The notes under the pieces: model-generated | The model's database searches: none | What the model was told of the DNA's origin: nothing | Seen by the model: the letters and a program-made list of their open reading frames with translations, nothing else | Assembly (NCBI GenBank): GCA_965213925.1 | Contig: OZ243927.1 | Span: 928,001 to 992,000, forward strand | Reading direction: 5' to 3' | Length of the DNA stretch: 64,000 nt | DNA from: Trueperaceae bacterium | Lineage (GTDB): Bacteria > Deinococcota > Deinococci > Deinococcales > Trueperaceae | Position numbers and translations under genes: made by a program | Shown here: positions 1 through 64,000 of the stretch, in pieces | Position numbering within the stretch: position 1 is the stretch's first letter | Layout of the letters: each line of letters opens with the position of its first letter

Positions 1-1814
1 GCCGCCACCGCCTCTGGCCCTACCTCCGGCCCCGCGTTCGTCTGCCGCAAGGTCAACTCGGGGATGAAGAGCGTCACAAGCCAAGCGATCGCCACGATGA
101 AGATGCTGTAGAAGTAAATCCGGGTAATCGCGGTGGTAAAGGCTTGCTTCGTCGCCCTCGTAACTTGAGCGCTCACTTGCGCCGCTTGCTCATCGAAGGT
201 CGTTCTGAGCTGCGCTAAAAAGCCCTCTGTCGCTTGCGGATTGCCCATCACCTGACTTGCGCCTTGTTGAATGCCCGCTTGCGCTTCGGGCGGAAGCGGA
301 CTGTTCGCCAAAACCTCTCCCAAGGCTTGACTGTTCCCTTGCTGCACCGCCTGAGTAATCGCCTGATACTGCTGGTCGAACGAAGTCTGAATCGTCTCGG
401 CGGTGTTCGCGCCGCCCGTCGAGCCTAATCGCTCTGCTGAACTCGAGACGCTCCCCGGTCCTGCGTTACCCGGCAGGTCAAGATTTGCAAAGGACGCCGC
501 CAACGTCGTCGCTAAGACCGTCCCCATAATCGCCGCGCCTACCGTCCCGCCAATCTGCCTAAAAAACTGGCTGGACGAGGTTGCTTGACCGATCCTGCGC
601 ACGTCCACCGCGTTTTGAATCGCTAAGGTGTAAAGCGGTAGCGAGGGACCCAAACCGAGCCCGCACACAATCATGTAGAGCGTGACTTGCCAGTAGGGGA
701 TGTCGGGGGACATGCTCGAGAGCAAGTACGTCCCGAGGATCAGCACCGCCCCGCCAAGAAGCATCAAGCGGCGGTAGTGACCGAACTTCGAGACGAGTTG
801 CCCCGAGACGATCGCCCCGAAGACCAGCCCGAGCGAGAGCGGAATGAGGCTCACCCCGGCGCTCGTCGCGGAGACACCGACAACGTTCACCATAAAGAGC
901 GGCAAGAAGATGAGGATGCTTAAAAAGCCCGCGCCGAAGAAGAAGAGCGCCAAGTTCGCGGTGCTAAAGACTTTATTCTTGAAGAGCGAGAGGTCTAAAA
1001 TCGGATTTTTCTCGCGCAGTGAGCGGAACACGAACAAGGTGAGGGAGATAGCGGCGACGGCGAAGAGCGACAACGTCACCCCACCGCTCCAGGGATAAAG
1101 CGTTTTATCCAATTGCAGCGCCAAAATAAAGGGCACGAGTCCGGCGATGAGCAAGAAGGCGGAGAGGTAGCTTAAAGGTTGCTTTTCGCCAGCGGGCTCG
1201 AGCTTAGGCATCTTGGTGATAATGAACCAGAGCGCCAGTGCCCCAAACGGCACGTTCACATAAAAAACCCAGCGCCACCCGGCGATACCAGGGATGATCG
1301 AGCCGCCGTAGTCCGTTAAAAAGCCGCCGATGAGTGGTCCCAACACGCTCGCAATCCCAAAAGTCGCCCCGACGAAGCCCTGATACTTGCCGCGCACCGA
1401 AGGCGGGTAAAGGTCAGCGATGATGATAAACGCCATGCCCAAGAGCCCCGCGCCGCCCAAGCCCTGAATCGCCCGAAAGATGATGAGCTGATTCATGCCG
1501 TCGCCGAGGAGTGGTAGCGGCCCGAACTCGCCCGCTAAGCCGCACAAGAATGAGCCCGTCAAAAAGATTCCGATAGCCCAGAGTTCGATCCGTTTGCGCG
1601 AGACCATATCCGAGAGCTTGCCGTAAATTGGCACGAGCACCGTCGAGGCGAGCAGGTAAGAGGTCGCCACCCAAGCGTAGCGGCTCACGCCCTGCAAGTC
1701 TTCGACGATTTTGGGGAGCGCTGTCGAGACGATGGTTTGGTCTAATGCGCCTAAAAAGAGCGCCAACAAAATACCGATGAGGGTAAAATTTTTGTCTCTC
1801 GCTGATAAGTTCAT
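1..1814 (-). CDS. MFS drug:H+ antiporter (DHA2/MDR type), runs off the left edge
   Basis: Manual translation from ATG 1814: MNLSARDKNFTLIGILLALFLGALDQTIVSTALPKI..., a typical DHA2 N-terminus. The ATG overlaps the marR stop (ATGA). Not in the ORF track because no stop lies inside the window. Confidence 0.9.
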   Translation of the reverse strand, partial: MNLSARDKNFTLIGILLALFLGALDQTIVSTALPKIVEDLQGVSRYAWVATSYLLASTVLVPIYGKLSDMVSRKRIELWAIGIFLTGSFLCGLAGEFGPLPLLGDGMNQLIIFRAIQGLGGAGLLGMAFIIIADLYPPSVRGKYQGFVGATFGIASVLGPLIGGFLTDYGGSIIPGIAGWRWVFYVNVPFGALALWFIITKMPKLEPAGEKQPLSYLSAFLLIAGLVPFILALQLDKTLYPWSGGVTLSLFAVAAISLTLFVFRSLREKNPILDLSLFKNKVFSTANLALFFFGAGFLSILIFLPLFMVNVVGVSATSAGVSLIPLSLGLVFGAIVSGQLVSKFGHYRRLMLLGGAVLILGTYLLSSMSPDIPYWQVTLYMIVCGLGLGPSLPLYTLAIQNAVDVRRIGQATSSSQFFRQIGGTVGAAIMGTVLATTLAASFANLDLPGNAGPGSVSSSAERLGSTGGANTAETIQTSFDQQYQAITQAVQQGNSQALGEVLANSPLPPEAQAGIQQGASQVMGNPQATEGFLAQLRTTFDEQAAQVSAQVTRATKQAFTTAITRIYFYSIFIVAIAWLVTLFIPELTLRQTNAGPEVGPEAVA

Positions 1815-2248
1815 GTGGTCTCCTGTGTGCGTTTTTGCGCGATAGTTTCTAAAGAGCGAATCATGATGGCGGCGTCCGTTTGGGAGAGTGTGGCGAGAAG
1901 ACGCCCTACCTCTTCGTCCAATGTTTTTTGAGCTTGGCTCGAGACCTCTTGACCCTTAGCGGTCAAACTCAGCACCCGCCGCCGCGCGTCGCTCGGGTCG
2001 AGGCTGCGCCGAATAAGCCCGCCCTTCTCCAGAGCGCCTATCTTGCGCGAGATGTTGTGAGCCGGAATCTGCATCGCCTCGGCGATCTCTGACGGGCTCA
2101 TATCCGTGTTGCCGATTTGCTCCAAAAGCATCACTTCCAAGAAGTCAACGCCATGTTCTTCACGCACACGTGGGTTGACCTGACTGATAATCTGTTGACG
2201 TAACTGCCAAAAGCTGTGGATAAACCGCCGACTGTCGATAAGGGTCAT
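1811..2248 (-). CDS. MarR family transcriptional regulator
   Basis: wHTH segment ISRKIGALEKGGLIRRSLDPSDARRRVLSLT. Start moved to ATG 2248, which follows a GGAG-rich RBS. Confidence 0.9.
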   Translation of the reverse strand: MTLIDSRRFIHSFWQLRQQIISQVNPRVREEHGVDFLEVMLLEQIGNTDMSPSEIAEAMQIPAHNISRKIGALEKGGLIRRSLDPSDARRRVLSLTAKGQEVSSQAQKTLDEEVGRLLATLSQTDAAIMIRSLETIAQKRTQETT

Positions 2249-2269
2249 CTCCGCTCCATCACCTCCTAT

Positions 2270-2378
2270 AGCAGGTATCATCTGGTTTGAGACACGCTCA
2301 CTTTTGAGAACATTGCGCAGCACGCACGTTCTGGGATGATACCTGCGCCCATCCGTCTCAGTATGTTTTGGAACTGCT
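2270..2378. repeat. Small MITE-like repeat, family A, copy 1
   Basis: Shares left end AGCAGGTATCATCTGGTTTGAG and right end GTCTCAGTATGnnTTGGAACTGCT with 30341-30559. Internal 12-bp IR at 2271-2282/2335-2346. Confidence 0.7.
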
Positions 2379-2391
2379 GCTTTATGCATTG

Positions 2392-2426
2392 CTGCTAGAC
2401 GCAATACTTGCACAACGCAAATACTA
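2392..2426 (-). promoter_or_regulatory. Putative MarR operator(s) next to the -10 box
   Basis: TTGC-N5-GCAA palindrome at 2408-2420 with a degenerate tandem copy at 2392-2404; TAGTAT -10-like hexamer adjacent on the minus strand. Confidence 0.4.
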
Positions 2427-2504
2427 CACCTTGCAAATTTAAGGTGTGTAGGGCGGCTGACAAAGTTAAAGCGTAGTGCTTGGAGTTTGTTGAATGGCAG
2501 TTAT

Positions 2505-2559
2505 CAGTAGTCAGAATTCAGTAGCTTCCCACACGCTGACTACTGAATTCTGACTACTG
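2505..2559. repeat. Heptamer-built 20-bp perfect inverted repeat (possible terminator of rraA)
   Basis: CAGTAGTCAGAATTCAGTAG (2505-2524) / CTACTGAATTCTGACTACTG (2540-2559). Confidence 0.75.
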
Positions 2560-2608
2560 CTTTATCCTTGTTTTACTCGAGACCTCTTCAAATCTTAAAA
2601 ACCAGCCG

Positions 2609-3082
2609 CTACACCAACGCCTTCTCACTTAAAATAATACCGTCCTCGTCCGCATAGACGAAGAACCCAGGCTGCCACAGCACGCCGCCAAAATTGATAA
2701 TCGGATTGCGCATCCCCTCGCCTTTTTTGTTGCTCTTTTTAGGATGCGGCGCGAGCGCAAGCACACCCACGTCCAACTCGGCAAGCTCCGCGCTGTCGCG
2801 CACACAACCATTGATGATGACGCCGGGGAGACCGCGAGAGACCGCAATCCCCCCTAAACGGTCCCCCATGAGCGCACAGTTCAGCGAGCCGCCCCCGTCT
2901 ACGACGATGACGGTTCCTTCAGCGACAGAGTTTAACGCCTCCTCGTATAAGACGTTATCCTCGAACAAGCTCACCGTGTGAATCGGACCGTGAAATTTGG
3001 TGCGCCCGCCGAAGTTGCGGAAGATGGGGGCGCAGTATTGAAGGTTGCTGTTGTCGTCGCTGAGGTCTGTGGTGTGGAACAT
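2609..3082 (-). CDS. rraA: RraA family protein (RNase E regulator / HMG aldolase-like)
   Basis: FRNFGGRTKFHGPI, EDNVL, VIVVDGGGS, ALMGD and GCVRD motifs. Confidence 0.9.
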   Translation of the reverse strand: MFHTTDLSDDNSNLQYCAPIFRNFGGRTKFHGPIHTVSLFEDNVLYEEALNSVAEGTVIVVDGGGSLNCALMGDRLGGIAVSRGLPGVIINGCVRDSAELAELDVGVLALAPHPKKSNKKGEGMRNPIINFGGVLWQPGFFVYADEDGIILSEKALV

Positions 3083-3133
3083 GCTTAGACTTTACCCCTT
3101 AAAGAGGGGACGTGGATACTTCTCGAGAGGTGA

Positions 3134-3197
3134 CGAGCAACGAGCAATGAGTCTAAAGATTTTCACTCATTGCTCGGAACTCATTGCTTCCTTTCGT
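3134..3197. repeat. GAGCAAT-heptamer stem-loop repeat, copy 1
   Basis: CGAGCAATGAGT/ACTCATTGCTCG stem; closely related to 5822-5930. Confidence 0.7.
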
Positions 3198-3290
3198 GCT
3201 AGAGTGCTCAGCAGAAAGCAGGTGTTTTGATGATTGAGTGCCTTCACAACCAGCAGCCTTTGACGTTTCACTCAATTAGAGGAGCACACC

Positions 3291-4217
3291 TTGCTTATTC
3301 GCAATATTGCAGAACAGGACTACCCCCAAGTAGCAAAGATTCATAACGCCCAAAACGAACCTCATTTTCAGACCACGCCCGAGCAGATGCAGCGCTCAGA
3401 TGAGGCGTTTCGGCGCAGTGACCCGCATTGTCGGCGCTACGTTGCCGAAAAGGACGGTGAGGTCATCGCAACAGGGTATCTCACGCCGACTTGGGCGGGG
3501 TCAACCGTTTCAGGGCGCGCGTGGACGGGTGTTACGACTCGAGCCGACCACCGCCACACAGGTGTAGATACGCGGGTGCTCGAGTACGCCCTAACCCATT
3601 CCGACTTATCCGCTAAAGAGGTCTGGAGCTGTGTCCGTGAGGACTTCGTGCCGATGTCGGGTTATCTGGAAGGGTTCATAGAACAGTTCCGCAGCTACGG
3701 CGGCGAGCTTGACCTCTCGCAGTTTGACGCTGCCGAGTTTTCACCTCTTACGAAGAGGTTGGAGGCAGAAGGCGTCACCATCAAACCTTACCCCGACCTC
3801 TCCGATGACGCTGAAAGAGACGAAAAACTCTTAGCTCTCCACGCTGAAACAGAAGCCGACGCCCCCTATCACGAGCCGATTATTCCCAAACATCATCCTG
3901 ACATTCATAGTCCTGAGATGAATCAGAGCAGCGTTTTTGTCGCTGTGCACGACAAGCAGTATGTTGGATACACGGGGCTCGAGGTGGACGGCAGAACAAC
4001 GACAGCCATCGCTTTTCTAGGCGTTTCACGCGCTTACCGCTACCGAGGGATTGGAACGGCGTTAGGGACCCTAGTCGCTGAGTTCGCTAAATCCAGCGGC
4101 TACACCGAACTCAACGCGGGCGGCGGCGCAAAGGAAAACGCCTCTATGCAGCGCGTCTTACGCAAGCTCAGTTTTGAGATTGAGCCTGAATGGGTGACGT
4201 TCTCGAGAAAGCTCTAG
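3291..4217 (+). CDS. Tandem GNAT acetyltransferase
   Basis: Two acetyl-CoA-binding motifs: TRADHRHTGV and VSRAYRYRGIGTAL. Confidence 0.8.
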   Translation: MLIRNIAEQDYPQVAKIHNAQNEPHFQTTPEQMQRSDEAFRRSDPHCRRYVAEKDGEVIATGYLTPTWAGSTVSGRAWTGVTTRADHRHTGVDTRVLEYALTHSDLSAKEVWSCVREDFVPMSGYLEGFIEQFRSYGGELDLSQFDAAEFSPLTKRLEAEGVTIKPYPDLSDDAERDEKLLALHAETEADAPYHEPIIPKHHPDIHSPEMNQSSVFVAVHDKQYVGYTGLEVDGRTTTAIAFLGVSRAYRYRGIGTALGTLVAEFAKSSGYTELNAGGGAKENASMQRVLRKLSFEIEPEWVTFSRKL

Positions 4218-4293
4218 CTATCAACCTTCTGAAAGTTAAGCGGCACTAATCCGCAAGCTGAAAGAGAAAAGGACTGTTACGAAGTTTTTGCAT

Positions 4294-4345
4294 GGTGAAA
4301 GGACTGAGATGCAAGGCTTTTCTCTCAGTCCTCAGTCCTTTCACC
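4294..4345. terminator. Probable bidirectional terminator between convergent GNAT and lpdA
   Basis: GGTGAAAGGACTGAG / CTCAGTCCTTTCACC 15-bp IR with CTCAGTC heptamer reiteration. Confidence 0.65.
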
Positions 4346-4350
4346 TGCTT

Positions 4351-5736
4351 TTACTTTTTCTTCTTATTCGCGATATGAATCGCCTCACCGTGCGCCGCCT
4401 CCGCCGCCTCCATGAAGCTCTCGGCGATGGTGGGGTGCGCGTGCTGCGTCAGCGAGATGTCGCCTAGCGTCGCGCCCATCTCGATGGCTAAGGCTGCTTC
4501 AGAGACCATGTCTCCCGCGCTCGGTCCGACCATGTGAAAGCCTAAAAGCTGGTCCGACTCTTCGTCGGCGATGACCTTAACGATGCCCTCGGTGACGCCT
4601 AACGTCATGGCGCGCCCGGAGGCTTGCATCGGGAAGCTGCCCACGATGACGTTGTGACCGGCGTCTTTCGCCTCCTGCTCGCTCATGCCGACGGACGCGA
4701 GTTCGGGGCTCGTGTAGACGACGCTCGGCACGATGGTGTCGTACGCGCTCGGTTTGCCGGAGGCGTGCTCGGCGGCGACCAAGCCCTCTTTCATCGCTTT
4801 ATGCGCCAAAAGGGGCGGACGCGCCACGTCGCCGATGGCGTAGATGTGCGGAACGTTGGTCTGCATGTGGTTGTTCGTGGGGATAAAGCCCTGCTCGACT
4901 TTGACGCCGATGTCCTCGAGCCCTAAGTTTTCCCCCCTCGGCTTGCGCCCAACCGCGACGAGAATCTTGTCCACGGTGATGGTCTCTTCGCCGTCTTCGG
5001 TCTCGAGCGTGACCTCCAGCCCTTCGTCCGTCTCCTTCTGGCTCGTCGCCTTCGCGCCCGTCTTAATGTTGATACCGCGCTTCTCGAACGACTTGCGCAG
5101 CTCCTTTGCCGCGTCGGGGTCGGAGGTGGGGACGATCTGGTCCATGAGTTCGACGACGGTGACTTCGGAGCCTAGCGCGTTGTAGATGTCCGAAAACTCC
5201 AAGCCGATGGCGCTGCCGCCGATGGCTAGAAAGCGCTCCGGCACTTCGGAGACCAGAAGCGCACCCGTCGAATTGACGATCGTCTCGCCGTTCGTCTCAA
5301 AGCCGGGAATCTCGATAGGCTCCGAGCCCGTCGCTACGATAATCTTCTCCGCCGTGACAGTCTTATCGCCTACCTCGACCGTATTCTCGTCCTTGAACTT
5401 CGCTGTGCCCTCAATCAGTTCGACTTTGTTGCCCTTAAACAAGCTGCGCACGCCGCCCGTGAGCTTCTTAACGACGCTGCCTTTCCACTTATCCAGGGCT
5501 TTAAGGTCAATCTCCGGCTCGCCAAACTTAATGCCAAACTCCTCCGCGTGCTTCGCCTCGCGCAAGTCGTCGGCAACGTGCAGGAGCGCTTTGGTTGGAA
5601 TGCAGCCGACATTTAAGCACACGCCCCCCACATACTCCTGCTCCACGCACGCCACTTTCATCCCGAGCTGCGCCGCGCGAATCGCCGCGTGGTAGCCGCC
5701 CGGTCCCGAGCCGATAATCAGTAGTTCGTAGTCCAT
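4351..5736 (-). CDS. lpdA: Dihydrolipoyl dehydrogenase
   Basis: GSGPGG, GGVCLNVGCIPTK redox disulfide, HAHPTIAE. Start set at MDYEL (5736). Confidence 0.95.
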   Translation of the reverse strand: MDYELLIIGSGPGGYHAAIRAAQLGMKVACVEQEYVGGVCLNVGCIPTKALLHVADDLREAKHAEEFGIKFGEPEIDLKALDKWKGSVVKKLTGGVRSLFKGNKVELIEGTAKFKDENTVEVGDKTVTAEKIIVATGSEPIEIPGFETNGETIVNSTGALLVSEVPERFLAIGGSAIGLEFSDIYNALGSEVTVVELMDQIVPTSDPDAAKELRKSFEKRGINIKTGAKATSQKETDEGLEVTLETEDGEETITVDKILVAVGRKPRGENLGLEDIGVKVEQGFIPTNNHMQTNVPHIYAIGDVARPPLLAHKAMKEGLVAAEHASGKPSAYDTIVPSVVYTSPELASVGMSEQEAKDAGHNVIVGSFPMQASGRAMTLGVTEGIVKVIADEESDQLLGFHMVGPSAGDMVSEAALAIEMGATLGDISLTQHAHPTIAESFMEAAEAAHGEAIHIANKKKK

Positions 5737-5821
5737 ATTGGTCCTCTCTGAGACTAGGTTCGTGGTTCTTTTAACCTCTTTAGTGTACCTTGCAAGTAGC
5801 GTTGAGACTTCATCTGTGTTT

Positions 5822-5930
5822 ACGAAAGGAAGCAGTGAGGAGAAAAGAAGCCATGGGTACCGAGCAATGAGCAATGAGTCTAAAATCCTTGAATTTCACT
5901 CATTGCTCGTTGCTTTCAACTCATTGCTTC
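5822..5930. repeat. GAGCAAT-heptamer stem-loop repeat, copy 2
   Basis: GAGCAATGAGTCTAAA...TTTCACTCATTGCTCG...AACTCATTGCTTC shared with 3134-3197. Confidence 0.7.
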
Positions 5931-5979
5931 TGTCCGCTACCCCCTAGTCCCTCACGCCAAAACGCGCCACACTAGCGCT

Positions 5980-6549
5980 ATGTTCTCCCTCCGCCAACCC
6001 TCCGAACACGAGATGCGCACCTTTTTAGCTCAGCAGAGCGCCGAACCCTTCTCCTATGATGACATCGGCATGTCGCAAGAGGACAGCGTACCTGATAAAT
6101 ACGCCGTTGACCGCTACCGCGTCAAACTCGGTGAGGGGAAAGAGGTGTTTGAGCGTGCGGTAGAAGCGGTGCGCACCTGGAAGTCTTATCCGAGCGCCTG
6201 GATGACGCTCTACCCGCCGAACGTGCCGATTAAAGAGGGAGTGTCCGTGGGGATTCTCGCACATTTGCCTTTCGTGTGGGTCAAAAGCGCGGTGAGAGTC
6301 GTTTACGTCGTTGACGATAAGCGGCGCTACTGTTTCGCGCTTGGTACGCTGTCCAAGCACGTCGAGAGCGGCGAGGAGCGTTTTTTGGTGGAGTGGCTCT
6401 CAGACGACTCGGTCTGGTACGAGGTCTTCGCGGTTTCTAAGCCGAAGCACCCGCTCGCGAGGCTGGGTCACCCGTTTGCGCGGCTCGTCCAAAAGAAGTT
6501 TGGGCGCGACTCGAAGGAAGAGGTCAGGGCGTTCGTCCAGTCTTCATGA
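5980..6549 (+). CDS. DUF1990 family protein
   Basis: LGEGKEVFERA, GTLSKHVESGEERF and VWYEVFAVSKP patterns. Confidence 0.8.
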   Translation: MFSLRQPSEHEMRTFLAQQSAEPFSYDDIGMSQEDSVPDKYAVDRYRVKLGEGKEVFERAVEAVRTWKSYPSAWMTLYPPNVPIKEGVSVGILAHLPFVWVKSAVRVVYVVDDKRRYCFALGTLSKHVESGEERFLVEWLSDDSVWYEVFAVSKPKHPLARLGHPFARLVQKKFGRDSKEEVRAFVQSS

Positions 6550-6574
6550 CCCAAGTTTGTCGTAAACTGAAGAG

Positions 6575-6793
6575 GTGGTTGACAAACGAGGCAAGCTAGA
6601 AGGGGAGCCTTTCTCCTATCAGGCGGGTAAAGACACCCTCTTTATCTTTTGGGAGGGTAGGCGCGTGAAAATCTTCAAAGGGAAAGAGGCGAAGAGGGTG
6701 GCGGGAAGGCTCGAGCAATCCACCCCTCAAAACGCTCAGCTCATCATGGCGAAACTCACCGGCAATTTCAAACGCGGCAACGAGCGCAGCTAA
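6575..6793 (+). CDS. Small hypothetical protein
   Basis: 72 aa ending AKLTGNFKRGNER; TAAACT -10 box 6 nt before the GTG. Confidence 0.65.
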   Translation: MVDKRGKLEGEPFSYQAGKDTLFIFWEGRRVKIFKGKEAKRVAGRLEQSTPQNAQLIMAKLTGNFKRGNERS

Positions 6794-6804
6794 GAGGTTC
6801 TTGG

Positions 6805-7269
6805 ATGACGCGCATCATCACCTTCAAAAATAGCCTCCTGATTGACCGTCCCTGCGAAGAGGTCTTCACCTTCATCACGGACTTTCGCAACATGCCCAAG
6901 TGGAACTACCATGTGCTCACTGTCAATAAACTCTCGGGGCGCGTGAGCAAGACCGGCACGGTTTACCGCCAAGTGCGTAAAACGGATACGCAAGACTACG
7001 AGGTTGTCGAATACAGCCCGAACCGCGCTGTTACCGTCGAAACGTTGCCACCTGCGCGGATGCTCAAGATGCGCTTCACGTTTGTAGAAACGAACGGCAG
7101 CACGAAACTTACCGACGAGTGGACGCTTGGCGGCGCGTCGCTAGGGCTTTTCAAAGGGTTTGCCGAGCGCAAGGTTAAAGGGGCGGTGGCGGAGAATTTG
7201 CTGAAGCTCAAGGTGCTGTTGGAGACGGGGTATGTGCGGTTGCAAGATGGGCGAGAGGTTTATTTGTGA
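6805..7269 (+). CDS. SRPBCC/polyketide cyclase-like protein
   Basis: IDRPCEEVFTFITDFRNMPKWN N-terminal pattern. Confidence 0.75.
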   Translation: MTRIITFKNSLLIDRPCEEVFTFITDFRNMPKWNYHVLTVNKLSGRVSKTGTVYRQVRKTDTQDYEVVEYSPNRAVTVETLPPARMLKMRFTFVETNGSTKLTDEWTLGGASLGLFKGFAERKVKGAVAENLLKLKVLLETGYVRLQDGREVYL

Positions 7270-7278
7270 GGTCTGAAC

Positions 7279-7662
7279 TTATGCGCCTGATTGAATCGCA
7301 AATCTCTCACGTGCCTCTTTGACCTCATCCATATGGGTTTCTGCCCAAGCGCAAAGCGCGTGAAGGGGTTCGTAAAGGGTCTCGCCAAGAGGCGTTAGAC
7401 TATATTCGACGTTAAGAGGTTTCGTTGAATGCACTACGCGCTCAACCACGCCGTTACGCTCCAACTCTTTCAGCGTGCGGGTCAACATGCGCTGTGACAA
7501 GCCTTCGATCATCGCGTCAAGTTCACTGTAGCGTTTAGGACCATCGCCGAGCGCACAGAGGATAATCGAGACCCAGCGGTTAGCGATGACTTTGAGGGTT
7601 TGTCTAGCTTCGCTGTTTGCGTTGAGCACTAGTTTCTCTGCCGGGTTGGTATCTAGTGCCAT
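7279..7662 (-). CDS. HxlR family wHTH regulator, separated from its promoter by the IS insertion
   Basis: RWVSIILCAL...KRYSEL...LSQRMLTRTLKELE...VEYSLTPLG. True ATG at 7662 abuts the IS end. Confidence 0.85.
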   Translation of the reverse strand: MALDTNPAEKLVLNANSEARQTLKVIANRWVSIILCALGDGPKRYSELDAMIEGLSQRMLTRTLKELERNGVVERVVHSTKPLNVEYSLTPLGETLYEPLHALCAWAETHMDEVKEARERFAIQSGA

Positions 7663-7684
7663 AGAGGATACTGTTGGCGAACCC

Positions 7685-9316
7685 CTAAGCCTGCAGCCTA
7701 GCAAAGCGAGACACCCGCGTCTGCTCAGGCTTGATGTCTTCGAACCAGTCCGCTAGCCTCTGAAAATTGATCGCCGCGGCAGTGGCGACGTTTTGCAGGT
7801 GGTTTTTCCTTAGGCTAATGTAGCGGCTCTTCCTTAACCCTGTCGCTCTCACCCCTTGCGAGAAGGTGCCCTCGATCCCGGCTCGGCGGTCGTAGCGCCG
7901 TTTCCATTCGCGCGTCCCCTTCTCCTCGCGGTACTTCGTGAGCACCTCGTGCTGCGCCTCTGGCCTGAAACGCAGCTTACGCGAGTTCGTCGGTGACTCG
8001 TTTATACAGCTGCGGCTAGCGCTACAGGCTCGGCAGTCGCCCCGCGCGAACTTCGTGGTGATCACCTCCTGGCCCTTGAGTTCGAAGACGCTCCACTTGC
8101 CGCTCCTTTTCCCCATTGGGCAGATGGCAACACGTTTCTCCCAATCCAGAGTGAAGTCTTTAAGGGCGAAACCCGACTTGGCTTGGGCATGGGTGTTGGG
8201 TTTCAGGGGACCGATGAGTTCCAAACCTAGCTCCTTCTTACAAGCCACGACCAGGTCCGAGTTGAGGTAGCCGCCGTCAACGAAATGTTCACGTGGTAAC
8301 AGCGCCCGCTCCTCTAACGCTTCGTGGATAGATTCCAGCTGGCCTATATCAGAAAGGGCAGGCTCGGTCGTCTCAACGTGAGTGATGAGGTGCGGCGAGC
8401 CGTCGTCGCAGGTCTCGGTGTAGTGGACCTTGTAGCCGATCCAGTCGAGGGCACCCTTCTTGCCGTAGTGCGCCTTGGGGTCGTAGGGAGAGTCGAGCCG
8501 CTCAGCCGCGGGCTGCAAGTTGCCCTTCTCGCGCCACTTAACCTCGCCGCCGATGACCTCGTACTGCCCTACCCAGCAGCGGCGCAGCAGCTCGACCTCC
8601 GGCAGCTTAATAAGGGAACCCAAGCCGGAGTCGTAAACCGAGCGCAGCAACCGGAAGCCGTCGCGCCCGATCTGCTCGGCGAGCTCTCGCTCCTTCTCTA
8701 CGCCCCTAGGCACCCGTTCCTTCTCAAAGCGTTTCGCGTAACGCTTGTACCAATCCTCTTCGACCTGCGTCCTCAACCATTTAGGGGCAACCACCGCGAG
8801 CCGGTTTAAGGTCGTGCGTAAGGTCTCACCAGCGACCTCGAGGCGGTTGAGCCTGCGCACGCCCGCTAAAATGTGGGTGGAGTCGGTTCTAGCTTTGCCG
8901 CAGGATTTGAGCAACTTAGCCGACCTGCACGTCTCAATCAGCTTATCGAGCAGCAGATGCTCGGCGTCTCCTTCCAGCAGGCGGCTGCGGAAGCGCGACA
9001 AAATGGAATAGTGGAAGCCGGGATCATCCAACTCCAACCCTAGAAGGTATTTCAGATCAATACGCCCCCTCACCGCGTCGGCAGCTTGCCTGTCCGAGAG
9101 CCCCTCGGCGAACTGCACGACCGTGACCAGAGCTAAGCGCCAGGGCGCTTCGGCGGGTTGTCCTACTGCCGGAAAGAGGTGGGCGAAGGTCTCGTCTGTG
9201 AAGAGCGTGCAGAGGTTATCGCGCAGAGTGAGGTAGCGGTTGCCTTTGGGGAAGGCAGCTTGGGCTATGCGAACAGTTGCGGCAGGGATTGGCAAGTCCG
9301 TCTGGGGTCTAAGCAT
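7685..9316 (-). CDS. IS1182 family DDE transposase
   Basis: QFAEGLSDRQAADAVRGRIDLKY, ARTDSTH, WIGYKVHYTETC, VDGGY, CPMG..C..C..C and YDRRAGIEGTFSQ. Confidence 0.92.
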   Translation of the reverse strand: MLRPQTDLPIPAATVRIAQAAFPKGNRYLTLRDNLCTLFTDETFAHLFPAVGQPAEAPWRLALVTVVQFAEGLSDRQAADAVRGRIDLKYLLGLELDDPGFHYSILSRFRSRLLEGDAEHLLLDKLIETCRSAKLLKSCGKARTDSTHILAGVRRLNRLEVAGETLRTTLNRLAVVAPKWLRTQVEEDWYKRYAKRFEKERVPRGVEKERELAEQIGRDGFRLLRSVYDSGLGSLIKLPEVELLRRCWVGQYEVIGGEVKWREKGNLQPAAERLDSPYDPKAHYGKKGALDWIGYKVHYTETCDDGSPHLITHVETTEPALSDIGQLESIHEALEERALLPREHFVDGGYLNSDLVVACKKELGLELIGPLKPNTHAQAKSGFALKDFTLDWEKRVAICPMGKRSGKWSVFELKGQEVITTKFARGDCRACSASRSCINESPTNSRKLRFRPEAQHEVLTKYREEKGTREWKRRYDRRAGIEGTFSQGVRATGLRKSRYISLRKNHLQNVATAAAINFQRLADWFEDIKPEQTRVSRFARLQA

Positions 9317-9372
9317 TTGTCAGTATGACAGCATCGCCGTACGGATACTACTTTATCGAACCCCGAGATGTT

Positions 9373-9807
9373 TTATCGAACGTTCACTATACGCTCTACC
9401 GTGATGACCCCCTCTGCGGGTTCGCTCCGCCCCCGGATAACGACAGTCGCTGTTCCGGTTTGCTCGAAGCGCACAGTTCTGACGTGCTCGTAGGGTAGTA
9501 GTTCCGTGGTGCAAGCGCCACGTGTCTGTTCGTAGTCGTAAGGCGTCACCACAGCTTCCAAAGCACTTATATCTACATGAGTTTCTCCTTTTTCCACACA
9601 CCCGCCTCCGTATGTCGTGACACTTATCTGAAAATCACGGCCCCGCTCTATCTCTTCAGGAACCTGCACCTGTACAGGCTGACTACCATAAAGCTCGATG
9701 AGGCCGATCTTCCGGCTACGCCCCGTGAACAGACTGCAAGCGCTGAGTAGGATCATGAGGGCGGTTAGTGCAACTGCTAACTTGATAGGAGGTATGACTT
9801 TTCTCAT
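9373..9807 (-). CDS. Hypothetical lipoprotein (IS cargo)
   Basis: Lipobox LLSAC; beta-rich body with a Cys pair. Confidence 0.7.
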   Translation of the reverse strand: MRKVIPPIKLAVALTALMILLSACSLFTGRSRKIGLIELYGSQPVQVQVPEEIERGRDFQISVTTYGGGCVEKGETHVDISALEAVVTPYDYEQTRGACTTELLPYEHVRTVRFEQTGTATVVIRGRSEPAEGVITVERIVNVR

Positions 9808-10018
9808 TCTTTCTCCCTACTCGTCACCGAGATGACCCCAGAACCGAATTCCACGCTCTGAGGTCAAGAAACTTGTTGGTACATATCATTGAGGGCATGC
9901 CAACAGGCTGCATCGCACCCTTCCGCAGCTTACGGCGCATTGCCTCTCACGTACTAGAGATTCAACCCTTCGCCGAGTCGAGCAGGTTACCCGCTAGTAC
10001 TCCTCAGGTTGAATGCTG

Positions 10019-11344
10019 TCAGTCCACATCGAGGTTTCCTAGATCAGATTCTACACCTTGAAAGGAACTGAAGATGAAGTAAACTCTCTTACCCGTGATG
10101 GTAAACCTCCAATATCTCCCCCAAGCAATACCGTAAAGCGTGTCGATATCTCCGACAGACGAGGTTCTCAATACGGGTGAGCCACTATCTCCAGGCTCCT
10201 GATTGGCGCGAACGCGAGTTTGACAGAGGAGAATGACGTTCGAGTTGTCACGCTCAAAATTAGCGCAAGAGTTCGCTACAGCGCCCTCAGTATCGCCAGT
10301 TGTCCGCCCTACTTTGTGTAATCTTACCCCCACCCAATCAGAGTCCGGTAGACCGCCTTTGCTACCGTCTATCCGTTCGGTGCGATATATTTCGAGAGGG
10401 TCTGAGGTTGAGATACCCGCTCTCTGCTTCGTGACGGCGTATCTTCTCGAATTACTGATCGAGGGGCGGTACCTCACGAAGTTACTGTCGCTGTAGCGGC
10501 AGCGACTGCCCGAAGGACAACTCCCGCCTGTGAAGCCGCTGTAATCCCTAATTTCGTCGCTAATATAGTCGCCCCCCTGATAATACCGAGTGCTGTCGCG
10601 CGCATCGGTGCTGCTACTACAATGCGAGTTTGTGACGAAGCCGTAAGCGTTGAGGCTGTAGTGATAAGCGTTGAAACCTAAAGTGCAAGCGCCTCCACCT
10701 GCGGGGCTAGTTGCCACACCTCCTACAACCGGGCGCACCCTGTCATTCAGGGTAAGTGTAGACTCAACCTCGCCCACCTCGAAACCTACCGCCCCATCCG
10801 GTACATTCAGGTCAGCTAACTTTTCTCCAACTTTGACAGCTGTCTCTTCGCTCTCCACCCCGATCAAGACTCGGTTGTTTCGCTCATCAACATCCGTGAA
10901 GATGACGCCGGGATAAGAGAAGACGTGGTCGTCAGCCCTTCGTCGCCACTGCGCAAGGGTCGCGAAATCGTACTTCCCTTGAAGTACTTTGACCTCCCCT
11001 TTAGGGAGCCTCGGGCTCCAAAGCGGATGATCCCTATCTCGCGTAAGGAGGTTTGCGCCGAAGACGGCAGAAAGTGCCGCTTTAGCCTGCTCTTTCTTGG
11101 AGGAGTTCAGCAGATAAACGTTTATATCCCCGTTCTCGTCGTAGAAAGCACCCCCGAAACCGGGAACCTCTTGTGCTACCTCGACAAACTTTTTATCTAT
11201 GGACCAGGTCTCGCTCCCGGGAAGTATAGCTTGAGTGTCTAAATTCTTGGGTTCTGAATCGGCTGGAGAGGAACAACTGCTAATGACGAGAGTGAGAACG
11301 AGGAAGGTGATGAGAAGGCCTGCTCTTTTAGTAAACATGATCAC
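10019..11344 (-). CDS. Lipoprotein S1-family serine protease with pro-region (IS cargo)
   Basis: Lipobox VISSC; CTLGF, GFVTNSHC (His), KVGRTTG, PGDSGSP (Ser). Confidence 0.85.
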   Translation of the reverse strand: MIMFTKRAGLLITFLVLTLVISSCSSPADSEPKNLDTQAILPGSETWSIDKKFVEVAQEVPGFGGAFYDENGDINVYLLNSSKKEQAKAALSAVFGANLLTRDRDHPLWSPRLPKGEVKVLQGKYDFATLAQWRRRADDHVFSYPGVIFTDVDERNNRVLIGVESEETAVKVGEKLADLNVPDGAVGFEVGEVESTLTLNDRVRPVVGGVATSPAGGGACTLGFNAYHYSLNAYGFVTNSHCSSSTDARDSTRYYQGGDYISDEIRDYSGFTGGSCPSGSRCRYSDSNFVRYRPSISNSRRYAVTKQRAGISTSDPLEIYRTERIDGSKGGLPDSDWVGVRLHKVGRTTGDTEGAVANSCANFERDNSNVILLCQTRVRANQEPGDSGSPVLRTSSVGDIDTLYGIAWGRYWRFTITGKRVYFIFSSFQGVESDLGNLDVD

Positions 11345-11697
11345 GCTTCTTTCTGAGAATCAGCTTTTAGTCGGTGTGCCTATTCCTACCCGCTCGCCCC
11401 TTCCCCCATCAAAGCGTGCCCACTAAACCAAGACTGCGCCAGCACTATTGAACAGAAAGTTAAAGCCGGCTCTGAGGTTATTTGAGTTCTATGAGATTCT
11501 TGACGAAAGCTTGCGTCGCGTCTGTGAGATTTTTTACATCACGACATATTACACGCATCATTCTTATGACCTGACGCACCACTTTATTCGCCAACAGTAT
11601 CCATAGAGGAAGTATAACAACTTTCACAGAAGGCACGAACATTGAGGTCCGTAGCTACCGAAAAGTGGATTGCCTATACTAGCGGCGGAGGTCGATA

Positions 11698-12114
11698 ATG
11701 GTTGTTAAACAGATTCACCACTTCGCGCTTGTCGTTCAAGAATTGGAGGCGTCGGTTCGTTGGTACGAGGACATGCTGGGCTTTAGACTTGAGCGACGCT
11801 TTGGATTTCAAGAAGTCAACGTAGAAATTGCTCATGTCCTTACCCTGAACGGCGCACGTATAGAACTTATCGAGCAAGTAGGTTCTAAGCCGAGCCCAGA
11901 CGAGGGTCAGGATGCTTTTGGAGCACTCTACACACGCGGGGCAAAGCATATCGGTCTTTTGGTAGACGACATCGGAGCGGTAGCAGAAGAACTTAAAGCC
12001 AAGGGTGTTGAGGTAGTACATGAAGTCACCAAGGTTGAACCTGCTGGTGTAAGAAATTTCTGGATCAGAGACAATTCAGGTAATCTTTTGGAGTTAAACC
12101 AGTGGCTCGAGTAG
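11698..12114 (+). CDS. VOC/glyoxalase family protein
   Basis: IHHFALVV, RIELIE, KHIGLLVDD, RDNSGNLLEL. Confidence 0.85.
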   Translation: MVVKQIHHFALVVQELEASVRWYEDMLGFRLERRFGFQEVNVEIAHVLTLNGARIELIEQVGSKPSPDEGQDAFGALYTRGAKHIGLLVDDIGAVAEELKAKGVEVVHEVTKVEPAGVRNFWIRDNSGNLLELNQWLE

Positions 12115-12136
12115 CTCGCCTTCAACCTCTCGAGCG

Positions 12137-13198
12137 TCAGTTTCGACTAAATGCGACATACTCCTCCAATTTTTGCGCCGCCTTACCCTCCTCAATTAAC
12201 TCCGTCGCTAGCACGACACCTTCAGCAATCGTCGGCGCTTTATCCGCCAAGTAGAGCGCCGCGCCCGCGTTTAAGAGCACCACGTCACGCTTCGCGCCGT
12301 GCACCTCTCTACGTAAGATGCCGCGAATCATCACGGCGTTCTCCTCGGGCGTGCCGCCCATGATTTCGGCGCGGTCATACACGGCTAAGCCGACGCTTCT
12401 AGGATGGACGACGTAGCTTCTTAATGTCCCTTCTGTATCTAGCTCTGTTACCTTCGTCTCGCCGCACACGGTGAACTCATCAATTCCGTCACCGTAGACG
12501 ACTAAGGCGCGTTCTGTGCCGAGCCCGCCTAAGACTTGCGCAAGAGGTTCGGTGAGCGCAGGGTCATACACGCCCAAAAGCTGCCTGTTCGCCCCTGCTG
12601 GATTCGTAAGAGGTCCGAGCGAGTTGAAAATCGTGCGCGCTTTGAGGTTCGCGCGAATGGGCGCGACGAACTTCATGGCGGGGTGGTGAGCCCGGGCGTA
12701 GATAAACGCTAGCCCCACCTCGCGGATGCTCTCTGCCAAACGTTCGGGCGTCGCCTTCAAGTTGACGCCGAACGCCTCCAGCACGTCCGCCGCCCCCGAC
12801 TTGCGCGTCACCGCGCGGTTGCCGTGCTTAGCAACCCTCACGCCGCCTGCCGCCACCACAAAGAGGCTCGCCGTGCTGACGTTAATCGTGCTGACGCCCG
12901 TGCCGCCCGTGCCGCAGGTGTCGAGAAGAGGTCCGTCTACGTCTACCGAAACTTTGATAGCGCGTTCACGCATCGCTTTAGCGAAACCGATGATCTCATC
13001 TACCGTTTCACCTCTTGTGCGCAGAGCAGCTAAGAGCGCAGCGGCTTGCATCTGAGATAGTTCGCCGTCCATAAGCTGCCCCATGACCTCTTCGGCGCGG
13101 TCTTGTCCTAACGTTTTGCCTTCGAAGACATCGGTGAGCAGGGGGGCGATGTCAAAGTCGGTATTAGCTTGGGTTGTGTCCACCTTGAATTCCTCCAA
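12137..13198 (-). CDS. trpD: Anthranilate phosphoribosyltransferase
   Basis: DTCGTGG, NVST, KHGNR and RTIFNSLGPLTNPA. Confidence 0.95.
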   Translation of the reverse strand: MEEFKVDTTQANTDFDIAPLLTDVFEGKTLGQDRAEEVMGQLMDGELSQMQAAALLAALRTRGETVDEIIGFAKAMRERAIKVSVDVDGPLLDTCGTGGTGVSTINVSTASLFVVAAGGVRVAKHGNRAVTRKSGAADVLEAFGVNLKATPERLAESIREVGLAFIYARAHHPAMKFVAPIRANLKARTIFNSLGPLTNPAGANRQLLGVYDPALTEPLAQVLGGLGTERALVVYGDGIDEFTVCGETKVTELDTEGTLRSYVVHPRSVGLAVYDRAEIMGGTPEENAVMIRGILRREVHGAKRDVVLLNAGAALYLADKAPTIAEGVVLATELIEEGKAAQKLEEYVAFSRN

Positions 13199-13255
13199 GT
13201 TTATCGTGTGATGATTAAGGGCTCGAGTCTCAAGAATATACCCCGCTTGGACCGG

Positions 13256-13642
13256 TCAAACCTCAACCTTGTACGGAAGGTCTAGCTCGTCACCTGGCAC
13301 GCCGCGAATGCCCCAATTGTGCCTAGGCGTTTCGAAAATCGTGATTTCTACGTCATTTTCCGCGATACCTAACGCGCTGCACCTCTCGAAAAGCAGTCGG
13401 ATAAGCCGCTTTTTCACCTCTTTTGAGCGTCCTCCAAACATGCTGACCTCAAGAATCGTGTACCTCTTTGTACGGTTAGATGGATAGATGAAGTCTTTGG
13501 GCCCCAACCCCACAAACCGCTGAAACCTCTTGTCAGCAGGCAACCCCAGAGCGTCCACCAAGCAACTATGAATCACGTCAGAAAGCTCAGCCCTAACCTC
13601 TTCTAAATGACCTCTTAGTCCGTAGACTTTGACCTGCGCCAT
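13256..13642 (-). CDS. Tautomerase family protein
   Basis: MAQVKVYG, DKRFQRF, GRSKEVKK, NWGIRGVPG. Confidence 0.8.
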   Translation of the reverse strand: MAQVKVYGLRGHLEEVRAELSDVIHSCLVDALGLPADKRFQRFVGLGPKDFIYPSNRTKRYTILEVSMFGGRSKEVKKRLIRLLFERCSALGIAENDVEITIFETPRHNWGIRGVPGDELDLPYKVEV

Positions 13643-14293
13643 CTACGTCTTGCGCGTATCCGCGAACGCCGTGCCGATGCCCAGTGCGATAAAAACTGTT
13701 CCCGTAAACCAGCGTTGCGCTTGCCAAAAGACCGTCTTCGCCTTGAGCCAGTTTCCTAAAGCGCCTGCGAGCAGTGCAACAGCAATGTCCACGAGTGCGC
13801 CGTTCACGACAAAAAGGAGACCGAGCAGGAGAATTTGTACCCCTACCGCGCCGCTCCCCGGATTGACAAACTGTGGCAAGAAGGCGAGGAAGAAGAGCGC
13901 GATTTTGGGGTTCAAGACGTTCGTAATCATGCCCTGATAGTAGATTTTATAGGAGGTCGCGCGGGACAGCTCGAGCTTCTCCACCTCTTCCTCACGGCTC
14001 AGCAGCGTGCGCACGCCCAGGTAGATGAGGTACGCTGCGCCCAAATACTTCACCACGCTAAACGCTACCGCCGATGATGCGAGCAGTGCTGACAATCCGA
14101 GCACCGCCGCCGCAATGTGGACGATGACACCCGTGTAGATTCCAAGAATCGAAACTAGCCCTGCCCCGCGTCCCTGTCCGACGCTCCGCGCGATGATATA
14201 GAGCATGTCCGGTCCGGGGGTGATGCTGAGGAGCAGCGCGGCGGCTGAGAAGACGAGGATGGTGGTGAGGTCTAGCATCAGTTTTCCGTCCAA
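13643..14293 (-). CDS. LysE/RhtB family exporter
   Basis: ITPGPD, KYLGAAYLIYLG, NVLNPKIALFF. Confidence 0.9.
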   Translation of the reverse strand: MDGKLMLDLTTILVFSAAALLLSITPGPDMLYIIARSVGQGRGAGLVSILGIYTGVIVHIAAAVLGLSALLASSAVAFSVVKYLGAAYLIYLGVRTLLSREEEVEKLELSRATSYKIYYQGMITNVLNPKIALFFLAFLPQFVNPGSGAVGVQILLLGLLFVVNGALVDIAVALLAGALGNWLKAKTVFWQAQRWFTGTVFIALGIGTAFADTRKT

Positions 14294-14811
14294 TCTAGGT
14301 GTACGCCGTGTTGCGCTAGAAAGGGGTCTAAATGACAGTCATGCTCACCGAGACCGTTAACGAGCCAATGGGTGCGTTCTAAGGTCAAATCGCGCTCACC
14401 GGGGAGGAAGTGTCCGGCGTCTATAGCTTGCAAATATTCGTCTGTGTCAATAACCCTAGCCCATTTGCCCTCGAGTACGAGCACATCAAGATAGAGGTCT
14501 CTGAGCGTCCAAACCTCTCTATTCTGCTCAACCTCTCCGATGATGTCAACGTAGTAGTCGTAAGCGCCGTAAGGATGATTGCCACTGCGCCAGTTGAAGC
14601 GTGTGACTTGTAAGTTGAGCGAGGGGATTACTTGAGAGATATGACGAGTTACATGCTTGTTGTCGGGCGTCGGGTGTGCGTAGAGGACTCCGTGAGGGTG
14701 GGCTCGAGCGGTCTCCAAGTCATACCGCTCGATCTCTCCACCTTTATCCCGCACTTTTGTCTTTGTATCCAAATTAAGCGTAACCACCGTCACCGGATGA
14801 ATCACTTGCAA
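14278..14811 (-). CDS. DUF402 family protein
   Basis: YYVDI, RDLYLDVLV, DTDEY acidic motifs. Confidence 0.75.
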   Translation of the reverse strand: MQVIHPVTVVTLNLDTKTKVRDKGGEIERYDLETARAHPHGVLYAHPTPDNKHVTRHISQVIPSLNLQVTRFNWRSGNHPYGAYDYYVDIIGEVEQNREVWTLRDLYLDVLVLEGKWARVIDTDEYLQAIDAGHFLPGERDLTLERTHWLVNGLGEHDCHLDPFLAQHGVHLDWTEN

Positions 14812-15377
14812 ACGTCCAAGAAGTTCTGGAGCATCTGCTTACCCGTATCTGTCAAGATGCTTTCAGGGTGAAACTGCACGCCCCACACCGGATAGGTCTT
14901 GTGCCTAAGCCCCATAATGACCTCTTCGCCGTCGTCGTTCACCCAGGCGTTCGCCTCCAAAACATCGGGCAAATCTCTGACAATCAGCGAGTGATAGCGC
15001 GTCGCTGTCACGCTCTCGCCTAAATCCTTAAAGGACGCCGTCCCGTCATGACGAATCTCGCTCGTTTTGCCGTGCATGATTTTAGGGGCGCGTACCACCT
15101 GTGCGCCGTAGGCTTGCCCGATGCTCTGATGCCCTAAGCACACGCCGAAGATAGGCGTTTTTTCTCCGTAGCGCTTGATGACCTCGACGGAGTGACCGGC
15201 TTCAGTCGGCGTGCAAGGACCGGGGGAGACGACGATGCCGTCGGGATTAAGGTCGTCAATGTCCTCTAAGCTGAACTGGTCGTTGCGCCAGACCGTCGGG
15301 GTGACGCCGAGTTCGCCTAAGTACTGAACCAAGTTGTAGGTAAATGAGTCGTAGTTGTCAATCACAAGAATGTTCAC
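14802..15377 (-). CDS. trpG: Anthranilate synthase component II (glutamine amidotransferase)
   Basis: IDNYDSFTYNL, SPGP, GVCLGHQ, QFHPES. Confidence 0.93.
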   Translation of the reverse strand: MNILVIDNYDSFTYNLVQYLGELGVTPTVWRNDQFSLEDIDDLNPDGIVVSPGPCTPTEAGHSVEVIKRYGEKTPIFGVCLGHQSIGQAYGAQVVRAPKIMHGKTSEIRHDGTASFKDLGESVTATRYHSLIVRDLPDVLEANAWVNDDGEEVIMGLRHKTYPVWGVQFHPESILTDTGKQMLQNFLDVCK

Positions 15378-15402
15378 GGTAGACCTCTTCTAAAGGTAGA
15401 AA

Positions 15403-15999
15403 CTATTTGTACCTTGTGCCAAGGGCGTAGACCTTCTCGAGCCACCGCTCCCGAAAGGCGTCCGAGGAGAGCCGAATCGGTCCGATGAAGGTACTTCTCA
15501 CCGGACGGACGCCGCAAAACTCAAATAGGAGCCCTTTAAGCATGTGATAGCTGGGGCGGTTGTATCTGAGCCAGTAGAACCAGGCGGGCTGATCTGCTGT
15601 TGCGATGATGCGTGCGGAGCGTCCCGTGAGCAATTTATCCCAGCGAATCTTCGAGCCTTCGTGCTTTCTGAACGCGAAACCCGGCAAAAAGACTCTATCC
15701 AGAAAACCTTTGAGGAGCGCCGGGACTGAGCCCCACCACACGGGGTGGATGACGACGATATGGTCTGACCACTTAATGAGTCTCTGCGCCTCGAGTAGGT
15801 CGGGCTCTAGCTCAGTACGCTTCCTGTAGCCGTAGCGCAAGTTCGGGTTGAAGTTCAACTCAGCGACGACGACCTCTTCTACCTCCGCACCGCTGGATAA
15901 GGCTCCCCGCTTATACGCCTCAGCGAGCGCGAAGCAGTAGCTTTCGGGGTCAGGGTGTCCTTGGATGAGGAGCACCTTAGTCTGCTGCTCGTTGCTCAT
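15403..15999 (-). CDS. NAD(P)H-dependent oxidoreductase (flavodoxin-like, KefF/MdaB type)
   Basis: GHPDPES and PVWWGSVPALLKGFLDR. Start set at MSNEQ (15999). Confidence 0.85.
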   Translation of the reverse strand: MSNEQQTKVLLIQGHPDPESYCFALAEAYKRGALSSGAEVEEVVVAELNFNPNLRYGYRKRTELEPDLLEAQRLIKWSDHIVVIHPVWWGSVPALLKGFLDRVFLPGFAFRKHEGSKIRWDKLLTGRSARIIATADQPAWFYWLRYNRPSYHMLKGLLFEFCGVRPVRSTFIGPIRLSSDAFRERWLEKVYALGTRYK

Positions 16000-16465
16000 G
16001 GTTGACCGCGCGTAGATTGAGAACGAAATTAGCGGCGTTGGGGCGTTCTTGCCAGCCTCTTTTACTGTAGTACGCCCGCTCATATGAGGTCTTGTTGCGC
16101 ATGTTGAGAAGGGACAACCTTGCGCAGCCTCGAGCCTTACCCTCTTGGATAATACAACTAAGTAAAGAGGTGCCTAGACCCCTCGAGCGTTCCTCAGGAT
16201 GCACAAAAAGCTCCGAGACAAAGCCTTCACCGTCTGCGTGGAGAAGTGTGGGCTGCCAGTGAGCACTGATGTACGCGGTCAACCTCTCTTTCTCAGTTGC
16301 AACGAGAAGGGTATGCTCTGCGCTTCGGGTGATGTGCGCCAACTGCTTTTTGACTCTTGCCAGCGTCACTTCAAAAGACTCTGCGGCGATGGTAGACAGA
16401 CTTTCTAGCGCGTGGAGCGAAGAGGTCAACCCTACGGCATCCTCTTCTCGGCAAGGGCGAATCAC
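15977..16465 (-). CDS. GNAT acetyltransferase
   Basis: ELFVHPEERSRGLGTSLL motif A. Confidence 0.8.
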   Translation of the reverse strand: MIRPCREEDAVGLTSSLHALESLSTIAAESFEVTLARVKKQLAHITRSAEHTLLVATEKERLTAYISAHWQPTLLHADGEGFVSELFVHPEERSRGLGTSLLSCIIQEGKARGCARLSLLNMRNKTSYERAYYSKRGWQERPNAANFVLNLRAVNHEQRAAD

Positions 16466-17895
16466 GCTAGACCTTCTGTAGCGAGTTCCACCGCCCGCAC
16501 GAGCGCCGCCAATTTATTTACCGACTCCTGATATTCAAACTCGGGGTCGGAATCCGCGACGATGCCGCCGCCCGCTTGCAAGTGAAGTTTGCCGTTCGCA
16601 ATCACCGCCGTTCGCAGCGTCAGCGCCATGTCCATCGCACCGGAAACGCTCAAGTAGCCGAACGCGCCCGCGTAGGGTCCGCGCCTGACAGGTTCTAACT
16701 CGTCGATAATCTCCATCGCCCGAATCTTAGGCGCACCCGACGCCGTGCCCATCGGTAGCGTACTCGCGAGTGCGTCTAGCGGCGTCTTTCCTTCTGCAAG
16801 TAACCCTGTCACCTCCGAAACGATGTGCATCACGTGGCTATAACGTTCAATCCGCATGAGGTCAGTGACCTGAACGCTGCCGAACTCACACACGCGTCCT
16901 AAATCGTTGCGCCCTAAATCCACGAGCATGATGTGTTCGGCGCGTTCCTTTTCGTCGGCGAGGAGTTCGGCGGCTAAAGCGGCATCCTCTGCGGCATCGT
17001 TGCCGCGTTTTCTCGTACCTGCAATCGGCAGTGTGTCTACGCGCCTGCCGTCGCTGCGCACTAGGCTCTCGGGGCTGCTCGAGACCAGCGTCACCGGACC
17101 CAAATCGAGATAGCCAAGATACGGACTCGGGTTGACCGTCCTCAAAGCGCGGTAGAGCGCGAAAGGATGAACGCCTAAGTCTGAGGTGAGACGCTGACTC
17201 GGCACAACTTGGAAGATGTCGCCTGCGCGGATGTATTCAACCGCTTTGGAAACAGCGGCTTTGAAACCCTCTTGCGTGAAGTTGCTCTTAAACTCTGTTC
17301 GTATGCCTGCTCTGTCCCCCGGCACACCCGGTAGCGGTCCGCGCAACCTTGTGTAGAGGCGGTCAACCAAAGCCCTTGCCCGCACCTCATCCGCTTCATC
17401 CTCCACCTCCGTAGGCGCGACGATGAAGATACGCCGCTTGAGGTGGTCGAAGATGATGAGCGCTTCGGGCTCAATGAACAAGAGGTCGGGGATGTTCAGT
17501 TCGTCGGGGTTATTGTCCGGGAGCGTTTCGTAGCGCCGAATGAGGTCGTAGCTCGCGTAGCCGACTGCGCCCGCCCAGAAGTCGGGCAGGTTAGGGTCGG
17601 GCACGGCGTCTTTAACCGTCAAATCCCAGAGGACGCGCAAGGGGTCATCCGATGAAAACGTCTCTGCGCCCTGCGCCGTGGTGACGGTAAGATGTTCGCC
17701 CCTCGCCTCAATCCTGCGCCTTTCGCCCGTGCCAATAAACGAATACCGCGCGACGCGCTCGCCCTGCTCGACACTTTCTAATAAAAACGATGGATGCCCC
17801 GCTACCTTGAGATAAGCGGTTAAGGGCGTTTCCAAATCGGCTAAAACTTCTCTGTAGATAGGTTTTACGTTTGTGCGGACGTCGGCAAGTGTCAC
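16462..17895 (-). CDS. trpE: Anthranilate synthase component I
   Basis: FLLES, GDIFQVV, NPSPY, PIAGT, EHIMLVDLGRND, SGAPKIRAM. Confidence 0.95.
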   Translation of the reverse strand: MTLADVRTNVKPIYREVLADLETPLTAYLKVAGHPSFLLESVEQGERVARYSFIGTGERRRIEARGEHLTVTTAQGAETFSSDDPLRVLWDLTVKDAVPDPNLPDFWAGAVGYASYDLIRRYETLPDNNPDELNIPDLLFIEPEALIIFDHLKRRIFIVAPTEVEDEADEVRARALVDRLYTRLRGPLPGVPGDRAGIRTEFKSNFTQEGFKAAVSKAVEYIRAGDIFQVVPSQRLTSDLGVHPFALYRALRTVNPSPYLGYLDLGPVTLVSSSPESLVRSDGRRVDTLPIAGTRKRGNDAAEDAALAAELLADEKERAEHIMLVDLGRNDLGRVCEFGSVQVTDLMRIERYSHVMHIVSEVTGLLAEGKTPLDALASTLPMGTASGAPKIRAMEIIDELEPVRRGPYAGAFGYLSVSGAMDMALTLRTAVIANGKLHLQAGGGIVADSDPEFEYQESVNKLAALVRAVELATEGLA

Positions 17896-18049
17896 AGTTG
17901 TTCCTCGTTATTCCTGGAATAGAGCCCAAACTTTGTCCAAATGGACGAAATCTAAAGGTGTCCCAAATTGTGCGTTTATAGTGAAGTTCGTTTTGCGTTC
18001 CCAAAGCATGTTTTAGAGAACAAGACACAATTTGTGGTACACCGTCAAT

Positions 18050-18100
18050 CTAACAGCGACGCCATCGCCTATGCTCGAGCTGCCAGGAAAGCGAGTACAT
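18050..18100 (-). CDS. trpL: Putative leaderless trp leader peptide MYSLSWQLEHRRWRRC
   Basis: 16-aa ORF with 2 Trp codons ending ~155 nt upstream of trpE; TATACT (18107-18112) lies 6 nt before its ATG. Confidence 0.55.
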   Translation of the reverse strand: MYSLSWQLEHRRWRRC

Positions 18101-18145
18101 AAGGAAAGTATACCTCTTCGAAAGCCTAAAAGGTATATGTGAATT

Positions 18146-19129
18146 TTAGCGAGCCCAAGCCAACTCGCTGATAACCGGATAGTGATCCGAGTCGAAACGT
18201 TTTCCTCTCAAACTTTTGACAGCAATGAGCGCGGGCGAATGCCATATGTAATCGATGCGTAGAAAGGGGAGGCTGGTGTGCCAACTGAACCCGAAGCCTC
18301 GAGCGCTTTCACGGTAGCTGTCTTGCATCACGGCGGCGAGTTCGCTGTAGACGGGCGAGTACTCGCTCAAGTTGAAGTCCCCTGCGACGATGTGGGGGAG
18401 AGGTTCAGCCTCGAGTTCCTCCAACAGCGTCCGAATCTGCGCGTTGCGTACCCGCTCGTCGTACCGTGCCCCGAGAAGCTGCCCTAGCGTACTCTCTACC
18501 GGGCGTAAGTTTAGAGGGAGCAAGAGGTGAATGTTGTACACGGCGAGTTCGCGTCCGTCTACTTCTACCACTAGCCGCTGAGCCTCCCAACCTCCGCCTA
18601 ATGAAATATTGCGTTCAGCCAGAACGGGATATTTAGATAGGACTGCGTTACCCCGCCGTTCGCCGCCATAAACGAGGCTGTAGTGCTCTGTTATCTCCAA
18701 CTCTTGAAGCTCGCTCAGACTTGGCGTCTCCTGGACGAGTACGAGGTCTGTACCGTATGTGTTGACTGCATCCTCTAAAGCTGCAGGGTTGACGATCGTG
18801 TTAAAGGTCATGACCGAAATACCAGCGGAGATGTTTGCGCTAGGAGAATTGTGAGTGAAGAGAGGTGCAAACAGCCACAGCGCCAGCGCAGTGACGAGCA
18901 CAGACCCCAACATCAACCTCTTACGTCTGACGACAAACCCAAAAACGCCGATGGGCAGCGCCGCTAGGTAGAGCACAGGCAGCACGGTGAGTAAAAGCCC
19001 CGGTATTGCCCACCAGCCGTAAGCGTCGCTAAAAGGTTGTATGAGGGTGATGACGCTGAGGATGGCTAAAGCGAAGAGGTACGAGCAGAGGAAACTGAGG
19101 AGGGGCTCGAGGCGAGACCAGAACTTCAT
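18146..19129 (-). CDS. Membrane-anchored endonuclease/exonuclease/phosphatase family protein
   Basis: N-terminal TM helices; VMTFN, LVQE, AGDFN, RIDYI, SDH. Confidence 0.88.
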   Translation of the reverse strand: MKFWSRLEPLLSFLCSYLFALAILSVITLIQPFSDAYGWWAIPGLLLTVLPVLYLAALPIGVFGFVVRRKRLMLGSVLVTALALWLFAPLFTHNSPSANISAGISVMTFNTIVNPAALEDAVNTYGTDLVLVQETPSLSELQELEITEHYSLVYGGERRGNAVLSKYPVLAERNISLGGGWEAQRLVVEVDGRELAVYNIHLLLPLNLRPVESTLGQLLGARYDERVRNAQIRTLLEELEAEPLPHIVAGDFNLSEYSPVYSELAAVMQDSYRESARGFGFSWHTSLPFLRIDYIWHSPALIAVKSLRGKRFDSDHYPVISELAWAR

Positions 19130-19379
19130 ATAAAGATCAGGTTACCCATTTTGCATCTTTTAAGCGCGTAGTTTTATTACGCGCACGGTGTTACGGCGCG
19201 ACGTTCGTACGGGTGACCTATCGACTAGCTGAGCATGAGGAGACTATCGCGTCGCTGATTGTAGCGTTGGTTCGGAGGCAGGCACATAGAGAGCGGATGA
19301 ATAGAGGGGAATTTGGTTGCGTATAACCCCTGTGTGCATTCGTTATCACATACACGCACGTGAACACCCTGCCTTTGTT

Positions 19380-20264
19380 TCAGTAATCAACGGCTGAAGT
19401 GTACCGGGGGTCGTCGTGCAGAGACCAGTAAGCGTCTTGCAGTTTCTGAGTGATCGGACCTATTGACCCGGTACCGATGATTTGGTCGTCAATCTTGGTG
19501 ATTGGCATGATGCCACCAGCCGTACTTGTCGCAAACACCTCATCGGCGGCGCGCGCGTGTTCAGGGGCTAGGTCAGCCTGGACAACCTTGTACCCATGTT
19601 CCATTGCCAACGCTACCGCTGTTTTGCGGGTAATGCCCTCGAGCACACCGCTTGCTGGTGTTGTAATGACGGAATTTTTAACGGCGAAGATGTTGAAGCC
19701 AGTCCCTTCCTTGATATTGCCCCCAGCGTCGACCACTGCCGCTGTTTCCCCGCCGCGGTCGTAAGCCTCAAACTGCCCCATGACCAAGTCGAGCCAGTGA
19801 TAGTTTTTGACGACGGGATCAACGGACTCGGGCGGTATCCGCTGCTTGCGGCTCACGATCAGATGAAGCCCTCCTTGTGGCTCCGTTATCCAGACGAAGG
19901 GAATGGCGAAGGCGAAAAATTGGTTCGTGCAGGTTCTCGGGTCGCGCGATCCGGGTTCAGGTTGACCCCTGGTCGTGATCATCTCGACATAAGCCTTACG
20001 CAGCCCGGTCGCCCTAACGCAATCACTCAAAATCGAAGATAACGCCTCGCGCGAGTAGGGAATGGACAGACGCAACTTAGCCATGCCGGAAGAGAAGCGC
20101 TCCAAGTGATCGTCAAGCCGAAAGAATTTGCCGTTCCACACGTGCACAACGTCGTACGTCGCGTCAGAATGGAGAAAGCCCCAATCGAGTATCGAAATCT
20201 TCGCTTCGGAAATCGGCACAATCTCTCCGCCGATATAGGCAGCGCCTTTCGAGAAGTCGGTCAT
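19380..20264 (-). CDS. Fold-type IV PLP aminotransferase, (R)-amine transaminase-like
   Basis: GFLHSDATYDV, HLERF, VKNYHWLDL, EGTGFN, LEGITR, STAGG. Confidence 0.85.
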   Translation of the reverse strand: MTDFSKGAAYIGGEIVPISEAKISILDWGFLHSDATYDVVHVWNGKFFRLDDHLERFSSGMAKLRLSIPYSREALSSILSDCVRATGLRKAYVEMITTRGQPEPGSRDPRTCTNQFFAFAIPFVWITEPQGGLHLIVSRKQRIPPESVDPVVKNYHWLDLVMGQFEAYDRGGETAAVVDAGGNIKEGTGFNIFAVKNSVITTPASGVLEGITRKTAVALAMEHGYKVVQADLAPEHARAADEVFATSTAGGIMPITKIDDQIIGTGSIGPITQKLQDAYWSLHDDPRYTSAVDY

Positions 20265-20313
20265 CCTTGTTTTCTACCATTTGTAGGGAGCGGATAGATA
20301 AGGGGAAAGCTCG

Positions 20314-20508
20314 TTACGGCGTAGTATCGAAATCGTCAGCCATCTTAAACCAACCCTTACCGCTTCTAACCAGTCCACGTGTCTTACTAGAAAGCTGTTG
20401 CGTAGGCACGATTTTTATTGCGGCACCATCTTCACCTACAATTACGACCTCTTTACCCTAGGCAGCCTCAGCGAAGCGCTTTTCCGCCTCTTTGAGCGGG
20501 ATGTTCAT
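20314..20508 (-). pseudogene. Phd/YefM-like antitoxin pseudogene
   Basis: MNIPLKEAEKRFAEAA*GKEVVIV...KIVP...RSGKGWFKMADDFD with in-frame TAG at 20458-20460. TATACT 6 nt before the ATG; no adjacent toxin gene. Confidence 0.65.
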
Positions 20509-20580
20509 GAGAGAAGTATACCTCTTCTACAGGTGAACCTCTAACGGCTATAGCTCAGGAGCGCTAAATACTCGAGAAAG

Positions 20581-21537
20581 TTAGTTTGACAGTTTCCACT
20601 CGAAACCGGTTTCTTTTTCTGATCGGTCCCACAGCTTTGTCATGACGGCCTTGTCGTGGGCGTAGGGTTCCAGCGTGCCCTTACCGACCGGACCGACCAT
20701 TTCCATGCGACCGGTGGGGCCGTAAAAGGCTCGCTGTTCCAAAACTCCTTCGGTTGCGCACATGACTTCTGGATAGGCGCCTTTCTCGGCGGTCTGAACC
20801 ATTGGCGACTTGGTCATGAGCCACCACATAATCCGTGTTCCGAGACCACCGCTGGTGCTGATCAACGAGGTCGCGGACGAGCCGGGATGGCAAACGTAGA
20901 CTTTGACATTCTTATTTGCTTCTTTGACCTTATCTTGCAGTTCATATGCAAACATCATCTGAGCCAGCTTACTTTGGCTGTAAGCGGGATTGGCCCGATA
21001 ATTCTTGTCCCAGTTCATGTCGTCGAACTGGATCGTCCTCAGCCCCATCTTATAGCCAAGACTTGCAACAACCACGATGCGGCCCTCGGATTCTTCAATG
21101 CGGTCGAAGAGCATTCCACATAGAATGAAGTGACCGTAATGGTTGGTGCCAAGCTGGCTTTCAAAACCATCAACGGTGAACTTCTGTGTGGGCACCTGTG
21201 CGATGGCCGCGTTGCAGATGAGCGCGTCGATGTGGGGGACTTTCTCCAAAACCTCTACTGCCGCTTCCCGCACAGAATCTAGCACCGCTAAGTCCATACG
21301 CACGAAAGTCACGTCAGCGTCACTGCCAAATTCCTCTTTTAGGGTCGCGATGGCGGCGCTAGACTTTTCGGCGTTGCGGTTCATCATCACCACTTTTGCG
21401 CCTTTGAACAGGAGTATCCGCGTTGCCTCAAATCCTGCACCCGCGTTAGCGCCAGTGATGACATAGGTTTTGCCTGCAAGGGAGCCGAGACGCTCCGGTG
21501 TCCAGCCCCTATGTCCAAATGTTTTTTGCGTAGTCAT
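20581..21537 (-). CDS. SDR oxidoreductase (retinol dehydrogenase-like)
   Basis: TGANAGAG, NAAI, YSQSK. Confidence 0.9.
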   Translation of the reverse strand: MTTQKTFGHRGWTPERLGSLAGKTYVITGANAGAGFEATRILLFKGAKVVMMNRNAEKSSAAIATLKEEFGSDADVTFVRMDLAVLDSVREAAVEVLEKVPHIDALICNAAIAQVPTQKFTVDGFESQLGTNHYGHFILCGMLFDRIEESEGRIVVVASLGYKMGLRTIQFDDMNWDKNYRANPAYSQSKLAQMMFAYELQDKVKEANKNVKVYVCHPGSSATSLISTSGGLGTRIMWWLMTKSPMVQTAEKGAYPEVMCATEGVLEQRAFYGPTGRMEMVGPVGKGTLEPYAHDKAVMTKLWDRSEKETGFEWKLSN

Positions 21538-21627
21538 TGTTCAAACTCCTTGTTTTATGTGAGATGGTTTTTGTTTGTACGAAAGATGGTCTTGCCTGAA
21601 ACAATATGCACCCTTCTTAGTTTAGAC

Positions 21628-21647
21628 GTGAGTAAATGTTTACTTAC
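21628..21647. promoter_or_regulatory. Putative TetR operator upstream of the SDR gene
   Basis: GTGAGTAAAtgTTTACTTAC palindrome with the same core as 22242-22259. Confidence 0.7.
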
Positions 21648-21663
21648 AATGGTCTAAGAAGAA

Positions 21664-22242
21664 TTATTGAAATCCTTGCCAAAAAATATTGAGTACCTCC
21701 CTTAGATCAGCTTTTTCGATACCCTGCAATTTTTGAAACGATTCGCGAACCAATTGGCTGAGTGAACCGTAAACTGCAGCGATGATGATGTCATTGTGAA
21801 TGTCTTGGCGGATGAGCTTGTTTGCTTTTGCTTCATCGAGAAGATTCGTGAGTAGGTTGAACGTCTGCTCGAGCGCACCGGCTTCATTCTCTTTTTTGAT
21901 TGAGGCAGCGCGGTTCAAGGTTTCAAATAGGACAAGACGTTCAGGCTGCTTCAAAAAAGAACCAAACAAATCCTCAAGAAACCCCGTGAAGCGCTTCTCG
22001 GCGGTGCCTTCCTGCTGGCTGAAGCGCTTGGCATAGTCTTCTATCTCCCTGGCGATACCAAGATAAACCTCAGCTAAGAGGTCGTCTTTGTTATCAAAGT
22101 GGCGATAGAGTGCTCCGTCGGTCAAGCCTGCACGTTTGGCAATCTTACTGATGCGAGCAGCATCCAGACCTTCTTCAACGATGAGATCAGCGGCAGCATC
22201 TAAGATTTTTTGACGTGTATCCATGTCACCCTTCAAAGACAT
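21664..22242 (-). CDS. TetR family regulator
   Basis: KILDAAADLIVEEG...IAKRAGLTDGALYRHFDNKDDL. Confidence 0.92.
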   Translation of the reverse strand: MSLKGDMDTRQKILDAAADLIVEEGLDAARISKIAKRAGLTDGALYRHFDNKDDLLAEVYLGIAREIEDYAKRFSQQEGTAEKRFTGFLEDLFGSFLKQPERLVLFETLNRAASIKKENEAGALEQTFNLLTNLLDEAKANKLIRQDIHNDIIIAAVYGSLSQLVRESFQKLQGIEKADLREVLNIFWQGFQ

Positions 22243-22295
22243 AAGTAAACATTTACTTACTGATATAGATTACACTCGATACTCAATTTTGTCAA
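22242..22295 (-). promoter_or_regulatory. tetR promoter with autoregulatory operator
   Basis: TTGACA (22290-22295)-17 bp-TAATCT (22267-22272); perfect palindrome TAAGTAAAcaTTTACTTA at 22242-22259. Confidence 0.75.
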
Positions 22296-22562
22296 GCCTC
22301 AGTGAGGATGGAGCGGATCATGTCAATTTGTGTGCTCGAGCTGCGAAAACTCACCGCCCGCAAGCGCTTCTTTGCCCACATAACTATAATTATCCCGCAG
22401 AGTGCAGGATAGCATCCTTAATAAGCATTTTATCGCAGCACGAAAATAAAAAGTATGATGACGATGAAATATACATAGGTGTTTGCTCAAAAGAAACTCC
22501 CTTTCCCGGTACACCTTCCGAAAGCAAACCGAAAATGTCAGTCTCAGGACGCAACAAGAACA

Positions 22563-23357
22563 TCAATCTGCTGCGTCCAAAAACATCCCCATCGCATGAT
22601 AGCCAGCGTCCACATAAATCGTCTCGCCCGTAATCCCACTTCCCAAATCATCCGCCACGAGCGACAGCGCCAACCCCGCCACCTCATCTTGGGTAATGTT
22701 GCGCTTCAACATCGAGAGCTTGCCCGCCACCGAATACATATCCCCGAAACCCGAAATACTCCGCGCTGCCACGGTGCGAAGGGGTCCCGCGCTAATCGCG
22801 TTGACGCGGACGCCTTGTTCACCAAGGTCGTAGGCAAGAAAGCGGACGCTGGCTTCTAACGCCGCCTTCGCTACCCCCATCATATTGTAGTGCGGCACGA
22901 CGCGCTCGGCTGCAAGGTAGGTCATCGCGAGGATGCTGCCGCCGTCTGTCATAAGAGGTTGGGCGCGTTTTGCCATCGCCACAAGTGAGTACGCCGACAC
23001 GTCCATCGCCGTCGTCCAGGCTTCGCGGCTCACCTCATAAAAAGGCTTTTCAAACGTTTCAGGGGGCGCGAAGGCAACCGAGTGGATGATGAAGTCGAGC
23101 GTGCCGAACTCGTCTTTGACGGCGGCAAAGACTCTGTCTAAGTCGTTGTCTTGGGTGACGTCGCACTCGAGCAACACCGTTTCATCCATTTCCGCCGTGA
23201 GCTTCTCTAAGGTACCTTTAAGCCGCTCCGCCTGATACCCAAAGGCGAGCCGCGCCCCCGCTGCTGAAAGCTTTTGCGCGATGGGCCAGCCGATAGAGCG
23301 CTGATTGGTGACGCCGAAAACGAGTCCTTTTTTGCCTGAGAGGTCGATTGTGTACAT
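22563..23357 (-). CDS. fabI: Enoyl-ACP reductase
   Basis: GVTNQRSIGW, SAYSL, YNMMGVAKAALE, AISAGPLRT. Confidence 0.95.
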   Translation of the reverse strand: MYTIDLSGKKGLVFGVTNQRSIGWPIAQKLSAAGARLAFGYQAERLKGTLEKLTAEMDETVLLECDVTQDNDLDRVFAAVKDEFGTLDFIIHSVAFAPPETFEKPFYEVSREAWTTAMDVSAYSLVAMAKRAQPLMTDGGSILAMTYLAAERVVPHYNMMGVAKAALEASVRFLAYDLGEQGVRVNAISAGPLRTVAARSISGFGDMYSVAGKLSMLKRNITQDEVAGLALSLVADDLGSGITGETIYVDAGYHAMGMFLDAAD

Positions 23358-23527
23358 GCGAATAACTTAACACGTGGACGGAAGCGTGCGTACGGCGGTG
23401 TGGCGGCGCGTAGGGCGCGTCTAGGAACAACGCGCCGTCCCTCGAGACCTTTTAGCGAGCGTCCGGGAGCGCTGTGTAGGGGCATTGTAATCTGCCCCGG
23501 CAAAACGTTCTGAATGAGAAAGGCGGG

Positions 23528-25525
23528 TTAGCTCGAGGCTGCCAACAGCTCCAGCGGTGTAATCTCTAAGCGCCGCGCTACAGCGTGCTCTTGCAGGTGG
23601 GTGATGAACGCATCCGTTCCTACGCCGTTTTGATTCGGTTCTTTGCGGCTGCGGAAGGAGAGGGCGTCGTTCTCGAGTTCTTTATCGCCGATGATGATGA
23701 TGTACGGCACTTTGTAAAGCTCCGCTTCGCGCACCTTGTACTGCATCCGCTCGCTGCTGGTATCAACTTCGGAACGTAAACCTGCCTCGAAGAAGCGAGC
23801 TTTAAGTGCGTGCGCGTACTCGTTGTGACGGTCTGCAATCGGCACGATGCGCACTTGTTCGGGCGCGAGCCACAAGGGGAAGTCGCCTGCGAAATGCTCC
23901 AACAGAAAGCCGATGAAGCGCTCATGGGTCGAAAGAGGGGCGCGGTGCAAACAGAGCGGCACCTTCTTCTCGTTGTGCTCGTCGATATAGAAGAGCCCGA
24001 GCCGCTCAGGTTGCGCGAAGTCCACCTGGTTGGTCGCTAGCGTGAACTCGCGACCGATGGCGCTCTTGATCTGCACGTCGATTTTGGGACCGTAAAACGC
24101 GGCTTCGTCCTCGACTTCGGTGAAGGGGACGTCATTTTTCGTCATCGCGTTACGCACCATGTCTTCGGTTTTGAGCCAGAGAGGTTCGTTGTCAACGTAC
24201 TTCTTACCTAAACCGTCTTTGCTGTGTTTGGAGAGGCGCATCACGTAGTCACGGATGTCGAAGAGGTTGAAGTAGTAGAGGTACATCTCGATGACGTTCA
24301 AGAACTCGCGTTCGAACTGGTCTTCGGTGCAGTAGATGTGCGCGTCGTTCATCTGCAAGCTGCGCACGCGCATGAGTCCCATCAGTGCGCCCGAGCCCTC
24401 GTACCGGTAGCAGGTGCCGTATTCGGCTAAGCGAATCGGCAAGTCGCGGTAGCTGCGCGGACGCGCGGCGAAAATCTTGTGGTGGAAGGGGCAGTTCATC
24501 GGCTTCATGAAGTAGCGGACGTTCTCCAACTCCATCGGCGGGTACATGTCCTCTTCGTAGTAGGCGAGGTGCCCGCTTTTGATGAAGAGCTGGTCTTTGG
24601 CGAGGTGCGGGCTCTTGACACGCTGGTAGCCCGCTCTCAGCTCGACCTCTTTGGCTAAGCTCTCGAGTTCCTCGATCATCACGCCGCCGCGCGGCAGCCA
24701 AAGGGGTAAACCAGGACCGACATCCTCGTCCAAGGTGTAGATATCCAGCTCCGCGCCCAACTTGCGGTGGTCGCGCTTTTTCGCCTCCTCGAGCATCCAC
24801 AGGTGCTGCTCTAGCTCGTCTTTGGTCTTAAACGCTACGCCGTAAATCCGCTGGAGCATCGGGCGCGACTCGTCGCCACGCCAGTACGCGCCTGCGACGC
24901 TCATCAGCTTAAAGTGTTGCGGGATGTCGCCCGTGCTCGGCACGTGCGGACCTCTACAGAGGTCGGTGAAGCCCGTCTCGCCGCCCTGTTCGTAAAAGGT
25001 CAGTGCTACGTCTTCGGGCAGGTCGCGGATAAGCTCGAGCTTATAGGGGTCGCCGACCTCTTCATAACGCGCGACCGCCTCCTCACGGGGTAATTCATAG
25101 CGGCGCAGCGGGAGCTTCGCCTTAACGATGTCGCGCATCCGCTTCTCGATGTCTTCTAAATCTTCCGCGCTGAGCGTTTCCGGTACGTCGAAGTCGTAGT
25201 AAAAGCCGTTCTCGATGACCGGACCGATGCCCATTTTGACGTCACTGCGGCTGTAGCCCTTCGCCGCGAAGAAGTCGATGACCGCTTGCGCCATCACGTG
25301 CGCTAGGGTGTGGCGCATCAGGCGTAAGACCTCGTCGTCGCGCTTGGTTAAGATAGTGACTTGCGCTTCGCCCGGAACTTCGCTGAAGAGGTCGCTGAGC
25401 TGTCCGTTCACCGTGCCACCTAGCGCGGCTTTCGCCAAACCAGGACCGATGGCTTCGGCAACGCTTTTTAGGGTCGAATGTTCGGGCAAGTCGAGACGCT
25501 TGCCGTCGGGTAGGGTTACGTGCAT
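23528..25525 (-). CDS. thrS: Threonine--tRNA ligase
   Basis: TGS domain, DLCRGPH editing domain, KPMNCP, AFYGPK, HRAP, anticodon-binding domain. Confidence 0.97.
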   Translation of the reverse strand: MHVTLPDGKRLDLPEHSTLKSVAEAIGPGLAKAALGGTVNGQLSDLFSEVPGEAQVTILTKRDDEVLRLMRHTLAHVMAQAVIDFFAAKGYSRSDVKMGIGPVIENGFYYDFDVPETLSAEDLEDIEKRMRDIVKAKLPLRRYELPREEAVARYEEVGDPYKLELIRDLPEDVALTFYEQGGETGFTDLCRGPHVPSTGDIPQHFKLMSVAGAYWRGDESRPMLQRIYGVAFKTKDELEQHLWMLEEAKKRDHRKLGAELDIYTLDEDVGPGLPLWLPRGGVMIEELESLAKEVELRAGYQRVKSPHLAKDQLFIKSGHLAYYEEDMYPPMELENVRYFMKPMNCPFHHKIFAARPRSYRDLPIRLAEYGTCYRYEGSGALMGLMRVRSLQMNDAHIYCTEDQFEREFLNVIEMYLYYFNLFDIRDYVMRLSKHSKDGLGKKYVDNEPLWLKTEDMVRNAMTKNDVPFTEVEDEAAFYGPKIDVQIKSAIGREFTLATNQVDFAQPERLGLFYIDEHNEKKVPLCLHRAPLSTHERFIGFLLEHFAGDFPLWLAPEQVRIVPIADRHNEYAHALKARFFEAGLRSEVDTSSERMQYKVREAELYKVPYIIIIGDKELENDALSFRSRKEPNQNGVGTDAFITHLQEHAVARRLEITPLELLAASS

Positions 25526-25764
25526 AGAAGTACCTCGAGAAATACTAGAGTTTTTAGTCCTTTGAAAAATTGAATCAGGTGTGCAGCATTAAGAGCGCCC
25601 AAAGCGGCGCGTTCGAGTCGTTAGATAAGTAGGACTCGAGAAATAAACAAATTCAAAGTGAGGTCTTATCCTCATAACTCTAAGGTAACATAGTTAGGGT
25701 TTTTTAGAGCGTTATGCACGTCGCAAGAAATCGCGTTAATTCTTCAGGAAAAGCATTTCAGCAT

Positions 25765-26000
25765 AGGTGAAGGCTAAAAGCCCCCTTTCGTTACGGAGTT
25801 TCCCGAAGGGACGGATGAACGACCTTTGAGCTTCGCTCTAACCTGTGTCAGCTAGTCAGCTTACGCAAGTTTTGACTTTGTCAAACCGTTCGTTTGCTTC
25901 GCGAGAGTACATAACCAGCTCGACTGGATTTCAGGTATCTAAACCTTTCCCTAACTAGCTGACTCGCTGCTCTCCCACTTCTAAAGCAAGAGCTTGTCAC
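25765..26000. ncRNA. Candidate structured non-coding RNA or non-autonomous mobile-element end of unknown family
   Basis: 13-bp stem 25847-25859/25951-25963 enclosing several hairpins, with further hairpins on both flanks. No ORF. Confidence 0.5.
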
Positions 26001-26030
26001 TCAGCACAAACTCTTACACATCTCTCTCCA

Positions 26031-26051
26031 GATAGTATACACTGTACTATC
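26031..26051. promoter_or_regulatory. Palindrome overlapping a leftward -10 box and abutting the 26052 ATG
   Basis: GATAGTA-N7-TACTATC; TATACT on the minus strand at 26034-26039. Confidence 0.45.
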
Positions 26052-26837
26052 ATGAACTTGATTGCCTTGCTTTGCACCGATACACAGCTCAGCCACACGC
26101 TCAGCCATTTTCGCAAGGCGTCTTTGGGTTGTTACCTCCATCCCATCTCTCACACTAACATGAGCGAGGTATCGCGTTCGCTCGCGCCGATGGGCTTCTC
26201 TGGCGCACTCATCCTGGACGAAGCGCAGCACGCCAGAGCGTACAGCACGGCGCAGCGCAGTTCGTTAGACGCGCAAGAGGTCGGGGCGGCGGACGCGCTG
26301 AGCGTTTCGATCGGCGGGCTCTTAGCCGAATATAACCTCGGGCGGTCGGTCGGCGCGGCTTTGCAAAATAGAGGGTGGAGCGCACGGGGGGCGAACGTCG
26401 TGCTCTTGGGAGAGGGCGCGCCCGCACGGACGACGTGTTTGGAACTCTCGAGCTTAGGAGCCGCTCACCTCACCGTCTTAGCCACCAACCGCCCCGCCGC
26501 CGAGCTGACCTCGCAGTACGCTTACGCCGCCAGCACCCAAATCACCGCGCGGGCGTACCGCGACCCCTTAGCCCACGCCTATCTGAGCCGCGCGGACCTC
26601 TTGATTCGCATAGACGAGAGCGCCGACGTTCCTGCGAATGTTCTCGGACCTCACCTGAGCGTCGTGGACTTCTCCAGAGAAGCCATGAGCCCGCTGCGCC
26701 AGCAAGCTGCGAGTTTAGGCGCGATGACTTTAGGCTACCGCGACGTGCAGGCGTATCAGATTGCGCTGGGGTTAGAGCAGATTTTGGGCGCACGGGTCAA
26801 CCCGAGCGACTTTTTAGCGGCGCTGCACTCGCTTTAA
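26052..26837 (+). CDS. Degenerate shikimate dehydrogenase-like protein
   Basis: AroE-like layout (GFSGA, AQEVGAAD, VVLLGEGAPA, YQIALG), but the TxPxK and NTD catalytic motifs are absent. Confidence 0.6.
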   Translation: MNLIALLCTDTQLSHTLSHFRKASLGCYLHPISHTNMSEVSRSLAPMGFSGALILDEAQHARAYSTAQRSSLDAQEVGAADALSVSIGGLLAEYNLGRSVGAALQNRGWSARGANVVLLGEGAPARTTCLELSSLGAAHLTVLATNRPAAELTSQYAYAASTQITARAYRDPLAHAYLSRADLLIRIDESADVPANVLGPHLSVVDFSREAMSPLRQQAASLGAMTLGYRDVQAYQIALGLEQILGARVNPSDFLAALHSL

Positions 26838-26904
26838 GAGAAACCACGTTAAGAATTACGCGGTGGCTGGAAACCCTCTATCTCGAGCTTTGCTAAACTG
26901 TCTT

Positions 26905-27426
26905 ATGAAACTGCAACGGTTCTGCCTGCTGAGCGTTCTACTCATCCTCTGCGCTTGCTCCGCGAATCCCGATGAAGCGCCGAGCGAAAACCTCGAATTT
27001 GTTTTGCAAACCGACCAGACTCGTTATCTCGCCGAGCCCTCTATAGGTTCCTCTTACAGCTTCTCTCTGACCGCGACCCTCGATAACACGACGGCTGAAA
27101 CGATCTACTTAAACCTCTGCTTTCCAGATGACACGAGCCCTATCTACGGTGTTGTGTTGGCGGACGAAGACGCCGGGGAGAGCGCCTGGAATCCGGCTTG
27201 GGGCTGTGTAGGGCATGATGAGAGCATCGCGGTAGAGCCGGGGCAAAGCTACACCGAAACGTACCGACTCGAAGCTCCCAACGCCTACAGTAGCGACGGA
27301 GAACCCATCGGAGAGACCGAAGGGCTATTCAGGCTCGTTTACGAAACGCTCGCTTGCGCTGAGAGTGATGCGTGCGCGCCCGGCTCTCTCAGCTCGAACG
27401 CTTTCAGGATCGAGCTTGCCGATTGA
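26905..27426 (+). CDS. Hypothetical lipoprotein
   Basis: Lipobox ILCAC; beta-rich body; TAAACT 5 nt before the ATG. Confidence 0.7.
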   Translation: MKLQRFCLLSVLLILCACSANPDEAPSENLEFVLQTDQTRYLAEPSIGSSYSFSLTATLDNTTAETIYLNLCFPDDTSPIYGVVLADEDAGESAWNPAWGCVGHDESIAVEPGQSYTETYRLEAPNAYSSDGEPIGETEGLFRLVYETLACAESDACAPGSLSSNAFRIELAD

Positions 27427-27537
27427 AGGTGCCGCTCGGTGTTACCTTTAACAAGGTCTCGGCTCCACCTTGAACGGTAAATGGTGTGTGAAAATTAACT
27501 CACAAATCCGCACAACGCGCGTCATAGACTAGAATCT

Positions 27538-29364
27538 GTGAACGTTTTTCGCTTGACCTTTTTGTTTTTACTCCTGTGTTCAGGTTATGTCTTTGCCCAA
27601 AATGGGTCGCTCTACGAACTCCCTTATGTGCAGTTAGAGCGCTCAGACGAGACGCTGACGCTCCGCTATGACGGGAAGCGGGCGCGGTACGTGCAGGGGG
27701 TAGGGTGGCTCGAGCCTTCCTTAAACACCGCCCCGCGCGTTGTCGGCGATGAGGTCTTTGTGGACGCTTCGGTTTTAGCGTACTTCGGCGTGGACCTGCC
27801 GAAACTCACGGAGGTGCGTTTCAGCAAGCGGAGCGCAGGCTCGGAGGCGAGCATCACCACGTCGCGGTTTGGGCGAGAGGACGTGCAGAACGTCCGGCTC
27901 GTGTTGGATTTTAGCGAACTCGAGGATGCGAGAGGTTTGGAGAGGCTAGAAGAAGAGGGTGAAGTTCGAGCAGGGGAGAGGCTCGAGCTTATTCTGCCGC
28001 GCGTCTTACTCCCGCTAGGATTGCCCGAAGAGGTATATAGGCTAGCGTTGGAGCTGAATACCACCTCTATCATGACGAAGCTCAACTTGGGCGGCGAGGA
28101 CCGTTCGGGCGAGGATGGCGCGGCGTTTCGCTACCGGGTGTTCGCGCTCGAGAACCCGACGCGGCTCGTTATAGACCTGGAGATTGAACAGCCGCCAATC
28201 TCCACGTTTCAGAGCGAAATACCGGATACCTTTACAGAAGAACCCTCCGCAGAGGCTGACGAACCTCGTAATTTCGATTCCGATGAACAAACAGGTGCCG
28301 ACGCGCCGGTTAGCCCTAGCGAGCAGAGCGAAGCCGAGCTTGATGCTCGAGATAACGAAGCGGCTGAAGGGGCGTGGACTGCGCCGCCGCTAGAGGAGCC
28401 GCGCGTCTTACATCCCGCTGTTACCCAACGGCGCATGACGTATCCGGTCCTGCTCGGCGAAAGCCGCGTGGACATTATCGAAATCGCGCCGGGTTACGGT
28501 GAGTTTCGCGTTGTCGGCGAGTCGTTCGTACCGCGGACGCTTTCTGAACTGTCGGACGGCGGTCTCGCCGCGATTAACGCGAGCTATTTCGACACGGATG
28601 ACCTGCGTACGATTGGTCTACTAGAAATCGACGACACGCTGCTCTCGCTGCCGACCAGAAACCGCGCGAGCATCGGCTTTGGCTTCGGCGACCCGGTGAT
28701 CGACCGGATTCAGGCGACGGTGGAGCTTAGCATCAACGGACGGGCGAAGAGGTTCGACTCGAGCCGGACCGACATCCAAATCTATACGGCTGCGGGGCGA
28801 GAGGTGGGCAGTCCGAGGCAAGGCGCTCTCGTGGTCCAGCGGGGGCGCGTGCTGATGAACAAGGTCGGACCGAGGCGCGTGCCGAGCGGCGGCATGGTCA
28901 TCGCCTACGCGCCGGACTTGCGCGAGTTGGCGCTCGTAGACGCGGGGGACCGTGTGAGCGTCACAGCGGACCTCACCCCTTCGGCGTTCAACTTCGTGGC
29001 GTACGCGGTCGAGGCGGGACCGCTCCTGGTCGCAGACGGACGAGCGGCGTATGAGCCGGGGCTAGAGGCGTTCAGCGCGAGCCCTCTAAGCAACGTGAAC
29101 CGCCCCGCCAGTCGCGCCGCCATCGGCTTGAAGGAGGACGGCACGGTTTTGTTCGTCACCGCGACGAACATGAGCGCTCGCGAGCTGGTCCCGCTCTTTC
29201 TCTCGCTCGGCGCGGAGCGCGCCCTGCAGATGGACAGTGGCAGCAGCAGCACGCTCGTCGCGGCGGGCGAGGTCATCAACCGCCCGCCGGACTCGCAGCG
29301 CCAGATTGCGACGGCGGTCGTGTATGTGCCTTTTGATTTGAGCGGCGTGCAGGGGCTCGAGTAA
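27538..29364 (+). CDS. Phosphodiester glycosidase (NAGPA-like) protein with an AMIN-like region
   Basis: Signal peptide; LENPTRLVIDL; AAINASYF, AGPLLV, SRAAIG, MDSGSSS. Confidence 0.8.
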   Translation: MNVFRLTFLFLLLCSGYVFAQNGSLYELPYVQLERSDETLTLRYDGKRARYVQGVGWLEPSLNTAPRVVGDEVFVDASVLAYFGVDLPKLTEVRFSKRSAGSEASITTSRFGREDVQNVRLVLDFSELEDARGLERLEEEGEVRAGERLELILPRVLLPLGLPEEVYRLALELNTTSIMTKLNLGGEDRSGEDGAAFRYRVFALENPTRLVIDLEIEQPPISTFQSEIPDTFTEEPSAEADEPRNFDSDEQTGADAPVSPSEQSEAELDARDNEAAEGAWTAPPLEEPRVLHPAVTQRRMTYPVLLGESRVDIIEIAPGYGEFRVVGESFVPRTLSELSDGGLAAINASYFDTDDLRTIGLLEIDDTLLSLPTRNRASIGFGFGDPVIDRIQATVELSINGRAKRFDSSRTDIQIYTAAGREVGSPRQGALVVQRGRVLMNKVGPRRVPSGGMVIAYAPDLRELALVDAGDRVSVTADLTPSAFNFVAYAVEAGPLLVADGRAAYEPGLEAFSASPLSNVNRPASRAAIGLKEDGTVLFVTATNMSARELVPLFLSLGAERALQMDSGSSSTLVAAGEVINRPPDSQRQIATAVVYVPFDLSGVQGLE

Positions 29365-29409
29365 TACCAGAATGGAGAAACAGACGCTTTCATTCTCCGT
29401 TCCGTCCAC

Positions 29410-30246
29410 CTAGTCGCCCCCTCGTTTCCCCCCCGACTTTTGCCCCTTCTGCCCGCCTTTGATCCTCACGACCTCTTCCGCCGGGTACTCCTCGAAACCG
29501 CCCTCGTCGAGCTTCATCTCGACGCTTTGCTTTAAGGGGTTGAGCTTCACCACGCGCCCGCACGCGCCGCTCTCCTCGTGACACGCCTTGCTGCCCTTTT
29601 TCGGCAGTCCTTTGAGCAACTCTTTATACATGTCGTGCTCGTACTGCAAGCAGCACATGAGGCGTCCGCAGGGACCGCTGATCTTCTCGGGGTTGAGGGG
29701 AAGCTGCTGGTCGCGCGCCATGCGAATCGAGACGGCGTTAAAGCCTTGTAGCCAGGTGGACGAGCACGAGCCGCCGCCGCACGCGCCGAGCGTGCCCAGA
29801 ATGCGGGCTTGGTCACGCGGTCCGACGTTGTCGAATTCGATGCGGGCGTCCGTGTAGCCCATAAGCTCTTGCGCCAAGGCGCGCAGCGAAACGGAGCCTT
29901 CAGCGCTGTAGGTGACGACTAGAAGGGCTTCGTCCAGGGTGAATTCCAAGCGGATGACCTTCATCTTTTCGCTGCGCTCTCTCGCACGCGCTTTTAAGAG
30001 CCACTTGAGGTCGTCGGCTTTGGCTTCTAAGGCTCTGTAGGTCTCGAGGTCTTTGGGGTGCGCCACGCGCACGACCTTACCGCTCGGCTTGGCGTCCCCT
30101 CGCGGCGAGGTGCGCACGAGCGCGACCTCTAAACCGCGCCGCGTGTTAACGACGCAGCGCGCGCCGACCTCGGGCACCTCTCTAGGCGGCTCCATGTAGT
30201 GAAGTTTAGGTCCGTTGTCGAAGCGGACCCCTATCGTCTCGGGCAT
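29410..30246 (-). CDS. ricT: PSP1-domain RicT/YaaT protein
   Basis: GPRDQA, GACG..CS, VSIRMARDQ, KISGPCGRLMCCLQYE. Confidence 0.9.
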   Translation of the reverse strand: MPETIGVRFDNGPKLHYMEPPREVPEVGARCVVNTRRGLEVALVRTSPRGDAKPSGKVVRVAHPKDLETYRALEAKADDLKWLLKARARERSEKMKVIRLEFTLDEALLVVTYSAEGSVSLRALAQELMGYTDARIEFDNVGPRDQARILGTLGACGGGSCSSTWLQGFNAVSIRMARDQQLPLNPEKISGPCGRLMCCLQYEHDMYKELLKGLPKKGSKACHEESGACGRVVKLNPLKQSVEMKLDEGGFEEYPAEEVVRIKGGQKGQKSGGKRGGD

Positions 30247-30340
30247 CCTTTCCTCCCGTTATCTCTTTTCCCTGGGTGAGTTGGCTCACCTAAGACCTAT
30301 AGCGTACCAATTTTATCCACAAAGAGACTTCACATTTTTT

Positions 30341-30559
30341 AGCAGGTATCATCTGGTTTGAGTGCGCGAAGCGATGCGACCGTTCGTCCAGCTTGACTGG
30401 AAGCAACACTCTCACTATATAAAGCAACGTTTCGCTTTGCGAAAAGTGCCTAACTAGCACGCACATTCGGTGGTGAAATCCCGCTAGCTTCGCTGAGACC
30501 TTTGGCGTTGCCAAAACTTCCGTAAGCGGCGTCCTGTCTCAGTATGCCTTGGAACTGCT
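30341..30559. repeat. Small MITE-like repeat, family A, copy 2 (longer interior)
   Basis: Same termini and internal AGCACGCAC as 2270-2378. Confidence 0.7.
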
Positions 30560-30587
30560 GTTTGTTCTCTAAGCGCTCCTCCCGCGT

Positions 30588-31235
30588 TCAGGTAAAGAGC
30601 GTGCCCTGCGCCGCCCGCTGCGCGACGGGGCGAAAGCTCTTCCGGTGAAGAGGGCAGAGACCGTGTTCGGACAGCGCCGCCAGATGCTGCGCGGAGCCGT
30701 AACCTTTGTGCTTGGCGAAACCGTAAGCGGGATAGCGGGCGTGCGCGTGGACCATCAGGCGGTCTCTGGTCGTTTTCGCTAAGATGCTCGCCGCCGCGAC
30801 CTGGTAGCTCTGCGCGTCTCCTTTGACCGCGGCGACGACGGGACCGGGAAAGTCTAGCTTCAGAAAGTCCGTTACCAACGCGTCAACGTTGAGACGGAGC
30901 GCGTGAAGCGCCCTTTGCGCGGCGAGGTGCGTGGCGCGCAAAACGTTCACCGCGTCCACCTCTTCGGCGCTCGCCTGACCAACCGCCCACGCTAGCGCCC
31001 TAGCCTTGACCTCTTCGGCTAAGGTTTCACGGGTTGCGGCGCTGAGCGCTTTGGAGTCGTCGAAAGGGTACCCGGCGAAAGGGAGAATGGCGGCGGCGGC
31101 GACGACGGGTCCAGCCAGCGCGCCGCGCCCGGCTTCGTCCACGCCGGCGGTGCAGGCGTAGCCGTTTGTCCAGAGGGGGTGCTCGAGCCCCCACCCTGGC
31201 GTCAGCTTATCTTTAATCTTGCGCGAGGACGACAC
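30588..31235 (-). CDS. rnhB: Ribonuclease HII
   Basis: GVDEAGRGALAGPV, DSK, KGD, AAASILAK, HKGYG, HRKSF. Confidence 0.95.
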   Translation of the reverse strand: MSSSRKIKDKLTPGWGLEHPLWTNGYACTAGVDEAGRGALAGPVVAAAAILPFAGYPFDDSKALSAATRETLAEEVKARALAWAVGQASAEEVDAVNVLRATHLAAQRALHALRLNVDALVTDFLKLDFPGPVVAAVKGDAQSYQVAAASILAKTTRDRLMVHAHARYPAYGFAKHKGYGSAQHLAALSEHGLCPLHRKSFRPVAQRAAQGTLFT

Positions 31236-32397
31236 CGTCGGTGAGAAGTTCCTTTGCGTGGGCGGGCACGCTGAAATAGAACGTGCTGCCCCGCCCCACT
31301 TTAGAGTCGACCCAAATCTCGCCGCCGTGTTTTTCTACGGCGAGCTTGCAGAAGGTCAGACCCATGCCTGTGTCGAAGCGGTCGTGCACCGTGTGGCGCG
31401 ACTGCTCGAAAGCGTTGAAGATGCGCTTGTGGTCCGCTTCGGGAATGCCTTCGCCGTCGTCGCGCACGGAGAGGACGACGTGCTCGTCCTCTTTCCAGGC
31501 GCGAAAGTCCACGTGCCCGCCGCGCCGCGTGTGCTTGACCGCGTTAGCGAAGAGGTTGGCGAGCACGCGGCGCAAAAGACCCTTGTCCGCGAAAATCCGC
31601 TCCGCCTCGGGTCTTACCAGCACGCTGAAATGCCGCTCCTCGTGGGCGCTTCTGGCGTCACCTAACGCCGTCTCGACGAGCCCCGTCAAGTTCTCTATCC
31701 AAGCGGGGTCGTAGGGCATGTGACCCTCTTTCATGCGGCGCACGTCGAGGATGTTGGCGGCTAGGTTGAGGAGGTGCTGCGACTCGCCGCGCGCCAAGCT
31801 CAGCAGCTCGACGACGCCCTGCTCGTCGTCCGCGGCGTGCATGATGTCGATGGTGTGGTCCAAAAGTCCCATCACGCTGGCGATCGGGCTCTTGAGGTCG
31901 TGGACGAGCATGTGGGTGAGGTCGTCCTTGACGCGCTCGGCTTCCTTAAAGGCGTCCTCGAACCCGCGTAGCCGCGCCAAGGTCTCGCGCAGCCCCGCGT
32001 CCGCTTGCGCCTTGTCCAAGTAGCGCTTCAGATAGGCGCGCAAGAGGTCGGCGGGCGCGTCCGCGGAAAGGTAGAGGTCCGCGCCCGACTGCAGCGCGGC
32101 GGCGTGGCGCGCGCCGCTCTCTACGTCGCCCTCGTCGCCTAAGCAGATGAGCGGCACGTTGGCGAGCGGCTTTCTGCGGCGCAAGAGCGAGATGAGGTCG
32201 AGTTGCGGCACGCTCCTAACGAGCGCGTCGCCCAACACGATCGCGGCGGGGACGTCCCCGCGCGTATGGTAGAGCAGCCCCTCGACGTCACTCAGGACGC
32301 GGCTCTGCAGCCCGAGTGTGCGGGCGATAGGTGCGAGCGCCTCGCCGCGCGGGGCGGTGGACATGGCGATAAAAAGCTCTTGGGTGGACGCTGACAT
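31213..32397 (-). CDS. Cytoplasmic hybrid histidine kinase with a degenerate receiver domain
   Basis: HDLKSP H-box, NAVKH, DDGEGI, GMGL, GRGSTF; N-terminus VPLI...GADLYL without canonical Asp/Lys. Confidence 0.85.
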   Translation of the reverse strand: MSASTQELFIAMSTAPRGEALAPIARTLGLQSRVLSDVEGLLYHTRGDVPAAIVLGDALVRSVPQLDLISLLRRRKPLANVPLICLGDEGDVESGARHAAALQSGADLYLSADAPADLLRAYLKRYLDKAQADAGLRETLARLRGFEDAFKEAERVKDDLTHMLVHDLKSPIASVMGLLDHTIDIMHAADDEQGVVELLSLARGESQHLLNLAANILDVRRMKEGHMPYDPAWIENLTGLVETALGDARSAHEERHFSVLVRPEAERIFADKGLLRRVLANLFANAVKHTRRGGHVDFRAWKEDEHVVLSVRDDGEGIPEADHKRIFNAFEQSRHTVHDRFDTGMGLTFCKLAVEKHGGEIWVDSKVGRGSTFYFSVPAHAKELLTDGVVLAQD

Positions 32398-32602
32398 CGG
32401 CGTTCACTATAGCAGGTGCGCCCGGCGCGCCGCGGTGAAATCTCATATGAAATTCATGGTAAAGGGTTGATGAAGCGCTCCACTCATGAGCGCTCGAGGC
32501 TGTTAGTAGCACCCACCTTCGCCACCGTGCGCAGAGTTGCACACGACTTATTGTATAGTTGAGCAACGATTCAAAAATGCTACTTGAGACCTTAGGAGAG
32601 CT

Positions 32603-33451
32603 ATGAACCTCGCGATTATCACCGATTCGACCTGCGACTTGCCCGCCGAGAAACTCAAAACCTTGGGCGTGGCGCGCGTGCCGCTCTACGTTAACTTTAG
32701 GGGAGAAGTCTTCAAGGATTGGCTCGAGATAGGACCTAAAGAGATTGCCGAGGGCGTCCAAGGGGGCGCGGACATGCCCACGACGAGCCAACCTTCGCCC
32801 CAAGACTTCACGAACGCCTATCAGGAAGCGGTCCGAAACGGCGCGGACGAGATTCTTTGCATTACGATTTCGTCCGAACTGTCCGGAACGTATCAGTCGG
32901 CGAACGTCGCAAAGGAGAGCGTAGATGTAAACGTTCACGTCTTCGACTCGCAGGCGGCGAGCGTCGGCATCGCCATGCTCGTTCAGCGGGCGGTGAAGAT
33001 GCGTGATGAAGGGCAAGATAGAGACGCCATCATGCGCGAGATGGAGCGGATGCGCGACCAGAGCCTCTTGCGCTTTACGGTAGGTAGCCTGGACTTCTTG
33101 CAAAAAAACGGGCGCATCGGCGGCGCGCAGGCGCTTTTGGGCGGACTCCTCAAAATCAAACCCATCTTGGGGCTCGTCGAGGGCCGCGTCGAACCTGTTG
33201 GGCGCGTGCGCGGCGAGAAAAAAGCACGCTCGGAAATCGTCTCGCAGACGCAGGCGTACGCGAGCAAAGAGGGCGGCACGCCGGTGGTTTACTTTCTGCA
33301 CATCCAAGACCCGGAGGCGGCGGGTGAGTTGCAAAAGCAGTTAGAGGCGAGCGGGCTCGAGTTCCGTAATGCGGGCACCTATGAGATCGGCGCGGTCATC
33401 GCCTCGCACGTAGGACCGGGGACGTACGGAGTTTACCTCTATACGGAGTAA
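32603..33451 (+). CDS. DegV/FakB fatty-acid-binding protein
   Basis: ITDSTCDL, TTSQPS, SSELSGT, GRIG, IKPIL, HVGPG. Confidence 0.93.
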   Translation: MNLAIITDSTCDLPAEKLKTLGVARVPLYVNFRGEVFKDWLEIGPKEIAEGVQGGADMPTTSQPSPQDFTNAYQEAVRNGADEILCITISSELSGTYQSANVAKESVDVNVHVFDSQAASVGIAMLVQRAVKMRDEGQDRDAIMREMERMRDQSLLRFTVGSLDFLQKNGRIGGAQALLGGLLKIKPILGLVEGRVEPVGRVRGEKKARSEIVSQTQAYASKEGGTPVVYFLHIQDPEAAGELQKQLEASGLEFRNAGTYEIGAVIASHVGPGTYGVYLYTE

Positions 33452-33459
33452 GAAGCCCA

Positions 33460-33498
33460 AAAGAAAGAGGCGGACTGTTGCGGTCCGCCTCTTTCTTT
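33460..33498 (+). terminator. Intrinsic (likely bidirectional) terminator
   Basis: AAAGAAAGAGGCGGAC / GTCCGCCTCTTTCTTT. Confidence 0.8.
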
Positions 33499-33510
33499 GC
33501 CTTCGTCTTA

Positions 33511-33612
33511 TACGAGGTTGCATGACTTTGTTTGCAAAACTAAAGTCATGCCCATCTGTGATGGTAAGCTCCAACGCTCTCAGTAAGGATAAGTAAGCTA
33601 TGCAATTCCGTC
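33511..33612. repeat. ~100-bp structured repeat, family B, copy 1
   Basis: Closely similar to 52315-52415; ends TACGAGGTTGCA...TGCAATTCCGT; hairpin 33520-33551 plus CCATC-tgt-GATGG. Confidence 0.8.
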
Positions 33613-34365
33613 TCAAAGCTTAACGACGCTTTTGCCCTCTTTAAGCGTGAGCGTGATGGTAGAGCCAGCTAGGTCGGGGGTGCTGCCCGTCGTCATTTCA
33701 AAAGTGACCGTCGCGGTATTGTCTGAATTCTCGTCGGCGAATTGAATGATCTTGATCGCTTCTCTGAGGTCGTCATTCGTGTCAGGATCGACGCCTAGTT
33801 GTAGTAAGAGCGCATTCGCTAACGTCACGCCGCTCGTCTCGTCATAGGTGTAGCCGCACGACAAGTCTGTATCGGTGCAGGTCTCGCGCTTGTTGAAAAT
33901 CAAGTCGCCGCCCAGCGTACTCGCCGCCGTCACGGTTCGTGTCGCGCCGTCTTCGCCGCCCTCGTCGGACAGGGTAAGCGTCGCCGTCATGTCCGTCACG
34001 GTGAACGTTTCAGGATACGTTCCCGCTACAGGTTTGGACACGGTTACTGTAGGCTCCAAACCGACTTCCGACTTGATGTAGTCGCCGCCGAAACCGCGCA
34101 AGCTAAAGTCTTCGTCGGGAAAGGTGAAGGTCGTTCCCTCTTGGCCTACTGCCTGAACCGCTAAATTTGCGGCGGAGCCCTCTGCGCTTAGCATGATGTC
34201 GACCTTTTGGTTGTCGATATTAAAAGGGTCATTGATGGTTTGCTCACCGATGACGTTGGAGATGAGGCCGCAGCCACTTAGCGCGGCGGCGACGGTCAAA
34301 GCGGTCAAAGGTTGAATGAGTTTTTTAGCGTTCAAGGGCGTACCTCCAGAGGACATTTCGCTCAC
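33613..34365 (-). CDS. Hypothetical lipoprotein
   Basis: Lipobox ALSGC; Thr-rich beta body; exact start uncertain. Confidence 0.7.
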   Translation of the reverse strand: MSEMSSGGTPLNAKKLIQPLTALTVAAALSGCGLISNVIGEQTINDPFNIDNQKVDIMLSAEGSAANLAVQAVGQEGTTFTFPDEDFSLRGFGGDYIKSEVGLEPTVTVSKPVAGTYPETFTVTDMTATLTLSDEGGEDGATRTVTAASTLGGDLIFNKRETCTDTDLSCGYTYDETSGVTLANALLLQLGVDPDTNDDLREAIKIIQFADENSDNTATVTFEMTTGSTPDLAGSTITLTLKEGKSVVKL

Positions 34366-34499
34366 GGTAGCACTCTCTTTACAAACCGCTTATGAGGTTT
34401 TTTAGCCGCTGTGAAATCTTTCCTAACCGTTCGAGTGCCCTGTTGTCTCGAGCGACATTTGCACCTCTTAGACGCCCTTGCACTCCTTATGATAGCGGG

Positions 34500-35990
34500 A
34501 TGCTAGCCAAGGTCATCTCCGCCGCCGTTCTAGGTGTAGACGCTTTCGAAGTGCAGATCGAGGTGGATATCTCGGGCGGTCTGCCCTGCGTGATGGTGGT
34601 GGGCTTGCCCGACGCCGCTGTGCAGGAGTCGCGCGAGCGGGTGCGCTCGGCGATTCGCAACGCGGGGTTGCCCTTTCCGTCCAGCCGAATTGTCATCAAC
34701 TTAGCCCCAGCCGACGTGCGCAAAGAGGGTCCAGCCTTCGATTTGCCCATCGCGCTCGCCGTTTTAGCGGCGCAAGGGGTCATCCCGCAGGAGCGGTTAG
34801 AGAGCACCGTTATCAGCGGCGAACTCGCTTTAGACGGCGCGATTCGCCCGCTCAAGGGAGCCATCAATATCAGCCTCTACGCGGCGCAAGCGGGCTTGGA
34901 GCGGGCTATCGTTCCGCCCGAGAACGCCGCCGAAGCCGCTGTTGTGAGTGATGTCGAAGTCTACGCGCCTAAAACCTTGCTGGAAGCCGTCGAGTTTTTT
35001 CAGGGGCGGAATTTGCTCGAGCCAACCACCCCAAAAGAGGTCAGCAGCAGCGAGCAGCACCTGGATTTGTACGATATCAAAGGTCAAGCTGCTGCTAAAC
35101 GCGCCCTAGAGATTTCAGCGGCGGGCGCGCACAACCTCCTGATGAGTGGTCCGCCCGGCTCGGGCAAGACGATGTTGGCGCGGCGTCTGCCGGGTATCTT
35201 GCCCGCTCTGACGAGGGACGAAGCCATCGAGGTGACGCGCATCCATTCGACAGCGGGGACGCTCAAAGAGCGCGGGCTTTTGACCAACCCCGTCTTCCGC
35301 GCGCCGCATCATACGATTTCGGACGCCGGACTGATTGGCGGCGGCAACATCCCGCGACCCGGCGAGGTCAGTTTGGCGCACCGGGGCGTCCTCTTTTTAG
35401 ACGAGTTTCCCGAGTTTAGCCGCCAAGCCTTGGAGGTCTTGCGCCAACCGATGGAGGACGGCGTCGTGACGATCAGCCGCGCGAGGGCCGCGCTGACCTT
35501 TCCCGCGCGCTTTACCCTCGTCGCCTCACAGAATCCGTGTCCATGCGGTCACTACGGCGATACGGGCAAAGAATGCTCCTGCACGCCCGTCATGCGGAGC
35601 CGCTACCGCGAACGCATCAGCGGACCGCTTCTGGACAGGCTCGACTTGCGCATCCAGGTGCCGCGCCTTAGCGCCGACGACCTCTTGCACGCCTCGCCCG
35701 GTGAGCCGAGCGAAGGGGTGCGCTCGCGCGTCTTGGCAGCGCGAACGCTCGCACTCGAACGTCAAGGCGTGCCGAACGCGGAGTTGAGTGGTCAGGCGTT
35801 ACGAAGGCATACGGCGCTCAAAGATGGACCGGAAGCCTTTGCCAAGAGCGTCATCCGGCAGCTTTCGCTCTCCGGGCGCGGTTATGACAGGCTCTTGCGC
35901 GTGGCGCGAACCGTAGCGGACCTAGCGCAAGCCGAGAGTGTGAGCGAAGCCCACCTCGCCGAAGCGGTGAGCTACCGAGGCGACTTGTAA
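34500..35990 (+). CDS. comM: YifB/ComM Mg-chelatase-like AAA ATPase
   Basis: [51 protein letters not shown] 6 nt before ATG 34500. Confidence 0.92.
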
Positions 35991-36163
35991 CTCTCGTCTC
36001 TGCTTGTGTCCTCTGCCTCCTCTAACTCCTCCGGCGGCTCCTCGCCGCCGTGATAGAGAAACGACGCGATGTAGCCGACGAAGGCCCCCAACGCGGCGAT
36101 GCCGATATAGAGCAGCGCGTAGAGAAAAATTTGATATGCACCTCTGGCGAGCGTGTCTTCCAT
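35972..36163 (-). CDS. Small single-pass membrane protein with acidic tail
   Basis: 63 aa from ATG 36163 after AGGAGG; one long hydrophobic helix; divergent from the oxidase operon. Confidence 0.55.
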
Positions 36164-36414
36164 CCCTCCTAGTGTAAACCCCACCTCCTGTTGCATGTGA
36201 TACATTGGGTAGAACTTTGTATTTTGAGAAGGTTTTTCAAAATGACTGAAGTCGTAGGCGCAGGTATTATCTTTTGTATGTGCTGAGCGGTCCTCTACTA
36301 TAATGAGGGTGTCTGTGACCACCGCTGCGTCGCGCGCTCCCGCTAGGCGCAGAAACTTCGCGAGCCGAACGGAGTGAGACGGACTTTGATATCTGCAATC
36401 TCGAGGAGGGTAAC

Positions 36415-37527
36415 GTGCCTAGAATGTTAGTGCCAGACGGGGCAACGAGACGCAAGCGCTTCCGCAAAGGGAGCACACTTATACTATTTTTCGTAGGGCT
36501 CGCGGCGCTTCTAAGCGGCTGCGAACTCAGTAGCCCGCAGTCCATCATGGAGACCGCCGGGCCTGTCGCGAGAAGTCAGTTGGAGCTGTTCGAGTTCACC
36601 TTCTGGCTCGCGACGGGTGTGTTCGGCGTGGTTACAGCGGCGCTCGTCTACGCGATATGGCAATACCGCCGCCGTGACGACCAGGAGGGACTGCCACCGC
36701 AGGTTCACGGCGTCATGAGTTTAGAGATCGCCTGGACGCTCGCGCCCGCTATCGTCCTCGTTATTTTAGGCGTCCCGACCGTCAACCTTATCTTCCAGAA
36801 CCAGAGCCATATCGACGGAGCAGACCCCGCCAACGGCGACGACCTCATTGTCAACGTCATCGGCTATCAGTGGTGGTGGGAGTTCGAATATCCCGAACTC
36901 GGCATTACCACCGCGAACGAGTTACATATCCCTACGGGGCGGCGCGTCGTCTTAAACCTCAACTCAGGCGACGTGCTCCACTCCTTCTGGGTGCCGAAGC
37001 TCGCGGGCAAGCGTGACCTGATTCCAAACCAAGACAATCAACTGTGGCTCCAGGCGGACGAGCCCGGCATGTACTACGGTCAGTGCGCCGAACTCTGCTT
37101 GACCGCGCACGCCTACATGCGCTTCCGAGTCATCGCCAGCGATGAACAGGGGTTTGATACATGGGTTGCCGCGTTTAACGAAGATACGCAGCAGGCCTCG
37201 AGCCAAGCCCAGCCCTTCGCCGAAGGAGAAGCGCTCTTCAAGACGAAGGGGTGCGCGAACTGTCACGCTATTGACGGTTACGCGATGGGTCAGGGTGCGC
37301 CCGACCTGACGAATTTCGGCATGAGACACACTATCGCGGCGGGCGTGCTGGATAACACGCCAGAGAACCTAGCAGCGTGGTTGGCGAATCCGCAAGCCAT
37401 CAAGCCGGGCAACTACATGCCGACCCTGTGGGCGGCGGACGACCCCGAACGGGACACGCAGATCGCCGCGATTGTGGCGTATTTAGAGAGCTTAGGCAGC
37501 GAAGCAGCGCCCCTAGCGAGGAGATAA
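36415..37527 (+). CDS. coxB: Cytochrome caa3 oxidase subunit II with fused cytochrome c
   Basis: Lipobox LSGC, QWWW, DVLHSFW, CuA motif CAELCLTAHAYM, heme c CANCH...MP. Confidence 0.93.
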   Translation: MPRMLVPDGATRRKRFRKGSTLILFFVGLAALLSGCELSSPQSIMETAGPVARSQLELFEFTFWLATGVFGVVTAALVYAIWQYRRRDDQEGLPPQVHGVMSLEIAWTLAPAIVLVILGVPTVNLIFQNQSHIDGADPANGDDLIVNVIGYQWWWEFEYPELGITTANELHIPTGRRVVLNLNSGDVLHSFWVPKLAGKRDLIPNQDNQLWLQADEPGMYYGQCAELCLTAHAYMRFRVIASDEQGFDTWVAAFNEDTQQASSQAQPFAEGEALFKTKGCANCHAIDGYAMGQGAPDLTNFGMRHTIAAGVLDNTPENLAAWLANPQAIKPGNYMPTLWAADDPERDTQIAAIVAYLESLGSEAAPLARR

Positions 37528-37528
37528 G

Positions 37529-39490
37529 ATGGCCGTAAGACAACCCCAAAGACCTATAGAATCTCCCGAAACCAAGGGGCTTTTGAAGCGCCCGGATTCG
37601 GACACGGGTATCGCCAGCTGGCTCACGACGGTAGACCACAAGCGTCTAGGGATTCTCTATTTCGTCACGACGTTCGGCTTCTTTCTATTGGGCAGCGTCG
37701 AAGCCTTTCTGATTCGCTTGCAGCTCGCCGCGCCGAATCAGCAGATTATCGGACCCGACTTGTACAACCAAATCTTCACCATGCACGGGCTCACCATGAT
37801 CTTCTTGGCGGTGATGCCACTAGGTACAGCGTTTGCCAACTACTTCGTGCCACTGATGATCGGCGCACGAGACTTAGCGTTCCCGCGCCTCAATGCGTTT
37901 GGCTACTGGGCGTATCTAGCGGGTGGGCTAATTTTGTACTCGAGCTTTCTCTTAGGCGGCGCACCCGACGCAGGCTGGTTCGCCTACGCGCCGATGACCC
38001 AAACAGCGTATACGCCGGGCACCGGCATCGACTTCTACCTCATGGGTCTACTCATCAGCGGTATCGGCACGCTCGTGACCGCCATGAACCTCATCGTGAC
38101 GATTCTCAACATGCGCGCCCCCGGCATGACCATGATGCGGATGCCGCTCTTCCCCTGGATGATGCTCGTGACCGCCTTTTTGGTCATCTTCGCCTTCCCG
38201 CCGCTGACCATCGCGCTCGTGCAGGTCTTCATGGACCGCAGTTTCGGCACGCTCTTTTTCAACCCCGAGGGTGGCGGGATGCCGATTTTGTGGCAGCACC
38301 TCTTCTGGGTTTTCGGACACCCGGAGGTCTACATCGTTATCTTGCCCGCGTTCGGCGTCATCAGTGAGGTCATCCCGACCTTCTCGCGCAAGCCGCTGTT
38401 CGGCTACCCGATGGTGGTTTTGGCGGGCATCTTCATCGGCTTCATGGGCTTCGCGGTGTGGAGCCACCATATGTTCACTACGGGGCTTGGCGCGGTGGCG
38501 GCGTCCGCCTTTGCGATTACGAGCTTCGTCATCGCGGTGCCCACCGGCATCAAAGTCTTCAACTGGATTGCGACGATGTGGCTCGGGCAGATTCGCTTTA
38601 CCACCGCGATGCTCTTTGCCATCGCTTTTATTTTCACCTTCACGCTGGGCGGCATCACGGGCATCATGGTCGCCGTGCCATCTTTCGACGCGCAGGCGCA
38701 AGACTCGTACTTCGTCGTGGCGCACTTCCACTACGTGATGGGGGGCGGGGCGCTCCTGTCCTTCTTCGCAGGGATTTACTACTGGTTCCCCAAGATGACC
38801 GGAAAGCTGCTTAGTGAGGGCATCGGCAAGTGGGTTTTTGGGCTCACCGTAGGTGGCTTTCACCTCGTGTTTTTCCCGCAGCACTTCTTAGGGCTCATGG
38901 GGATGCCACGTCGCATCCAGACCTACGACGCGGATTTGGGCTGGAACTTCTACAACCTCATCTCGACCTCTGGTGTGTTCATTCTCGGCGCGGGCGTCTT
39001 GCTGTTCCTCTACAGCCTCTTGCGTGACTACCGCTACGGCGAAGAAGCGGGCGACGACCCCTGGGACGCTCGGACGCTCGAGTGGAGCATCTCCTCCCCG
39101 CCCCCCCATTTCGACTTCGCCGAATTGCCCGTCGTGGAGGACCGCGACCCGGTATGGCTCGCCAAGCACCCAGAACTCCTGGAGAGCCGCGACGACGTTT
39201 CTGAAAGCGCCGATGAAGACGAAGCTGCAACGACGCTGCCCCCGAGCGACGAGGGCATCCACATCCCTGGGCAGTCCTGGTATCCCTTCATCATGTCCGT
39301 CGGGCTCTTTATCGGCGGCTTCGGCGCGATCTATCACAACTGGGTACTCGGCATCTTCAGCTTGCTCATCGTCACGCTCAGCACCTACGCCTGGGCGTTC
39401 GAGGGGCTCGGTGGTCATCACGTTCACCCCACCGAGAGCGACCTGCGCGACACGGGGATCAGTCGGCTGAGAGAGGACCACGCGCAATGA
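37529..39490 (+). CDS. coxA: Heme-copper oxidase subunit I, A1 type
   Basis: TMHG, WVFGHPEVY, WSHHM, AHFHY, GMPRR; two extra C-terminal helices. Confidence 0.96.
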   Translation: MAVRQPQRPIESPETKGLLKRPDSDTGIASWLTTVDHKRLGILYFVTTFGFFLLGSVEAFLIRLQLAAPNQQIIGPDLYNQIFTMHGLTMIFLAVMPLGTAFANYFVPLMIGARDLAFPRLNAFGYWAYLAGGLILYSSFLLGGAPDAGWFAYAPMTQTAYTPGTGIDFYLMGLLISGIGTLVTAMNLIVTILNMRAPGMTMMRMPLFPWMMLVTAFLVIFAFPPLTIALVQVFMDRSFGTLFFNPEGGGMPILWQHLFWVFGHPEVYIVILPAFGVISEVIPTFSRKPLFGYPMVVLAGIFIGFMGFAVWSHHMFTTGLGAVAASAFAITSFVIAVPTGIKVFNWIATMWLGQIRFTTAMLFAIAFIFTFTLGGITGIMVAVPSFDAQAQDSYFVVAHFHYVMGGGALLSFFAGIYYWFPKMTGKLLSEGIGKWVFGLTVGGFHLVFFPQHFLGLMGMPRRIQTYDADLGWNFYNLISTSGVFILGAGVLLFLYSLLRDYRYGEEAGDDPWDARTLEWSISSPPPHFDFAELPVVEDRDPVWLAKHPELLESRDDVSESADEDEAATTLPPSDEGIHIPGQSWYPFIMSVGLFIGGFGAIYHNWVLGIFSLLIVTLSTYAWAFEGLGGHHVHPTESDLRDTGISRLREDHAQ

Positions 39491-40101
39491 CCACCGCGCC
39501 GCAAACCTCTACCACCAACGTCGAACACGGCGAATACCGCAGCACCAAGCTCGCCGATCGCAAGCTCATGATGTGGATTTTCTTAGCCTCGGACTGCATG
39601 TTCTTCGGCGCGCTCATCGGCACCTACATCGTCTACAACGGGCGCAGTTTAGAGGGACCCTATCCGACGGATGTGTTCGACATTCCCTTGACAACGGTCA
39701 GCACCTTCGTCCTCTTGATGAGTTCGTTTTTGATGGTTTTGGCGCTGCACGCCCTGCGCGAAAACGACATCCCCAAGTTTCGACTTTGGACACTAGGTGT
39801 GTGCGTGTTCGGCTCCATCTTCTTGGGCTTTCAGGTTTACGAGTTTCGCCACTTCGTCCACGAGGGGTTGACGTTGCAGCAGAACCTCTTCGGCACGACC
39901 TTCTTCACGCTCACTGGCACGCACGGGATTCACGTTACGATCGGGGTGCTCTGGCTCCTGTCCATCCTCGTCGCGTCGTATATCCGCCCTGTCAGCAGCA
40001 AGGACGCGCTCAGCTTGGAGATTGCGGGGCTATACTGGCACTTCGTTGACATCGTCTGGATCGTTATCTTTACGGTGGTTTACCTGATCGAGTTTCTCTA
40101 A
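39487..40101 (+). CDS. coxC: Cytochrome c oxidase subunit III
   Basis: MWIFLASD, LTGTHGIHV, LYWHFVDIVW. Confidence 0.93.
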   Translation: MTTAPQTSTTNVEHGEYRSTKLADRKLMMWIFLASDCMFFGALIGTYIVYNGRSLEGPYPTDVFDIPLTTVSTFVLLMSSFLMVLALHALRENDIPKFRLWTLGVCVFGSIFLGFQVYEFRHFVHEGLTLQQNLFGTTFFTLTGTHGIHVTIGVLWLLSILVASYIRPVSSKDALSLEIAGLYWHFVDIVWIVIFTVVYLIEFL

Positions 40102-40240
40102 GTTGTCCCGAGTTGACGTTGCGAAGGATTAGAGCGAAAGGCTAGAGATTGAATAGCTTCGTCAACTCGTTTGGACTAAAATACCCGATTAAAATAGAAG
40201 TAAAATTTCCTACTCTTCCACACGCTTGAAAGGTTTCTAA

Positions 40241-41986
40241 GTGAGTCAAGAACCCAATAGTCATGAAGGGCATGAGGGCGGCTCGAGCGTCCGCACCTAC
40301 GTCATCATCGCGCTTATCTTAGCGGCGATTACCTACGCCGAATTCGCGCTCATCGAGTACGACTTTGCCTTCCTAGACCGCACCACCACCCTCGTGAGTT
40401 TAGTCGTGCTTTCAGTGATTAAGTTCGTCCTGGTGGTAATGTTTTTCATGCACCTAAAGGACGACGACAACATTTTTACAGGGTTTTTCAGTTCCGGCAT
40501 GGTCATCGCCGTAGGGACGCTCGTGGCGCTCTCCTTGCTCTTTACCGTGCGGAGCCTCTCGTACGCGCAGACGCCGCAAGAGGAGCAAGCCGAACTCGTG
40601 CAGGCCATCGGCGACGGCGAGCACGTCTACCAAGAGAACTGCATTAGCTGTCACCAGGCAAACGGGCACGGCGTCGTGGGCGCGATCCCGCCCCACATCG
40701 GTCACACGCCCTATCTCGCACAAGCGACGGGCGAAGGTGAACTTGGCGGGCGCGAGTACATGATCAACGTCATATTGCACGGCTTAGAAGGTCAGATCGT
40801 CGCGCGGGGAGAGCAGTACGACGGCATCATGCCGCCCTACGACCACTTGAGCGACGAAGAGATTTCAGAAGTTTTGAACTACAGCGTCAACGCTTGGGGC
40901 AACCAGACGATTTTGCCGGATAACTTCCAGTTCTTCACCCCTGAAGAGGTCGCCGAGGTGCGTAATGCGAACAGCGAACTCAGCTCCTTTGATATTTATA
41001 AACTGCGCAGTGCACTCACCGTCCCCGAAGGACCGGAACCGTTGACCAGGGCAAGAGACCTCGCCACCTATTTCAACACGCCGCCGCCCAAAACGCTCGA
41101 CGTGCGCCAAATCAACATTGACCCCGGTAGCTACCTCGACTACACGAGGGAGTCTGAGTCGGAGATGGCGGACGAGGACAGCAGCGGCGAAGGTCCAGAT
41201 GACGTGATGGGCGAAATAAGTGATGACGTGGGTAGCCCCGAGACGGATACGGTTCAAGGTATCCGCGACGAAGATCAAGACACGCTCTATGAAGGCGAAA
41301 CTGGCACGGGTGAGGTTGTAGATGGCGCGGCGCTCAATAATCCGCCAGAGTTGCCCGCCGAAACTGTTGCGCCTAACATCTTGTTGGAGCCCGCCCAAAA
41401 CAACACCAGCATCAACTTGGAGAGTCCCTTCGCTGCTGACGGTAGCCTTAGACAAGGAGACCAACAGAACCAGCAGAATCAACAGCAACCGCAGCAGCAA
41501 AACCAGCAACAGGATCAGCCGCAAGGGAGTCAAGATGCACAGCAAGGTGGCGGGCAAGAGGCGCAAGCCGCGCAAACCTCATTTGACTGGCAGCAACTCG
41601 GTGAGCAAGCCTATTCGAACTGCACGAGTTGTCACCAAGCTAACGGTGAAGGTATCGCGGGTGCGTTCCCACCGCTTGCCGGACACTTGCCTTCGGTCTA
41701 CAACGTGGACGGTGGTCGCGAATACATCATCAACGTGCTCCTCTACGGTTTACAGGGCGAAATTCAGATTGACGGACAGAGCTACAATGGCGTGATGACC
41801 GCCTGGGGGCAACTCAGCAACGAGGAGATCGCCGCTGTAATTAATCACGAGCTAACCTCTTGGGGCAACGAGTCGGCGCTACAGAACTTTCAGCCGCTCC
41901 AGCCGGACGAAGTCGAGGCGCTGCGCGGACAGGGCCTAAGTGCAACGGACGTTTACGAGATTCGCCAAGGGTTAAACCTTCAGTAA
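40241..41986 (+). CDS. Oxidase subunit IV fused to two c552-like cytochrome c domains
   Basis: Three TM helices with KFVLVVMFFMHLK; CISCH and CTSCH domains each with GREY..V.L.GL.G.I and an axial Met; acidic and Gln-rich linker. Confidence 0.85.
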   Translation: MSQEPNSHEGHEGGSSVRTYVIIALILAAITYAEFALIEYDFAFLDRTTTLVSLVVLSVIKFVLVVMFFMHLKDDDNIFTGFFSSGMVIAVGTLVALSLLFTVRSLSYAQTPQEEQAELVQAIGDGEHVYQENCISCHQANGHGVVGAIPPHIGHTPYLAQATGEGELGGREYMINVILHGLEGQIVARGEQYDGIMPPYDHLSDEEISEVLNYSVNAWGNQTILPDNFQFFTPEEVAEVRNANSELSSFDIYKLRSALTVPEGPEPLTRARDLATYFNTPPPKTLDVRQINIDPGSYLDYTRESESEMADEDSSGEGPDDVMGEISDDVGSPETDTVQGIRDEDQDTLYEGETGTGEVVDGAALNNPPELPAETVAPNILLEPAQNNTSINLESPFAADGSLRQGDQQNQQNQQQPQQQNQQQDQPQGSQDAQQGGGQEAQAAQTSFDWQQLGEQAYSNCTSCHQANGEGIAGAFPPLAGHLPSVYNVDGGREYIINVLLYGLQGEIQIDGQSYNGVMTAWGQLSNEEIAAVINHELTSWGNESALQNFQPLQPDEVEALRGQGLSATDVYEIRQGLNLQ

Positions 41987-41987
41987 C

Positions 41988-42782
41988 ATGCCCTGGCTGC
42001 TCGACCCGGCGCTGCTCGGTACGCTACTGACCGCGGGACTGTTGTACGGTCTCGCGGTGGGTCCGCTACGTCCGCGCCTAGCGCCGGGAGCGGACTTTCC
42101 CAAAAAGCAAGCCGCGCTCTTCTACAGCGCGCTCATCCTCATCTATCTCGCGGAGGGCTCGCCGCTGCACACGCTCGCTGAGTCGTACCTCTTTAGCGCC
42201 CACATGTTTCAGCACCTCTTGCTGAGCTACCTCGTCCCGCCGCTCCTCATCTGGGGCACGCCGGACTGGTTGCTCAGGCACCTCTTGCTGAACCGATGGG
42301 TCAGACCCACCGCCGAGTTCTTCACGCAACCTATCGTCGCCTTCGTGACGTTCAGCCTCTTCTTCTCGCTCTGGCACCTGCCGCCCTTTTACGAAGGGGC
42401 GCTGCAAAACGCGGGGTTACACCACCTCGAGCACATCCTCTTCCTGCTCTCCTCCATCCTCTTGTGGTGGCCCCTCATGAGCCCTTTGAAAGAACTTCCG
42501 CGCCTCCCCTACGGCGGGCAACTCGTCTACCTCTTCGTCTTGCCGATTGCGCAGGTCTTAGCGTTCGGCGCAATCACCTTTGCCGACTCGGTGCTCTACC
42601 CGACCTACGCCGCCGCGCCGAGGATTTGGATAGACCCGCTCGCCGACCAGGCTTTAGGTGGCGCGGTGATGAAGGTCAGTAGCTTGTTTGCCTTTGGCAT
42701 TCCCTTTGTTGTTATTTTCTTCCGCTGGTATCAGGCGGAGAATGCTCCGGCGCAGCGCAGGAGACCGCGCAAAGTTTCCTAG
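41988..42782 (+). CDS. ctaG: caa3 assembly factor (Caa3_CtaG family)
   Basis: LFSAHMFQHLLL, WHLP, HHLEH, DQALGG. Confidence 0.9.
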   Translation: MPWLLDPALLGTLLTAGLLYGLAVGPLRPRLAPGADFPKKQAALFYSALILIYLAEGSPLHTLAESYLFSAHMFQHLLLSYLVPPLLIWGTPDWLLRHLLLNRWVRPTAEFFTQPIVAFVTFSLFFSLWHLPPFYEGALQNAGLHHLEHILFLLSSILLWWPLMSPLKELPRLPYGGQLVYLFVLPIAQVLAFGAITFADSVLYPTYAAAPRIWIDPLADQALGGAVMKVSSLFAFGIPFVVIFFRWYQAENAPAQRRRPRKVS

Positions 42783-42786
42783 TTTA

Positions 42787-42900
42787 GTAGTGGTTCTGTT
42801 TGGAATGGCGCTGATGTCAAAGCAAGGGGTTTCAACCCCTTGTTCATCATATGGAGACGGCAGAAGGAGCACACGGCGACATTCGACTTAGAACCACTAC
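42787..42900. repeat. Inverted-repeat-bounded element containing a REP-like palindrome
   Basis: GTAGTGGTTCT...AGAACCACTAC ends; internal GCAAGGGGTTtcAACCCCTTGTTC (42822-42845), repeated inverted at 52445-52468. Confidence 0.65.
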
Positions 42901-42969
42901 CCTAGTTTTTCCCATTTCGGCTGCGTCCTATGATTCACACAGTCTCACTCCGTACGTTATCCTCTCCTT

Positions 42970-43602
42970 ATGTCAACTCAACCCACCATCACCGCCATCG
43001 CCTTTGACTGGGGCGGTATCTTTACGCAAGGCACCTTCGACAGCAGCGCCGTCACGAACTTCGCTAAAGTCACCGGAACGTCCGAGGAGAGAATCGCCGA
43101 GACCTACTACCCCTTGATGGAGCACTTCGAAGTAGGCGCGTTCGACTTCCCTGAGTTTCACAAGAGGTTTAGAGAGGGCACCGCGCTGGCGATTGACGAG
43201 AACACCTTTCGTGAAACCTTCTTGGGCTCAGTGCGCGAACGCTCCGCGATGTTCGACGTGTTGAACGCTATCCCGCAGGACTACACCGTCGGGATGCTCT
43301 CCAACAACGTCCCCGTCCTTTGCGACACCGTGCGTGATGATCCGCGCATGAATCGCTTCCAACACTTCGTCTTCTCCAACGAAATCGGTGTGAGGAAGCC
43401 TGACGCTAGAGCGTTCACCAAGTTGACTGAAGCGTTGGAGCACCAACCTGAGCAAACGGTTTTTATCGACGATAACGAAGACAACATCGCGGCGTGTAAT
43501 GACTTAGGCTATCAGGGCATCCTGCTCGACAGCTTTGAAGGATTTTTAGAGCGGTTTAGAGAACGCTTGCCCGATATTTCGCTACCTGACTCCGTAAAGT
43601 GA
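42970..43602 (+). CDS. HAD superfamily phosphatase
   Basis: FDWGG, LSNN, RKPD, FIDD. Confidence 0.9.
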   Translation: MSTQPTITAIAFDWGGIFTQGTFDSSAVTNFAKVTGTSEERIAETYYPLMEHFEVGAFDFPEFHKRFREGTALAIDENTFRETFLGSVRERSAMFDVLNAIPQDYTVGMLSNNVPVLCDTVRDDPRMNRFQHFVFSNEIGVRKPDARAFTKLTEALEHQPEQTVFIDDNEDNIAACNDLGYQGILLDSFEGFLERFRERLPDISLPDSVK

Positions 43603-43928
43603 GCGAAGAGGAACGCGCGGTTAAGCTCTTGCAGGGGTACATCTGGTATCCCAAAAGCGAAGAGGTTGAACTGGGCGACTACCTCCCTGAGCGCTTAGGC
43701 GACGTGCACCTCTTGTGGGACGAGGTGCGCCCGCCCTTCACCTTCTTTGACAACGGAACGCTCGCCGCGACGCAGCATATCTTTCAGTTCACGGTATTGA
43801 AGCAGATCGAGGGGGATGAAGACCCACAGCGGCTCGTACCTTGGCTCGCGGAGACGCTTCAGGAGAAGCTCAGCGCGACGCCGCCGTCGGTGGGGTGGCA
43901 GATATTTGAGGACTTGCGGGAGGTGTGA
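43599..43928 (+). CDS. DUF3208-like protein
   Basis: LLQGYIWYP, PPFTFFDNG, GWQIFEDLR. Confidence 0.65.
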   Translation: MSEEERAVKLLQGYIWYPKSEEVELGDYLPERLGDVHLLWDEVRPPFTFFDNGTLAATQHIFQFTVLKQIEGDEDPQRLVPWLAETLQEKLSATPPSVGWQIFEDLREV

Positions 43929-43969
43929 GAGCGATGTGCTACTGACGTATGGGTGCTCGAGACCCAAAC

Positions 43970-44419
43970 TCAGCGACCAAACACCACCACCCGCGATACC
44001 CTAGCGTTCTCTTTGAGGCTGCAGCCGCTTTCTGCAACGTTTAGAAGCGTCTCGAGCCCCGTCTCACCTACGGCGCTGAACGCTCCATGTGACGCGCCCG
44101 CTTGGAGCAAGCGTGGGTGGGGCGTAACGAGCGCTAATTCGCCCTCCTCCAGAGTCAAGCGCTCGTTATAGCGTATCAGATAAGTCCCCGCGTTCAGATG
44201 CCACCAGCCGTAATCGTCCTCGGGGTCGGCTTTCTCCGGCGATAGCGCGTCGCTCTTCGCCGCCTCGAATTCGCTGCCGCCAAAGTCGAGCTTGCCGCCA
44301 CCTGTTAAGCGGTGCACCTCGGCGACGCTTAGGTCGATACCGAGCGAAAAGCCCTGAGTGTCTAGGTGCAAGAGCCCCTCTAGTTTCGCGGCGACTTGGT
44401 CTTTGCTATGTATGGTCAT
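43970..44419 (-). CDS. Short dCTP deaminase/dUTPase-like protein
   Basis: GIDLSV, GKLDFGGSE, YGWWHLNAGTYLIRYNE. Confidence 0.7.
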   Translation of the reverse strand: MTIHSKDQVAAKLEGLLHLDTQGFSLGIDLSVAEVHRLTGGGKLDFGGSEFEAAKSDALSPEKADPEDDYGWWHLNAGTYLIRYNERLTLEEGELALVTPHPRLLQAGASHGAFSAVGETGLETLLNVAESGCSLKENARVSRVVVFGR

Positions 44420-44551
44420 CACTCCTCCTGTCTCCTGATGTAATACCAAAAGTATAGTCATATTTTGACAGCTACTAGCAACTTCCAAATCTTTATGATG
44501 GAAAGAAGGGCCCCGGTGTTTTCATAAAGTATTTTTCTTCCCTTAACTCGT

Positions 44552-46117
44552 TTAGAGCGGGATATTTCCGTGCTTCTTAAAGGGACGCTCTTCCACTTTG
44601 CCTTCTAACATCCGCAAGTGCCGCACAAGTTGTTGGCGCGTATCCTTGGGGTCGATGACATCGTCGATGTAGCCGCGCCCTGCCGCCCAGTACGGGTTAT
44701 CAAAGCGCTTTTTGTATTCGTCAATGCGGGCGGCTCTAGTGGCTTCGGGCTGCTTCGAGCCTGTAATCTCGCGGCGGTAGATGATGTTCGCCGCGCCTTC
44801 TGCGCCCATTACGGCGACCGCAGAGGTGGGCCAAGCGAGTACCACGTCCGCGCCCATGTCCCTGGAGTTCATCGCCAAGTACGCGCCGCCGTAGCTCTTA
44901 CGTACGATGAGCGTGATTTTGGGAACCGTCGCCTCGGCGTAGGCGTAGAGCATCTTCGCGCCGTGCCGGATGATGCCCGCATGCTCTTGGGCGACGCCCG
45001 GCAGAAAGCCCGTCACGTCTACAAAGGTCAGAATCGGGACGTTGAAGCAGTCACAGGTGCGGATAAAGCGACTCGCTTTGTCCGAGGCGTCGATATTCAA
45101 AGTCCCTGCCATATGACGTGGATTATTCGCCACGATGCCCACCGACTGCCCGCCGAGCCGCGCGAAGCCGCAGACGATATTCTTGGCAAATTCGGGCTGC
45201 ACCTCCAGAAAGTGTTTGTCGTCTACGACCGCCTTGATCACTTCCGTCATCGGGTAGGGACGGCGCTGATCGGGGTGGACGATGGACAAGACTTCGGGCG
45301 TCTCGCGCCCTATGGGGTCGTCGGTGTGCTGGAGCGGCACACGTTCCTTAGCGGACTGCGGCAAAAACGAGAGGAGGTCGCGAATCGTCGCTAGCACGCC
45401 CTCGTCGTCCGCCGCTTCGAAATGCGCCACGCCCGACTTGCGGTTGTGCACGTCCGCGCCGCCTAAGCCCTCGAAGGTGACGTTCTCTTTCGTGACGGAT
45501 TTAATCACTTCCGGTCCGGTGATAAACATGTACGACGAGCCCTTTGCCATCAGCACGAAGTCGGTCAGCGCAGGGCTGTAGACCGCGCCGCCCGCGCACG
45601 GTCCTAGAATCGCGCTAATCTGCGGCACGACGCCCGAATAGATGGCGTTGCGGTAGAAAACCTCGCCGTAACCCGAGAGGGAGTCTACCCCTTCTTGAAT
45701 TCGCGCGCCCGCTGAATCGTTGAGCCCGACGATCGGCGCACCCGTTTTTACCGCCAAATCCATGACTTTCGCGATCTTCTGCGCGTGCATCTTGCCCAAT
45801 GAGCCGCCTAAGACCGTAAAATCTTGACTGAAGACGAACACGGTGCGCCCGTCCACCTTGCCGTAGCCCGTCACGACGCCCTCGCCGGGCGCGTCTATAT
45901 CTCTCATAATCTCACCGCCCAAGTGCTCGACGAAGACGCCTAGTTCGACGAAGGTGTCTTTATCTAAAAGCGTGTGAATGCGCTCCCTAGCGGTCAGCTT
46001 GCCCTGCTCATGCTGTTTCTCGATGCGCTTCTCGCCGCCGCCCCGCTCCACGCGCTTGCGGCGCTCTTCCATCTCGGCGGTCAGTTCGTTCATCCAGGCT
46101 AAGGTATCGTCAGACAT
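44552..46117 (-). CDS. pccB: Acyl-CoA carboxylase beta subunit
   Basis: QDFTVLGGSLG, GARIQEG, GPCAGGAVY, VDVTGFLPG, KKHGNIPL. Confidence 0.92.
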   Translation of the reverse strand: MSDDTLAWMNELTAEMEERRKRVERGGGEKRIEKQHEQGKLTARERIHTLLDKDTFVELGVFVEHLGGEIMRDIDAPGEGVVTGYGKVDGRTVFVFSQDFTVLGGSLGKMHAQKIAKVMDLAVKTGAPIVGLNDSAGARIQEGVDSLSGYGEVFYRNAIYSGVVPQISAILGPCAGGAVYSPALTDFVLMAKGSSYMFITGPEVIKSVTKENVTFEGLGGADVHNRKSGVAHFEAADDEGVLATIRDLLSFLPQSAKERVPLQHTDDPIGRETPEVLSIVHPDQRRPYPMTEVIKAVVDDKHFLEVQPEFAKNIVCGFARLGGQSVGIVANNPRHMAGTLNIDASDKASRFIRTCDCFNVPILTFVDVTGFLPGVAQEHAGIIRHGAKMLYAYAEATVPKITLIVRKSYGGAYLAMNSRDMGADVVLAWPTSAVAVMGAEGAANIIYRREITGSKQPEATRAARIDEYKKRFDNPYWAAGRGYIDDVIDPKDTRQQLVRHLRMLEGKVEERPFKKHGNIPL

Positions 46118-46440
46118 AGGTCTCCCTGGCAGGTATCATTTAGTCGCAATACTCTCGGTGGATAAAGCTGTCCTCTTGGCCCACGTTATTGATGATATCT
46201 GCGGCAATTTGTTTAGGTATGGTTTGAAGCGACGGTTCGTAAAGGTTCTCCACGCTGCCTAACCATACCTGGCCGGGCGGCGGCGCGTGGGCATTGTCCG
46301 AGCGACTCAGGTTCGAGCCCGAGTGTTTCACTTTATTTCCAGCGCTCAGTTTGTTAAGTTCTCCACAGCGCAACCTCGCTACCCCGAGTTTTCGCACCAC
46401 CCCCTTTTCTTCCCCTGACGCAATATGTTTATAGTGACGC

Positions 46441-48471
46441 ATGACTATGACGAAGACGAGAACCAAAACAAACAAATCAGAGAAGTCGGATTTACCCGAA
46501 AAGCTGCCTAAGAAGTGGTCCCGCGCCGTGATTCTCCGCGTCGACCCCGAGATTGACGGCGGACGCTTTCCCATTAAACGCACCATAGGCGAAGCTGTCA
46601 CCGTAACTTCGAACCTCGTCGGCGACGGTCACGACGTGATGGGCGCGGAACTCGTCTATGGTCCTCAAGGTGGACAAGAAGAGACCGTCCGCATGAGCTT
46701 CGAAGGAAACGATACGTACACGGGCACCTTTCACGTGGGCGACCCTGGCATGTGGACCTACCGCGTGCGGGCGTGGGTGGACGAGTTCGGCACGTGGTTA
46801 GCACTCTTCCGCCGCCGCGTCGAAGGGGGCAGCCCCGAGTGGGAAATAGAGAGCGAGCTTAAAGACGGCGCATCGTTGTTAGAGAAGTGCGCCAAAAAAG
46901 CTAAAGGTGAGGATAAGAAGCGTCTCAAGTCGTATATCAAAGTGTTTGAATCGGGCGATGCTGACGCGGCGTTGCAAGGAGAGGTTAAAGAACTTGCGGC
47001 GAAGTACGACCCCCGCGAGGGAGCTGAAAACGGGCGTACCTTAGAGGTTCACGTCGAGCGCAAGTTGGCGCAGTTCAGCGCGTGGTACGAGTTCTTCCCG
47101 CGTTCGGTGGGCAGACCAGGCGAACACGGCACCTTAGACGACGCGGCGGAGATGCTCGACTATGTCAAAGAGATGCAGTTCGATATCGTCTACTTGCCGC
47201 CGATTTATCCTATTGGCAAAAGCCACCGCAAGGGTAAGAACAACACACCGGAAGCGGGACCCGACGACGTAGGGAGCCCCTGGGCGATTGGCAATGAAGA
47301 CGGCGGGCACAAAACCGTCGAGCCGATGCTGGGCGGCATGAAAGCGTTCGAGCGCTTTATGAAGCGGGCGAAGGCGCTAGATTTAGAGGTCGCTTTAGAC
47401 CTCGCCTACCAGTGCTCGCCCGACCACCCTTACGTCAAAGAGCACCCCGAGTGGTTCCGCCAACGCCCCGACGGTTCAATTCGCTACGCGGAGAACCCGC
47501 CTAAGAAGTATCAGGATATTTACAACGTGGACTTCGAGTGTGAGGAATGGAAGGGATTGTGGCTCGAGCTGCGCAGCGTCGTCGAGTTCTGGGCGGAGCG
47601 CGGCGTGCGCACCTTCCGGGTGGATAACCCCCACACCAAAGCGCTGCCCTTCTGGGAGTGGTGCTTTAGCACCTTACGGGAGAAATACCCCGACCTCATC
47701 TTTTTAGCGGAAGCCTTCACGCGCCCCCATCAGATGTACGCGCTTGCCAAACTCGGCTTTAGCCAGTCTTACACGTACTTCACCTGGCGCTACAACAAGC
47801 GTGACTTCGAGCAGTACTTAGGCGAACTCTTCCAGAGCGAAGTCGTGGACTTTTACCGCCCCTCGTTCTGGCCCAACACGCCCGATATCCTCCCGCCCTA
47901 CTTGCGCACGCGCCCCGTCTTCCAAGCGCGGCTCGTGATGGCGGCGACGATGTCGAGTTCTTATGGGATTTACGGTCCGGTCTTTGAACTCATGGAGAAC
48001 GAGCCGCATCCCGCCCGCGAGGAATACTTGGGTAGCGAGAAGTACGAAATCCGCGACTGGAACCTGGACGACCCCGCCTCGCTCAAACCGCTGATGACTC
48101 GCATCAACGAGATTCGCTATGAGAATCCGGCGCTCCATAACAACCGCTCTTTGAAGTTTCATTACGTGGACAACGACCAACTTCTAGCCTTTTCGAAGCA
48201 GGACGGCGACAACCGCATTTTAGTCGTCATCAACTTCGACGCGAACCACGCGCAGACGGGCTTTGTTCACCTCGATATGGGGGCGTTAGGGCTTTCGGAT
48301 AATGAGGCGTATCACTTAGAGGACCTCATCATCGGTGAGCGCTACACCTGGGAAGGCCCCAGAAACTTCATCCGTTTAGACCCGCATTACTTCCCAGCGC
48401 ACATCCTTAAAATCACGCCGGAGCGCCGCGAGCAGAGTTTTGACTCGTACATGGCGCAGCAGAGTGTGTAG
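46441..48471 (+). CDS. glgE: Alpha-1,4-glucan:maltose-1-phosphate maltosyltransferase
   Basis: WYEFFPRS, RKGKNN, YAENPPKKYQDI, FRVDNPHTK, FLAEAFTRP, PNTPDIL. Confidence 0.95.
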   Translation: MTMTKTRTKTNKSEKSDLPEKLPKKWSRAVILRVDPEIDGGRFPIKRTIGEAVTVTSNLVGDGHDVMGAELVYGPQGGQEETVRMSFEGNDTYTGTFHVGDPGMWTYRVRAWVDEFGTWLALFRRRVEGGSPEWEIESELKDGASLLEKCAKKAKGEDKKRLKSYIKVFESGDADAALQGEVKELAAKYDPREGAENGRTLEVHVERKLAQFSAWYEFFPRSVGRPGEHGTLDDAAEMLDYVKEMQFDIVYLPPIYPIGKSHRKGKNNTPEAGPDDVGSPWAIGNEDGGHKTVEPMLGGMKAFERFMKRAKALDLEVALDLAYQCSPDHPYVKEHPEWFRQRPDGSIRYAENPPKKYQDIYNVDFECEEWKGLWLELRSVVEFWAERGVRTFRVDNPHTKALPFWEWCFSTLREKYPDLIFLAEAFTRPHQMYALAKLGFSQSYTYFTWRYNKRDFEQYLGELFQSEVVDFYRPSFWPNTPDILPPYLRTRPVFQARLVMAATMSSSYGIYGPVFELMENEPHPAREEYLGSEKYEIRDWNLDDPASLKPLMTRINEIRYENPALHNNRSLKFHYVDNDQLLAFSKQDGDNRILVVINFDANHAQTGFVHLDMGALGLSDNEAYHLEDLIIGERYTWEGPRNFIRLDPHYFPAHILKITPERREQSFDSYMAQQSV

Positions 48472-48504
48472 GGGTTGTTGCACTGTTGACTATATACTGA
48501 ACCC

Positions 48505-48648
48505 TGTCATTCTGAACGGAGCGACAGCCCTACGGTAAACCATAGGATAGACTCCGTGAAAGAACCTCTGCTATTGCCTTCTCCTCCCACGGAGATTGCG
48601 AGACGAGACCCCTCGCGGAGTCTATCCTGTAAAGGGCTCGGGGTGACA
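48505..48648. repeat. Long palindromic intergenic repeat (TGTCATTCTGA...GGGTGACA type)
   Basis: Nested IRs TGTCA/TGACA, AGCCCT/AGGGCT and AGGATAGACTCCG/CGGAGTCTATCCT. Confidence 0.75.
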
Positions 48649-48891
48649 TCAGTAAGAAGGTATTGATACTTTGCGGACGGTGCGGTATAGCGTAAGAAAA
48701 TCCACATTGGTACGTGCGCCTTTCCCGATAAGGTGAAGGGCGCATTTGGTTGTGTCGTGTTGTATGTTAAGCAGTTGTGCGTATTGCTCAATATTCCCCC
48801 AATGCTGAGAAAAGTGCAAACTATACGAACGCACTAAAATGTATTTAGATGATTTAGAAGGAATCCTTTACAGAGAGTACAAGTAGAAGAG

Positions 48892-51800
48892 GTGATGATG
48901 GACTCCCAAACGGTAGTGCAACCAAAAACGAAGACGAGCAAGCTCGAGCACGACCCCTTATGGTACAAGGACGCGGTGGTCTACGAGTTGCACGTGCGGT
49001 CCTTTTACGACTCGAGTGGCGACGGCTACGGCGACTTCGAGGGCTTGCGGCAGAAGCTCCCCTACTTAGAGGAGTTGGGCGTTAATACTCTGTGGCTCTT
49101 GCCTTTCTACGACTCCCCCTTGCGCGACGACGGTTACGACATCGCGGACTACAAAGGGATTTTGCCTGTCCACGGTAATTTAGACGATTTCAAGCGCTTC
49201 TTAGACGAAGCCCATGAGCGCGGGATGCGCGTCATCACCGAGCTTGTCTTGAATCACACCTCGGACCAACACCCCTGGTTCCAGGAGGCGCGGCAGCCGA
49301 ACTCGCCTAAGCGCGACTGGTACGTCTGGAGCGAAACGTCCGAGAAGTATAAGGACGTGCGCATCATCTTTACCGATACCGAGCACTCCAACTGGACCTG
49401 GGACCCCGTCGCGGGCGCGTACTATTGGCACCGTTTTTTCAGCCACCAGCCTGACCTCAACTGGGACAACCCCGAAGTCGAAAAGGCGCTCCACGAGGCG
49501 ATGTTTTACTGGCTCGACATGGGCGTGGACGGGCTGCGTTTAGACGCCGTGCCGTATCTCTACGAACGCGAAGGTACCTCGGGTGAGAACCTGCCCGAAA
49601 CCTTGGACGCCATCAAGCGGTTGCGCAAAGTCATCGAAGAGCGTTATGGTCCGGGGCGCATCCTCTTAGCGGAGGCGAACCAGTGGCCCGAGGACACGCT
49701 GCCCTATTTCGGTGATGAGGGCGAAGGCGTGCAAATGGCCTTTAATTTTCCGCTGATGCCTAGAATGTACCTGGCGCTCCGCCGCGAGAACCGCCAGCCG
49801 ATTGTGGAGATGCTCAACCTCACCGAAGACATCCCCGAGGACGCGCAGTGGGCGCTCTTTTTGCGCAACCACGACGAGCTTACTCTAGAAATGGTCACGG
49901 ACGAAGAGCGCGACTACATGTATAACGAGTATGGGATGGACCGGCAGTTCCGCATCAATGTGGGAATCCGCCGCCGTTTAGCGCCGCTACTAGGCAACGA
50001 GCGCCGCCGCATCGAGCTGATGAACGCGCTCGTTTTGTCGCTCAAGGGTAGCCCGATTCTCTACTACGGCGACGAAATCGGCATGGGCGATAACGTTTTC
50101 TTAGGAGACCGTAACGGGGTGCGCACGCCGATGCAGTGGAGCCCGGATCGCAACGCGGGCTTTTCCAAAGCGCCCTTTCACCAGCTCTTCTTGCCCCCCA
50201 TCAACGAAGGCGGCTACGGCTACCAGTTCGTGAACGTCGAGGAGTCGCAGAAGAGTGCACACTCGCTCTATAACTTCACGCGGCGCATCTTGGGCGTTCG
50301 TCATCAACACGCTAAGACCTTCGGACGCGGCGACCAAGAGGTCTTAGAGGTTGAAAATCAGCGGGTCTTTGCCTTTACTCGTCAGTATGAGGGCGAGACC
50401 GTTTTAGTGGTTGCCAACCTCTCGCGCTTCGCGCAAGCGGCGACGCTGCCCTTAGGAGAATTTGCAGGTCACTATCCTGTCGAACTCTTCTCGCAGATGC
50501 CCTTTCCGCAGATCGGTGAGGAGGAGTATCCGCTGGCGCTCGGACCGCACGGCTTCTACTGGTTTGTTCTGCGCAGCGAAGAAGAGGTTGACGCTGTTCT
50601 GCCTGAGCTTACTGAGGTGGAGGAGAAGCTCGAGCGTACCCTTCCTACGATCAAGGTCTCCGGCGGCTTAGAAACGCTGCTCATCGACACGATGGTGCAG
50701 GGCAAGGCGCGGCGTCAGTTAGAGGCGGCGTTGCCCGAATTCTTAGGTATCCAGCGTTGGTTCGGTGCGAAAGAGCGCGGTATCAAGACGGCGCGGCTCG
50801 TGGACGCGGTGCGGTTGCAGCCGCAGGCGTATCTTGCGCTGGTGCGCGTGGAATTTGCGGACGGAGGGATAGGGCGCTACTTCTTACCGCTAACCTCAGT
50901 GCCTGCAACCGACGCGCCTAGACTGATCGAGGAGCACCCCCGCGCTGCTCTAGCGTGGCTGGGCGAGACCACTGGAAAAACCCTCCTCTACGACGCCACC
51001 GCCGACGAAAACTTCTGGCTCGCGCTCTATCAAGCCGCGCGGCGCGAGTGGAAAGGGCGCTCCTTAAAAGGGCTCTACAGCGCCAAGGCGATTAAAGGTT
51101 CGCAGCTTCCGCAAGTCGATGAGGTGGACGAGGTCCGCATTGCCAGCGTCGAACAGAGTAACTCGTCCGCATTTTTTGACGACTCGGTCTTCGTCAAGCT
51201 CTACCGCAAGTTCGGCGACGAGATGAACCCCGAGGCTGAGATGCTCACCTACCTGACGCAAGCGGGTTTCCCCTTCGTCCCGCAGTTGCGCGGCGACTTG
51301 AAGTTCAAGCGCGGCGAATTAGAGCTGACTCTAGGGATTTTTCAGACGTACCTGCCGGGCGATAGAGACGCTTGGGGCTACGCTCTGGAAGAGGGGCGGC
51401 GCTTTTTGGACCGCGTGGCGGAGACCTCGCCCCCCCAGGGCGCGCTGCCTGAAAGCTTCGACGACGAGGTTCCGGCGTGGCTCGAGGATGCCGCGGGCGA
51501 AACCCTCCAACTCGCCGCCCTCTTGGGCGTACGCACCGCCGAGATGCACGCAACCCTCGCCAAAGCTGAAGCGAGCGCTCTAAAGCCTGAGCCGACGAGT
51601 CGTGAAGAGCTAGCCGAGTTCGTTGCAAGGGTCCGCAATGAAGCCGAGCAAACCCAGCAGCTTCTCAGCGAGCAGGGCAAAGCGTTGGACGAAGGCGCGC
51701 TTAGCGCAGGTTTAGACCGCCTAGACGCCCTCGCCAACACCGAAGCGAATTGGCACAAAGTCCGCATTCACGGCGACTATCACTTGGGTCAAGTGATGCA

Positions 51801-52230
51801 GGCGGGCGGTGAGCTGTTCCTCTTGGACTTCGAAGGTGAACCCGCCCGGACGCTCGCCGAGCGCAGGCAGAAAGATCAAGCGTTGCGCGACGTTGCAGGA
51901 ATGCTCCGCTCGCTTGAATATGCGGGGCTCGTCACCCTAGAGAGCTATCCGGGGCGGGAGCAAAACGGCGACTTGGCACAAGATTTAATACGGTGGGCAG
52001 ACATCCTTATCCGCTGGAGTGAAGCCGTTTTCTTAGAGGCGTATTTCTCCACCGCAGGTGAAGGGGCAATCTTCACGCCCAAAAGTTTAGAGACGCGCGA
52101 CAAGGTGCTCTGGGCGTATCAGCTCGACAAGGTGCTCTACGAAGTGCGCTATGAGTTAGGACACCGACCCGATTGGGTCTGGTTGCCGCTGCGTGGGCTT
52201 AGCAGGTTGCTCGGTACGCAAATGGCGTAA
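48892..52230 (+). CDS. treS: Trehalose synthase-maltokinase fusion (TreS-Mak/Pep2)
   Basis: GH13 motifs RLDAVPYL, AEANQW, FLRNHDELTLE; C-terminal EQSNSS, RIHGDYHLGQV, DFEGEP. Confidence 0.94.
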   Translation: MMMDSQTVVQPKTKTSKLEHDPLWYKDAVVYELHVRSFYDSSGDGYGDFEGLRQKLPYLEELGVNTLWLLPFYDSPLRDDGYDIADYKGILPVHGNLDDFKRFLDEAHERGMRVITELVLNHTSDQHPWFQEARQPNSPKRDWYVWSETSEKYKDVRIIFTDTEHSNWTWDPVAGAYYWHRFFSHQPDLNWDNPEVEKALHEAMFYWLDMGVDGLRLDAVPYLYEREGTSGENLPETLDAIKRLRKVIEERYGPGRILLAEANQWPEDTLPYFGDEGEGVQMAFNFPLMPRMYLALRRENRQPIVEMLNLTEDIPEDAQWALFLRNHDELTLEMVTDEERDYMYNEYGMDRQFRINVGIRRRLAPLLGNERRRIELMNALVLSLKGSPILYYGDEIGMGDNVFLGDRNGVRTPMQWSPDRNAGFSKAPFHQLFLPPINEGGYGYQFVNVEESQKSAHSLYNFTRRILGVRHQHAKTFGRGDQEVLEVENQRVFAFTRQYEGETVLVVANLSRFAQAATLPLGEFAGHYPVELFSQMPFPQIGEEEYPLALGPHGFYWFVLRSEEEVDAVLPELTEVEEKLERTLPTIKVSGGLETLLIDTMVQGKARRQLEAALPEFLGIQRWFGAKERGIKTARLVDAVRLQPQAYLALVRVEFADGGIGRYFLPLTSVPATDAPRLIEEHPRAALAWLGETTGKTLLYDATADENFWLALYQAARREWKGRSLKGLYSAKAIKGSQLPQVDEVDEVRIASVEQSNSSAFFDDSVFVKLYRKFGDEMNPEAEMLTYLTQAGFPFVPQLRGDLKFKRGELELTLGIFQTYLPGDRDAWGYALEEGRRFLDRVAETSPPQGALPESFDDEVPAWLEDAAGETLQLAALLGVRTAEMHATLAKAEASALKPEPTSREELAEFVARVRNEAEQTQQLLSEQGKALDEGALSAGLDRLDALANTEANWHKVRIHGDYHLGQVMQAGGELFLLDFEGEPARTLAERRQKDQALRDVAGMLRSLEYAGLVTLESYPGREQNGDLAQDLIRWADILIRWSEAVFLEAYFSTAGEGAIFTPKSLETRDKVLWAYQLDKVLYEVRYELGHRPDWVWLPLRGLSRLLGTQMA

Positions 52231-52257
52231 CTATAGCTGTAGAGCTAAAAGGAGTAG

Positions 52258-52294
52258 AGAAGGACTGAAGTTGGCTTCGACCTCAGTCCTTTTT
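52258..52294 (+). terminator. Intrinsic terminator after treS-mak
   Basis: AAGGACTGA / TCAGTCCTT followed by a T-run. Confidence 0.65.
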
Positions 52295-52314
52295 CAGTGG
52301 GAATTCTCCTGTAA

Positions 52315-52415
52315 TACGAGGTTGCACGGCTTAGTTTGCAAAACTAAGCCGTGCCCATCTGTGATGGTAAGCTCTAACGCCCTCAGCTAGGGTAAGTAAA
52401 CTGTGCAATTTCGTA
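52315..52415. repeat. ~100-bp structured repeat, family B, copy 2
   Basis: Ends TACGAGGTTGCAC / GTGCAATTTCGTA; perfect 14-bp hairpin at 52324-52354. Confidence 0.8.
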
Positions 52416-52444
52416 TAAGCACTGTATTGGCACTGCGTCTTCAC

Positions 52445-52468
52445 GAACAAGGGGTTGCAACCCCTTGC
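52445..52468. repeat. REP-like palindrome
   Basis: GAACAAGGGGTTgcAACCCCTTGC, the reverse complement of 42822-42845 with one mismatch. Confidence 0.7.
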
Positions 52469-52678
52469 CAAAGGGACAGGCTTACTTAGGGCCAACCTAG
52501 TCTTCCCCGAGTAAAAATAGTCCCACCTGAGTAGAACGTTAAGGAATCCTCTAGGGTATGTGAGGGATGAACGTATCACCTCTTACTTTTCCGACCCTAA
52601 GTTTAAGGGTTTGATGAACGCACCTAGACGTCAACGCGCACGGCGAACCTCCGTCCTCTTCGCTATGGTGGAATCAAC

Positions 52679-54331
52679 GTGATCAATATGCTACCTTCAC
52701 CTTCTCAAACACTCACGCAACCGGACTGGTATAAAGACGCCGTTCTGTACGAACTCTACGTGCGAGCCTTCAACGACTCCAACAGGAATGGGCACGGCGA
52801 CCTCTTGGGCGTCGTGGAGAAACTGGATTATCTGGCTGATCTGGGCGTGGACTGCTTGTGGCTGCTGCCTATTCAGCCTTCGCCTCTAAAAGATGACGGC
52901 TATGACGTATCGGACTACTACGGTATCCACCCCGACTACGGCACCTTAGACGACTTCAAAACCCTCATTCGTGAAGCGCACGCGAGGGGGATGAGAGTCA
53001 TTACCGACTTAGTGATGAACCACACCTCTAACCAGCACCCTTGGTTTTTAGAGAGCCGTTCGTCGAAAGATAACCCCAAACGCGACTGGTACGTCTGGAA
53101 CGGCGACGACAAGAAACACCCTGAAACGCGCATCATCTTCTCAGATACCGAGACCTCGAACTGGGCGTACGACGAGCTGACGGGCGAATACTACTGGCAC
53201 CGCTTCTTTACCGACCAGCCCGACCTCAACTACGACAACCCCGAGGTTCGCTCGGAGATGCTCAATGTGATTCGCTTCTGGTTGGAGCTAGGCATCGACG
53301 GCTTCCGCTTAGACGCCATCCCCTACCTCTACGAGCGCGAAGGCACCTTGAACGAGAACCTGCAAGAGACCCATGACTTCTTACAAGAGGTCCGCGCCTT
53401 TGTCGATGACTTCGCGCCGGGGACGCTCCTCTTAGGCGAGGTCAACCAGTGGCCCAACGACACGATTCCCTACTTTGGCGACGGGTGCAACGAGATGAAT
53501 TTGCTCTTCCACTTCCCGGTGATGCCGCGTCTGTTCAAAGCGGTAGCGGAGGAAGACCGGGGCAGCGTGGACTGGATCATGGAGCGCACGCCGCACATCC
53601 CCGACACGTGCGGCTGGGTGGTCTTTTTGCGCAATCACGATGAGCTGACCTTAGAGATGGTCACTCAGGACGAGCGCAAGTTCATGTATGAGACCTACGC
53701 ACCCGAACCGCATATGAAGCTCAACTTAGGGATTCGCCGCCGCTTAGCGCCTTTACTGAACAACGATCCGCGCAAAATCAAGCTGATGAACTCGCTCCTC
53801 ATGACCCTGCCCGGCACGCCGATTCTCTACTACGGCGACGAAATCGGCATGGGCGACGACCTCTCGCTGCCCGACCGCAACGGGGTCCGCACGCCGATGC
53901 AGTGGAGTAACGGGGTGAACGCGGGCTTTAGCAAGGCGAACAAACTCTACGCCCCTGCCATCGACAGAGAGCCGTTCGGCTACAGGTGCGTCAGTGTGAA
54001 CCGGCAAAAGGAGAACCCGCAAAGCCTGCTGTGCTGGACGCAGCGGCTCATCAAAACGCGCAAGCAGCACCCTGCACTCGGGCGCGGTCACTTCGAGATT
54101 TTGAAGACGGAGAACCGGAAAATATTGCCCTTCCATAACGTTCATAAGAACGACATGGTTATCGCTGTGCACAACCTCTCCGCAAAGGCGCAACGCTTCG
54201 AACTCGACCTCTCGAGCTACCAAGACGCACCTCTTAAAGACGCTCTGAGCGGACAAGAGGTTACTCTAGCGGGTGAACGGACGAGGCTCGAGCTGCCCCC
54301 TTACGGTTTCCAGTGGCTCGTACGCAGTTGA
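52679..54331 (+). CDS. treS: Second, stand-alone trehalose synthase (GH13)
   Basis: RLDAIPYL, GEVNQW, FLRNHDELTLE; paralogous to the TreS part of 48892-52230. Confidence 0.88.
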   Translation: MINMLPSPSQTLTQPDWYKDAVLYELYVRAFNDSNRNGHGDLLGVVEKLDYLADLGVDCLWLLPIQPSPLKDDGYDVSDYYGIHPDYGTLDDFKTLIREAHARGMRVITDLVMNHTSNQHPWFLESRSSKDNPKRDWYVWNGDDKKHPETRIIFSDTETSNWAYDELTGEYYWHRFFTDQPDLNYDNPEVRSEMLNVIRFWLELGIDGFRLDAIPYLYEREGTLNENLQETHDFLQEVRAFVDDFAPGTLLLGEVNQWPNDTIPYFGDGCNEMNLLFHFPVMPRLFKAVAEEDRGSVDWIMERTPHIPDTCGWVVFLRNHDELTLEMVTQDERKFMYETYAPEPHMKLNLGIRRRLAPLLNNDPRKIKLMNSLLMTLPGTPILYYGDEIGMGDDLSLPDRNGVRTPMQWSNGVNAGFSKANKLYAPAIDREPFGYRCVSVNRQKENPQSLLCWTQRLIKTRKQHPALGRGHFEILKTENRKILPFHNVHKNDMVIAVHNLSAKAQRFELDLSSYQDAPLKDALSGQEVTLAGERTRLELPPYGFQWLVRS

Positions 54332-54356
54332 ACGCCCGGTATCTTATGATGATAAT

Positions 54357-55226
54357 ATGAGCCGAAGCCCTACGAGCCGAAGTGTTGCAGTCGCCATCAT
54401 CCACGGCATGGGTCCCAAAGAGCCCGACTTTGCCGACAACGTCATCACGAAGCTCCACGATTATTTCCCCAAACATGTAGAAGGATACGGCGACGCCTCT
54501 TTTGTTGCTAAACCCGTCTATTGGGCTGAGATTCCGCACGAAAAAGAGGAGCAGGTCTGGGGGCGCGTCGAGGCGTCGGGCCCGATGAACAACACCGACT
54601 TGCGCCGCTTCATCTTCAACCTGGCAGGCGACACATTAGCCTATCAGCCGAGCGAAGGGCGCGAAGACCTCTACGTGAGCGTGCACAAGCAACTCGAGGA
54701 GACCTTCGCCGACCTGGCCCGAGAAGCGGGTGAGAACGCGCCCCTCTGCATCATCGCGCACAGCTTAGGCACCGTTGTCGCGCACAACTACCTCTTCGAC
54801 ATGCAAAACGGCAGAGAAGAGCTTTCGGAGTTGCCGCGCCCCGAGACGCCTATCGAGCGCGGCGACACGCTCTCGCTCTTTTGCACCTACGGCAGCCCCA
54901 TCGCGATTTGGCGGCTCCGCTTCGGCGATGAATACAAAGCTATCGACTTTCCAGGTCAAGCGGTAGGGGAGCGCTACCCCAACCTGAGCCCCAGGTGGTT
55001 CAACCTCTACGATAAAAACGACGTGCTCGGCTACCCCATCAGCAAACTGACCGAGCGCTATGAAGAACTCTCCGAGGCGGGCTACCTAGAAGACCGTGAG
55101 ACGAACGTGGGCAACCTCTTTACCACTTGGAACGCGATGTCGCACCAGGGGTATTTGCGCGATGATGACGCCTTGGAGGAGTTGGCGGAGTTTATCGCAG
55201 ATATCTGGAAGGGGGCGTTTGGGTAA
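54357..55226 (+). CDS. Alpha/beta-hydrolase-like hypothetical protein
   Basis: IIHGMG, IAHSLG, TYGSP, YDKNDVLG, SHQGY; TATGAT 6 nt before ATG 54357. Confidence 0.7.
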   Translation: MSRSPTSRSVAVAIIHGMGPKEPDFADNVITKLHDYFPKHVEGYGDASFVAKPVYWAEIPHEKEEQVWGRVEASGPMNNTDLRRFIFNLAGDTLAYQPSEGREDLYVSVHKQLEETFADLAREAGENAPLCIIAHSLGTVVAHNYLFDMQNGREELSELPRPETPIERGDTLSLFCTYGSPIAIWRLRFGDEYKAIDFPGQAVGERYPNLSPRWFNLYDKNDVLGYPISKLTERYEELSEAGYLEDRETNVGNLFTTWNAMSHQGYLRDDDALEELAEFIADIWKGAFG

Positions 55227-55267
55227 TCCCTTTCTCGTGGTCTAACGGGATACGCTTCAGCTACAGC

Positions 55268-55855
55268 TCAGCATTCCTCTGGTAGCTCGAGCCCATCCAC
55301 CGGAAACCGCCAACCCGGTAAAGCCGGTTCCGCCTCGGCGACCTCGCTCTGCTTGTAAACAGTTGCGTCCTCTGGATGATCAGCTCTATAAACACGTATA
55401 ATTTTGCTGCTCTCTTCGTCCCCCCGCACATCTACGTCCCAAACGACCTGCGTACCGCAGACAAAATAGTCGGCTCTTTTCGCCGCCATCACCTGCTCTG
55501 CCACTGGACCATAGTCGTTCTCGCTCCACACCTCTACGGCGAAAATCGGTGCGCCTTCATAGAACTTCATGCCGCTTGGTTGACCTAAGTAGTAAGCCGC
55601 GTCAGGGCTGAACGACTTGCGGTGCGGCAAATCCACGAGGAACCCTTTATTGTCGCCTACGGCGCGTCCGCTTCCGGTTTGTTTAGCGTACTCGCGCAGT
55701 GCAACAAAAATCTCGTCGCCAGCGTAACCGGGCGCAACTCCTGTAGGCGGCATTAACACCAGCTTTCCGTTGACGATTTCTGCTTTGGCGTTATCTGGTA
55801 CGCCGTAAAGGTCTTCAACTGTCGCTCCGGGCGCTGAAAACAGAGGGGTTGTCAT
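55268..55855 (-). CDS. Uma2 family PD-(D/E)xK endonuclease-like protein
   Basis: AEIVNGKL, SPDAAY, PIFAVEVWS, KRADYF, PALPGW. Confidence 0.85.
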   Translation of the reverse strand: MTTPLFSAPGATVEDLYGVPDNAKAEIVNGKLVLMPPTGVAPGYAGDEIFVALREYAKQTGSGRAVGDNKGFLVDLPHRKSFSPDAAYYLGQPSGMKFYEGAPIFAVEVWSENDYGPVAEQVMAAKRADYFVCGTQVVWDVDVRGDEESSKIIRVYRADHPEDATVYKQSEVAEAEPALPGWRFPVDGLELPEEC

Positions 55856-56021
55856 GTGGGAAACCTCCACTGTTTTGACTATATCACGGCTTGTATCGTG
55901 ACTTTAGCTGTGTCACTCTTGGTCGTCTGACGTCTCAAGATTATGAACGCAGAAGGAACGGGAAGTGCGATTTGAAGTATTTTATGGCTATCTAACGGCA
56001 CAATTTGGTGTAGCATTTAGG

Positions 56022-56549
56022 TTATTGAAAAAAAATTCCATTTAGAGCTAGTAGGTCAGCCATTGTTGTTATCTTCCAAGCATCTCTATCTTGCTCTAAT
56101 GGAACCATGATCGTAGTTGAACGGTCCCCACCGTAAATGACGTGAGCGACAACGTAAGCCCTTCCTTCGCCGTCGAAGCCGTGCCAGCGTGTAGTGACCT
56201 CGTATTCGGATATACTCGAGCCAAGCTGCTGTAAAAGGTGTAAGTCCCACTCCAAAGCAACAATATAAGGGTCCATTTCTACAATCTCGTCTGGATTCTT
56301 GTCTTGCAGAAAATAAGGAATGTTTTCAATTGCTCCATTTTTCAAGTTGAGGGCTATATTGTTACGTACACTCTCAACATAATCTGAGTGTAGAAGTTTT
56401 ATCATTGGTTCGAACTCGTAGTTAGTAAACGCTTCAAAATATTTTTGAACAACTTGCTCAGGTGAGTCAGTTTCTGACTGAGCGACAACAAAACCTAACG
56501 AGCAGATGAAAAACGCCACAAGGATAAACCTTTTCAGGAAAGGTGCCAT
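56022..56549 (-). CDS. Secreted hypothetical protein (NTF2-like), AT-rich
   Basis: Signal peptide; SPEQVVQKYFEA...WKI pattern; visibly lower GC than flanks. Confidence 0.6.
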   Translation of the reverse strand: MAPFLKRFILVAFFICSLGFVVAQSETDSPEQVVQKYFEAFTNYEFEPMIKLLHSDYVESVRNNIALNLKNGAIENIPYFLQDKNPDEIVEMDPYIVALEWDLHLLQQLGSSISEYEVTTRWHGFDGEGRAYVVAHVIYGGDRSTTIMVPLEQDRDAWKITTMADLLALNGIFFQ

Positions 56550-56697
56550 AAATAGTAGCGTAGCGAATAAGCAAACTTTCGCTTGTGAGCAAATTCAAAG
56601 CCGTATCTCTCTTCTAAAAAGACTTTTGGGCTGCCAAAAACCTCACATTCACCCCGTTCTAAAACTCCTCTAAGCCGAACCTGATAGGCTAAGCACC

Positions 56698-57525
56698 ATG
56701 ACCCAACCCTTACGTCCTCTTCTCTCATTGCTTGTGCTTTTCGGCTCGCTTATAGGCGTGCTGATAAGTTGCAGCACCGACATCGACACGCCCGGCGAGC
56801 GGCTGCGTATCTTCGAGCAAGACTTAGACCCCGCCTTTATCGGCGAATCCTATAGCGACAACATCGAGGTGATCGGCGGGCTTGCGCCTTTTAACTTCGA
56901 GGTGAGTAGAGGGGAGCTGCCGCCGGGTTTAGAGCTGCAGGAGGCGACCTTGCGCGGCACGCCGACCGAGGCGGGCACGTTCACCTTTACGGTGAGTATC
57001 TCGGACGCTAACCTTTCAGAAACCTTTCAGGAGTACACCTTAGAGGTCACCGTGCCGCCGCCCGCGACGCTCAACCTCAACGTTCCCGAAACGGAGATGA
57101 GCGAGGTCTTCACGGTTCCTGTGAGCCTCAGCGACGCCCGCGAACTCCGCGCCTTTCGTACGCTCCTCACCTGGGACGTGGAGCGCTTCGAGTTGGTTCC
57201 GAACAGCGTGCGCGCGACGAGAGGGCGCGTGGCGCTTTTACAAAACGCCGAAGAGGGCGAACTCAACGTCGATGTGGCATTTTTGGGTGATCCGTTTTCA
57301 GGTGGCGGGCGCATCTTTACGTTTGATTTGCGACCCCTCGAGCCCAGCACCGTAGAGGTCACCGCTCGCACCGAGTTCCGCGCGGACGACGAGGACTTCG
57401 CCTTTACCGAGGTGAGCGCAGGGATAGCGCCGGATACGTCTGACGACCTTGACGAAGGCGATCCTACGGGCGGCGCAGGCGGCGACCCGGCGGATGACGG
57501 AGAGGACGACGGAGAGGATGACTGA
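56698..57525 (+). CDS. Lipoprotein with putative Ig domain, cohesin-like domain and acidic tail
   Basis: Lipobox LISC; GGLAPF...GELPPGLEL...LRGTPT..GTFTFTV; then FTVPVSL..A....LTWD..RFEL....GEL.V.......SGGGRIFTFDL. Confidence 0.75.
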   Translation: MTQPLRPLLSLLVLFGSLIGVLISCSTDIDTPGERLRIFEQDLDPAFIGESYSDNIEVIGGLAPFNFEVSRGELPPGLELQEATLRGTPTEAGTFTFTVSISDANLSETFQEYTLEVTVPPPATLNLNVPETEMSEVFTVPVSLSDARELRAFRTLLTWDVERFELVPNSVRATRGRVALLQNAEEGELNVDVAFLGDPFSGGGRIFTFDLRPLEPSTVEVTARTEFRADDEDFAFTEVSAGIAPDTSDDLDEGDPTGGAGGDPADDGEDDGEDD

Positions 57526-57526
57526 G

Positions 57527-58093
57527 ATGACAACCTTACTTAAACGCGCGACCAGACCTCGTGACGGTTGGCGCAGCTCGAGGGGCTATATCCTCGCCCT
57601 ATTTCTCCTTATGGGCGCGGCCTGCGCGTTCGCCACGACCTACGCCGAACTGACTCTGGACGAACTCTTTACGCGCGCCGAGACCGCGTTTTACGGCGCG
57701 GTTTCTGAGGTGAACGTCGAGGAGCGGGACGGCGAGCCCTACACGGTCGTTACGTTCGATGTGACGCGCGCGCTGGAGGGCGAACCGGGGGAGACCCTCG
57801 AGCTTGCCTTTTTGGGCGGCACGCTCGAGGGCGGGCGCTCGCTCGACGTGACGGGGATGCCGCAGTTCAGTCTAGGCGATGAGGTCATCGTGTTCGCGTA
57901 CGACACGCCCTATTACTCGCCCATCGTGGGCTTTTCGCAGGGGCTGTGGCGTCTGTCCGAGGAGGGCTTTCGCGACGAGGCGGGGCGCGTGCTCAGCCTG
58001 AGCGAAGCGGGCGACGTGACCCGCGACGGCGCGGGCGCAGGCACGGACGCGCTTCTGAACGCGCTCGTGGCGCGCTTCGAGGAACCGCAATGA
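57527..58093 (+). CDS. Secreted partner protein of the type found beside matrixin-like proteases
   Basis: Signal peptide ending AFA-TT; LDEL...A....G.V, YT.VTF.V, GGTL.G....V.GMPQF..GDEV.VF, GFSQG. Confidence 0.7.
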   Translation: MTTLLKRATRPRDGWRSSRGYILALFLLMGAACAFATTYAELTLDELFTRAETAFYGAVSEVNVEERDGEPYTVVTFDVTRALEGEPGETLELAFLGGTLEGGRSLDVTGMPQFSLGDEVIVFAYDTPYYSPIVGFSQGLWRLSEEGFRDEAGRVLSLSEAGDVTRDGAGAGTDALLNALVARFEEPQ

Positions 58094-58974
58094 ACACGCT
58101 CGCTGATAGACTCATCAATGTCGTGCGGCGCATCCTGATCGGGACGGCGCTACTAGGTGGTCTGGTGCTCGCGATAGACTACCGCGTGGACGGCGAGGGC
58201 GGGCCGCCTAACCTAGCCGACGCGGTGGCGGCGGCCTTCTCGACGTGGCGCGGGGTCGAAGGCGCGAACGTCGAGGCGAACGTCACTGAAGACGCCCCCA
58301 ACCTCATCGAGTACGGCGGCGGCGACGACTTCGGTCCGGAGACCTACTCGCTGACGGTGCAGCGCACCGAGGACGACGTGCGCAGCGTGAGTGTGCGGCT
58401 CAACCCGACGCTCGAGCCGCAAAGCGACCCTCGCCGCCGCGCCCTCTTGCACGAGACGGGTGTGCTGCTCGGTCTCAACACGCTGAGCGGCGACGCTGCA
58501 GGCGTCATGAACCCCGTGTTTCCCGCGGGCGCAGCCGCCAACCTGAGCGAAGCGGACCGGACGGCCATCGCCGAACTCGAGAGCTTCGCGAGCGAAGACG
58601 TCAACCGCGACGGCGTCGTGGACTTTTACGACCTCGCCGAGCTTGCCGCCTCGTTCGGCCAGAGCGGCGTCGGCGTACTCGGCGACATCAACGCCGACGG
58701 AATTGTGGACGACGCAGATGTGGCGCGTCTACGCGAGGCGTACGTTTTCGGTGCGCCCGCCGAAGTCGACCCCAACAGCGGCGACGAAACGGGCGGCGCG
58801 GTAGATGACGAAGACGAATTCGACGAAGATTTTGGTGAAGATGAACCCGCCGAATTTGGCGACGTCACAGGCGGCTCCGAGACGGGCGGCGCGTTCGAGA
58901 GTGACCTAGACAGCGCTGAGGAAGGTCCGGGTGGGGAGATAGAAGAAACGGGTGGTAGCAGCGGCAGCGAATGA
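58090..58974 (+). CDS. Degenerate matrixin-like protein with dockerin-like domain and acidic tail
   Basis: Signal peptide; AAFSTW, LLHETGVLLGL, VMNP Met-turn; DVNRDGVVDFYD and DINADGIVDDAD Ca-loop-helix pair. ATGA-coupled to the upstream gene. Confidence 0.75.
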   Translation: MNTLADRLINVVRRILIGTALLGGLVLAIDYRVDGEGGPPNLADAVAAAFSTWRGVEGANVEANVTEDAPNLIEYGGGDDFGPETYSLTVQRTEDDVRSVSVRLNPTLEPQSDPRRRALLHETGVLLGLNTLSGDAAGVMNPVFPAGAAANLSEADRTAIAELESFASEDVNRDGVVDFYDLAELAASFGQSGVGVLGDINADGIVDDADVARLREAYVFGAPAEVDPNSGDETGGAVDDEDEFDEDFGEDEPAEFGDVTGGSETGGAFESDLDSAEEGPGGEIEETGGSSGSE

Positions 58975-59021
58975 CCACTCGCCTTGACGCTGCGATACCA
59001 AAACGACGGACGTTGGCGGGC

Positions 59022-59309
59022 TCAGAGTAGCCCGTCGATTTTTTTGGCGAGCGTTACGTCCCTCTTGCTCAGCGCGCCTATATCGTGTGAGATGAGGTCA
59101 ATTTTAACCTCTTTGTAGACGTTGAACATCTCGGGGTGATGGTTCATCTTTTCGGCGTGCAGCGCAACGCGGGTCATGAAGCCGAACGCTTCTACAAAAT
59201 TTTTAAACGTAAAGGTGCGGCTGAGCTTGCCCTCTTTAAGCTGCCAGCTCGAGAGGTCACCAAGCGCCGCTCGCACCTCTTCCTCACTGAGTGCATCTTT
59301 CGCCATCAC
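59022..59309 (-). CDS. phhB: Pterin-4-alpha-carbinolamine dehydratase
   Basis: [26 protein letters not shown]. Confidence 0.9.
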
Positions 59310-59418
59310 AAACCTCCGCGAAAGTTACTATACCTGGGTTTGTTAGGACGCGAGGCGAAATATAGGAGGTTCAAATCAAGAGGATAAGGGCTTTCTTTTC
59401 TCTCTTCACAATTCTTCT

Positions 59419-60684
59419 TTAGCTCTGCCAAGCGAGCATAAGCGCCGCCGTCCACGCGAACGTGTGCCCGCCCAACCCCTCGCCCGTCTTAGGGTCGTAA
59501 TACTCAAAAATCCCCGTCTGCTCCGCGAGCGCGAGGCTGTCCTCCTTAATCTTCTGCGCCCATACCAAGTACCCCTGCGCGATGAGACCCTGATAGAGCA
59601 TCCAGTTGACGTTGATCCAGACCGGACCGCGCCAGTAGCGCTTCGGTTCAAAAGCTGGGTCGAGCGGGCTCGTGCTCGGCACGAGGTAGCGCACCTCGCC
59701 GTTCCAGGTCTCTAAGACGTGCAGCAGCTTCCGCGTCTGCGCCTCCGTCGCCACGCCCGCATAAACCGGCATCAATCCCTCGAACGTGCGCACGCCGCTA
59801 CGCTCGCCGCTGACGAGGTCTTGCGAGAAGAAAAAAGCCTCCTCTTCGTCCCATAGCGACCCCAAGGCGGGTTGACTCAGGTCCAACCAATCTTCGATTT
59901 CACCCGTTTCCAAGTCAAAGCGTTCGGCTAGCTCGAGCAAATCGCGGTTCGCTCGGTGCAAAATGGCGTTAAAGGCGACATCGACGACCTTAAAAGGCGA
60001 CGCCTCGTAGATTTTTTCAGGCTCGTAGTCGTGCTCGCGGAAGAGGTTGACGAGTCCGATATAGCGCTCGTACTCCTCGCTACTGGGGCGCTGCTCGGCG
60101 TTCACATGCCCTGTATCGCGGCGCTCATCCGGCAAGGACGCACGCGGCGCACGCGCGAGTGCCTCGTCCCACAAGGGGCTGTTGTCCATCCCGCTCTCCC
60201 AGGGGTGCAAGAGAGCGACGAGCCCGGTGCCGTCGGGGTCGCGCGCTTCGTAGAGCCAGCGGTGAAACTCGAGAATCTTAGGAACGAGCGTCTCGGCTTT
60301 TTCTTTCGCCAACGCCTCGTCTTTCGCGTTCTGGACGAGTTCCCGCACCACCGTCGCGAGAATCGGCGGCTGCGTGATGCCGCTGCTCGCGACCTTACCC
60401 GAGCGCGACGCCGGGACGCCCCACACGCCAGGACCGGGAAAATAGCCCTCGTTCTCCTGGTGAAAGACGATGTGCGGGACCATGCCGTCTTGCCACTGCG
60501 CGGAGAGAAGCGTCTCAAGCTCGAGCCACGCCCGCTTCTCGTCAAAGGTCGCCCAGCCGAGCGCGATAAAGCCCGCGTCCCAGTTCCACTGGTAGGGGTA
60601 GAGCCCCGGTGCAGGGATGGTGTAGGAGCCGTGGTCGTTCGCCCGTAGGACCTCTTTGCACCGTCGGGTAAGCTCCGGCTTCAC
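59419..60684 (-). CDS. GH63-like mannosylglycerate/glucosylglycerate hydrolase
   Basis: LYPYQWNWD, HPWESGMDNSP, YWRGPVW, FEYY, FAWTAA. Confidence 0.85.
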   Translation of the reverse strand: MKPELTRRCKEVLRANDHGSYTIPAPGLYPYQWNWDAGFIALGWATFDEKRAWLELETLLSAQWQDGMVPHIVFHQENEGYFPGPGVWGVPASRSGKVASSGITQPPILATVVRELVQNAKDEALAKEKAETLVPKILEFHRWLYEARDPDGTGLVALLHPWESGMDNSPLWDEALARAPRASLPDERRDTGHVNAEQRPSSEEYERYIGLVNLFREHDYEPEKIYEASPFKVVDVAFNAILHRANRDLLELAERFDLETGEIEDWLDLSQPALGSLWDEEEAFFFSQDLVSGERSGVRTFEGLMPVYAGVATEAQTRKLLHVLETWNGEVRYLVPSTSPLDPAFEPKRYWRGPVWINVNWMLYQGLIAQGYLVWAQKIKEDSLALAEQTGIFEYYDPKTGEGLGGHTFAWTAALMLAWQS

Positions 60685-61964
60685 TCCTTGACCCCGCCCG
60701 CCGTGAGCCCGCCGACCAAGTACTTCTCAAACCAGAAGAAGAGCACCATAATGGGCACGGTGACGACGACTGCGCCTGCCATCAAAAATTGACGCGGGAC
60801 CTCTTGCGAATTCAAAGCGACCATCCCTCTCGAGAGCGTAAAAATTTCCGGCGAGTCCAGAAACATAAAGGCGAACAGAAACTCGTTCCAGGCGATCATG
60901 AAGACGTAGAGCCCGACCGAAGCCAGCGCGGGAACACTCAAAGGTAGCGTGATGCGCCAGATGACCCCTAAGCGCGTGCAGCCGTCGATCATGCCCGCCT
61001 CCTCCAAGTCTTTCGGCAGCGTCTGAAAGTAACTCCTGAGCATATAGAGCGCCACAGGAATCGTCGTCGCGGGGTAGACGACCAGAAGACCGGGGAGCGT
61101 GTCGCGCAACCCAACTTGCGTGAAGACCGCATAGAGTGGCACCACCAGCACGATAGCCGGGAACATGTAGATGAGCAAAATCGAGCGCGAGAGCGTGTCG
61201 CGCCCCGGAAAGCGCAGCCGCGTCACGGCGTACGCGCCTAAAACCGCCAACAAGAGCGTGATGATCACGGTGGCGACGGCGACCATCGTGCTGTTTAAGA
61301 TATAGCGGGCGAAGTCGAAGCGGACCAAGACCTCGCGGTAGCCGACCAGTAGGTTGCTGAGTCCTTGCGAAAAGTCGATGCTCAAATCGGTGGGGTCTTG
61401 CAAAAAGGTCGAGCGGGACTTGAGGCTCGAGGCGACCATGAAGTAGAAGGGAAAGACGACAATCGCGATAAAGAAGATGAAGCCGAAGCCGCGCAGGAGG
61501 CGCAGCGTGATGGTCTCGTAGACGTTCGGGCCCGCTTCAAAGAGGTTGAGGTCGCGCAAGCCGTAGCGGGTCAAAAAGGCGGCGGCGCAGAAGGCGAGGG
61601 GCGCACCGACGACGCCCCAGAGGATGCTGACCTCGCCGAAGCCGAGCGGTCTCAAACCCGTAAACACGAGCCAGAGCACCCCGACGCCCGCGCCCACCGC
61701 GAGCGCGAACCAAAGCGGCGTCGTCTGTTTTCGGTTCTCCTCTTTTCGCATTGCGCTCAGGGCGAGCCCGATGACGAGACCGCTTAGAAGCGCCCAGCCG
61801 AGCGGCGTGCTGACCTCTAAGCGGCTAAAAATCACCGCGAAAAACGCCCACAGCAGCACAGCGGTCAGCGTCGAAAGTGCGCCCATCAGCGCGGCGATGG
61901 CGAAGCCCGTTACGGAAGGGAAGTTGCGTGACGAGCTTTGGGTACGGGTTGCTTGTGCCATCAC
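60681..61964 (-). CDS. Carbohydrate ABC permease (MalG-like) with an extra N-terminal TM region
   Basis: LEEAGMIDG EAA motif, WNEFLFA, LVGGLTAGGVKE. Confidence 0.9.
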   Translation of the reverse strand: MMAQATRTQSSSRNFPSVTGFAIAALMGALSTLTAVLLWAFFAVIFSRLEVSTPLGWALLSGLVIGLALSAMRKEENRKQTTPLWFALAVGAGVGVLWLVFTGLRPLGFGEVSILWGVVGAPLAFCAAAFLTRYGLRDLNLFEAGPNVYETITLRLLRGFGFIFFIAIVVFPFYFMVASSLKSRSTFLQDPTDLSIDFSQGLSNLLVGYREVLVRFDFARYILNSTMVAVATVIITLLLAVLGAYAVTRLRFPGRDTLSRSILLIYMFPAIVLVVPLYAVFTQVGLRDTLPGLLVVYPATTIPVALYMLRSYFQTLPKDLEEAGMIDGCTRLGVIWRITLPLSVPALASVGLYVFMIAWNEFLFAFMFLDSPEIFTLSRGMVALNSQEVPRQFLMAGAVVVTVPIMVLFFWFEKYLVGGLTAGGVKE

Positions 61965-63223
61965 TCACCCTCCGGGGTATAGCGGAAATAGATGACTAGA
62001 AAAATTGCCAGGATGAAAAAGAGCACCACCGCCGTCGCCGCGCCTGCGCCGATGTCTGAGCGTCCAAAGGCGTTGTCGTAGACCTGCACGGGCAGCGTCT
62101 CTGTCCCGGCTGCGCCGCCGGTCAAGAGGAACACGTCGTCGAACTTGTTAAAGGTCCAGATGAAGCGCAGCAAGAAGAGCGTCGCGACGATGCCCACGAG
62201 CTGCGGCAGGGTGATGTAGCGGAACTTCTGGAACGCGCCCGCACCGTCCACCTCGGCGGATTCGTAAAGCGCGTCGGGGATGGCTTGAAAGCGGGCCAGC
62301 ACGAAGAGGAAGGCGAAGGGAAAGTAACGCCACGCTTCGAAGGCGATGACGGTGGAAAGTGCAAGCGGGAAGTTAAACGAGAGCCCTAGCAAGCTCACCT
62401 CGAAGCTGCGCTGGCTTAAAAAGGAGATGGGCTCGCGCATGAGGCCAAACTCTAAACCCAGCGCGTTCAAGCTGCCGCTAAAGGGGTCTAAAAAGAAGGT
62501 CCAGGTGAAGGCGACGGCGATCACCGGCGCGACGTAAGGAAAGAGGAAGAGCCCGCGCAAAAAGCCCTTGCCGAAGAACTCGCCCTGCAAGAGCTGCGCG
62601 GCGAAGACGCCCAAGAGAATCGAGCCGCCCGTACCGAAGAGCGTGTATGCGAGCGTCGTCCAGAGCACGGGCCAGAACTCGCGCCCGGAGAGGACGAAGC
62701 GGAAGTTTTGCAGCGTGAAGTTGAAGTTCGTCAACACGTTGCTGGCGTCGCCGCTCAGGGTCGGCTGGGTCGGGGCACGCTGGTTGATATCGTCGGCGAA
62801 GAAGGCTTCGCTCGTCTCGAAGGAGAGCGCCACGTTCTCGCTGGAGCCGCCCTCCCACTCGCCGAAGTCGCAGGTTAGGGAGCGCCCGTCCACGCTGCAC
62901 GCTTCGGGCAACTCCGCCGGCGTCAACCCGTCAGCGAGTTGCGCCTCTAGCGTCACGTTGCGAATGGTTATGTCGGGGCTGCTGTTGCGCATCAAATAGC
63001 GCACTTCCAGGGTGTCGCCGGGGTTTTCGGCGGGCACTGCCCGCTCGCGTACAACAGGTACGGGCGGACGTAAGTCGCCCAGTTCGACGTTCTTGAAGCT
63101 GATCCAGAAGTTCGCCAGCACCGGAAAGATAACCACGGCGAAGACGATCAAAAAGGTCGGCGCGAGCATCCAGAAGGCGAGCCGCGCCTCGCGTTGGCTG
63201 AGACTTTTCTGTTGCTGCTCCAT
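61961..63223 (-). CDS. Carbohydrate ABC permease (MalF-like) with an inserted extracytoplasmic Ig-like domain
   Basis: LYESAEVDGA EAA motif, FRYITLP; ~100-aa insert after the first TM helix. Confidence 0.9.
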   Translation of the reverse strand: MEQQQKSLSQREARLAFWMLAPTFLIVFAVVIFPVLANFWISFKNVELGDLRPPVPVVRERAVPAENPGDTLEVRYLMRNSSPDITIRNVTLEAQLADGLTPAELPEACSVDGRSLTCDFGEWEGGSSENVALSFETSEAFFADDINQRAPTQPTLSGDASNVLTNFNFTLQNFRFVLSGREFWPVLWTTLAYTLFGTGGSILLGVFAAQLLQGEFFGKGFLRGLFLFPYVAPVIAVAFTWTFFLDPFSGSLNALGLEFGLMREPISFLSQRSFEVSLLGLSFNFPLALSTVIAFEAWRYFPFAFLFVLARFQAIPDALYESAEVDGAGAFQKFRYITLPQLVGIVATLFLLRFIWTFNKFDDVFLLTGGAAGTETLPVQVYDNAFGRSDIGAGAATAVVLFFILAIFLVIYFRYTPEGE

Positions 63224-63373
63224 CCTCGAGTCTCCTCAGTGCGGTTTAGGGTGCTGCGCTCTAGGCTATTAGGTAAAAACAAAAGCTAAGCACTCGTACA
63301 TAGTTGAGTTGAACAGAAGCTTTTGGCGAATCTCAGCGCTGCTCACGAACCATAGAGAACGTTTTGGCGTGGC

Positions 63374-63392
63374 AGGGGAGAGTTTCTCCCCT
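63374..63392 (-). terminator. Hairpin after the substrate-binding protein gene (stabiliser or attenuator)
   Basis: AGGGGAGA-gtt-TCTCCCCT. Confidence 0.4.
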
Positions 63393-63434
63393 ACGAAGCA
63401 GCGCTGCTTGCGTCAAGCTTTGGAGTCGTTAAAG

Positions 63435-64000
63435 CTAATTCTGCTGCAGCGCCTGCACCTCTTCCTGAATCCTCGAGACCGCCTCCTCCACCGAGAGTTC
63501 ACCATCGGTGAACTGACGGACGATCTCCGCCATGATGCGCGTGTCGTAGAGCTGCGAGGTCAATTCGCCGTAGCCCTGGCTGTAGCCCCAGCGCGTGCCC
63601 GTCTCCAAGCCTTCGACGAGGTCTTGAATCGTCTCTTGAGAGTAGAACTCGCTTAGCGGTGCGCGGCGGTCCACGCCGACCTCTAAGTTCGACCAGGCGT
63701 TGATGAACTGCTCGGGGTTCTCCTGAGTGCCGCGCCGCTGCGGGAACTTACCTTCTGCCGCCATGCCGAGCGTCTGCTCGTACCCTTCCGAAAGGGAATA
63801 CTCCACGAACTGCCGCGCCGCCTCGAAGTCCGCGTCTACAGTGATGCCAAAGTAGCGCACGTCCGTCCAGCCTGCGCCCTCTTCGTTACTCGGACCGGAT
63901 AGGCGAGTGACGAAGCCCGAGTCTTGAGCGAGTTGCGGGCTGGTGGGGTCTTCCACCGCCGTTACGGGCACCTCGTCGCGCAGCCCGGCGAGTTCATCCA
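63435..64000 (-). CDS. Sugar ABC substrate-binding protein, C-terminal part (start beyond the right edge)
   Basis: Open frame to the window edge, upstream of two permeases; ends GELSVEEAVSRIQEE. Confidence 0.8.
   Translation of the reverse strand, partial: DELAGLRDEVPVTAVEDPTSPQLAQDSGFVTRLSGPSNEEGAGWTDVRYFGITVDADFEAARQFVEYSLSEGYEQTLGMAAEGKFPQRRGTQENPEQFINAWSNLEVGVDRRAPLSEFYSQETIQDLVEGLETGTRWGYSQGYGELTSQLYDTRIMAEIVRQFTDGELSVEEAVSRIQEEVQALQQN

Follow-up and report, generated by a model that had tools for sequence, protein, structure and literature searches.

The window analysed here is a 64,000-nt stretch of a Trueperaceae genome (G000:C1:928001-992000); the genome as a whole measures 4.75 Mb with 58% G+C, and its completeness is 96.9%. 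Within the window, a 526-nt spacer (25526-26051) separates two divergent genes. On one side lies thrS (23528-25525, minus strand), which encodes a threonyl-tRNA synthetase of 665 aa; this identity, proposed in the first-pass annotation of the locus, is confirmed by the four expected Pfam domains (tRNA-synt_2b, HGTP_anticodon, tRNA_SAD and TGS), and the protein shares 72-79% identity with proteins of Trueperaceae MAGs. On the other side lies an ORF of 261 aa (26052-26837, plus strand) that appears to encode a divergent relative of shikimate dehydrogenase. The name 'aroE-like' given to it seems fair but loose: shikimate dehydrogenase is the best NCBIfam match (E 6.6e-10), which supports a weak likeness, but the score of 38.5 bits is far below the cut-off of 252 and no Pfam family matches at E<=0.001.

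The region directly upstream of the aroE-like gene (25970-26051, plus strand) is single-copy DNA with 13-mer counts of 1-2. When the genomes of relatives were searched, the stretch 25958-26051 proved 85% identical to the corresponding flank in the sister species G001. A leftward TATACT (26034-39) had been taken to favour minus-strand transcription towards thrS. The hexamer is present and does point leftward, but it lies within the block conserved with G001, directly upstream of the aroE-like ATG, and could equally serve the aroE-like gene. The same region contains the terminal hairpin GCTCT/AGAGC (25969-94); in the sister species, two of its five pairs are broken without compensation. A promoter scan of 25300-26300 returned no promoter-like site and no sigma-70-type site. 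A terminator scan of the same interval returned one terminator-like site, at 25674-25659 on the minus strand, inside the thrS leader.

The other end of the spacer is occupied by a putative leader-peptide ORF for thrS (25589-25675, minus strand). It has 28 codons, ends in ...LTTRTRRFGRS and is probably leaderless. Six nucleotides before its ATG lies a TGnTAnnnT motif (TGT TACCTT, 25682-25690, minus strand) which, as read from the sequence, resembles an extended -10 box and may act as one. Upstream ORFs with a C-terminus of the RTR type are found before thrS in 8 of 12 Trueperaceae (this genome, G001, L030, L031, L032, L037, L039 and L040); the candidates in L033 and L036 are less clear, and none is seen in L034 or L035. 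By eye, a TGnTAnnnT box can be read 6-7 nt before the ATG of the upstream ORF in this genome and in G001, L031, L032, L033, L037, L039 and L040. No variation is seen in the leader core CGAACGCG; a GC hairpin follows it and overlaps with the stop codon. The 190 nt closest to thrS are conserved with G001 (25528-25717, 79% identity). The leader folds into three hairpins, with an energy no better than that of shuffled sequences.

A close parallel exists in Deinococcus deserti: on its tRNA-synthetase mRNAs, de Groot et al. reported 5' ORFs that are leaderless and rich in the cognate residue (PMC4007540). In that species transcription of thrS starts at the ATG of the leader peptide (PMC4007540). There a short ORF, rich in the cognate residue and preceded by a -10 box, opens the thrS mRNA, and the same arrangement is predicted here. 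The D. deserti thrS peptide ends in ...VTRTLRA and the peptide in the window in ...LTTRTRRFGRS; the common part is the T-R-T core only, and the start in the window is a predicted one. With the neighbouring leader peptide, leaderless thrS leader peptides, mapped in D. deserti, would be present in a second family of the Deinococcales. In a literature search on thrS leader peptides and attenuation, none of the titles and abstract openings listed concerns a thrS leader peptide.

By this comparison, the thrS mRNA most likely starts at about 25675, which is 74 nt short of the first of the repeat modules described below. If so, the repeats are not part of the thrS leader. The suggestion that the structured region is a new type of thrS leader gives way to a conserved leader-peptide ORF with its own box (25589-25690, minus strand) which lies between the repeats and thrS. 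The leader-peptide ORF itself is outside the repeats. A 39-codon minus-strand ORF that begins 475 nt before thrS, within the repeats, was also considered; it was set aside as it falls in modules that have no counterpart in G001.

The middle of the spacer had been described as an orphan, highly structured non-coding element. It is not an orphan, as BLAST, nhmmer and 13-mer counts all identify it as multi-copy modules in its own genome that also occur in two congeners. Compared with its own genome, the spacer gives 18 further matches, all at query positions 224-444, which correspond to 25749-25969 of the window. Genome-wide 13-mer counts reach 30 within 25758-25923, and copies found by BLAST and nhmmer cover 25749-25935. 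In contrast, the stretches on either side, 25526-25748 and 25936-26051, are in essence single-copy: most of their 13-mers have counts of 1-2, and a short patch at 25593-25605 reaches 9. The multi-copy part, 25749-25969, is one copy of a repeat with nested inserts, for which the working name S element was coined in this analysis. Its closest paralogue in the genome is located at G000:C1:2938847-2939066.

Copy number differs between the parts of the element. Over three rounds of nhmmer, the module at 25884-25935 yielded 29, 61 and then 47 copies, the module at 25818-25862 yielded 10, 17 and 16, and the module at 25749-25786 yielded 6, 13 and 10. Iterated searches with 25782-25822 found 2-6 copies and with 25858-25886 found 3, while 25930-75 and 25970-26030 match only themselves in their own genome. 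For the hairpin CCAGCTYGACTGG, 64 occurrences are counted in the genome where 0.47 would be expected. Most ACCGTTCGT...CCAGCTYGACTGG units sit in a larger palindromic repeat bounded by AGCAATGAGT/ACTCATTGCT; this 10-mer occurs 205 times. The copies are extragenic to a high degree. Open frames of at least 150 codons make up 85.1% of contig C1, and the midpoints of copies fall inside them in only 0 of 6, 0 of 12 and 6 of 47 cases.

The family is restricted to the genus. The 16-mer CCAGCTYGACTGGRTT occurs 47 times in G000, 37 times in G001 and 35 times in the third congener, G002; of 58 genomes from other genera in the family, 57 lack it, and the one match outside the genus is in G051, an unpublished genome. 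The reversed pattern, used as a control, has a count of 0 in every genome. Among 40 relatives, only the two congeners match the spacer, apart from one marginal match of 34 nt (E 9.6e-4). This marginal match is also all that was obtained from the 16 genomes searched in the same order but outside the family, none of which has a credible match to the spacer. A 19-mer scan of genome contigs returned 15 loci. Only one Trueperaceae MAG has more than one match (three); the 12 single matches in other organisms are taken as chance. No paper joining Truepera with intergenic repeats was found in the literature searched.

The left half of the S element contains a three-helix core unit (25765-25844), in which an outer AGGT...ACCT stem surrounds the hairpins GGCT/AGCC and GAGC/GCTC. 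Here it measures 80 nt. Fifteen such units were compared in the genome: ten are 38-39 nt long, two are 53 nt, one is 59 nt and two are 80 nt. The 80-nt units are the copy in the window and one unrelated copy, and the 59-nt unit belongs to the closest paralogue (C1:2938992). In the ten short copies all three helices pair throughout (108 of 108 cells), against 28-58% in slid controls. Three pairs of the GGCT/AGCC helix are altered on both sides among these copies (GGCT/AGCC versus GCAC/GTGC). All of these compensatory changes are in one helix of the core unit and may represent a single allele swap or event.

Comparison of the 38-, 59- and 80-nt forms identifies a nested insert of 42 nt in the window copy (25783-25824). 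Its outer layer of 20-21 nt (CCCTTTCG...GGATGAACGACC) is common to the window copy and the paralogue at 2938992. In the 59-nt form, this hairpin insert of about 21 nt sits after the first core hairpin. The inner layer is a 22-nt hairpin insert with the structure TCCC-GAA-GGGA (25791-25812), located in the loop of the CCCC/GGGG hairpin of the outer insert; the paralogue has the outer insert and lacks this inner piece. In reverse complement, the inner hairpin of the 25885-25930 family is similar to this inner insert. The stretch 25782-25822 recurs at C1:663019-663059 with 98% identity.

In its right half, the S element forms a long hairpin with heptamer-like GTCAGC-n-AGTCAG repeats as arms. The 5' arm (25847-25859) and the 3' arm (25951-63) form the 13-bp stem that had been read as closing a multibranch domain. 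This stem is real; an inverted-repeat search recovers the two arms with 92% complementarity (12 of 13), together with a second register at 25849-61/25957-69. The middle base of the 5' arm covaries with its partner, being T with A in G000 and G with C in G001. The sequence GTCAGCNAGTCAGC has 15 occurrences in the genome against about 0.2 expected, and arms like these are present in other S copies. The right part of the element (25931-25969) consists of a loop remnant (TCAGGT...CCTTTCC) and the 3' arm, with the second register extending to 25969. The corresponding parts of other S copies, and of the orthologue in G001, can be aligned with it.

Two modules lie between the arms. The first is a 24-nt hairpin module with a TTTGAC/GTCAAA stem (25861-25884). 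The genome holds it three times, always immediately 5' of an ACCGTTCGT unit, and it is absent from the G001 orthologue and from the paralogue at 2938954. The second is the long form of the commonest module (25885-25930), which consists of the ACCGTTCGT box, a 21-nt hairpin insert (25894-25914), and the hairpin CCAGCTCGACTGG followed by ATT. An 'empty' ACCGTTCGT-CCAGCTYGACTGGATT unit measures 25 nt; the 46-nt form is ACCGTTCGT...CCAGCTYGACTGGATT with the 21-nt hairpin insert. Inserts of 19-45 nt are present in 30 of 55 ACCGTTCGT...CCAGCT units and missing from the other 25. These inserts form hairpins of 3-4 bp with 3-nt loops and a short tail. Their stems vary yet stay complementary (TCCC/GGGA, TCC/GGA, TCTC/GAGA, TCAC/GTGA and TTGC/GCAA), and several of the inserts contain a further insert or a complete 'empty' unit.

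The small hairpins listed in the first-pass annotation are not in dispute. All are present where it placed them: GGCT/AGCC at 25772-82, CGTT...AACG at 25789-821 with TCCC-GAA-GGGA inside, and GAGC/GCTC at 25828-38. TTTGAC/GTCAAA, CCAG/CTGG (25915-27), AGGT/ACCT (25932-45) and the terminal GCTCT/AGAGC are likewise found. As a description of the whole element, 'highly structured' does not hold, as its folding is no better than that of shuffled sequences. On the plus strand, 25765-26030 folds at -70.5 kcal/mol against -63.2 +/- 4.6 for dinucleotide shuffles (n=200 per strand; z -1.59, 14 of 200 shuffles as good). On the minus strand the values are -84.1 against -77.0 +/- 4.9 (z -1.44, 16 of 200 as good).

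No known RNA family is represented either. With Rfam 15 at the gathering threshold there was no match in the whole window, and none at six paralogue loci. A scan of 25450-26150 at E<=10 gave one chance match, to a plant-virus element (E 5.4, 14.9 bits against a gathering score of 80). The earlier statement that no T-box, tmRNA, RNase P or SRP signature can be seen agrees with these Rfam results. What had been read as a 'multibranch domain' consists of independent repeat modules stacked together. Perfect Watson-Crick stems, 3-nt loops and the occurrence of modules in both orientations would fit palindromes at the DNA level better than a selected RNA fold; the hairpins are probably properties of the repeat modules and not of a dedicated RNA.

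Sister species differ in the content of the element. G001 has an S element at the same site of the thrS spacer, between the two conserved flanks, and it is built from different modules. It lacks 25782-25822 and 25861-25928, has a different module of its own and carries another allele of the first hairpin; the 25885-25930 module is likewise absent from the orthologous spacer. Two further repeat-bearing spacers of G000 were compared with G001. Their flanks are 77-85% identical, and their middles of 200-480 nt cannot be aligned; module content thus differs in all three spacers compared. In the shared parts, the window copy is nearer to the paralogue at 2938847-2939066 than to the G001 orthologue: identity with the paralogue is 98% over 25749-25790, and the M3 stretch is identical in both. 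This points to exchange between repeat copies within a genome. The assembly of the third congener, G002, yielded no thrS and no aroE-like gene with DNA or protein queries, and the differences between G000 and G001 may be either gains or losses of modules.

The element had been likened both to IS110 bridge RNAs and to the ends of IS200/IS605 elements, with the remark that the window has no such enzyme. Pfam domain searches agree: no IS110, TnpB or Y1 gene is located in the window or near it. The Y1 transposase domain PF01797 is absent from the entire genome, while the same search was positive in 6 of 14 control genomes; the TnpB-type domain PF07282 is also absent, with positive results in control genomes. 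This leaves IS200/IS605 ends or an omega-RNA without an enzyme of the Y1 or TnpB type, and that comparison gains no support. The genome has only two IS110-type genes (PF01548), at C2:15872 and C1:2645717, both far from the window. When both loci (3.4 kb each) were compared with the element, the only matches, apart from one short module copy described next, were of at most 15 nt (best E 0.1). With no Rfam match either, the likeness to a bridge RNA is not supported. About 240 nt 3' of one of the IS110 ORFs there is a slightly altered, short 'empty' unit, ACCGTT..CGT-CCAGCTTGACTGG, of the CCAGCTYGACTGG module.

Self-comparison of the genome identified about ten multi-copy families that resemble insertion sequences. 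Ten representatives of multi-copy families (>=500 nt) gave no match to the element at E<=0.01, a search that single-copy or diverged parents would escape. Flanks of copies, read by eye, are CTC...CTC where the context is GCTCATT and CAGC...TCAG where it is an S element; no consistent target-site duplication, no single rule and no clean empty site were seen. Since neither a consistent target-site duplication nor an enzyme was found, transposition is unproven, and recombination between copies could explain the mosaic equally well. Among the three options offered at first (a trans-acting guide-like RNA, a new thrS leader or a non-autonomous element), only the last fits a multi-copy, extragenic mosaic.

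These data are best accounted for if 25749-25969 holds no gene for an RNA and belongs to the non-coding, repetitive part of the genome, as one member of a miniature palindromic repeat family confined to the genus; this interpretation is very probably correct. The multi-copy nature of the modules, their extragenic location, their nesting, their restriction to the genus and their differences between sister species are all direct observations. Like a Russian doll, the element has a 38-nt three-helix core with a hairpin insert of about 21 nt, whose loop houses a further hairpin insert of 22 nt. To the right, terminal inverted-repeat arms enclose the 24-nt and 46-nt modules, the latter holding its own 21-nt hairpin insert. 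The modules presumably spread or were exchanged at the DNA level. The route may have been mobilisation in trans by some enzyme; alternatively, copies may have exchanged sequence at hairpins through gene conversion or template switching. At this site the element is probably tolerated, since it lies upstream of both transcription units.

Other explanations have to be weighed against this one. One variant holds that the hairpin modules of about 20-25 nt are themselves mobile, as ultra-small insertions into hairpin loops and heptamer-like tandem repeats made by an enzyme not of the Y1 type. The proposed movers would be the 21-nt inserts between ACCGTTCGT and CCAGCT, the 22-nt loop insert and the 25-nt 'empty' ACCGTTCGT-CCAGCTYGACTGGATT unit; the driver could be template switching at hairpins during repair or replication, or the IS110-type recombinase with one of these units 3' of its gene. 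Piled up in this way, the insertions would give rise to palindromes nested like Russian dolls. This variant is regarded as unlikely. A different proposal is that the repeats form a working regulatory or architectural element, whose hairpins bind a nucleoid protein or topoisomerase, or insulate or terminate between the divergent promoters. BIMEs in E. coli are said to act as elements of this kind. Consistent with such a role, both sister species have an S element at this site, hairpin stems are retained while the sequence changes, and copies are nearly confined to extragenic DNA. However, inert DNA would also be expected to persist at a site, and the module content at the thrS spacer and at both of two other spacers differs between G000 and G001. 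The family is also missing from 57 of the 58 other-genus genomes, which have the same housekeeping genes. In addition, the terminator scan found no terminator-like site within 25749-25969, and no binding protein is known to us for these hairpins. A function of this sort is considered rather improbable.

The remaining two readings would make the element a transcribed RNA. As part of a long 5' leader that begins at the leftward TATACT (26034-39) and regulates thrS in cis, the element would at least be correctly placed, being upstream of thrS on that strand, and a second, more distant thrS promoter is conceivable. Between it and thrS, however, lies the leader-peptide ORF with its own TGnTAnnnT box, and in D. 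deserti the gene starts at the equivalent leader-peptide ATG (PMC4007540). On the thrS side, the part of the spacer conserved with G001 is 25528-25717 and not the repeats; the modules are scattered over the genome irrespective of thrS, match neither a T-box nor any other Rfam family and are accompanied by no site in the promoter scan. A long leader is accordingly very unlikely. Even less credence is given to a trans-acting guide-like RNA, of the bridge-RNA or omega-RNA type, that serves a recombinase or nuclease encoded elsewhere. Internal loops with short hairpins on either side suggest such an RNA, as do the two IS110-type genes in the genome, one of which has the short CCAGCTTGACTGG module copy near its 3' end. 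Against this, the IS110 loci otherwise show no similarity to the element, and no IS110, TnpB or Y1 gene lies nearby. Rfam has no match, and the element is a mosaic of independently repeated pieces; even the sister species does not preserve it as one unit.

As repetitive DNA, the locus shows how an apparently elaborate multibranch RNA can be a pile of repeat modules, with the real thrS control region beside it. Two inexpensive checks, 13-mer counts in the same genome and alignment with the orthologous spacer of a sister species, provide a test for RNA calls of this type. In the little-studied Trueperaceae, the S family offers a clear case of miniature palindromes nested in one another, with a size series of 38, 59 and 80 nt and with both empty and filled units.

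Several known repeat systems resemble the S family. REPINs are tied to RAYT, an IS200-like Y1 transposase that is flanked by its REPs (PMC3116915). The S modules are likewise short, repetitive, extragenic and palindromic; however, the RAYT link is missing, as PF01797 is absent from the genome. Their architecture also differs: in place of REP doublets, the S family has three-helix or single hairpins, with loops of 3 nt and with stacked insertions of about 21 nt. With no Y1 transposase in the genome, membership of the REP/REPIN-RAYT system (PMC3116915) is ruled out. Lacking this transposase, the S family could serve the study of how repeats spread without RAYT.

BIMEs are extragenic mosaics of enterobacteria in which palindromic units and other short motifs occur in varying order; their units are REPs linked to RAYT. 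The S element is an extragenic mosaic too, but the sequences and the host clade are different, and nesting of modules inside hairpin loops is not known to be a feature of BIMEs. Like MITEs, the S element is small and non-coding, has inverted ends (25847-59/25951-63) and occurs in dispersed copies whose presence varies between relatives. No consistent target-site duplication was seen in the flanks read by eye, and no parent insertion sequence among the 10 multi-copy families; unlike a MITE, which is one unit, the element is a composite of independent sub-modules.

The small dispersed repeats (SDRs) of heterocyst-forming cyanobacteria are sequences of about 21-27 nt that are inserted in one another and in tandem heptamer repeats. 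As described, they resemble the S element in module size (about 20-25 nt) and in the heptamer-like GTCAGCn and GCTCATT contexts; they belong to another phylum and have other sequences. SDRs have been named as an unexplained class of repeats (PMC3116915).

In its workings, the S element is like repeats of the REP, BIME and MITE type, while neither a RAYT nor a parent insertion sequence accompanies it. The closest described system is found within the same order. The small noncoding repeats (SNRs) of Deinococcus radiodurans comprise 295 copies of at least 9 types, are 'unusual, mosaic' and are absent from D. geothermalis (PMC1978522). By description, the SNRs and the S family are both multi-type, mosaic and patchy or lineage-restricted in distribution; no relation in sequence emerged, as the spacer has no credible match in the 16 genomes searched in the order outside the family. 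Short non-coding repeats of several types, modular and lineage-specific, are what defines SNRs (PMC1978522), and the S family answers to this description.

Some of the small repeats of the source genome, miniature palindromic hairpin modules such as those of the S element at window positions 25749-25969, lie inside larger repeats. A larger palindromic repeat family, bounded by AGCAATGAGT and ACTCATTGCT, is found throughout this genome (e.g. at C1:726540-726760, outside the window) and is often arranged as short tandem runs; about 5.6 occurrences of its bounding 10-mer would be expected, and 205 are present. The family also houses the majority of the ACCGTTCGT...CCAGCTYGACTGG module copies. Another repeat, of about 270 nt, includes the 38-nt core unit (the three-helix part of the S element) and, after it, ...TTCAGAATGACAT...TTTTTAGTTGACAG. 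Copies lie outside the window at C1:178649, 1278997, 1762242, 3067899, 4034550 and other sites, and some form inverted pairs about 2 kb apart. The sequences downstream of the copies are unrelated.

One IS110-type gene locus, L109 (C1:2644217-2647657), carries small-repeat sequences at locus positions 1287-1304 and 2676-2712. On the 5' side of the gene, another 16-copy repeat, GTACACCGTT...CAACACTGTTGTCACC, is represented by its 13-mer core, CAACACTGTTGTC; on the 3' side, a related CAACACCGTT precedes an 'empty' CCAGCTTGACTGG unit, a form of the commonest hairpin module that carries no insert. This element may target the small repeats or take its ends from them. Its ORF has 323 codons and stops before the end of the Pfam-matched frame (329 aa). 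A 774-nt IS-like element is present in eight copies; the copy at C1:335817-336590 lies within a small-repeat copy, and its 60-nt flanks are 94-100% identical to the ~270-nt and CAACACTGTTGTC repeat families.

Downstream of the S element, the aroE-like ORF (26052-26837, plus strand) matches no Pfam family. Against the shikimate dehydrogenase models of NCBIfam, whose cut-offs are 221-295, it reaches 38.5 bits; it is a divergent or repurposed relative. No family was found for the next ORF (26863-27426). Searches of the congener G002 with DNA and protein queries recovered neither of the two genes, thrS and the aroE-like ORF, although the assembly is rated 97% complete; the region may be unassembled.

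On the thrS side, a single-copy stretch of 29 nt (25720-25748) separates the conserved thrS promoter region from the first repeat module, and has no counterpart in the orthologous spacer of the sister species. A conserved thrS leader-peptide ORF of 28 codons, ending ...LTTRTRRFGRS, lies with its upstream box at 25589-25690 on the minus strand. The box, TGnTAnnnT, is 6 nt 5' of the ATG, and a GC hairpin overlaps the last codons. Similar leader ORFs are found upstream of thrS in eight of twelve Trueperaceae regions. The CGA-ACG-CG codon string is invariant, wobble positions included. The ORF in the window is of the same kind as Deide_06409, the thrS leader peptide mapped in D. deserti.

Follow-up and report, generated by a model that had tools for sequence, protein, structure and literature searches.

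The locus comprises three plus-strand genes in the 64,000-nucleotide stretch of DNA analysed here (the window). Gene 1 (56698..57525; 275 aa) encodes a predicted lipoprotein scaffold with a lipobox, one Ig domain, a cohesin-like domain and an acidic tail; gene 2 (57527..58093; 188 aa) a secreted, putatively TIMP/NTR-like OB-fold protein; and gene 3 (58090..58974; 294 aa) a secreted protein with a zinc-less matrixin-like domain, a dockerin and an acidic tail. The ORF positions agree with the tight coupling described in the original prediction, with a spacing of 1 nt between genes 1 and 2 and an ATGA overlap between genes 2 and 3, and the neighbours of the three-gene locus are in the opposite orientation or unrelated. 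A terminator-like hairpin with an 11-pair stem and a T run lies 3' of gene 3 (59012..59039, plus strand); because five terminator-like sites were found compared to 3.2 in shuffles, it is weak as a terminator. As had been proposed, the three-gene locus holds no carbohydrate-active domain. Elsewhere in the window, a Uma2 family gene and an AT-rich gene for a 175-aa secreted protein without a Pfam match (55268-56549) are divergent from gene 1, positions 46441-54331 hold what we take to be a maltosyltransferase-like gene and two trehalose-synthase-like genes, and sugar ABC transporter genes and a glycoside-hydrolase-like gene were read from their sequences on the minus strand at 59419-63998.

In gene 1, the lipobox Cys25 (56770-56772, plus strand) is invariant in 30/30 aligned homologs, in line with the lipobox assigned originally. 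Where an Ig-like repeat had been claimed, Pfam gives a single He_PIG domain (56794..57054, plus strand; E 1.3e-9) with a conserved D-A-N-L-S hairpin, in which D103 is present in 30/30 and L106 in 27/30 aligned rows. The cohesin-like beta-sandwich follows (57061..57426, plus strand). An AlphaFold model based on a 30-row alignment (pLDDT 89) has two beta domains, with pLDDT 95–98 across most of the cohesin-like domain. Foldseek placed the Clostridium perfringens cohesin 2vo8 first for this sandwich (E 2.9e-7, TM(target) 0.73, rmsd 2.8, 129 columns), followed by 2jh2 (TM(target) 0.72) and the archaeal non-cellulosomal cohesin 2xdh (0.68). An Atlas feature search with residues 120-246 returned Cohesin clusters at 0.92, to be read as a lead only. 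The proposed cohesin is thus upheld by the structural model but not by Pfam: Cohesin (PF00963) gave no match in gene 1 at E≤1 and a single weak match (E 0.072) among 30 gene 1 homologs. As modelled, the second domain is a cohesin fold that is superposable on solved cohesins, yet it stays below the Pfam cut-off. Invariant surface positions on the sandwich are few among the aligned homologs. In public records, homologs of gene 1 go by 'Ig domain' or 'hypothetical'. One close homolog is named from a Trueperaceae bacterium, which makes a host of that family likely and agrees with the Deinococcota host expected originally.

Gene 3 begins with a pseudo-metzincin domain (58174..58584, plus strand) that contains the degenerate motif HETGVLLGLNT (58450-58482, plus strand), in which Glu122 is kept and the second and third His are absent. 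The full HExxHxxGxxH, the zinc motif of PF00413, is absent from all 35 gene 3 rows aligned over it; Glu122 is found in 42/43 rows, His121 in 29/43 and the Met-turn Met140 in 29/43, and the Deinococcus-type rows have lost all three His and mostly the Met-turn. Searched against solved structures, the profile of gene 3 homologs matched dockerins best (2y3n_B, E 1.3e-8) and then MMP-2 (E 5e-4). By predicted fold and homology, the N-terminal domain is metzincin-derived and lacks the zinc site, as the earlier designation of gene 3 as a pseudo-metalloprotease had it. The dockerin (58597..58743, plus strand) consists of two asymmetric Ca loop-helix repeats 29 residues apart with a hydrophobic first helix. 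Recognized beforehand as Ca loop-helix repeats, these score 25.9 bits with Dockerin_1 (PF00404; cut-off 22.9 bits), and the four terminal loop Asp are invariant in 43 aligned rows. The segment shows the paired repeats and the conserved Asp/Asn of a dockerin, together with its fold. The reported asymmetry between FY in repeat 1 and DA in repeat 2 is there, but the FY pair is family-specific (Y180 in 30/43 rows) and the general feature is a hydrophobic residue 179 (42/43 rows), the equivalent position of repeat 2 being mostly polar. This difference favours the single binding mode suggested originally.

For gene 2, Pfam returned nothing credible, and Pfam TIMP (PF00965) matched none of 49 members. 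The predicted mature protein starts with Thr-Thr-Tyr at 57635 (plus strand; cleavage site read from the sequence, without a predictor) and has Thr as its first residue and no Cys; membership of the TIMP family (I35) requires an N-terminal Cys (Cys1) with disulfides. The putative OB/NTR-like domain aligns with N-TIMP-3 from residue 1, and the N-terminus is conserved. We assign a TIMP/NTR-like OB-fold to gene 2 with weak-to-moderate confidence. In an ortholog in which genes 2 and 3 are fused, the model forms one rigid unit (pTM 0.90). Going beyond the original prediction, we read gene 2 as a putatively TIMP-like protein that is predicted to pair with the dead protease domain of gene 3.

To follow the locus across the phylum, each gene was searched as a profile in 301 phylum genomes, our own included. 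Gene 1 matched in 291/301, gene 3 in 290/301 and gene 2 in 215/301 genomes, each nearly always once, which makes a single copy of the locus almost universal in Deinococcota, a point absent from the original prediction. Gene 2 is present in 214 of the 224 genomes of three families (f1, 95/102; f2, 109/112; f5, 10/10) and in none of the 76 genomes of the Thermus-type families (f3, 0/62; f4, 0/14); named matches suggest that f2 is Deinococcus-type and f3 Thermus/Meiothermus-type. Gene order was read in 40 regions from 39 hand-picked genomes and, related genomes not being independent, describes patterns rather than statistics. The order gene 1-gene 2-gene 3 occurs in 31 of the 32 f1, f2 and f5 genomes, with genes 2 and 3 fused in three of these, the fusion being found in one lineage; in the exception, G167, gene 1 lies elsewhere. 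There, ~195 kb separate gene 1 from genes 2-3 (L098, L099), and they are also apart in G169 and G194 of the same genus. Because the order of all three genes is kept across the phylum, the locus does not result from chance, and the expected co-conservation of the genes is borne out. In all seven f3 and f4 genomes among the 39, the locus consists of a single gene. The Thermus-type genomes have lost gene 2 and the dead protease domain together while the scaffold stays, and in 13/13 Thermus-type loci a dockerin remnant is fused directly after the gene 1 sandwich. This remnant keeps the hydrophobic helix 1 and the second loop and has lost the first Ca loop. In several Thermus-type fusions (L058, L062, L063, L065, L066) the remnant is split, after helix 1 and ahead of the second Ca loop, by a low-complexity insert of up to ~130 residues.

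The relatives of gene 2 bear on the origin of the pair. A search with the mature protein gave 2064 cluster representatives at E≤0.001, and eight divergent relatives, used as scan queries, led to 49 metagenome loci (L135-L183) of unstated taxonomy. In 35 of the 49, a same-strand ORF with an intact HExxHxxGxxH lies downstream of the gene 2 relative; of the other 14, ten end within 450 bases, two end within 730 and two are true negatives. All six metagenome matrixin proteins scanned exceed the Peptidase_M10 cut-off, a 16-row profile of metagenome matrixins matches gene 3 (probability 94.9, E 4e-8), and the dockerin and cohesin profiles gave no matches on the 49 loci. Because these intact matrixins match gene 3 and come without dockerin or cohesin, the ancestral unit was likely, as judged from sequence, an inhibitor-like protein together with an active matrixin. 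Many metagenome matrixins also carry a duplicated unnamed C-terminal domain with an FPPRNE-like motif. The widespread metagenome operons, each a gene pair for a secreted TIMP-like protein and an intact matrixin, are themselves a candidate bacterial TIMP-MMP system, and the search points to many bacterial TIMP-like proteins that Pfam mostly leaves unnamed.

Our working hypothesis is that the products of genes 1-3 form a non-catalytic 1:1:1 complex in the envelope, which we consider likely. The predicted lipoprotein would be anchored via Cys25, with the Ig domain as a stalk. The Ca-loaded dockerin of gene 3 would clamp onto the cohesin-like domain of gene 1 in one orientation and through helix 1 only; the dockerin remnant fused to gene 1 in Thermus-type genomes gives this docking indirect support at the sequence level, and the conserved gene order bears on it as well. 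The zinc-less protease domain would in turn bind the TIMP-like gene 2 protein in the fixed pose predicted from the ortholog fusion model, and the N-terminal Thr-Thr of mature gene 2 would sit in the dead cleft next to the Glu that remains, in the manner of a TIMP bound to an MMP; according to one report (PMC9890683), TIMPs bind MMPs via their N-terminal amino group. In evolutionary terms, an ancestral pair of inhibitor and active matrixin would have lost catalysis and be clamped to a scaffold in the membrane through a cohesin-dockerin bond with one binding mode. The explanation as a whole, i.e. a phylum-wide locus for a dead-protease complex on a lipoprotein that derives from such a pair, is the one we favour, with reasonable though not firm confidence. 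Since what persists in Thermus-type genomes is the dockerin-capped lipoprotein without the head, the indispensable job of the locus probably lies in the Ig-cohesin-dockerin core. We tentatively suggest that the role is structural, as a Ca-stabilised strut or a binding platform on the membrane. More speculatively, and rather doubtfully, the locus may be a core envelope machine of the whole phylum built from a domesticated TIMP-MMP pair, in which the zinc-less protease is the permanent receptor of the inhibitor and is clamped to the lipoprotein by a housekeeping cohesin-dockerin bond that the envelope needs for its integrity; if so, the widespread intact operons would amount to an extensive bacterial equivalent of the TIMP-MMP system of animals.

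We also considered that the genes might be co-transcribed without a cohesin-dockerin bond, with the sandwich acting as a spacer or binding carbohydrate and the Ca loops doing no more than stabilise gene 3. The missing Pfam Cohesin match, the scarcity of invariant surface positions and the unlinked gene 1 of G167 fit this arrangement, but the top structural matches of the sandwich are cohesins and the Thermus-type remnant sits directly behind it with the hydrophobic first helix kept and the first Ca loop gone, and we regard it as unlikely. Gene 2 might alternatively be a protective shield that inhibits other metzincins, own or foreign, while it sits on the dead domain of gene 3 and is exposed at the membrane like the Tannerella potempins. 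Its putative TIMP-like fold, conserved N-terminus and relatives paired with active matrixins would suit such a function, as would the potempins themselves, which PMC9890683 describes as lipoprotein inhibitors with an OB fold whose genes lie upstream of those for their proteases. However, the joint loss of gene 2 and the dead domain in genomes that keep the scaffold speaks against a shield, an N-terminus that is already bound could not engage a second protease, and single-copy presence in 214/224 genomes would be rare for an accessory defence gene, which together make this reading improbable.

Two further possibilities concern catalysis and clients. Retention of His121, Glu122 and Met140 in the numbers of rows given above, and a precomputed Peptidase_M10 match in one homolog (P0015), could indicate that gene 3 encodes an unusual metalloprotease that is active by means of different zinc ligands and has gene 2 as its inhibitor or prodomain; set against the lack of HExxHxxGxxH in all 35 aligned rows and the Deinococcus-type rows devoid of all three His and mostly of the Met-turn, we hold this to be very improbable. 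A mini-cellulosome-like scaffold recruiting several dockerin enzymes could be imagined because the genome encodes two further large lipoproteins of the surface that have weak cohesin and dockerin matches and malectin domains. Both of them, however, carry their own cohesin-like domain just ahead of their dockerin, and gene 1 has a single cohesin. A cellulosome combines a multi-cohesin scaffoldin with many dockerin-bearing glycoside hydrolases, and here one cohesin-like domain and one such dockerin were found: in the census of dockerins that the original prediction had proposed, the gene 3 dockerin profile found gene 3 alone, and each of four domain profiles run across our own genome matched this locus only. 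Because the genome holds no pool of dockerin clients, the locus is not a cellulosome-like platform, and we give that explanation almost no credence.

The preferred reading, a non-catalytic complex on a lipoprotein, has partial parallels in known systems. The best structural matches of the sandwich and the dockerin, the C. perfringens NagJ/NanJ cohesins and NagH dockerin (2vo8, 2jh2, 2ozn) and the Archaeoglobus fulgidus cohesin (2xdh), are likewise non-cellulosomal and form one-to-one pairs, but these modules are on active glycoside hydrolases (according to PDB entry titles) or sporadic, whereas in this locus a dead protease is the cargo, a lipoprotein bears the cohesin-like domain and the distribution is phylum-wide. 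Cellulosome scaffoldins share the surface-anchored cohesin and the dockerin on secreted cargo; here there is one cohesin, one client and no carbohydrate-active domain. Animal TIMP-MMP pairs (MEROPS I35 with M10A) similarly combine an OB/NTR-like domain, putative in gene 2, with an MMP-like fold in which the general-base Glu is kept, but the locus lacks the N-terminal Cys, the disulfides, a Pfam TIMP match and the zinc site, its genes are adjacent or fused, and the protease domain carries a dockerin. In Listeria Mtz-Tim, adjacent bacterial genes encode a secreted metzincin and a TIMP-like protein that act at the envelope; there, however, Mtz is an active enzyme that cuts the lipoprotein Tim, the two are associated with phage, and the passages considered (PMC8235301) mention neither a cohesin nor a dockerin. 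Tannerella potempins and KLIKK peptidases resemble the locus in having an OB-fold partner, putative in gene 2, immediately upstream of an MMP-like peptidase and a lipoprotein tie to the membrane, but potempins are themselves lipoproteins and inhibit active enzymes through loops, without a cohesin-dockerin clamp (PMC9890683).

In the literature searched, judged from listings and abstract openings and with subscription papers and bioRxiv supplements outside its scope, no published description of the locus was found, and we regard it as a real, phylum-wide combination of known parts that is, within that scope, undescribed. These genes may be mentioned in a survey from 2009 of cohesins and dockerins outside cellulosomes, or in lists of Deinococcus-Thermus signature proteins. 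Cohesin-dockerin pairs that do not belong to cellulosomes are, to our knowledge, for the most part sporadic and lack an explanation. In this phylum, which offers two genetically tractable models and an unusual envelope that has been studied extensively, one such putative pair occurs in a single copy in nearly every genome, and its function can therefore be addressed by simple deletions and pull-downs. The loci also form a natural series, from an inhibitor-like gene with an active matrixin elsewhere, through a dead pair with a dockerin in most Deinococcota and a fused pair in one lineage, to a scaffold with a fused remnant in Thermus. For D. radiodurans, the tables of PMC11219805 contain one 'Ig domain-containing protein', DR_1407 (365 aa); next to it, in the same orientation, come DR_1406 (157 aa) and then a corrected DR_1404+1405 (179 aa), otherwise hypothetical. 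By names, order and sizes, these fit as the candidate D. radiodurans locus; the D. radiodurans gene 1 cluster holds a 363-aa member. DR_1406 is among the supernatant proteins of a tamB mutant whose envelope peels. Finally, in our own genome, L007:5631-17641 (G000:C1, about 1195630-1207640) encodes three large surface lipoproteins, two of which share an identical N-terminal block in which a dockerin-like pair comes after a cohesin-like domain in the same chain, ahead of malectin, Ig and other domains.
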